In this document: in pieces, positions 1 to 26,109 of the stretch
Position numbering within the stretch: the first letter of the stretch is position 1
Layout: each line of letters starts with the position of its first letter
IMG/VR virus record: IMGVR_UViG_3300037423_002135
Span: 1 to 26,109 of that record
DNA from: a virus
Lineage: Duplodnaviria > Caudoviricetes
Length of the DNA: 26,109 nt
Reading direction: 5' to 3' (one strand)
Position numbers and translations under genes: made by a program
Notes under the pieces: model-generated
What the model saw: only the letters and a program-made list of their open reading frames with translations
What the model was told of the DNA's origin: nothing
The model's database searches: none

Positions 1-1328
1 GCCCCGGCCTGGGCCGCGGACCCCGCCGCCTGGTTGGCGTAGTTGGTGGCGATCGCGTCGATCTTGCGCATCCGGTCGGCCCACGCCGCGCCGAACCTCT
101 CCTTGCCTTGGGTCTGGGCGTAGCGCTCCCGCCGCAGCTGGTTGAACTTGGCGACGTCGCCGCCGGACTGGGCCAGCATCTGCTTGGCCGCCCCCTGGCC
201 CTGGTTGACCGCCGCGTCGAAGACCGAGATCGCCAGCGCCGGATTGGCCTGCAGCAGCTGGTCGCCGCCGACGGCGTCCCAGTATTCGCTCTTCAGGATC
301 TCCGACGCCCGGTCCCCGGTGAGGTTCTTGACGTCCTCCCTCGGGTGGTTCTTCTGGGTGATGCCGAACCGGGTGATCCCCGCCCCGTCGCCGAGATCGA
401 CGATCTTGTCGCCGCCTTCGAGCTTGTCGCGTACGAAGGTGATGATCGCGTCGCGGTTCGCCGCCGGAACCGAGGCGGTGCCGGACACGTCGGTCGAGGA
501 ACCAGGGTAGGCAGCGCCGCCGCCAGACGTTCCGCCGCTGACGCCACCGCTGTCGCCGTTGTTGTTGGCCGGATTCCAGGCGCTGGTGAACAGCTCCGGG
601 GTCAGTTTCTGGATCGCCAGTTTGGCGACCGCCTGGCTGACCTTGCCGTTGCCGACCATGGCCTGGACTTCCTTGACGGCGTCCTGCTGGGTCAGCGAGC
701 GGCCCGCCACGTCGGTGGCCAGGGCCCCGGCCTGCTTGTCGTCGGCGGCGTCGGCCTCGCGCTTGTCGACGGTCAGTCCGGAATCCCGCACGCTGTTGCT
801 CCGCGAGGCGGAGTTCAGCGCGTTGTCGAGCAGCGTGTTGACGTCGTACCCGGCGTCGCTGGCCGCGCTCACGAAGTCCGAAGACCCGACCATGTCAGCC
901 AGCGCCTTGGCGTCGTGGCTGGCGATGTAGGGGGTCAGCAGCGCCAGCTTGGCGTTCAGTCCCGGCAGCGCCTCGTCGTGCTTCTTGGTGCGGCCGAGGG
1001 TGTAGGCGCTCAGGTCGTGGACGTCCTGGCGGGCCTGGTTGTCCAGCAGCACCCCGGCCTGGTTGTTGGCGAACTTCAGCACGTCGGCGCTGACCGCGGT
1101 CGGGTCGAACCCGGCCACGGCGTTCTGCACCCCGGCCTGGTCCTTGGCCTGGATCACCGCCGCCATGAGCCGGTTGGAGGCGTCGTTGACCCGGTCGGCC
1201 TGCACCCGGTCGAGCGTGCCGCGGGCGGCGCTGAAGGCGTTGTTCAGCAGGTTGGCCGCCAGCTGCCGGGCGTCGGTGACGCCGGAGAAGTTCGGTTGGT
1301 CGACGTTGCGCCAGGTCAGTTGCGGCAT
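1..1328 (-). CDS. Virion/ejection protein at the N4 gp51 position with an internal GH108 (lysozyme-like) domain; 3' end runs off the window
   Basis: Not in the ORF track; translated by hand from ATG at 1328 (MPQLTWRNVDQPNFSG...) and open for 442 codons to the window edge. Contains LEGGDKIVDLGDGAGITRFGITQ...LTGDRASEILKSEYW...LAISVFDAAVNQGQGAAKQML, which matches the GH108 pattern. It follows the gp52-like gene as in N4 synteny. Confidence 0.85.
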   Translation of the reverse strand, partial: MPQLTWRNVDQPNFSGVTDARQLAANLLNNAFSAARGTLDRVQADRVNDASNRLMAAVIQAKDQAGVQNAVAGFDPTAVSADVLKFANNQAGVLLDNQARQDVHDLSAYTLGRTKKHDEALPGLNAKLALLTPYIASHDAKALADMVGSSDFVSAASDAGYDVNTLLDNALNSASRSNSVRDSGLTVDKREADAADDKQAGALATDVAGRSLTQQDAVKEVQAMVGNGKVSQAVAKLAIQKLTPELFTSAWNPANNNGDSGGVSGGTSGGGAAYPGSSTDVSGTASVPAANRDAIITFVRDKLEGGDKIVDLGDGAGITRFGITQKNHPREDVKNLTGDRASEILKSEYWDAVGGDQLLQANPALAISVFDAAVNQGQGAAKQMLAQSGGDVAKFNQLRRERYAQTQGKERFGAAWADRMRKIDAIATNYANQAAGSAAQAG

Positions 1329-1363
1329 CACAGTTTTCCCGAATATGCGACGAGATTATCTAG

Positions 1364-1864
1364 TTAACCGCCTGGCTGCTTCAGCGAGTGTCCGGCGATG
1401 TACGCCGCCGCCGCGTCGGCGGTCAGCCCCCCGGCCTGGCCGGTCTCCGCCGCCGCCCGCGAACGGATGCGGTCCTCCAGCGCCGTGTTGTAGCTGCTGA
1501 TCTGGTTGGCCAGGTTGGCGTCGGTGATCCGCTTCTGGTAGGCGAACTGCTGCTTGGCCAGCTTGTTGGCCTCCCAGGCCTGCCACAGGTTGCCGACCGC
1601 CTGCAGGCCGCCCAGCGCCGTGTTGGCGGTGCCCAGGTTGAACCCCAGCGGCGTCGACAGACCCGTGCCCGGAATCCCTATGCCGCCCCAGCCGTTGACG
1701 CCGTAGATCGGCGACCCGCCGATCCCGCCAGGGCTGCCGGAGCCGCCGTTCTGCAGATAGGCCCCGGCGGCGCTGGCGACCGGATTGGAGCCCGGACTGG
1801 CGTACGCGCCGGTCGGCGTGAAGGCGGCGAGGGCGGCGGGACCGATGGCGTCACCGAGATACAT
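1364..1864 (-). CDS. Small virion structural protein (N4 gp52-like)
   Basis: 166 aa; Gly-rich N-half then a helical C-half (WQAWEANKLAKQQF...NLANQISSYNTALEDRIRSR); syntenic position after gp53. Confidence 0.75.
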   Translation of the reverse strand: MYLGDAIGPAALAAFTPTGAYASPGSNPVASAAGAYLQNGGSGSPGGIGGSPIYGVNGWGGIGIPGTGLSTPLGFNLGTANTALGGLQAVGNLWQAWEANKLAKQQFAYQKRITDANLANQISSYNTALEDRIRSRAAAETGQAGGLTADAAAAYIAGHSLKQPGG

Positions 1865-1885
1865 TTTCTTTCTCCATACCCCTGA

Positions 1886-4600
1886 TTATTCCGAAAATGC
1901 GTCCGGGAGCTGCAGGCTGAGCTGAGGGAAGTTCCGGATCAGCTCGACGGCCATCTCGGCAATTTCGCTTCCGGTCATCAAGGTCCGGGTCAGGAAAGTG
2001 TCGACGCTCTCGTGAACGATCCTGGCGCTGTCCGCGAACATGAGCGGATCGATCTTCACCTCTCCATACCCGAATTCTTTGAAATACGCCTGCTGGATTT
2101 TCGAGGCCTCTTCCTCGGCCTGTTTCTGATAATCCAGCATCTGCTGCTGGATCTCCAGGGTGTCGCCGCTGACCACCGCCGCGTAGGCCCCGATCACCGC
2201 GTTGGTGATCTGCAGCAGCACCTGCGGCTGCATCAGCCGCGAGATGGCCTGGCTGAAGTCGCCGCCGGGGGCCAGCACGTTGATCACCACGAAGGCGACC
2301 AGGGCGACGATCTCGCCGACCTTGTGGCCGAACAGGGCCACCGCCGCCTTCTCCAGCACCGCCATCAGCACGGTGGCGACCAGCATGTTGATCACCGCAT
2401 GGATCAGCACGTTGATGATCACCTGGACGATCACCTGGGTGACCGCGAAGGTGCCCGCCCCGGCCTGGATCCCGGCCAGCGGGTTCTGGGTCGCCAGGGT
2501 GACGATGACGGCGATGATCACCGACAGCAGGACGCGGAAGAAACCCTTCTGCCACCAGTGGCGCTTGACGATCTGGTAGCTGTTGACGACCAGGAACAGG
2601 CAGGCGGTGGTCATCTGGGTCGAATCGACCAGCGACATGGCCTTCAGGGTCTCGTAGTGCAGCGGAACCAGGAAGCCGGATTCGTCCTCGTCGTCCAGCG
2701 CCGCGCTGGCCCGGATGACCACGCTCTTGCCCTGGTAGACGGAGTTGACGTGGGTCAGGCCGACCATCTCCAGGTAGGTGTAGCTACCGGCGTCGCGTTG
2801 CCAGTACAGCCGCACCCGATCGAGCGTGTAGGTGGCGCTGAAGCCCAGCAGCAGCTGGAACAGGTCGGCGCTGACCGAATCCGAGGTCAGCTTCTCGAAC
2901 CACAGCTCGCCCGGCTTGGCGTCGGGCTTGGCCAGGCCGACGCCGTGGTCGTCGCTGACGAACAGCCAGCGCAGCTCGATGCGGTAGGCGGTGTCGGCCG
3001 GACCGGTGTTGGCCAGCACCAGCTTGTTGACCGGCAGGCTGCTCAGCGCGGACGGCCGCGGCGGTTCCGGCGTGCCGTACAGGGGATCGCTGGGGACCGC
3101 CTGGGCCTCGAACCAGGTCATCCAGGTGGCGAACGTGGCGTTGCCCGCGGCCTGCTCGGCCTTCCAGATGGCGTAGAAGCTCGGCCCGCCGATCTGGGTG
3201 GCCTGCAGATTTTCGAAGAACTTGTACAGGTATTTCCGGCAGGAGTTGTCCAGCACGTTCAGCGACACCCCAGGGACCACGTAGATGTAGTCCATGTCGC
3301 CGAGGTGTTCGTTGGCCGCCAGCTCGTCGATCAGCTCGCTCAGCTTGCCGTTGGTCAGCTTCTTGTAGGCCTTGGTGGTCTGCGCGAACACCTCCGGCAT
3401 CAGGGTGTCGGACAGGAACTGGTTGTTGTGGCGGATCGGGATGAACGGGAAGAACTGGCCGTAGTCCCCGGCGTCGTCCTGCAGGCCGTCGAAGAAGGCG
3501 TCGCCCGAGCCGTGCTTGTAGATGTACAGTCTGGTCGGGCCGGAATCCGACAGCACGAACTCCTGGGTGTCGATGCGGTAGCTGCGGGCCACGGCCAGCG
3601 ATTCGGTCACCGTGGTGGTGGTCGTCGTGGTGGTCACCGTCACCCCGCCGCCGAGGGTGTCGGTGCTGGTCGTGGTGTCGGTGCTGGTGGCGCTGACCAC
3701 CGTGGCGGTCTCGTGCTGGTGCTCGGTCTCCTGGCGGCGCTTGAGCTCGCCGCTGCCGGGGTCCCGCCCGAGATAGACGCTGCGGTTCCAGGTCTTGTCC
3801 AGGTCGCTCCAGCTGCCGGTGCTGGTGGTCGTCGTCGGCCCGCTGCTGCTGGTCTCGTCCGGACGCCCGTCGGAATAGTGCTTCACCGTGGTGGAGCTGA
3901 CCGTGGTGTGCAGGGTCGTGGTCTGCGGCGTCGCGCTCGACGCGGTCAGCGTCCAGCCGTCGGCCGGATCGGTGGCCGGGAACGCCGCGCCGCCGAGCGC
4001 GACGGTCGAGCCGGTGAGCAGCGGGCCGGAGACGCCGGAGCTCGTCTCGTTGTAGTAGATATATAGATAATCGGCCGCATAATCGAAGTTAACCGGCGTG
4101 AACGTCGCGGTGGTGGCGTCCGGGAAGGTGATGGTGATCTCGCCGGTGGTCCCGTTCAGGTCGCTGGTCCAGGCCCCGCCGAAGTCGGCCGGACGATGCT
4201 CCAGGATCCACTGCTCGGCCCAGTAGGTGAAGTCGGCCAGCCCCATGTCGGTCTGCTGCACCCAGGTGGCGACGTCGCCGCCCAGCCCGAGCACCAGGTC
4301 CAGCTCGGCCCCCACCGCCGCGGTGTTGATCGACACCGTGCCCTTCAGGCGGCCGGACATCAGTCCGACCTCGCCGTAGTGGGCGGGGACGGCGGCCCAG
4401 CGGTAGAACGAGCGGAACTTGATGCCGGGGCCGCCGAGGTAGCCCTGTTCCAGGGTGTCGGCGATCCCCGGACTGGACGGCGACAGCACCGACCGGACGA
4501 CCAGGGTCTGCAGGTAGTTGACCCGCTCGGCCTCGTCGCCCGCCAGGTTGAACGCCGAGGAGGCGACGTAGATCTTCTTGTCTTCGCTGAACAGCCCCAT
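1886..4600 (-). CDS. Large structural protein (N4 gp53-like) with C-terminal hydrophobic/transmembrane segments
   Basis: 904 aa; starts MGLFS..KIYVASS; has KRHWWQKGFFRVLLSVIIAVIV followed by several hydrophobic helices; sits between gp54- and gp52-like genes; strong GC3 codon bias. Confidence 0.8.
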   Translation of the reverse strand: MGLFSEDKKIYVASSAFNLAGDEAERVNYLQTLVVRSVLSPSSPGIADTLEQGYLGGPGIKFRSFYRWAAVPAHYGEVGLMSGRLKGTVSINTAAVGAELDLVLGLGGDVATWVQQTDMGLADFTYWAEQWILEHRPADFGGAWTSDLNGTTGEITITFPDATTATFTPVNFDYAADYLYIYYNETSSGVSGPLLTGSTVALGGAAFPATDPADGWTLTASSATPQTTTLHTTVSSTTVKHYSDGRPDETSSSGPTTTTSTGSWSDLDKTWNRSVYLGRDPGSGELKRRQETEHQHETATVVSATSTDTTTSTDTLGGGVTVTTTTTTTTVTESLAVARSYRIDTQEFVLSDSGPTRLYIYKHGSGDAFFDGLQDDAGDYGQFFPFIPIRHNNQFLSDTLMPEVFAQTTKAYKKLTNGKLSELIDELAANEHLGDMDYIYVVPGVSLNVLDNSCRKYLYKFFENLQATQIGGPSFYAIWKAEQAAGNATFATWMTWFEAQAVPSDPLYGTPEPPRPSALSSLPVNKLVLANTGPADTAYRIELRWLFVSDDHGVGLAKPDAKPGELWFEKLTSDSVSADLFQLLLGFSATYTLDRVRLYWQRDAGSYTYLEMVGLTHVNSVYQGKSVVIRASAALDDEDESGFLVPLHYETLKAMSLVDSTQMTTACLFLVVNSYQIVKRHWWQKGFFRVLLSVIIAVIVTLATQNPLAGIQAGAGTFAVTQVIVQVIINVLIHAVINMLVATVLMAVLEKAAVALFGHKVGEIVALVAFVVINVLAPGGDFSQAISRLMQPQVLLQITNAVIGAYAAVVSGDTLEIQQQMLDYQKQAEEEASKIQQAYFKEFGYGEVKIDPLMFADSARIVHESVDTFLTRTLMTGSEIAEMAVELIRNFPQLSLQLPDAFSE

Positions 4601-4618
4601 GCGGCGAGCCTCCCTGGC

Positions 4619-5500
4619 TCAGACGCTGAGGTTGGTCCGCAGCGCGCCGAGCAGCGTGTCCAGCTGGGTGTTCTGGAACTGGGGCGGCGGCAGCAGGCCC
4701 TCGTCCAGCGTCTTCTGGGTGATCCAGGCGTCGACCCACATCTTGGCCGCCTTGGTCTCCGCGTCGCGCTTGTAGGAGGTGATCTGCTGGTCGTACAGCG
4801 CCTTCTGCTTGCCCAGCACCCCGGTCACCGCCGGACCGTCGCTGCGGGTGTCCAGGGTCTGCGCCCGCTGCGCCTCGGTCTGTTCGGACAGCAGCTGCAG
4901 CTGCTTGGGGAAGATGTTGGCCTGGGTGTAGGTCTTGCCCGCGTTGTCCAGCGCCACGCCCGCGTAGGTGACGTCCTCGGTGGCCAGCTTCATCTCGGTC
5001 AGCGCGTAGTTGGCCTTGGCGGTCAGCGCCGTGTACTGGGTCGCCGCCAGCGACGCCTTGGCCACCTCCAGGTCGACCCGGGCCTTGGTCAGTTCGACCT
5101 CCGCGGTGCGCGCCTGGCGTTGAACCAGGAGGGCCTGCAGATAGGCGCTGTCCTTGCTCAGCAGGAACTGCACCGCGCTCTGCATGGCCACCTGCACCAG
5201 GCCGATGTAGGCCTTGGTGTACTCCTGGCCGGTGATTCGGTTCTCTTCGTACTCTTTGCGCAGATGCGCGGCGACGGAGGCCATCAGCACGTCGAAGGTG
5301 CCGGAGCCGCCCACCACCCCGGCGGTGAGGTCCGCGTTCGTCAACCGGGTGACGGTCCCGTACAGCTCGCCGGACGGATCCGGCTGGTCGAAGACGGAAT
5401 CGTCGAGATCCGGCGTCGGGATCTCGAAGCTGGTTCCTACGGTCAGGTTGGCCAGCAGGGTGACGGCGAGCGTGTCCGCACCGGACGGGGTGATGGGCAT
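4619..5500 (-). CDS. Virion structural protein (N4 gp54-like)
   Basis: 293 aa with GSGTFDVLMAS...ITGQEYTKAYI and GVLGKQKALYDQQITSYKRDAETKAAKMWVDAWITQKT motifs typical of this N4-like protein; synteny. Confidence 0.8.
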   Translation of the reverse strand: MPITPSGADTLAVTLLANLTVGTSFEIPTPDLDDSVFDQPDPSGELYGTVTRLTNADLTAGVVGGSGTFDVLMASVAAHLRKEYEENRITGQEYTKAYIGLVQVAMQSAVQFLLSKDSAYLQALLVQRQARTAEVELTKARVDLEVAKASLAATQYTALTAKANYALTEMKLATEDVTYAGVALDNAGKTYTQANIFPKQLQLLSEQTEAQRAQTLDTRSDGPAVTGVLGKQKALYDQQITSYKRDAETKAAKMWVDAWITQKTLDEGLLPPPQFQNTQLDTLLGALRTNLSV

Positions 5501-5538
5501 TTTATGTTACTCCGTCTCGGATTTACTGGATAATCGGA

Positions 5539-6240
5539 TCAGTCGAGGCCCGCGGCCGCGGCCTGGGCGGCGGCCAGCTTGGCCAGCTCGGCCGGGGTCA
5601 GCTGCGGCAGCACCTCGATGGCGAATTCGCGGGCCATGGTCTGCTCGACCACTTCCTGGCCGCGGGAGGTCTTGCGGACCCGGATGTTGAGGAACTCCCG
5701 TTCCAGCAGCGCCGTGTAGATGCAGTAGGGGATGTGGTAGCCGTTGTCGGTCACCTCGCCATAGGGCACGAACTTACGCACGTTGCCGAGGAACTCGTTG
5801 GCGACGGTGAAGATCTCGCCCGGCAGATCCTTCTTCTTCGGATCCAGGTTGGTGATGCGGCAGCGCACCAGCCTCATCTGCTCGGCGTAGAGCTCCTCGC
5901 GCAGGACCTGTTCGCGCGATTTCGGCGGGATGCTCGGCGCGGCGGAAGACGGCTGCCGGATCTCGGGGTCCGACGGCGGCGCGTCGGCTTCGCCGTTCTG
6001 CTTGGCCTCGACCTTGGCGCGCAGGGCGTCGACGCCGATGTTGTTGGAGAACTGGATGCCCATCAGCCGGGCCCGCTGTTTCAGCATGTCGAGCTCGCTC
6101 GGCTGTTCCGGGGCGACGGGAGTCTCCGGCGCTTTCGGGGCTTCCGCAGCCGCGGCCATCGGAGCCGGAGCCGGAGTCTCGGTCGGCGTGGTCGGCGTGG
6201 TCTGGGTCTTCGGCAGGCCGTTGAACAGTTCTTTGGTCAT
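5539..6240 (-). CDS. Conserved N4 gp55-like protein
   Basis: 233 aa with ELDMLKQRARLMGIQFSNNIG and LVRCRITNLDPKKKDLPGEIFTVAN...EFAIEVLPQLT motifs; immediately downstream of the capsid gene. Confidence 0.8.
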   Translation of the reverse strand: MTKELFNGLPKTQTTPTTPTETPAPAPMAAAAEAPKAPETPVAPEQPSELDMLKQRARLMGIQFSNNIGVDALRAKVEAKQNGEADAPPSDPEIRQPSSAAPSIPPKSREQVLREELYAEQMRLVRCRITNLDPKKKDLPGEIFTVANEFLGNVRKFVPYGEVTDNGYHIPYCIYTALLEREFLNIRVRKTSRGQEVVEQTMAREFAIEVLPQLTPAELAKLAAAQAAAAGLD

Positions 6241-6274
6241 TTCGATTTCCTAGGGTTTATACGGGATTATCTAG

Positions 6275-6308
6275 AAAAAAGGGGAGGAGAGCAATCTCCC
6301 CTCCCCTT
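6275..6308 (-). terminator. Rho-independent terminator after the major capsid gene
   Basis: Minus strand AAGGGGAG(GG)GAGA-TTGC-TCTCCTCCCC-TTTTTT: GC-rich stem with a 2-nt bulge, followed by a U-tract. Confidence 0.8.
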
Positions 6309-6336
6309 CCCGACTCAGGTCAGTCCGGCCCGCCGA

Positions 6337-7536
6337 TCAGAGCGGCGCGACGGTCTTGATCAGGCCGATGCGTTCCGGGCGCTTGGCCAGGAAGCCGTAG
6401 TACCACTTGATCGACGAGAAGCCGGTCTCCCCGTACGGATCGTTGCGGTCGGCGGTCTCCTTGCCCGGCATCTTGGTGGTCACCGAGAACTTCACCGTCT
6501 TGCCGTCGGTCTGGAAGCCGATGGTGGTGAAGCTGTCGTCGCCGACCACCAGCATCGGGTAGACGTCGTAGTGGCCCGCGGTGGCCCGGTAGCCCGGGTT
6601 GGACACCACCGCCGCGCCGACCGTCGCCGATCCGGCCCAGTGCAGCATCTCCGGCACCAGCACGATGCGGAAGGCGTCGATCGAACCGATCTCGCCGTTC
6701 AGCACGGTGCCCGCGTCGCCGTAGTGCTGCACCGGGATGAAGGCCTGGTTGTTGAACAGGTCCTTCATGCCCTTCAGCAGCGGCACCAGCTCGGAGCCGA
6801 CGAACATCACCCGCCCGGCCGGAATGGTCTTGGTGTCGACCAGGCGCGAGCCGGTGATCACCGTGGTCTGCTTCGGGGTGCGGTTGTCGTTGAGGATCTG
6901 GTCCAGCCGCATCAGGTTGGCATAGCTGACCACCGACGGCGTCGCGCCCTCGCCGGTGATGGTGGCGTTGGAGGTCGCCGCCCCGGCGTAGACGATGACG
7001 CCCGCGGCGTTGATCAGGTCCTTCTGCAGCGCCGCCTCGGTGAGCTGCACCGCGCCGTTCATCAGCTCCCGCGCCAGGTGGTCCATCAGCCCGGCGTCCG
7101 AGTCGAAGTCCAGGGCTTCCTGGGTGAACTCGGTGAAGAAGCCGAACTTGGCGATGGAGCCCTCGCGGGTCAGACGGGTGAAGCCGACGCGGTTCACCCG
7201 GCCCCCGGCCTCCGTCAGCGCCGGAAGCTTGGCGGTGATGGTGCCGATGTCGCGCGACGAGCCGTACAGGTTGCCGTTGGCGATGGTCGCCCCGGCGGCG
7301 TCGAGGCCCTGGTCGTTGACGTTGCGGTCGTCGAGCAGCGGCACGTACTCGTAGACCTTGATCGCCTTGCCGTAGTTCTTCGGCATGTTGGTGACCGAGG
7401 CCAGCGGCATGAAGTACTGGTCCTTGCGCGACTGGATGATGGCGTTCTTCAGATAGAAGAACGTGTTCATCTGGTCGGAGCCAGCGCCGTCGATCGAAGA
7501 TTTGCTGCCCTGCTTGGGCGCGTTGTAGTTCAACAT
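6337..7536 (-). CDS. Major capsid protein (N4 gp56 family)
   Basis: 399 aa with [47 protein letters not shown] and [17 protein letters not shown], hallmark motifs of N4-like capsid proteins. Confidence 0.95.
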
Positions 7537-7575
7537 CTCTCTATCCCCCGGCTCTGACTACGATCTTTCAGTCGA

Positions 7576-8787
7576 TCAGAGACGATTTGCGAAGTGCTTG
7601 AGGAATTCGTCGTCCGCCATTTCCAGCGGATTGACGAGCGGGGCGGCGGCCTTGGGGGTCGCCTGCGTCGGCGACGCGGCTCTCGCCTTGTCGCCGTTGG
7701 CCGCCGGAGCCTTGGGCGGGACCGTGCGGGTCGCGATCACCGCGGGCGGGGACTGCGGCTGCTGACCCGCTTGTGCGGCGGGGTCAGCCGTCTGATTCCC
7801 GAGGTGGGCGAACGCGCCGGAGCTCTTCAGAGCGTCACCGGCAAGGCGGTAGGCTTCCAGGAATGGCGTGTTGTGCGGGATTTCGCCGAGGAGTTTCCGA
7901 CGCTCGATCTCAGTGGCGATCTGGTCGTAGATGCCCAGTCGCCGCTGTTGCTGGATGATGGTCAGAACTTGCGGCTGATCCCAGAGCAGAGCCTTGCTCT
8001 GCGGATCCCACGTCTGGTGGATGACCTGAAGCGTCTCGGTGCCGCCGTCCTCAGCTTGGATCTGGGACAGCGTCTCCTCGAACGCCATTTCGGCATCACT
8101 GACCGAGTGATTTTTCGGCTGATAAACTACATTATCTTCCGAACTCAAATCAAGCGGATCGATACCGCTCTCCTTGATTAACTTTTTAATCGCCTCCGGA
8201 TTTCCTTGTTTCAGGTCGATCAGGAACGACAGCTCGGCCTCGTCGAGGAGGTTGTTCTTCTCCAGCATCCGCAGCGACTTCAGGTGCGGCTGCATGTCCT
8301 GCAGCTTGCGGCCGTAGCCCGCCCCCATCTGCACCAGGCGCTCGACCTCCTCCGGCGTGTTCAGCACCAGATCCTTGCCGTTGGCGCGGATCGGCTTGCC
8401 GATCAGCCGTTCGTAGAAGCCCTTGTAGTCGACTTCTTTCACCGCTTCCGGCGCACCGGCCTCGCCGTCGGTCTTGGAAGCCTCGGAACCAGGAGCAGGA
8501 GCCTGGGCCTCTCCGCCTTCGACCGGCGTCTTCACTGGCGTCTCGGCGGCCGGAGTTTCGCCCGGAGCCGCTTCCGCCGGGGTTTCGACAGCCGCCTCGA
8601 CAGAAGCTTCGACGGGGGCTTCGACGGGAGCTTCAGCCGGAGTCGCCGCGGCAGGCTGCGGGGAGCTTTCGCTCCCCGTTCCGCCCGCGCCCACAGCCGG
8701 ATCTGCGGCCGGATCCGCCGGAGTCTCCTCCGGGCCGTTGAGGGCGAGGAATTCCTCGTCCGACATTCCGAGATATTCTCTGGGCAT
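7576..8787 (-). CDS. N4 gp57-like protein (often annotated tape measure; probably scaffold-like)
   Basis: 403 aa; acidic Ala/Pro/Glu-rich N-terminus; IRANGK...LVQMGAGY motif; MSDEEFL and MADDEFL repeats at the two termini; lies upstream of the capsid gene. Confidence 0.8.
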   Translation of the reverse strand: MPREYLGMSDEEFLALNGPEETPADPAADPAVGAGGTGSESSPQPAAATPAEAPVEAPVEASVEAAVETPAEAAPGETPAAETPVKTPVEGGEAQAPAPGSEASKTDGEAGAPEAVKEVDYKGFYERLIGKPIRANGKDLVLNTPEEVERLVQMGAGYGRKLQDMQPHLKSLRMLEKNNLLDEAELSFLIDLKQGNPEAIKKLIKESGIDPLDLSSEDNVVYQPKNHSVSDAEMAFEETLSQIQAEDGGTETLQVIHQTWDPQSKALLWDQPQVLTIIQQQRRLGIYDQIATEIERRKLLGEIPHNTPFLEAYRLAGDALKSSGAFAHLGNQTADPAAQAGQQPQSPPAVIATRTVPPKAPAANGDKARAASPTQATPKAAAPLVNPLEMADDEFLKHFANRL

Positions 8788-8828
8788 TTTTATTGTTTCC
8801 GGATTCTGGATTTATTTAAAAACGCCCG

Positions 8829-9173
8829 TCAGTCCTCGGCGGACTCTTCGGCGCGCAGCTCGGCCAGCTCGGCGTGCTGCTCCGGCAGGTGCCGTTCGGC
8901 GTTGTTGCCCATGGCGACGATGGCGTTGATCCAGCGCTTCAGGTGACCGGCGGCCTGGGCCACGGCCAGGGCGTCGGCGCGGGATTCCTGGGCCAGGTTC
9001 GGGTCCGCCGACAGGTGGGTGTAGCGGGCGCATTCGTCCTTGCAGAAGCCGTCGAGGATCAGCGCGCGGAACTCGGGGTTGTTGCTCAGCTTCAACATGC
9101 GATCGCGCTGGACGACCACGGCTTCGGCGGCCTCGATTTCCTGCTGCAGGGCCAAAATGTCCGACATAATCAT
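8829..9173 (-). CDS. Conserved N4 gp58-like helical protein
   Basis: 114 aa with KLSNNPEFRALILDGF motif; located between portal and gp57. The start could be 9167. Confidence 0.75.
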   Translation of the reverse strand: MIMSDILALQQEIEAAEAVVVQRDRMLKLSNNPEFRALILDGFCKDECARYTHLSADPNLAQESRADALAVAQAAGHLKRWINAIVAMGNNAERHLPEQHAELAELRAEESAED

Positions 9174-9253
9174 TCCCGGGTTTGTTGGGTGGATTTCGAA
9201 GATAATTGTCTATCTCCGAAGATAATCCCCGGTCAAGATTATCTAGCCGTTAT

Positions 9254-11452
9254 CTAACCGATCTTGGCGTCCGCAACCGCGTGGGTGCGCGAGTCCTGGT
9301 TTATCCGGCTCAGCTGGTTGAAGCCGACCGCCGCCTCGATGTCCGGCTTCGATTCTTCCTTCTTCTTCGGCTTCACCAGCGCCTTGGTCACTTCCAGGTT
9401 CTGGTTGCCGGTGCTCTGCGCCGTCTGTTTCTCGATCTCGCGGGCGTGGGTGGTGCCGGTCTCCTGCTCCACCGTGTCGAGCGCCGTCTGCTCGGCGTCG
9501 GTGTGCGCCTGCAGGGTCTTGGCCTGGTTCAGCTGCACCTCGCTCTGCAGCTTGGCGATCTCCAGCTGCAGTTTCTGGACCTCCAGCTGCTGCAGCTGCG
9601 CGGCCACCGGATCCGGCTGCGGCTGGTAGGCGAGGATCTGGTGACGCAGCTCCGGCATCCGCTTCAGCCGGGCGATCTCGGCCAGGATCATCTTGGTGAT
9701 GTCCCAGTTCACCGTCGGCCCCAGGGTCTGCAGCATGAAGGCCAGGTCCTGGGACTTGTTGGAGTCGATCTCGGCGGTCGAGATGTCGACCACCAGGTTG
9801 AACTCCCCGGCCAGCTCCTCGCGCGACACCTGGACGTACTGTTCCTTGGTGACCTGCACGGTCTCCTGGTCGGACAGGAACACCGCGTTCATGGCCACGA
9901 TCTTGCGGCCGATTTCCACCAGGCCGTTGGCCAGACGGCGCAGGATGGCCATCTCGCGCTTGGCGGCGGCGTCCAGCACGCCGCGGATGCCCGCCGCCAC
10001 CTGGCCGTAGGATTCCCCCGACAGGCCGCCGGAGAACGCCTTCACCCCGGTCAGCGCCTCGGCCTCCTCGTTCTGCAGCTGCAGCATGAGCATGGCCGAC
10101 TGCGGGATCTCGGGGAACTTGTGCTCGATCAGCCCCTGCTGCGGCGGCAGGTTGGGGTTGAACTCGTAGTCCTGTCCGGCCTCGTAGCGCCGCTTGTTGA
10201 CGACGTCGAGCATCCCCTTGGCGAAGCCCTGCTGGCCGTTGGCCGAGCGCCCCAGCAGGTCGATCATGCCGCGGCTCACCGCTCCGAGGATCTTCTGGTT
10301 GTCCTCCAGCAGCTCGGCGTCCGGCTCGCCCATCAGCTCGCGCTTCAGCGGCATGTAGGGAACCACCACGAACGGCGGCTTGCCGTCCGGGAACGGGTTC
10401 TCCTCCAACCGGATCAGCGTGTCGCCGATCCAGGTGGCGACGATGGGGACCAGCTTCCCGTCGCCGTTGACGTCCCACAGGCCCCAGTATTCGTAGGCCA
10501 CCACCCGCTTGCGGGTCTTGTCCATGAAGTTGAAGTTGGTGTCGGTCGAGGTCGCCGCATGGTGCGGCTCGGTGGCCGGGGAGGAGCCCTCCCAGTTGAC
10601 GAACTCCAGGTTCTTGTAGCGGTCCTTCTCCTTCAGCAGCTCGCCGCGGGAGGTCTCGAACGAGACGACGCAGAAGCGGGCCTTGTCGAAGTCCGAGCCG
10701 CAGGACGGGTCGGCGTAGAAGTTGGCCGGATTGACGAACCCGACGGTCGGCCGGTTGTCGATGACCTTCTCGACCTTGACCTTCTGGACGCCGGTCTGCG
10801 TCGCCACCGACGGTTTGCCGGTCTCGTGGAAGAAGCCCACCGCCTGGTGCAGGGCCGGATCGCCGCGCTCCACCTGTTCGGCGTAGGCGTCCGGGTCGGT
10901 CTGCTGCAGCATGACCGCCTGATCCAGGCGCTGGACGTGCTCTGGCAGCGTCGGCTCGACGTGGGTCCACACCGGCGCGTCCTGGGTCTCGACGCTGGTG
11001 TAGCGGCACCAGCCGGGCCGGACGATGCAGGTGCCCTCGTCGACGGTGGTGCGCACGTATTCGTCGATGAACTTCACCCGGTTGATCTTGGTGCGGAACT
11101 GCCAGTTCAGCAGCAGCTCGTTCTGGCGGGCGGCGTCGCCGTCCTGCCAGGTGACGGGCTGCACGTCGAACAGCCGTTCCGAGGAGTTGAACGGCTCGGT
11201 CAGCGCCGAATAGCGCCATTCCGCCTGACGGCGGATCAGCTTCGGCTGCACCGACGAACGGCCCTTGACCTTGGCGGGCTTGGCGCTGCCCTCGACCTTC
11301 AGCAGGTTGTTCCAGCGGGTCACCTTGCCGACGTGGGCGTCGTGCGCCGGACGGGCGTTCTCAAGGTCCTGCTTGAGCGCCCCGGCGGTCGGCTCGTTGG
11401 CCCACTTGGTCAGCTTCGGAGCCATGGCCCCATTGGCCGGAACGCCGTTCAT
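9254..11452 (-). CDS. Portal protein (N4 gp59-like)
   Basis: KGRSSVQPKLIRRQAEWRYSALTEPF, ELLEDNQKILGAVSRGMIDLLGRSANGQ and EAEALTGVKAFSGG motifs. The ATG at 11452 preceded by AAGGG is preferred over the track start at 11509, which overlaps the holin. Confidence 0.92.
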   Translation of the reverse strand: MNGVPANGAMAPKLTKWANEPTAGALKQDLENARPAHDAHVGKVTRWNNLLKVEGSAKPAKVKGRSSVQPKLIRRQAEWRYSALTEPFNSSERLFDVQPVTWQDGDAARQNELLLNWQFRTKINRVKFIDEYVRTTVDEGTCIVRPGWCRYTSVETQDAPVWTHVEPTLPEHVQRLDQAVMLQQTDPDAYAEQVERGDPALHQAVGFFHETGKPSVATQTGVQKVKVEKVIDNRPTVGFVNPANFYADPSCGSDFDKARFCVVSFETSRGELLKEKDRYKNLEFVNWEGSSPATEPHHAATSTDTNFNFMDKTRKRVVAYEYWGLWDVNGDGKLVPIVATWIGDTLIRLEENPFPDGKPPFVVVPYMPLKRELMGEPDAELLEDNQKILGAVSRGMIDLLGRSANGQQGFAKGMLDVVNKRRYEAGQDYEFNPNLPPQQGLIEHKFPEIPQSAMLMLQLQNEEAEALTGVKAFSGGLSGESYGQVAAGIRGVLDAAAKREMAILRRLANGLVEIGRKIVAMNAVFLSDQETVQVTKEQYVQVSREELAGEFNLVVDISTAEIDSNKSQDLAFMLQTLGPTVNWDITKMILAEIARLKRMPELRHQILAYQPQPDPVAAQLQQLEVQKLQLEIAKLQSEVQLNQAKTLQAHTDAEQTALDTVEQETGTTHAREIEKQTAQSTGNQNLEVTKALVKPKKKEESKPDIEAAVGFNQLSRINQDSRTHAVADAKIG

Positions 11453-11489
11453 AATCAATTCGCCCTTATCTAGATAATCAGAAATAGCC

Positions 11490-11903
11490 TTACTTCTTGA
11501 ATTTCTCAACGGTGCGGTACGCCCCGAGCCCGAGCATTCCGAACAGCAGGGTCATCAAGGACGTGACGTCGAGCTCCGGCGGCAGGCTGGTCCAGTGCAA
11601 CCAGTTGACCAGGGCCCATCCGGCCAGCGGCCGCAGCAGCATCTGATAGGCCAGAGCCGAGACGCAGACCCAGCCCGCCGCCGGACGCCAGCCGGACTTG
11701 AAGACGTTCTCGCTCTGCGCCTCCACCGCGTTGACCTGGATCTGGGCTTTGGCCAGATCGGTGTCGGCAGTCAGCTGAGCCAGTTCGCCGGACTGGGCCA
11801 GTTTGGCCAGCTCGATCTGGGCGTCGAGCCGCTTCTGCGGATCGGGAATCACCCGTTCCAGCACCTTGGTCCCAAAGTCGAAGATCGCGCCGATGTCAAA
11901 CAT
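11490..11903 (-). CDS. Holin of the 3TM (GTA-holin-like) family
   Basis: 137 aa; amphipathic N-terminal helix; QIQVNAVEAQS..FKSGWRPAAGW and LLFGMLGLGAYRTVEK motifs; overlaps the endolysin stop. Confidence 0.8.
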   Translation of the reverse strand: MFDIGAIFDFGTKVLERVIPDPQKRLDAQIELAKLAQSGELAQLTADTDLAKAQIQVNAVEAQSENVFKSGWRPAAGWVCVSALAYQMLLRPLAGWALVNWLHWTSLPPELDVTSLMTLLFGMLGLGAYRTVEKFKK

Positions 11904-12507
11904 AACCGCCCCCCAGATTTCTTAGAAAATGCTTGGCCCGAGTCAGGCAGTCGAGCCGGTCGGCGAGACCGTTGTAGCCGCCGTTGATCCGGTAGGTGAC
12001 GCCGCGGCAGTCGTCCTGGTCGGCGAAGGTGTTCAGGCCGTGGCGGCTCCAGAACAGCCCGGCCACCCGCGCCGAGACCTCGGGTTTCACCGCCTGGCCG
12101 GGGTCGCCCAGCAGGTCCAGGCCCAGCCGCTCGCCGTAGTCGCGGTAGTTGGCCTTGCCAGTCAGCTGGAAGATTCCCCGGCCGCGGTACTTCTCGCCGT
12201 CGCCGGGAGCCGCGTTGCCGAGGTCGCCCCGGCGGTCGTACTTCTGCAGGTAGTCGTCGAACGGGTCGGCGTCCGGCCCGTCGCCGCTGCCTTTCTCGGT
12301 GAAACAGGAAAATCCCGCGGTCTCGTGACAGGCCTGGGCCAGAAAGTGGGCCAGGCGGCGCGGACTGGCCAGCACCCCGTAGTCCGGCAGCCAGCGGTTC
12401 AGCGCCGCCGACAAGGGCCGGTCGACCAGGTTGGACACCGGCTTTCCGGCCACGGCCTCCAGCAGGGCGGGCGTGACCTGAACCAGATCGGGAACCAGGT
12501 CAGCCAT
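11896..12507 (-). CDS. Endolysin, glycoside hydrolase family 19
   Basis: AHFLAQACHETAGF, DGEKYRGRGIFQLTGKANY and TYRINGGYNGLADR are GH19 motifs; no signal or SAR segment is visible. Confidence 0.9.
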   Translation of the reverse strand: MADLVPDLVQVTPALLEAVAGKPVSNLVDRPLSAALNRWLPDYGVLASPRRLAHFLAQACHETAGFSCFTEKGSGDGPDADPFDDYLQKYDRRGDLGNAAPGDGEKYRGRGIFQLTGKANYRDYGERLGLDLLGDPGQAVKPEVSARVAGLFWSRHGLNTFADQDDCRGVTYRINGGYNGLADRLDCLTRAKHFLRNLGGGYV

Positions 12508-12775
12508 GACGCACCAGCGAATCCCGCACCGAGGTCTCCAGCGACTGCACCCGCTGCAGCATGGAGTTCTTGAATTCGGTGAGGGTGGCGTTGAGCGCCG
12601 CCAGCTCGGTCTTGCAGTCGCTCTCCGGCCGGGACTTCAGCTGGTCGACCTCGGACTTCAGCGAGCCCATGAAGAAGGCGGTCTTCACCACATGGACCAG
12701 GAGGCCGACGGCGGTGCCCATCGCGGTCAGGCCGACGGTGATGATCCCGATCCAGAGTGCAGGCGTCACGGTCAC
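12500..12775 (-). CDS. Small membrane protein of the lysis cassette (N-terminal TM helix plus helical tail)
   Basis: 91 aa; GTG start after GGGGGAG; hydrophobic residues ~6-29; overlaps the endolysin start. Confidence 0.7.
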   Translation of the reverse strand: MTVTPALWIGIITVGLTAMGTAVGLLVHVVKTAFFMGSLKSEVDQLKSRPESDCKTELAALNATLTEFKNSMLQRVQSLETSVRDSLVRHG

Positions 12776-12800
12776 TGGTAATCTCCCCCAGACTTTCTAG

Positions 12801-12837
12801 AAAAAATCAGGGGGTAAACTTCTGCGCAACCCCCTGA
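12801..12837 (-). terminator. Rho-independent terminator between the tail-fibre genes and the lysis cassette
   Basis: Minus strand TCAGGGGGT-tgcgcagaagttt-ACCCCCTGA-TTTTTT: perfect 9-bp stem plus U-tract. Confidence 0.75.
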
Positions 12838-12876
12838 CCGTTTCTAGCTTCAGTTTCAGACGCCGGTCTACCCAGA

Positions 12877-13743
12877 TTATCCGAAATCCCCCATCAGCAC
12901 CCACTCGTCGGTCCCGATTTTCAGGATTGATAATGTTGAAAATTGTCTGCGGGTTTTCGGATTAACATCCGAGGGGTAGCGCAGGACCACTCCGGCCCCG
13001 GCGGCGACGGTCACCTGGCCCGCGCCGTACTGCACGACGGTCAGCGTGCTGCCGATCCCGAACGCCACGCTGGAGTTGGGCGGCACGGTGAAGGTCGCCG
13101 CCGAGGCCTTGTTCATCGACACGACGCTGTTCATGTCGGCCAGGACGGCGGTGTAGTCGTTGGTCTGGGTCGCCACCGTCGGCGGCAGCAGCAGCTGCAC
13201 GTAGGTCCCCGGCCAGACGCCGCCCGCCTTGGGGCCGTACAGCCGCTTGGCCGCGGTGTCGAGGTAGAAGTCGCCGTTGACCCCGACCCCCACCCCGGGC
13301 GAGCCCGCGCCGTTGAGCAGGGTGTTGCCGTTGGTCCCGTTGGTGCCGTTCGAGCCCGGCGCGCCGGGAGTTCCGGCCACGCCCTGGGCCCCGGTGTCGC
13401 CCTTGGTGCCGGGCGCGCCCGCCGGGCCGACCGGACCGGCCGGACCGATCACCACCCCGGCGTCGTACACCCGGCCGCTGGCCAGGGTGATGATCAGGTG
13501 GCCGGAGCCGTCGATCTCCACGGTGTCGATGGCGTTGACCAGGATGTCGCTCTCGGTCAGATCGATGCCGATGTTCGATCGCGCCCGCTGCTTCTGGATC
13601 CCGTCCAGCGCCTGGGTGACGTCGAAGCGGACGATGCCGTACGGCCAGTCGCGCACCCGGCGGGAGGAGTGGTCGGGGATGTCGTGGCCGGAGACGTCCT
13701 CGATCGGAACGTAGCCGGACATCGGATCGGTGGGGTCGGTCAT
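12877..13743 (-). CDS. Collagen-repeat tail/head fibre protein
   Basis: 288 aa; fibre motif VRFDVTQALDGIQKQRARSNIG; 14 Gly-X-Y triplets; GVNGDFYLDT...LYGPK module; C-terminal beta domain ending IGTDEWVLMGD. Confidence 0.8.
   Translation of the reverse strand: MTDPTDPMSGYVPIEDVSGHDIPDHSSRRVRDWPYGIVRFDVTQALDGIQKQRARSNIGIDLTESDILVNAIDTVEIDGSGHLIITLASGRVYDAGVVIGPAGPVGPAGAPGTKGDTGAQGVAGTPGAPGSNGTNGTNGNTLLNGAGSPGVGVGVNGDFYLDTAAKRLYGPKAGGVWPGTYVQLLLPPTVATQTNDYTAVLADMNSVVSMNKASAATFTVPPNSSVAFGIGSTLTVVQYGAGQVTVAAGAGVVLRYPSDVNPKTRRQFSTLSILKIGTDEWVLMGDFG
13321..13446 (-). repeat. Collagen-like (Gly-X-Y)14 coding repeat
   Basis: GPA GPV GPA GAP GTK GDT GAQ GVA GTP GAP GSN GTN GTN GNT. Confidence 0.9.
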
Positions 13744-13770
13744 GGCGGGAATCCTCGTGCTTGGAAGCGG

Positions 13771-14106
13771 TTAAGCGAACAGCCCCGCCAGCGCCGCCTG
13801 TAGGGCGGCGAGGTCGCCCGCCGCGGCGATCGCGGTCTTGACCGAGTCCGGGACGGTGCCGGTCAGTCTCCCGGTCGGATCCACCGCCCACAGTTCGGGG
13901 TCGACCAGCGTGTCCAGATGGGCGGCCACCGCGTCGACCGCGTCGATGCTGCTCGCCACCCGATACACCTGGGCCAGATTGGCCGAGACGTGCTTGATCG
14001 GATCCAGGTTGCTGGCGACCTGCCGGACCACATCGTAGGCCGAACCGACCGTCTGGTCGACGACCAGGTCCGGATTGGTTTCCTCGAAAATGTTCTGCAG
14101 GCCCAT
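13771..14106 (-). CDS. Mini-paralog of the adjacent tailspike (N-terminal segment fused directly to C-terminal segment)
   Basis: 111 aa, intact, with GGGGGA upstream of the start. Manual alignment gives 28/42 identities to the tailspike N-terminus and 22/40 to its extreme C-terminus. Confidence 0.8.
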   Translation of the reverse strand: MGLQNIFEETNPDLVVDQTVGSAYDVVRQVASNLDPIKHVSANLAQVYRVASSIDAVDAVAAHLDTLVDPELWAVDPTGRLTGTVPDSVKTAIAAAGDLAALQAALAGLFA

Positions 14107-14134
14107 TAGATAATCCCCCGATTTTCGTAAAAAA

Positions 14135-16624
14135 TCACGCGAACAGGCCCGCTAGCGCGGTTTTCAGGGTCGTCACGTCGGTTGCGGCGGCGATGGCTGC
14201 CTTGGCCGTGGTGTTGTTCGACCCGGCCAGCTTGCCCGACGTGTCCACGTTCCACAGCGCCGAGCCGCCGTTGCCCTGCACTTCGAGCAGCGGCCCGGTG
14301 TAGCTCACCATCGCGCGGACGATGGACTTGCCCTGCTGCATCCGCGTGCCGAAGCTGCCGCTCGCCGACTGGGTGAAGGCGGTCAGGTCGCGGACGATGT
14401 TGTTCTGCTCCTGCGCCGTCGTGCAGTTGACGTAGCGGTTGTCCTCCAGGCACAGGTTCGCCGCCGCATTGCCGCTCGGCCAGGTGGTCGTGTCGGTGAT
14501 CAGGGTGGCGACGCTGTTGCCGCGCAGACCGAACGCCGCCGAAGTGAAGTCGGTGAAGACGTTGCGCGCCACGGTCAGATGGGTGACGTTGGCCTCCCAC
14601 TCCACCCCGGCCCGCGCCGACGCGCCGCCGGGACCGTGGAAGTGGTTCCCGATCACCGAGACGCCGTGGAAGTAGTTCTTGATCTGCACCCCGCGGCTGC
14701 CGAAGTTCTGGAACGTGTTGCCGGCGACCATGATCGGGCAGATGATGGTGTTCACCGTGTTGTTCCCGGGATCGCAGAGCACCCCCACCGAGCAGTCGGA
14801 GAACGTGTTGCCGACCACGTCCACGCGCCCGGGCTGGGTCGTGCGTTCCGCCGCCGGGGTCAGGTCGAGATCCTGGCTTATGTACAGCCCGTCCTGGAAG
14901 CCCCGGACGGAGTTGCCGGAGACCAGCCCGCCGTCCATGTAGTTCTGATGCAGGTAGATGCCGACGTCGCCGTAGCCGACGAGGTTGACGCCCTTGGTCG
15001 CCTGGATGTTGTTGTTGCAGATCTGCGCCTTGCGGCCCCGGCTGCGGATGCCGCGGTAGCAGCCCTCGACGAGGTTGCCGAGGAACGAGATCTGGTAGCT
15101 CATCGGGTGCGACGTCGCGCCGTCGTAGGAGTTGCGGCTGACGTTGTTCTCCCACGAGCAGGAGACGCACGGCGTGTTGGTCGCGCCGTTGATGTAGGTG
15201 AAGTCGACGCACTGGTAGCCGCCGTCCACGTAGTTGTGGTGCAGCTTCACGCCGTGGCAGCCCGCCAGGAAGAAGGTGTTCCGCCCCGAGCCGCCGGACA
15301 TGCCGGGCGTGAAGATCACGTTGTCGAAGCCGTGGCGCGAGGTCACGTTGCTGGAGACCTCGCAGTCCAGGCATTCGAGCAGCTGCACGCCGTAGCAGCT
15401 CTCGGTTCCGTACTGGAACGAACAGCCGGTGACGACGAACTTGCGCGCCCACTGGGCCTTGATCGTGAACGCGCCGACCGGCGGCGCGCCCTCGAAGCCG
15501 ATGTTGCGGACTGCCCCGAAGGCGGCGAACGCGACCTTGCGGACGGTGGAGCCGGTGTTCTGCGGGAACAGGCACCCGGCGTAGGTCTTGACCGAGGCGG
15601 CGTCCGGCACGGTGACGACCTTCAGGAAGTCGCCGAAATGGACGGGATTGCCCGTCGCGTCGTAGCCCAGTCGTTCGGCCCCCGCCGCCGAGGTCGCCGC
15701 GTCCGTCAGGCTGGTGACGTGCAGCCAGTCGTCCGTCGCCACCCCCGCCGAGGCGACGGCGAAGGTGTCCGAGCCGATGGCGGCGTCGGCCGTCAGCGTG
15801 CCGAGCGTGGTGGCCGCGCCCGCGTAGCTCACCGACGCGTTCAGCAACACGCTCGCGCCCTTGACGAACGCGACCAGCTCCTGGCCCGCATTTAGGGTGA
15901 GCGCGCCGTTGACGTTGTAGCGTCCGGGCGGGACCACGACCCGCGCCGCGCCGCTGGCCAGCGCGCTGGTGATCGCCGTCAGCGCCGAGGTGACGCCGTC
16001 CGGCTTGGCTCCGAACTGGCGGATGTTGACGTCGCCGGAGACGTCCAGGCCCCAGACCGCGCCGTCGGCGCTGGCGAACGTCACGACGGTGCCGCCGCGG
16101 ACGAACCGGCCGCCGCCGCCGTCGCCGAGCACCGCATAGCCGTCGACCTCGATCCAGTTCAGCAGCGGCGAGATCGTCGCCGCCGCCGCGGCGGCCCGGG
16201 TCGGATAGCGGCCGAGCCGGTCGGTCAGGTCGGTGATGTCGGCGTAGCCCAGCACCACATCGCCGGTGCGTCCGGCCACGCTCAGCACCGGGCCTTCGAC
16301 CAGCAGCGGGAGGTTGTCGGCCAGCGTGTCGAGGGTGTCCATGTTGGCGGCCAGCGCGTCGACGTTGTCGGCGCTGTCGTTGACCCGGGACACCTGGGCC
16401 AGGCTGGTCGAGACCCGCTCCACCACGTCGAGGTTCTCGACCACCGTGTCGACGTGTTCGAGATTGCTGATCACCGTGTCGAGCGTCTCGATGCTGGAGC
16501 TCACCCGGTACACCGATTCCAGATTGGCGGAGACGTGTTTCACCACGTCGATGTTCTGGGCGACGTTCTTCACCACGTCGTAAGAGCTGCCGATCATCTT
16601 GTCGACGACGCTGTCCCCGCTCAT
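14135..16624 (-). CDS. Tailspike / putative polysaccharide depolymerase (right-handed beta-helix, pectate-lyase-like)
   Basis: 829 aa; N-terminal heptad repeats; VLSVAGRTGDVVL linker; GYAVLGDGGGGRF; VNIRQFGAKPDG...VVVPPGRY beta-helix entry motif; many N-x-h/GI beta-helix rungs. Start overlaps the upstream stop (TGATG). Confidence 0.85.
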   Translation of the reverse strand: MSGDSVVDKMIGSSYDVVKNVAQNIDVVKHVSANLESVYRVSSSIETLDTVISNLEHVDTVVENLDVVERVSTSLAQVSRVNDSADNVDALAANMDTLDTLADNLPLLVEGPVLSVAGRTGDVVLGYADITDLTDRLGRYPTRAAAAAATISPLLNWIEVDGYAVLGDGGGGRFVRGGTVVTFASADGAVWGLDVSGDVNIRQFGAKPDGVTSALTAITSALASGAARVVVPPGRYNVNGALTLNAGQELVAFVKGASVLLNASVSYAGAATTLGTLTADAAIGSDTFAVASAGVATDDWLHVTSLTDAATSAAGAERLGYDATGNPVHFGDFLKVVTVPDAASVKTYAGCLFPQNTGSTVRKVAFAAFGAVRNIGFEGAPPVGAFTIKAQWARKFVVTGCSFQYGTESCYGVQLLECLDCEVSSNVTSRHGFDNVIFTPGMSGGSGRNTFFLAGCHGVKLHHNYVDGGYQCVDFTYINGATNTPCVSCSWENNVSRNSYDGATSHPMSYQISFLGNLVEGCYRGIRSRGRKAQICNNNIQATKGVNLVGYGDVGIYLHQNYMDGGLVSGNSVRGFQDGLYISQDLDLTPAAERTTQPGRVDVVGNTFSDCSVGVLCDPGNNTVNTIICPIMVAGNTFQNFGSRGVQIKNYFHGVSVIGNHFHGPGGASARAGVEWEANVTHLTVARNVFTDFTSAAFGLRGNSVATLITDTTTWPSGNAAANLCLEDNRYVNCTTAQEQNNIVRDLTAFTQSASGSFGTRMQQGKSIVRAMVSYTGPLLEVQGNGGSALWNVDTSGKLAGSNNTTAKAAIAAATDVTTLKTALAGLFA

Positions 16625-17355
16625 CAGACGAACCCCCGTTGTTCCAGCTTGGTCTGCGAAGTGTGGAAGGACTGGCTGACCAGATCCCGGTCCGCCACTT
16701 CCAGGCAGATCGCTTCGTAGGTCGCCATGTATTCCTGACCCTTTATCATATTTTCCTGACCGTTCATGTGGGAAAATACTTTGGAACCAATGAAGGAAGT
16801 CAGCGCGCCTTCCAGGGAAAACGGCAGCTGGATTTTCTGATTAAGCAGGTCGGCCGCGGTCTGGCCCTGGTCGGGGTCCGGGACCTCCTGCAGCACCCGA
16901 TGCCGCGCCTGGTAGACGATCCCCAGCGCCAAACCGTCGACCGGATTGGGCACCTGCAGGGTGTCGGGCTGCGGCGTGAACAGCGAGGCCGGGTCGGCCT
17001 GGTCGTTGAGCGGCTTGAGATTCCCGGAGGAATCCATCACCGACAGGATCTTGATCACGTCCTCCTCGAACGGCTCGTCGGGAAGGTCCTTGATGTAGGC
17101 GTGCGGTTCGGTGGAGCCGCTCATCTCGGCGAACTGCCGCCGCAGATGGTAGTGGGTGATCCCCTCGACCAGCTCGACGATCACGTCCTTCTCGCTGAGC
17201 ACGAAGCGGGAATACAGCCGCAATAATCCCTCGTTGGTATACTGGATAATCTGCGGCTGCTTTTCGGTGATAATCGCGCCGGAGCCGGAGCCGGAGAGCG
17301 ACAGGTTCGACAGCTCGCCGAAGGACAGCCTGCGGAACAGTTCGGAGAGGCGCAT
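16624..17355 (-). CDS. Virion structural protein (N4 gp67-like, adaptor position)
   Basis: MRLSELFRRLSFGELSNLSL...NEGLLRLYSRF...KLEQRGFV. The ATG at 17355 with a GAGG RBS is preferred over 17379. Lies directly downstream of the terminase, as in N4. Confidence 0.8.
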   Translation of the reverse strand: MRLSELFRRLSFGELSNLSLSGSGSGAIITEKQPQIIQYTNEGLLRLYSRFVLSEKDVIVELVEGITHYHLRRQFAEMSGSTEPHAYIKDLPDEPFEEDVIKILSVMDSSGNLKPLNDQADPASLFTPQPDTLQVPNPVDGLALGIVYQARHRVLQEVPDPDQGQTAADLLNQKIQLPFSLEGALTSFIGSKVFSHMNGQENMIKGQEYMATYEAICLEVADRDLVSQSFHTSQTKLEQRGFV

Positions 17356-17375
17356 CGGGAAACCTCGGACGATGA

Positions 17376-19016
17376 TCAAACGATGTAGGAGGACAGGGCG
17401 TTGACGGGTTCCGGCTCGTCATCGAAGTCCCAGGAGGGGCCGCCGTTATGGCCCTTCATGGACGGGACGTCCTCGCTCGGTTTCCACGGATTTAGGTACA
17501 TTAACATCGAAATCGTGTCGATACAGTCGTCCTTGCCCTTCAGCCCGCTGAGGGTGGCCAGCCGGATCTGCCCGTAATAATGGGCCATGATTTTCGAGGT
17601 TTTCATCTCGGTCGGGAAATACATTTTCCCGGCCTTGAACAGCGGCACCACCTGGTTGAACCGGGTCAGCTTGTTCATCACCGGCCGGATCCCCGGCTTG
17701 CCGGACTTCTCCGAGGAGGCGAAGTTGAACCAGATGTTGCGGCCGATCATCTCGTTCTGCAGCCACTGGATGAATCCGCCCTGCTGGCCGGTGACCTCGA
17801 TGCCCACCGACTGCGGCCGGTACAGCGAGACCAGGCGGAACAGGTCGTCCACCGTCTTGCCCATGTCCTGCCGCTCGCAGACGCCGTCGACCCAGAACCA
17901 GTCGCCGTTGGCGTTGTAGGCCCACACCGCGATCACCGAGAAGTCGGCCGACTGCTTCTCCGAGGTGGCAAAGTCGGTGGTGATGTAGAAGTTGAACGCG
18001 GATTTGCGGTCCAGCAGGCTGGTCCGCGAGTACTCGCGGATCTCCGCGTCCTGCACCAGCCGCTCTTCCTCGGAGGTGATGCGCAGCATCATCTCCTGCA
18101 TGAACGCCGCCACCTTCCCGGTCAGCACGGCGTCCTGGTACTGCTTCATCACGAAGTCGAAGGTGAAGCGGTCGGGCCAGGCCCCGACGAACTCCTCCCG
18201 GGTGCAGGGGAACTTCTCGCACACTGGCCAGACGTTGACGTCCCAGGCCCCGGATTCCACCGCCTCGATCAGGATGTCGTCCTTGTTGAACGGCGTGCCG
18301 TTGAACACGATCTTGCGGCGGGTCGGATCCAGCGCGTAGTCGATGCCCTTGTACACGGTGTCCTTGATCGCCTGCATTGACGCCTTCGACTTGGAGTCGT
18401 CGTCGGAGATGAGGTCGTCGAGGATGGCCAGCACCGGCCGCTTGCCGAAGATCTTGGTGCCGCGGATGCCGGTCTTGGCCCCGAACATCTTGCAGCCCAG
18501 CCGGTGGCCGTCCTTGTTGGCGAACTCCATGTAGGGGTCGGTGAACACCGCCTCCGGCAGCCATTCCTTCAGGAAGTCGCTGTTGTGATAGCGGTACTCG
18601 ACGTTCTTGCGCGCCGACTTGACGCCGTTGTCCATCGAGTCGGAGACGTAGATCATGCCGCTGATCGCGCCGAATTCCGGCAGGTAGCCGAACACGGCGA
18701 CGAACAGCACCAGGTATTCGAAGAACAGGGTGGTCTTCGCCGCGCCGCGGAAGCACAGGTTGACCACCCGGTCCTTGTCGGAGACCAGCTTGTCCAGCAT
18801 CTTCAGATGCACCGGCGGGGTCTTGTGGCTCTCCCCCTGCGTGCCGTTGACCAGCTTGATGAAGTTCATGAACACCAGGGCGAACTCCGACGGCACGTAG
18901 CTGTCGTCGTTCAGCCCGGCGTAGTCGACGTCGTCCAGCCACTCGTCGAGCGACTTCTTGATCACCGCCGGATTGCCGTGGCCCAGGGAACGGGCCAGCG
19001 CCGCGAGCTCCCCCAC
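17376..19016 (-). CDS. terL: Terminase large subunit (N4 gp68-like)
   Basis: CFRGAAKTT Walker A; LAILDDL Walker B; FNGTPF coupling motif; YITTDFA and KDDCIDTISML RNase H-like nuclease acidic motifs. Confidence 0.95.
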   Translation of the reverse strand: MGELAALARSLGHGNPAVIKKSLDEWLDDVDYAGLNDDSYVPSEFALVFMNFIKLVNGTQGESHKTPPVHLKMLDKLVSDKDRVVNLCFRGAAKTTLFFEYLVLFVAVFGYLPEFGAISGMIYVSDSMDNGVKSARKNVEYRYHNSDFLKEWLPEAVFTDPYMEFANKDGHRLGCKMFGAKTGIRGTKIFGKRPVLAILDDLISDDDSKSKASMQAIKDTVYKGIDYALDPTRRKIVFNGTPFNKDDILIEAVESGAWDVNVWPVCEKFPCTREEFVGAWPDRFTFDFVMKQYQDAVLTGKVAAFMQEMMLRITSEEERLVQDAEIREYSRTSLLDRKSAFNFYITTDFATSEKQSADFSVIAVWAYNANGDWFWVDGVCERQDMGKTVDDLFRLVSLYRPQSVGIEVTGQQGGFIQWLQNEMIGRNIWFNFASSEKSGKPGIRPVMNKLTRFNQVVPLFKAGKMYFPTEMKTSKIMAHYYGQIRLATLSGLKGKDDCIDTISMLMYLNPWKPSEDVPSMKGHNGGPSWDFDDEPEPVNALSSYIV

Positions 19017-19020
19017 CGGC

Positions 19021-19743
19021 TCAACCCTCGATCACGGTGATCTTGGAGGCGGCCACGTCGATGGTCTTCATCTGGCCGTCCTGAATCAGCTGCCGCTGCT
19101 GGCTGGCCAGCTGAGCCAGGAGCGCCTGCATCTCCCGCATCCCGGAGTTCTCGGCGGCGGTCAGGTCGATCTGCAGCTTGGCCGTCTCGGGACGGCGCAG
19201 CTGGGTGAGGATGGAGTTGGCCGCGTCGGTGCGGACCTTCTCGCTGTTGGCGTTCAGCATCAGATCGGCCTGCACGTTCAGGGCCTTCTGGTAGAGGTCC
19301 TGGTTCAGCACCCAGGTCGGCACCAGCGCCTGCTCCATGATCAGGTTGACCAGCTTGCCGCGGTGATAGGCGCTGACGTAGGACGAGATGTCCTTCTTCG
19401 AGGTGTTGTTGGCGACCAGGATGCCGTAGCGCTGCGGGAAGGTCCGGGCGTAGGCCTCCTCGTTGGTGTAGCCCATCAGCTTGTAGCTGACGTAGGCCAC
19501 GGCGTTGAGGTAGTCCTCGGTCTTGAACTTGCCCTCCCGCAGCACCACCGTGTAGCCGACGAAGTTGTTGCGGATGTTCTCGGCGACCTCCGGGTCGGCG
19601 CTGATGTGGTTCAGCATGTACACCAGCTGCGGCGTCACCGCGCTGCGCAGGTGCGACGGCAGCGCCCGCTTGACGTCGTCCTCGGTGAGCGCGGCCAGGC
19701 CGTTCGGCAGGGTCGTGGGCGGGGACGCGGGAGCGGGGTTCAT
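19021..19743 (-). CDS. N4 gp69-like protein (putative terminase small subunit)
   Basis: 240 aa; GKFKTEDYLNAVAYVSYKLMG and SEKVRTDAANSILTQL motifs; directly upstream of terL. Confidence 0.75.
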   Translation of the reverse strand: MNPAPASPPTTLPNGLAALTEDDVKRALPSHLRSAVTPQLVYMLNHISADPEVAENIRNNFVGYTVVLREGKFKTEDYLNAVAYVSYKLMGYTNEEAYARTFPQRYGILVANNTSKKDISSYVSAYHRGKLVNLIMEQALVPTWVLNQDLYQKALNVQADLMLNANSEKVRTDAANSILTQLRRPETAKLQIDLTAAENSGMREMQALLAQLASQQRQLIQDGQMKTIDVAASKITVIEG

Positions 19744-19854
19744 TTTTATATCCTTGATTTGGAACTAACCGACGTAATAATACCCATTACCGATTATTTT
19801 GGTAATCGGGAACCTCCTTCGATGTTTCTGGGTTTTCATCGGCGGGAGCGCTTG

Positions 19855-19911
19855 GGGACCGGAGGTCGAGCCGCTTCGCCCCCTTCGGCGGCTCCTTCCG
19901 GTCCCTCTTTT
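19855..19911. terminator. Long GC-rich inverted repeat, possible terminator
   Basis: GGGACCGGAGG-tc-GAGCCGC...GCGGCTC-CTTCCGGTCCC, followed by TCTTTT on the plus strand. Confidence 0.55.
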
Positions 19912-19921
19912 GGCTGGCCGC

Positions 19922-20305
19922 TCAGGGCTTGAGCTTCAGCCGGTTGCCGGGCTCGACCTTCCGAAAATAGTCCTGCAGGTCGTCGGACGACCGGAAGTGC
20001 AGGTTGGCGGAACCAGGCACGAAGTCCCAGCTGCCGTCAGGCGCTTGCGCCCACCGGCCGCCGAAGAAGCCGTCCTGCCCGTGGTACTGGCTCTGGTCCG
20101 AGAAGGTCGGGTGGTTGGGTTTCTTGAAGGTGTCGGGATAGTGCCCGTTGCCCGCCTGGCCCGCTCCGGCCTTCCAGGCTCCCCGCATGTCGTAGTCGTA
20201 GGAGTCGTTCAGGCGGTTGTTGGCCTTGGCCCACTGCAGGAAGGTCTGCTCGTCGTAGGGATCCAACGGGGTGTTGTAGTGGTCGGTGAAGTCCAGCGGA
20301 TCCAT
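19922..20305 (-). CDS. Hypothetical protein with YDYDMRGAWK / GHYPDTFKKPNHPTFS motif
   Basis: 127 aa; AAGGT RBS; normal codon bias; rich in aromatic, His and Asp residues. Function not recognised. Confidence 0.75.
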   Translation of the reverse strand: MDPLDFTDHYNTPLDPYDEQTFLQWAKANNRLNDSYDYDMRGAWKAGAGQAGNGHYPDTFKKPNHPTFSDQSQYHGQDGFFGGRWAQAPDGSWDFVPGSANLHFRSSDDLQDYFRKVEPGNRLKLKP

Positions 20306-20443
20306 CGGATTTACCTTAAAAATATATTTTTATTTTCTTTCCCCCGCTCGCCGTCGGCGGGCTTCCGGCTCGCCCGGTCTCGCTGCGCTCGACCGGAGCC
20401 TCGCCCGCCGCGGCTCGCTGGCGACCTGCCGCGCGAACCAGGC

Positions 20444-21742
20444 TCAGCGCTTGCCGATGTAGAGCGTGGCCATGAGATGGCCCAGGGCGTCGGAGGCGGC
20501 CACGTTGACGCTCTCCGTGCCCGCCGCGAGCGAGACCGGCGCGGCGTCAAACACCGAGGAGACGGCGACGGCCGACGCCGGGGTGACGACGTAGTGGCCG
20601 GTGTTGGCGTGCGACATGCTGACGTAGCCGTTGGCCCCGCCGGGCGAGAACGTGGCGCTGATGCTCTGCACGGTCCCGGCGGGATCCGCTGCGGTGAACC
20701 CCACCGTCTCCTTGGAGAGGATGTCGTAGGTGTTCGCCGCGGCCATCCAGCCGGAAGCGTGGAACGCCAGCAGCGGCTCGGTCAGGCCGTTGGCCGGGGC
20801 GAATGCCTGGACGCCGACGGCGGACGGCTGGGTCTGCTGCCGCAGGTCGAAGACGCATTCCGGCATCTTCAGCGCGAGATAGAAGTACTTCGCGGCGGTG
20901 ACGTCCGCGCCTCCGGCGGCCTCGGTCAGGGTGAAGCCCGACACGCCGAAGCCGATGCCGATGCGGGCGGTGACCGCGCCGCCGGAGCCGCCGGTGACGT
21001 GCGCGCCGATGTTGGCGTTGTCGAAGTAGGACGGCTGCGGGTTGCCGCCCAGTCCGGCGTTGCGGCTGCCCGACCAGGCCACGCACAGCGGTCCGACCGC
21101 CGAGCCGTCGACCGCCATGCCGAGGAAGCCGCGGTTGCCCTGGTCGCCCATGGTCGGCGTGTCGAGGCTCTGGTCGGCGGTGGTGCCGCACAGTACGGCG
21201 AGCACCGCGTCGGGCCGGAAGCCGCAGTTGGTGGACACGCCAGAACTGCTGACTCCGGTGACGAAGCCCACCTTGGCCTGGGCGGTGGGGCTGGTCAGCA
21301 GGATCACGTACCCGGCGTAGCCGACGGCGCTGACCGCGGTGAAGTTCAGCCGCACGCCGCCGGGGATGACCGCCGCCAACGTCGCCGAATACTTCACCGT
21401 GCCGTCGTGGTGGGCGCAGTGCAGCACCTTGCTGGTGGAGCGGTAGCCGGTCGGGTTCTTGCCGGTGCCGCCCGCCGTACCCTGGCCGAACGCCGAGTAG
21501 CTGGCGGTCCACTGGCTGCTCCCGTCGGTGGCCCCGAACACCTGGTCGACGTTAGCGGCGTCCACCGACCGCGTTCCGGGAGCCACCCCGGTGGCCACGA
21601 ACAGCGCCGCCACCGGGGTCTGGCTGTTGAGCGCCGCGCTGGTGAGATCCAGCGTCCCGGGCGCGGTCGGGGTGGTGAAGGGGACGATGATGCTGGCGAT
21701 CGTCGGTCGCCGGTACGGACAGGCCAGCAGGTGCGGACGCAT
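20444..21742 (-). CDS. Hypothetical Ala/Gly/Thr-rich beta protein, probably an accessory virion protein
   Basis: 432 aa; GGGGAG upstream; composition and CGFRPDAVL-type motif resemble phage fibre/appendage proteins. Confidence 0.65.
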   Translation of the reverse strand: MRPHLLACPYRRPTIASIIVPFTTPTAPGTLDLTSAALNSQTPVAALFVATGVAPGTRSVDAANVDQVFGATDGSSQWTASYSAFGQGTAGGTGKNPTGYRSTSKVLHCAHHDGTVKYSATLAAVIPGGVRLNFTAVSAVGYAGYVILLTSPTAQAKVGFVTGVSSSGVSTNCGFRPDAVLAVLCGTTADQSLDTPTMGDQGNRGFLGMAVDGSAVGPLCVAWSGSRNAGLGGNPQPSYFDNANIGAHVTGGSGGAVTARIGIGFGVSGFTLTEAAGGADVTAAKYFYLALKMPECVFDLRQQTQPSAVGVQAFAPANGLTEPLLAFHASGWMAAANTYDILSKETVGFTAADPAGTVQSISATFSPGGANGYVSMSHANTGHYVVTPASAVAVSSVFDAAPVSLAAGTESVNVAASDALGHLMATLYIGKR

Positions 21743-21811
21743 GGACGGACTCCCCGTTATTACTCCAGATAATCCACACTATTAACAAGAATACCCGTCC
21801 GCACCCGGCCG

Positions 21812-23344
21812 TCAGATGTAGAGCAGGTTGACGATCACGTCGCCCGCGGCCACCGCCGTGGCGTCGAGGTCGGCTGCTGCGCCGGTTACGGCGTAGGCGA
21901 TGCCGGTGGTGAGGGACAGGCCCAACACACCGACGATCTCGGCCAGCGGCAAGGAACTATTCGGTGCGATCGGGACGGTGAACACCGGCGTGTCGGTGCC
22001 GACCGTGGGCGCGAGCGTCTTGTTGTAGAGTTTCAGGTACTTCCAGGCCGCCGTGGTGTTGGACACGACGCCGCCGTAGATCCGGCCGGACGCCCCCTTC
22101 ACCAAGGTGGCGTTGGTGCTCGCCGCTGAGATCAGCTTGTGTAGCGACAGTGAGTTGTTCGTGTTCTGCGCCACCGGCACGACGTTGAGGTTAGGGGCCG
22201 TGACCAGGTTGACGGCCACGGCCTTGTTGGCCGTGTTGTCGCCGCGGCCGGAGGCGATCTCCACCCGCTGCTCCTGACCGTTCACCACCAGCACCCGCAG
22301 GATGTTGACGGTGGTCGGCGTGGCGGCGGCCGAGACGTTCTTGAACCACATGGCCAGGCGGTAGGCCTTGGTGTCGTTGGGCACCTGCGAGGACACCCGC
22401 AGCGCCGCGGACGAGCGGGCGGTGTTGCTGTCGGGAGCCACCGTCTGGAACACGATGTCCTCGGCGTGGAATTCCAGCAGCACCTCGTTGTTGCTGGTCT
22501 TGGTCACCGCCATCGCCGAGGTGCTGGACACCGACGTCTGGGCGGCGCTGGCGTCGGACAGGCCTTCCAGCTGGGCGGTCTGGCCGCCGGTGTTCTCCCC
22601 GAGGTTGGCCCCGCCGCGGTTGCGGAAGTCGTTGGCCTTGTTCGGGTTCAACACCGGGAAGCCGGTGGCCGGATCGACCTCGACCAGGCCGAAGAAGATC
22701 TTGTTGGCGGCGATGCTCTGGCTGACGTTGACCACCACGGTCACGTCCTCCGCACCGGTCAGGATCCCCTTGGCCAGGTACAGCCGCTCGGCGTTGACGG
22801 TGGTCGGCATGACCACGCTGAGCGCCGAGGCGGCCACCGAATCGGTGATGCCGGTCACGCCCGAGCCGATCGCCGCCTGGGCCGCCCCGAACACCGTGTT
22901 GCCGCCGGAGCCGTTCAGCGCCGGGAAGCCGCCGTCGTAGACGTCCCAGCGGGTGGCGTCCAGGGCCGAACCGCCGAAGTCGTCGGAGAACAGCGCCGAC
23001 ATCGACGACACCACCGGGAAGCCGCCCCGCGCCGTGTCGGGCGAGCCGTAGACCGCCGACGGCCGGTATTTGCCGTTCTGGTCGACGCCGCCCATGGTCA
23101 GGTGGGTGCCGCCGGACGCCGCCTGGGTGGCGTCGTTCTTCTTGCTGCCCGTGATCGGCAGCGGATCGCTGGCGCTGACCGCCTTGGCCTTGCCGGTGAC
23201 GTTGTCGACGAAGCTGGCCACCACCGCCCGCAGCCAGCCGCCGGTGCGGCCGCCCACTCCGACCTGGATGTCGGAGGCCACGCCGACGTCGTCGGCCAGG
23301 GTGTCGGAATCCCCGATGAACGGGCTTTGCGGGTCGACGGACAT
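21812..23344 (-). CDS. Hypothetical virion-like protein with a lectin-like middle and a conserved-looking C-terminal domain
   Basis: 510 aa; AVSASDPLPI linker; FSDDFGGSALDATRW motif; C-terminal SAASTNATLVK...YLKLYNK..APTVGTDTP...GIAYAVTG module of a type seen in phage structural proteins. Confidence 0.7.
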   Translation of the reverse strand: MSVDPQSPFIGDSDTLADDVGVASDIQVGVGGRTGGWLRAVVASFVDNVTGKAKAVSASDPLPITGSKKNDATQAASGGTHLTMGGVDQNGKYRPSAVYGSPDTARGGFPVVSSMSALFSDDFGGSALDATRWDVYDGGFPALNGSGGNTVFGAAQAAIGSGVTGITDSVAASALSVVMPTTVNAERLYLAKGILTGAEDVTVVVNVSQSIAANKIFFGLVEVDPATGFPVLNPNKANDFRNRGGANLGENTGGQTAQLEGLSDASAAQTSVSSTSAMAVTKTSNNEVLLEFHAEDIVFQTVAPDSNTARSSAALRVSSQVPNDTKAYRLAMWFKNVSAAATPTTVNILRVLVVNGQEQRVEIASGRGDNTANKAVAVNLVTAPNLNVVPVAQNTNNSLSLHKLISAASTNATLVKGASGRIYGGVVSNTTAAWKYLKLYNKTLAPTVGTDTPVFTVPIAPNSSLPLAEIVGVLGLSLTTGIAYAVTGAAADLDATAVAAGDVIVNLLYI

Positions 23345-23432
23345 GCGGGGATCCCCTGTGGATATAATCTCCCGTCTATTTATTTCAAATACCAGGCGTA
23401 TGCGAGATTAAACTGGTTCGCCGAAATCCATG

Positions 23433-23466
23433 AAAAAGGCGCGCCTCATGTCCCCCCTTAGGCGCT
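23433..23466 (-). terminator. Putative terminator closing the small-gene cluster
   Basis: Minus strand GCGCCT-aaggggggacatg-AGGCGC-gcc-TTTTT. Confidence 0.45.
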
Positions 23467-23558
23467 CCGGCCGTCTCGCGTGCGGTCCCCGGTTCCAGTC
23501 GGGACGACAGGTGGTGCGTTGGAACCAGGGGGGAGAACGACGACGGCCGGGTCTCGGA

Positions 23559-23714
23559 TCACTTCTTCTTGTCGGCCTCGCCGGACAGGTAGGCCTCGAA
23601 CTCCCGGGCCGTCAGGACGATGAGCTTGGGTTCCGCTCCGTGCAGCGTGCGCAGGTGTTCCAGAGCCAGCTGCAGAGCGCGTTCCCTGATTATGAGTTTC
23701 CTATTATTGAACAT
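23559..23714 (-). CDS. 51-aa helical hypothetical protein
   Basis: MFNNRKLIIRERALQLALEHLRTLHGAEPKLIVLTAREFEAYLSGEADKKK. The ATG follows 2 nt after the upstream stop, with GGAG upstream. This is the credible part of track ORF 23559..24329. Confidence 0.65.
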   Translation of the reverse strand: MFNNRKLIIRERALQLALEHLRTLHGAEPKLIVLTAREFEAYLSGEADKKK

Positions 23715-23716
23715 AA

Positions 23717-24268
23717 TCAGCCGTGCTCCGGCAGCACGTACCAGTCCTCGGCCAGCACGTCGGTCTGCGAGGCGAGCCAGGGGACCACCGCGCTGCCCAC
23801 CGTCTTCATGGCGATGTAGGCCAGGTAGGGCACCAGGCCGTCGGGCTGTTCGGAAGCGATGATGCGTCCGGCTTCGGTCGACGGCGGGTAGCGTCCCGGG
23901 CCGACGTGATAGATGAACATCCCCTTGCCGTTCCAGCCCGAGCGGGCGATGCGGCGGCCGTTCTTCAGATGCGCCAGGGCGGTGCCGAAGCTCAGGCAGT
24001 CCAGAGGGACCGACGTGGTCTCCATACGGGTGTAGCCGTCCTCGAACGCCTGCTTCGGGGAGAAGCTCTGATAGCCGTCCTCGTAGACCACCAGATAATC
24101 CCCCGGCTCCGGGGTGTAGCGGGCGAACAGCTTCGGGTCGAACTCTTCGAAGGTGGTGATCTGACCGTCGGCCTGAACCAGAGACAGGGAGTGCCCGGAC
24201 ACCCAGGAGATCTCGGCGGCGGTGACCACCTTGTGCGAGCGATACTGGTTGAAGCGGGTGAGGTCCAT
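23717..24268 (-). CDS. tad2: Two-domain protein: uncharacterised N-terminal domain fused to a Tad2/DUF2829 (Thoeris anti-defence sponge-like) domain
   Basis: The C-half LSFGTALAHLKNGRRIARSGWNGKGMFI...YIAMKT..VVPWLASQTDVLAEDW is the DUF2829 signature. The N-half reads YRSHKVVTA...PGDYLVVYEDGYQSFSPKQAFEDGY. Confidence 0.85.
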   Translation of the reverse strand: MDLTRFNQYRSHKVVTAAEISWVSGHSLSLVQADGQITTFEEFDPKLFARYTPEPGDYLVVYEDGYQSFSPKQAFEDGYTRMETTSVPLDCLSFGTALAHLKNGRRIARSGWNGKGMFIYHVGPGRYPPSTEAGRIIASEQPDGLVPYLAYIAMKTVGSAVVPWLASQTDVLAEDWYVLPEHG

Positions 24269-24282
24269 CAGGGTTTTCCTTA

Positions 24283-24516
24283 TTAATCCTGTTCGTAGCG
24301 GGGCTGGCTGCCGACGCCGACCACGACACCGGCGGCGTCGAGCTCCAGCCAGGAGATGTCGGGACGGCTGGTGCCCGCCGCCCCGTGCAGTTTGACGAAG
24401 CCTGTCCCGACTCCGGCGAACACGTCCTTGCCGCGGCGGTAGACCTTGGCCTGGCGGTAGACGCCCTTACTCCGGAGCAGCACCACCCCGTCGTCGATCA
24501 CATGGAACAGGTCCAT
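24283..24516 (-). CDS. 77-aa hypothetical protein
   Basis: Tightly packed between neighbours; GGAGGA RBS; beta-rich and basic (GVYRQAKVYRRG). Confidence 0.7.
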   Translation of the reverse strand: MDLFHVIDDGVVLLRSKGVYRQAKVYRRGKDVFAGVGTGFVKLHGAAGTSRPDISWLELDAAGVVVGVGSQPRYEQD

Positions 24517-24520
24517 CGGC

Positions 24521-24889
24521 TCAGTCCTCCGCCCGCGCGCCGGAGAGACGATCGGCCAGGGCGTAGCCCATCAGCGGCCAGATCTGCTCGAAGGCGTTCT
24601 TGTAGGCGATCTCTTCGCCAATCTTCGGATCGAAGTTCTCGGCGCTGACGCAGGCGCTCTGGCCGGTGACGGTGAAGCCGTTCTTCAGAACCAGGACGCA
24701 GAAGGTCAGCCGGTTCAGGGAATCGGACGGCCCGGCCGGACGGACGCCGACAGCTTGCTCCGCGCCGTCCCCGGCGGTGAAGAACCAGGTGCCGATGATG
24801 TTGTCCTGCACGTCCTGCAGGGTGACCCGGGGAGCCTTGCTCTGCTCGGCCAGCCGGGTTTCGAGATTTTGCTCGTCCATTATGGACAT
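24521..24889 (-). CDS. acb4: N4 Gp49 / Sf6 gp66 family protein (Acb4-like anti-CBASS sponge candidate)
   Basis: APRVT...LTFCVLVLKNGFTVTGQSACVSAENFDPKIGEEIAYKNAFEQIWPLMGY is the Gp49/gp66 family signature. The link to Acb4 is from recollection and needs an HMM check. Confidence 0.75.
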   Translation of the reverse strand: MSIMDEQNLETRLAEQSKAPRVTLQDVQDNIIGTWFFTAGDGAEQAVGVRPAGPSDSLNRLTFCVLVLKNGFTVTGQSACVSAENFDPKIGEEIAYKNAFEQIWPLMGYALADRLSGARAED

Positions 24890-24929
24890 TCCTTTCGAAG
24901 TTAATGCGGTCTGGGTTTTGTAGTTTCTT

Positions 24930-25190
24930 TTACGACGCCGGTTCGTAGGTGGCGGCGAAGATGTCCGGATGGCAGGGATAGAGCTCTCCCTTGACCCCGC
25001 GGATGATCCAGCTACCCGGGTCCGCCCACATCACCCCTTCCAGAGTGTGGATCAGGAGCTTACCCGGCTCGAACGTCACCGTGCCCGCCTTGATCGCGTC
25101 CACGATCCATTGCGGATCTTCGGGCTGGTGTTCGTCACCAGTCCACTGGAAGGCCTCGATCACCACCGGCTTCTTGCGGAACTGCCCCAT
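24930..25190 (-). CDS. Widespread small phage protein of the 'RKKPVVIEA...TLEG...GxWIIRGVKGExYPC' type, function unknown
   Basis: 86 aa; GAGG RBS; the motif is recognisable as common in phages. Confidence 0.8.
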   Translation of the reverse strand: MGQFRKKPVVIEAFQWTGDEHQPEDPQWIVDAIKAGTVTFEPGKLLIHTLEGVMWADPGSWIIRGVKGELYPCHPDIFAATYEPAS

Positions 25191-25197
25191 CGGAACC

Positions 25198-25416
25198 TCA
25201 GCCCAGAACCAGCAGCACCAGCCAGAACACCACCGCGGCGTAGGCCAGCTTCCACACCAGGCTGAGCCCGTGGTTGACCAGGCCCTCGGCCCAGTCGGCG
25301 AGCCCGAAGTACTTCTTCTGGTCGAGCCAGACGAAGGCGTGCTTGACCACCCAGTCGGTGACCAGATGCGCGGCGAGGATCCCCGCCAACAGCACGAGAT
25401 ACGCGAGGAGGTGCAT
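25198..25416 (-). CDS. 72-aa membrane protein with two predicted TM helices
   Basis: ATG at 25416 after AAAGGAAG is preferred over the track start at 25521; hydrophobic segments lie at both ends. Confidence 0.65.
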   Translation of the reverse strand: MHLLAYLVLLAGILAAHLVTDWVVKHAFVWLDQKKYFGLADWAEGLVNHGLSLVWKLAYAAVVFWLVLLVLG

Positions 25417-25419
25417 GTC

Positions 25420-26109
25420 GCTTCCTTTCCCAGATAATCGACGGTTGGGATTTAGATAACCTTTTGTCGAATATGGCAAGCCATTATCAAGGGAACCAGG
25501 AGCAGGAAGCTGGACAAGCACCCCCCTCCTGTGGCTTTCTCCCCTCGGCAGCTACCCCTATCTACGCCCCTTCCCCAGGACTGGCCTACACTTTCCCCCC
25601 TTAAAATATAAGGAAGGAAGGGTGATGGGCCTATTGTCCAGACCTCTCCTGCGGAGAGGATCCGGACCATTCGAGGGGGAACTCTCTCCCACCCGCTTAT
25701 ATAGAATATCATTAAAGATATTTTATATAATATATTATTATATAATATTATATAGAAAACATTATCCTTATTAGTAGCCCCACCGATTATCATGATTATG
25801 TAGATAATCATTATTTATTTAATCGGGTTGGGGGAAAAATCTCACAGAAGTCTGGGTGCTGATTAACTTATATAATATTATATTATTATTAGGGTTAGGG
25901 CAAAAATATTATAGAAGTCTGGGTGCAGGTTCACACCGTTCACACCTGTCGCACTGAACCCACCCCCCCGGGTAGGTCTCAGCACACCGGGCACACTCCC
26001 CCTGGTGCCTTCTGAACCCTGGGCGCTGCGCGCCTTGCGGATCATCGGATGACGCTCATCCCTGATCGTTATCCCGTTAATCAGCGAGTTAATCCGTCCC
26101 GCTGGTTCC
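25420..26109. promoter_or_regulatory. Non-coding control / probable genome-end region with an extreme AT-rich core
   Basis: No credible ORF; nearly pure A/T tracts at ~25697-25775 and ~25862-25891 in an otherwise GC-rich genome; repeats and C-tracts; lies upstream of all minus-strand genes. Confidence 0.6.
25825..25926 (+). repeat. Imperfect 35-bp direct repeat (two copies, 67-bp period)
   Basis: 25825-25859 GGGTTGGGGGAAAAATCTCACAGAAGTCTGGGTGC versus 25892-25926 GGGTTAGGGCAAAAATATTATAGAAGTCTGGGTGC: 30/35 identical, last 14 nt exact. Confidence 0.9.

Follow-up and report, generated by a model that had tools for sequence, protein, structure and literature searches.

Two small domains encoded in one gene cluster of an N4-like phage were found to be, very probably, homologous members of a single superfamily that is without a name. 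The first, A, is a stand-alone protein of 86 residues; the second, B, is fused to the N-terminus of the sponge Tad2. The window (the whole stretch of DNA that was analyzed) is a 26,109-base virus record, and its new contribution is the linking of two big subfamilies and their tie to the crystallized and partly tested N-terminal domain of RyR Tad. Some anti-defense role for A and B is probable. Our preferred reading, to which we assign a probability of roughly 0.4 on the strength of the analyses described below, is that they are signal-binding counter-defense modules.

The capsid protein of the window is ca. 80% identical to its counterparts in Sinorhizobium phage ort11 and Klebsiella phage KP8. 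Upstream of the capsid, portal, and terminase genes, and on the same strand, is a run of small genes in the order 72-aa ORF, 86-aa A, Acb4, 77-aa gene, 183-aa B-Tad2 fusion, and 51-aa gene (Table 1). As had been claimed, the two ORFs of interest are located on the minus strand (25190-24930, 86 aa; 24268-23717, 183 aa), and a purine-rich, ribosome-binding-like stretch precedes each of them. The Tad2 domain of the fusion exceeded the cut-off of PF11195 and matched a solved Tad2; the Acb4 gene (24889-24521) likewise exceeded that of PF13876, the family reported to be Acb4 (10.1101/2024.12.30.630793), and matched 9e4w. The start of the latter gene is likely at 24880. When the window's proteins were scanned against Pfam, A and B had no match. 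Relatives of the 77-aa gene were located in 20 phage records, chiefly those of Rhizobium and Sphingomonas phages, a hint of an alphaproteobacterial host; by position, this gene is a further anti-defense candidate. A very AT-rich non-coding stretch (25720-25930) is found upstream of the cluster in a genome that is otherwise GC-rich. It is likely a control region; a sigma-70 scan yielded nothing above chance.

Table 1. Features of the small-gene cluster in the window.
Feature	Position	Strand	Matches and remarks
72-aa hydrophobic ORF, opens cluster	25198..25416	-	matches no family
86-aa stand-alone gene, subfamily A	24930..25190	-	PHROG 419/1810/4502; relatives weakly PGDYG-like
Acb4-family sponge gene	24521..24889	-	PF13876, E 5.4e-28; PDB Acb4 9e4w, E 0.0013
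77-aa gene between Acb4 and B-Tad2 fusion	24283..24516	-	no Pfam match
183-aa fusion gene, B + Tad2	24268-23717	-	residues 1-82 without family; Tad2 at 93-179
Domain B, residues 1-82	24023..24268	-	RyR Tad N-domain homologue; Dec-like OB fold predicted
Tad2 sponge domain, ca. residues 89-179	23732..24004	-	PF11195, E 3.6e-24; PDB ModTad2 9eib, E 2.4e-19
51-aa gene, closes cluster	23559..23714	-	phrog_26515, E 0.0017

The original prediction had noted similar patterns at both ends of the two domains. The C-terminal pattern, G-x-[WY]-h-h-x4-G-x9-F-x3-Y, was indeed present with identical spacing (G59..Y82 in A, G56..Y79 in B), but the “PG” with which it was said to begin was not upheld: the P before the G is not conserved, and what the two families retain is [A/P]-x-x-G. 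At the N-terminus, the motif of A has one residue more than that of B. The C-terminal motif was found in 67 of 77 non-redundant domains of the A family and 58 of 108 of the B family, and it was absent from 1,032,105 residues of background ORFs; because the pattern was set after both proteins were known, these counts do not amount to a clean P value. The window's copy of A has substitutions at two positions that are nearly invariant in its family (S60 for D and H74 for K).

Direct comparisons of A and B were negative. BLASTP returned an E value of 21, and the single-family HMMs gave zero cross-matches. HHalign, which had been suggested as a check on the two domains, gave a probability of 0.1% (0.6-9% with deeper alignments). 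In a control with 60 fully shuffled B profiles, one shuffled profile clearly outscored the real pair, and another did so by a small margin. The direct similarity is thus below detection, and the kinship of A and B is visible only via a bridging subfamily.

This subfamily was sought by scanning viral contigs for the shared motif while barring both the A-typical and the B-typical residue at one position; 120 of an estimated ca. 370 stretches were examined. Most of the yield was composed of diverged A-like proteins, and 12 sequences constituted a subfamily whose start resembles that of A and whose end resembles that of B. A bridge profile of 10 sequences was matched to A by HHalign with a probability of 87.5% (E 3.6e-6, 77 columns). 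With two larger sets, assembled independently of the shared motif, the probability was 95.2% (61 sequences, collected with the subfamily's own patterns) and 93.0% (148 representatives, obtained in an exhaustive search); the bridge-A alignments spanned 76-79 columns. Against B, the bridge profile attained 99.3-99.5%. Because the bridge members had been picked by motif, decoy and N-terminal controls were run. None of 60 decoys in which the motif columns were fixed and the rest was shuffled reached the real score (best 29.1 vs. 33.4), and the N-terminal part of the bridge alone, which was unselected, aligned to the first strand of A (E 5e-4). Reciprocal HMM matches were real but few: the A profile detected 12 of 61 and 26 of 148 bridge members at E<0.01, and the bridge profile detected 6 of 77 A members. 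The best background ORF had an E value of 2.0 with the bridge profile, and the window's own A copy scored 3.1 bits only. The notion of distant relatives, with one fold present twice, is therefore sustained transitively, through the bridge and through the similar predicted C-terminal secondary structures.

The predicted models of A and B were confident, with pLDDT values of 90.5 and 95.9, respectively. Both close with a strand, a strand, and a short helix. Their middles are unlike: A features a helix (27-35) and a three-strand meander, whereas in B the first strand is longer and residues 45-50 form a helix. By both sequence profile and fold, the best solved match of B was the OB-fold of the phage L protein Dec; the resemblance to Dec residues 10-90 is weak, as are the fold matches generally, among which were IF1/eIF1A and cold-shock domains. 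Dec was also the only match of the bridge profile (E 1.2). The suggestion that the domain could be a nuclease gained no support, since the weak fold matches were OB-like and no nuclease fold was prominent among them. The Pfam models of Tad2, Acb4, Acb2/Tad1, and Sequestin were unmatched by the A and B domains and by 61 A and 57 B relatives. Lockin, Acb5, and TadIV-1 were not among the listed PDB sequence and fold matches, although the presence of their entries in the library is unconfirmed. A and B both carry a net negative charge; conserved basic residues are located at R5-K7 in A and H12-K13 in B.

The superfamily is large. There were 6518 relatives of A of near length, and A was matched in 1119 of 50,697 phage records at a loose cut-off; the family is estimated to occur in ca. 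7000 viral stretches. In phages whose hosts belong to four phyla, A sequences are 40-60% identical. The bridge profile accounted for 1055 clusters at 50% identity. Phages that infect standard laboratory hosts are among the carriers of the domain.

Fusion partners recorded for relatives of A or B are Tad2, Acb4, Sequestin, Acb2/Tad1, Lockin, RyR, Tad3, Tad5, MazG, and NADAR. Among the best 120 long B proteins (248-509 aa), 50 had a Pfam match, and in 47 of these the partner was from an anti-signal family (Acb4, Sequestin, Tad2, Acb2/Tad1, RyR, or Tad3); DUF5131, Uma2, and a weak SURF2 made up the other three. The remaining 70 had no Pfam match, but seven bore a precomputed Acb2/Tad1 label. The 79 longer of the 148 bridge representatives were also scanned: 24 contained a second Pfam domain, which was a sponge in 21 and another family in three, and one protein had a weak PGDYG match only. 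In the loci studied, the partners of A are Tad2 and NADAR; A also appears in Atlas clusters together with Tad2 and Acb2/Tad1, and the supplementary tables published by Tal et al. (10.1101/2025.07.12.664507; PMC12265669) list it ahead of Lockin and Sequestin. In the A-Lockin fusion, A is a domain separate from Lockin. Six chains carry B and A in tandem before Tad2 and/or Sequestin (B-A-Sequestin, and B-A-Tad2 with or without Sequestin in five proteins); the pairing of the two window genes thus recurs as one polypeptide. Known sponges were fused or within 1.5 kb at 12 of 70 B loci and 7 of 76 A loci (non-redundant), and further out, over more DNA, at two B loci and one A locus. Most copies had no known sponge nearby and no long extension either. 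A trait of the sponge class, namely a small phage protein that occurs alone or fused to sponges, is present.

Several individual loci deserve description. In Klebsiella phage SJM3 (L162:2501-3376), B-A-Sequestin is a single chain of 291 residues. A protein annotated as MazG in Vibrio phage KF6 (L163:5644-6828) is a Tad5-B-MazG triple fusion, and the same region was matched by many related Vibrio phages. B is fused to RyR domains, which have been reported to be sponges or cADPR glycosidases (10.64898/2026.06.04.730250; PMC13232231), in L040, L049, L078, P0216, P0268, P0287, and P0295, with Acb4 between them in three cases. An unnamed helical domain having the motif W-x-W-x-C-N-L-A-C and no Pfam match is repeatedly fused to B (P0179, P0190, P0191, P0194, P0260, and P0286); by fusion logic, it is a further candidate. 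In P0343, a bridge-type domain and the start of a P22-like portal match share one chain, which could be a gene-calling artefact. A is placed directly before the capsid scaffold gene in L081, L090, L093, L097, and L107, and an Acb2/Tad1-like gene is just ahead of A in L097.

We propose that A and B are long-diverged members of one superfamily of small phage beta-barrel domains, predicted to be OB-like. They may dimerize in the same way as the N-domain of RyR Tad, and a pocket in the domain would hold a nucleotide-type immune signal other than that of type I Thoeris, with each subfamily likely preferring its own ligand. Such a domain would be a self-contained anti-defense module, shuffled by phages like sponges. 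Each subfamily has its own set of conserved polar residues on one scaffold (a distinction inflated by the recruitment), with which ligands that differ between subfamilies, as suggested in the original prediction, would fit. A small shared ligand would explain both these subfamily-specific residues and the conservation of A over four host phyla. The designation “candidate sponge” in the original prediction is favored by association, as there are fusions with at least six sponge families, but the homologue that has been assayed was inactive: the N-domain of RyR Tad alone (gp68_N) did not block type I Thoeris in a 2026 preprint (10.64898/2026.06.04.730250). This negative result speaks against 3'cADPR as the ligand, at least in the branch concerned. 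The net acidity of the domain is also at odds with the pockets of known sponges, which are positively charged (PMC13712596).

Other functions were weighed against signal binding. Rather unlikely, in our estimation, is a domain that binds protein, either blocking a defense sensor or effector in the manner of Tad3 and Tad5, which act on defense proteins (PMC13728456), or docking on head proteins in the way that the OB-fold of Dec attaches to capsids; the docking could mask a trigger or bring a fused sponge to the site of signal making. Besides these precedents, head genes adjoin several copies, an observation that is uncontrolled. We consider it unlikely that the domain is a dimerizing or stabilizing scaffold devoid of its own ligand that would improve the avidity, solubility, or expression of the sponges fused to it. 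The RyR Tad homologue is a strand-swapped dimer in the crystal and is dispensable for anti-Thoeris activity (10.64898/2026.06.04.730250), and the domain is usually N-terminal within fusions, as a scaffold might be. However, the partners Tad2 and Acb4 oligomerize by themselves (PMC13712596), most copies stand alone, and the subfamilies differ in their polar residues. Further, the occurrence of A and B in tandem with sponges is expected of independent modules, not of one redundant linker.

It seems quite improbable that the domain, as a mobile passenger of islands of small genes, does an unrelated job (binding single-stranded nucleic acid or handling a metabolite, for example) and became fused to sponges only by sharing their islands; this account would also cover the nuclease idea. 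OB folds commonly bind nucleic acid, as would suit the IF1/eIF1A and cold-shock matches, and MazG, NADAR, DUF5131, Uma2, QueE-annotated proteins, and many unnamed tails are among the other partners. Yet anti-signal families account for 47 of 50 and 21 of 24 of the Pfam-nameable partners, a share that appears far above the expectation from shared islands (the comparison is without a matched control family), and the dearth of a prominent nuclease fold also speaks against a passenger. Returning to signal binding, a broader version that we regard as doubtful would make the Dec-like OB barrel the largest unnamed anti-signaling domain family of phages, present in thousands of their proteins, its subfamilies each having their own messenger and being strung with Tad2, Acb4, Sequestin, and RyR into multi-signal traps, with Dec as an offshoot of the fold. 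If so, the captured messengers are possibly ones so far undescribed. A ligand, if found, would make the domain a sponge of a new fold and could lead to a bacterial immune signal that is itself new; from a protein partner, one would learn how phages aim or support their sponges.

The domain was compared to known systems. Tad2 (PF11195) and Acb4 (PF13876), encoded in the same cluster, are its partners, not its relatives. Weak matches to PGDYG (PF14083) came from 34 of 61 A members (best E 0.0018) and from one bridge member (E 3.8e-4), and a PGDYG-labeled cluster is a structural neighbor of B (TM 0.59). The gathering score of 27 bits was not reached (the best was 21.2 bits, in a relative), the window proteins had no match, and the name PGDYG in full-text literature returned plant peptide matches only. 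In L181, L209, and L258, the core motif region apparently occurs twice per protein in PGDYG-like tandem forms. The closest solved likeness of B is the N-terminal OB-fold of the phage L decoration protein Dec (PDB 6e3c; PMC6449081). In Dec proteins, a C-terminal trimer spike follows the OB domain; it is missing in A, which ends there, and in B, which runs into Tad2.

The N-domain of RyR Tad (gp68 of Pectobacterium phage vB_PatP_CB1) is homologous to B (profile E 6.6e-14, HHalign 98%), which matches its profile over both motifs. Like B, it is N-terminal to a sponge and is found in an N4-like phage; it differs in its shorter middle and in having RyR as a partner instead of Tad2. Neither A nor the bridge subfamily had a direct profile match to it, and A is joined to it only through the bridge and B. 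Its function is unassigned in the preprint, where it is described as often being a single ORF; the available text draws no link between it and other sponges, Dec, or family A (10.64898/2026.06.04.730250). Nothing else on the superfamily was found in the literature, and it is neither named nor tested in the available portions of 10.1101/2024.12.30.630793, 10.1101/2025.08.24.671296, 10.64898/2026.07.21.739742, 10.64898/2026.08.10.744029, and PMC13232231.

Sequestin (PF21825) offers a parallel: it too is small, mostly stand-alone, and often fused to other sponges, and it was reported as a sponge that had been discovered through its fusions to Tad2 and Acb4 (10.1101/2025.07.12.664507). Sequestin is helical and a proven binder of 3'cADPR, whereas the A/B domain is beta-rich, is without a Pfam model, and has a ligand that is only proposed. 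The screen that uncovered Sequestin used the same fusion logic but queried Pfam families (10.1101/2025.07.12.664507); the A/B domain has no Pfam model.
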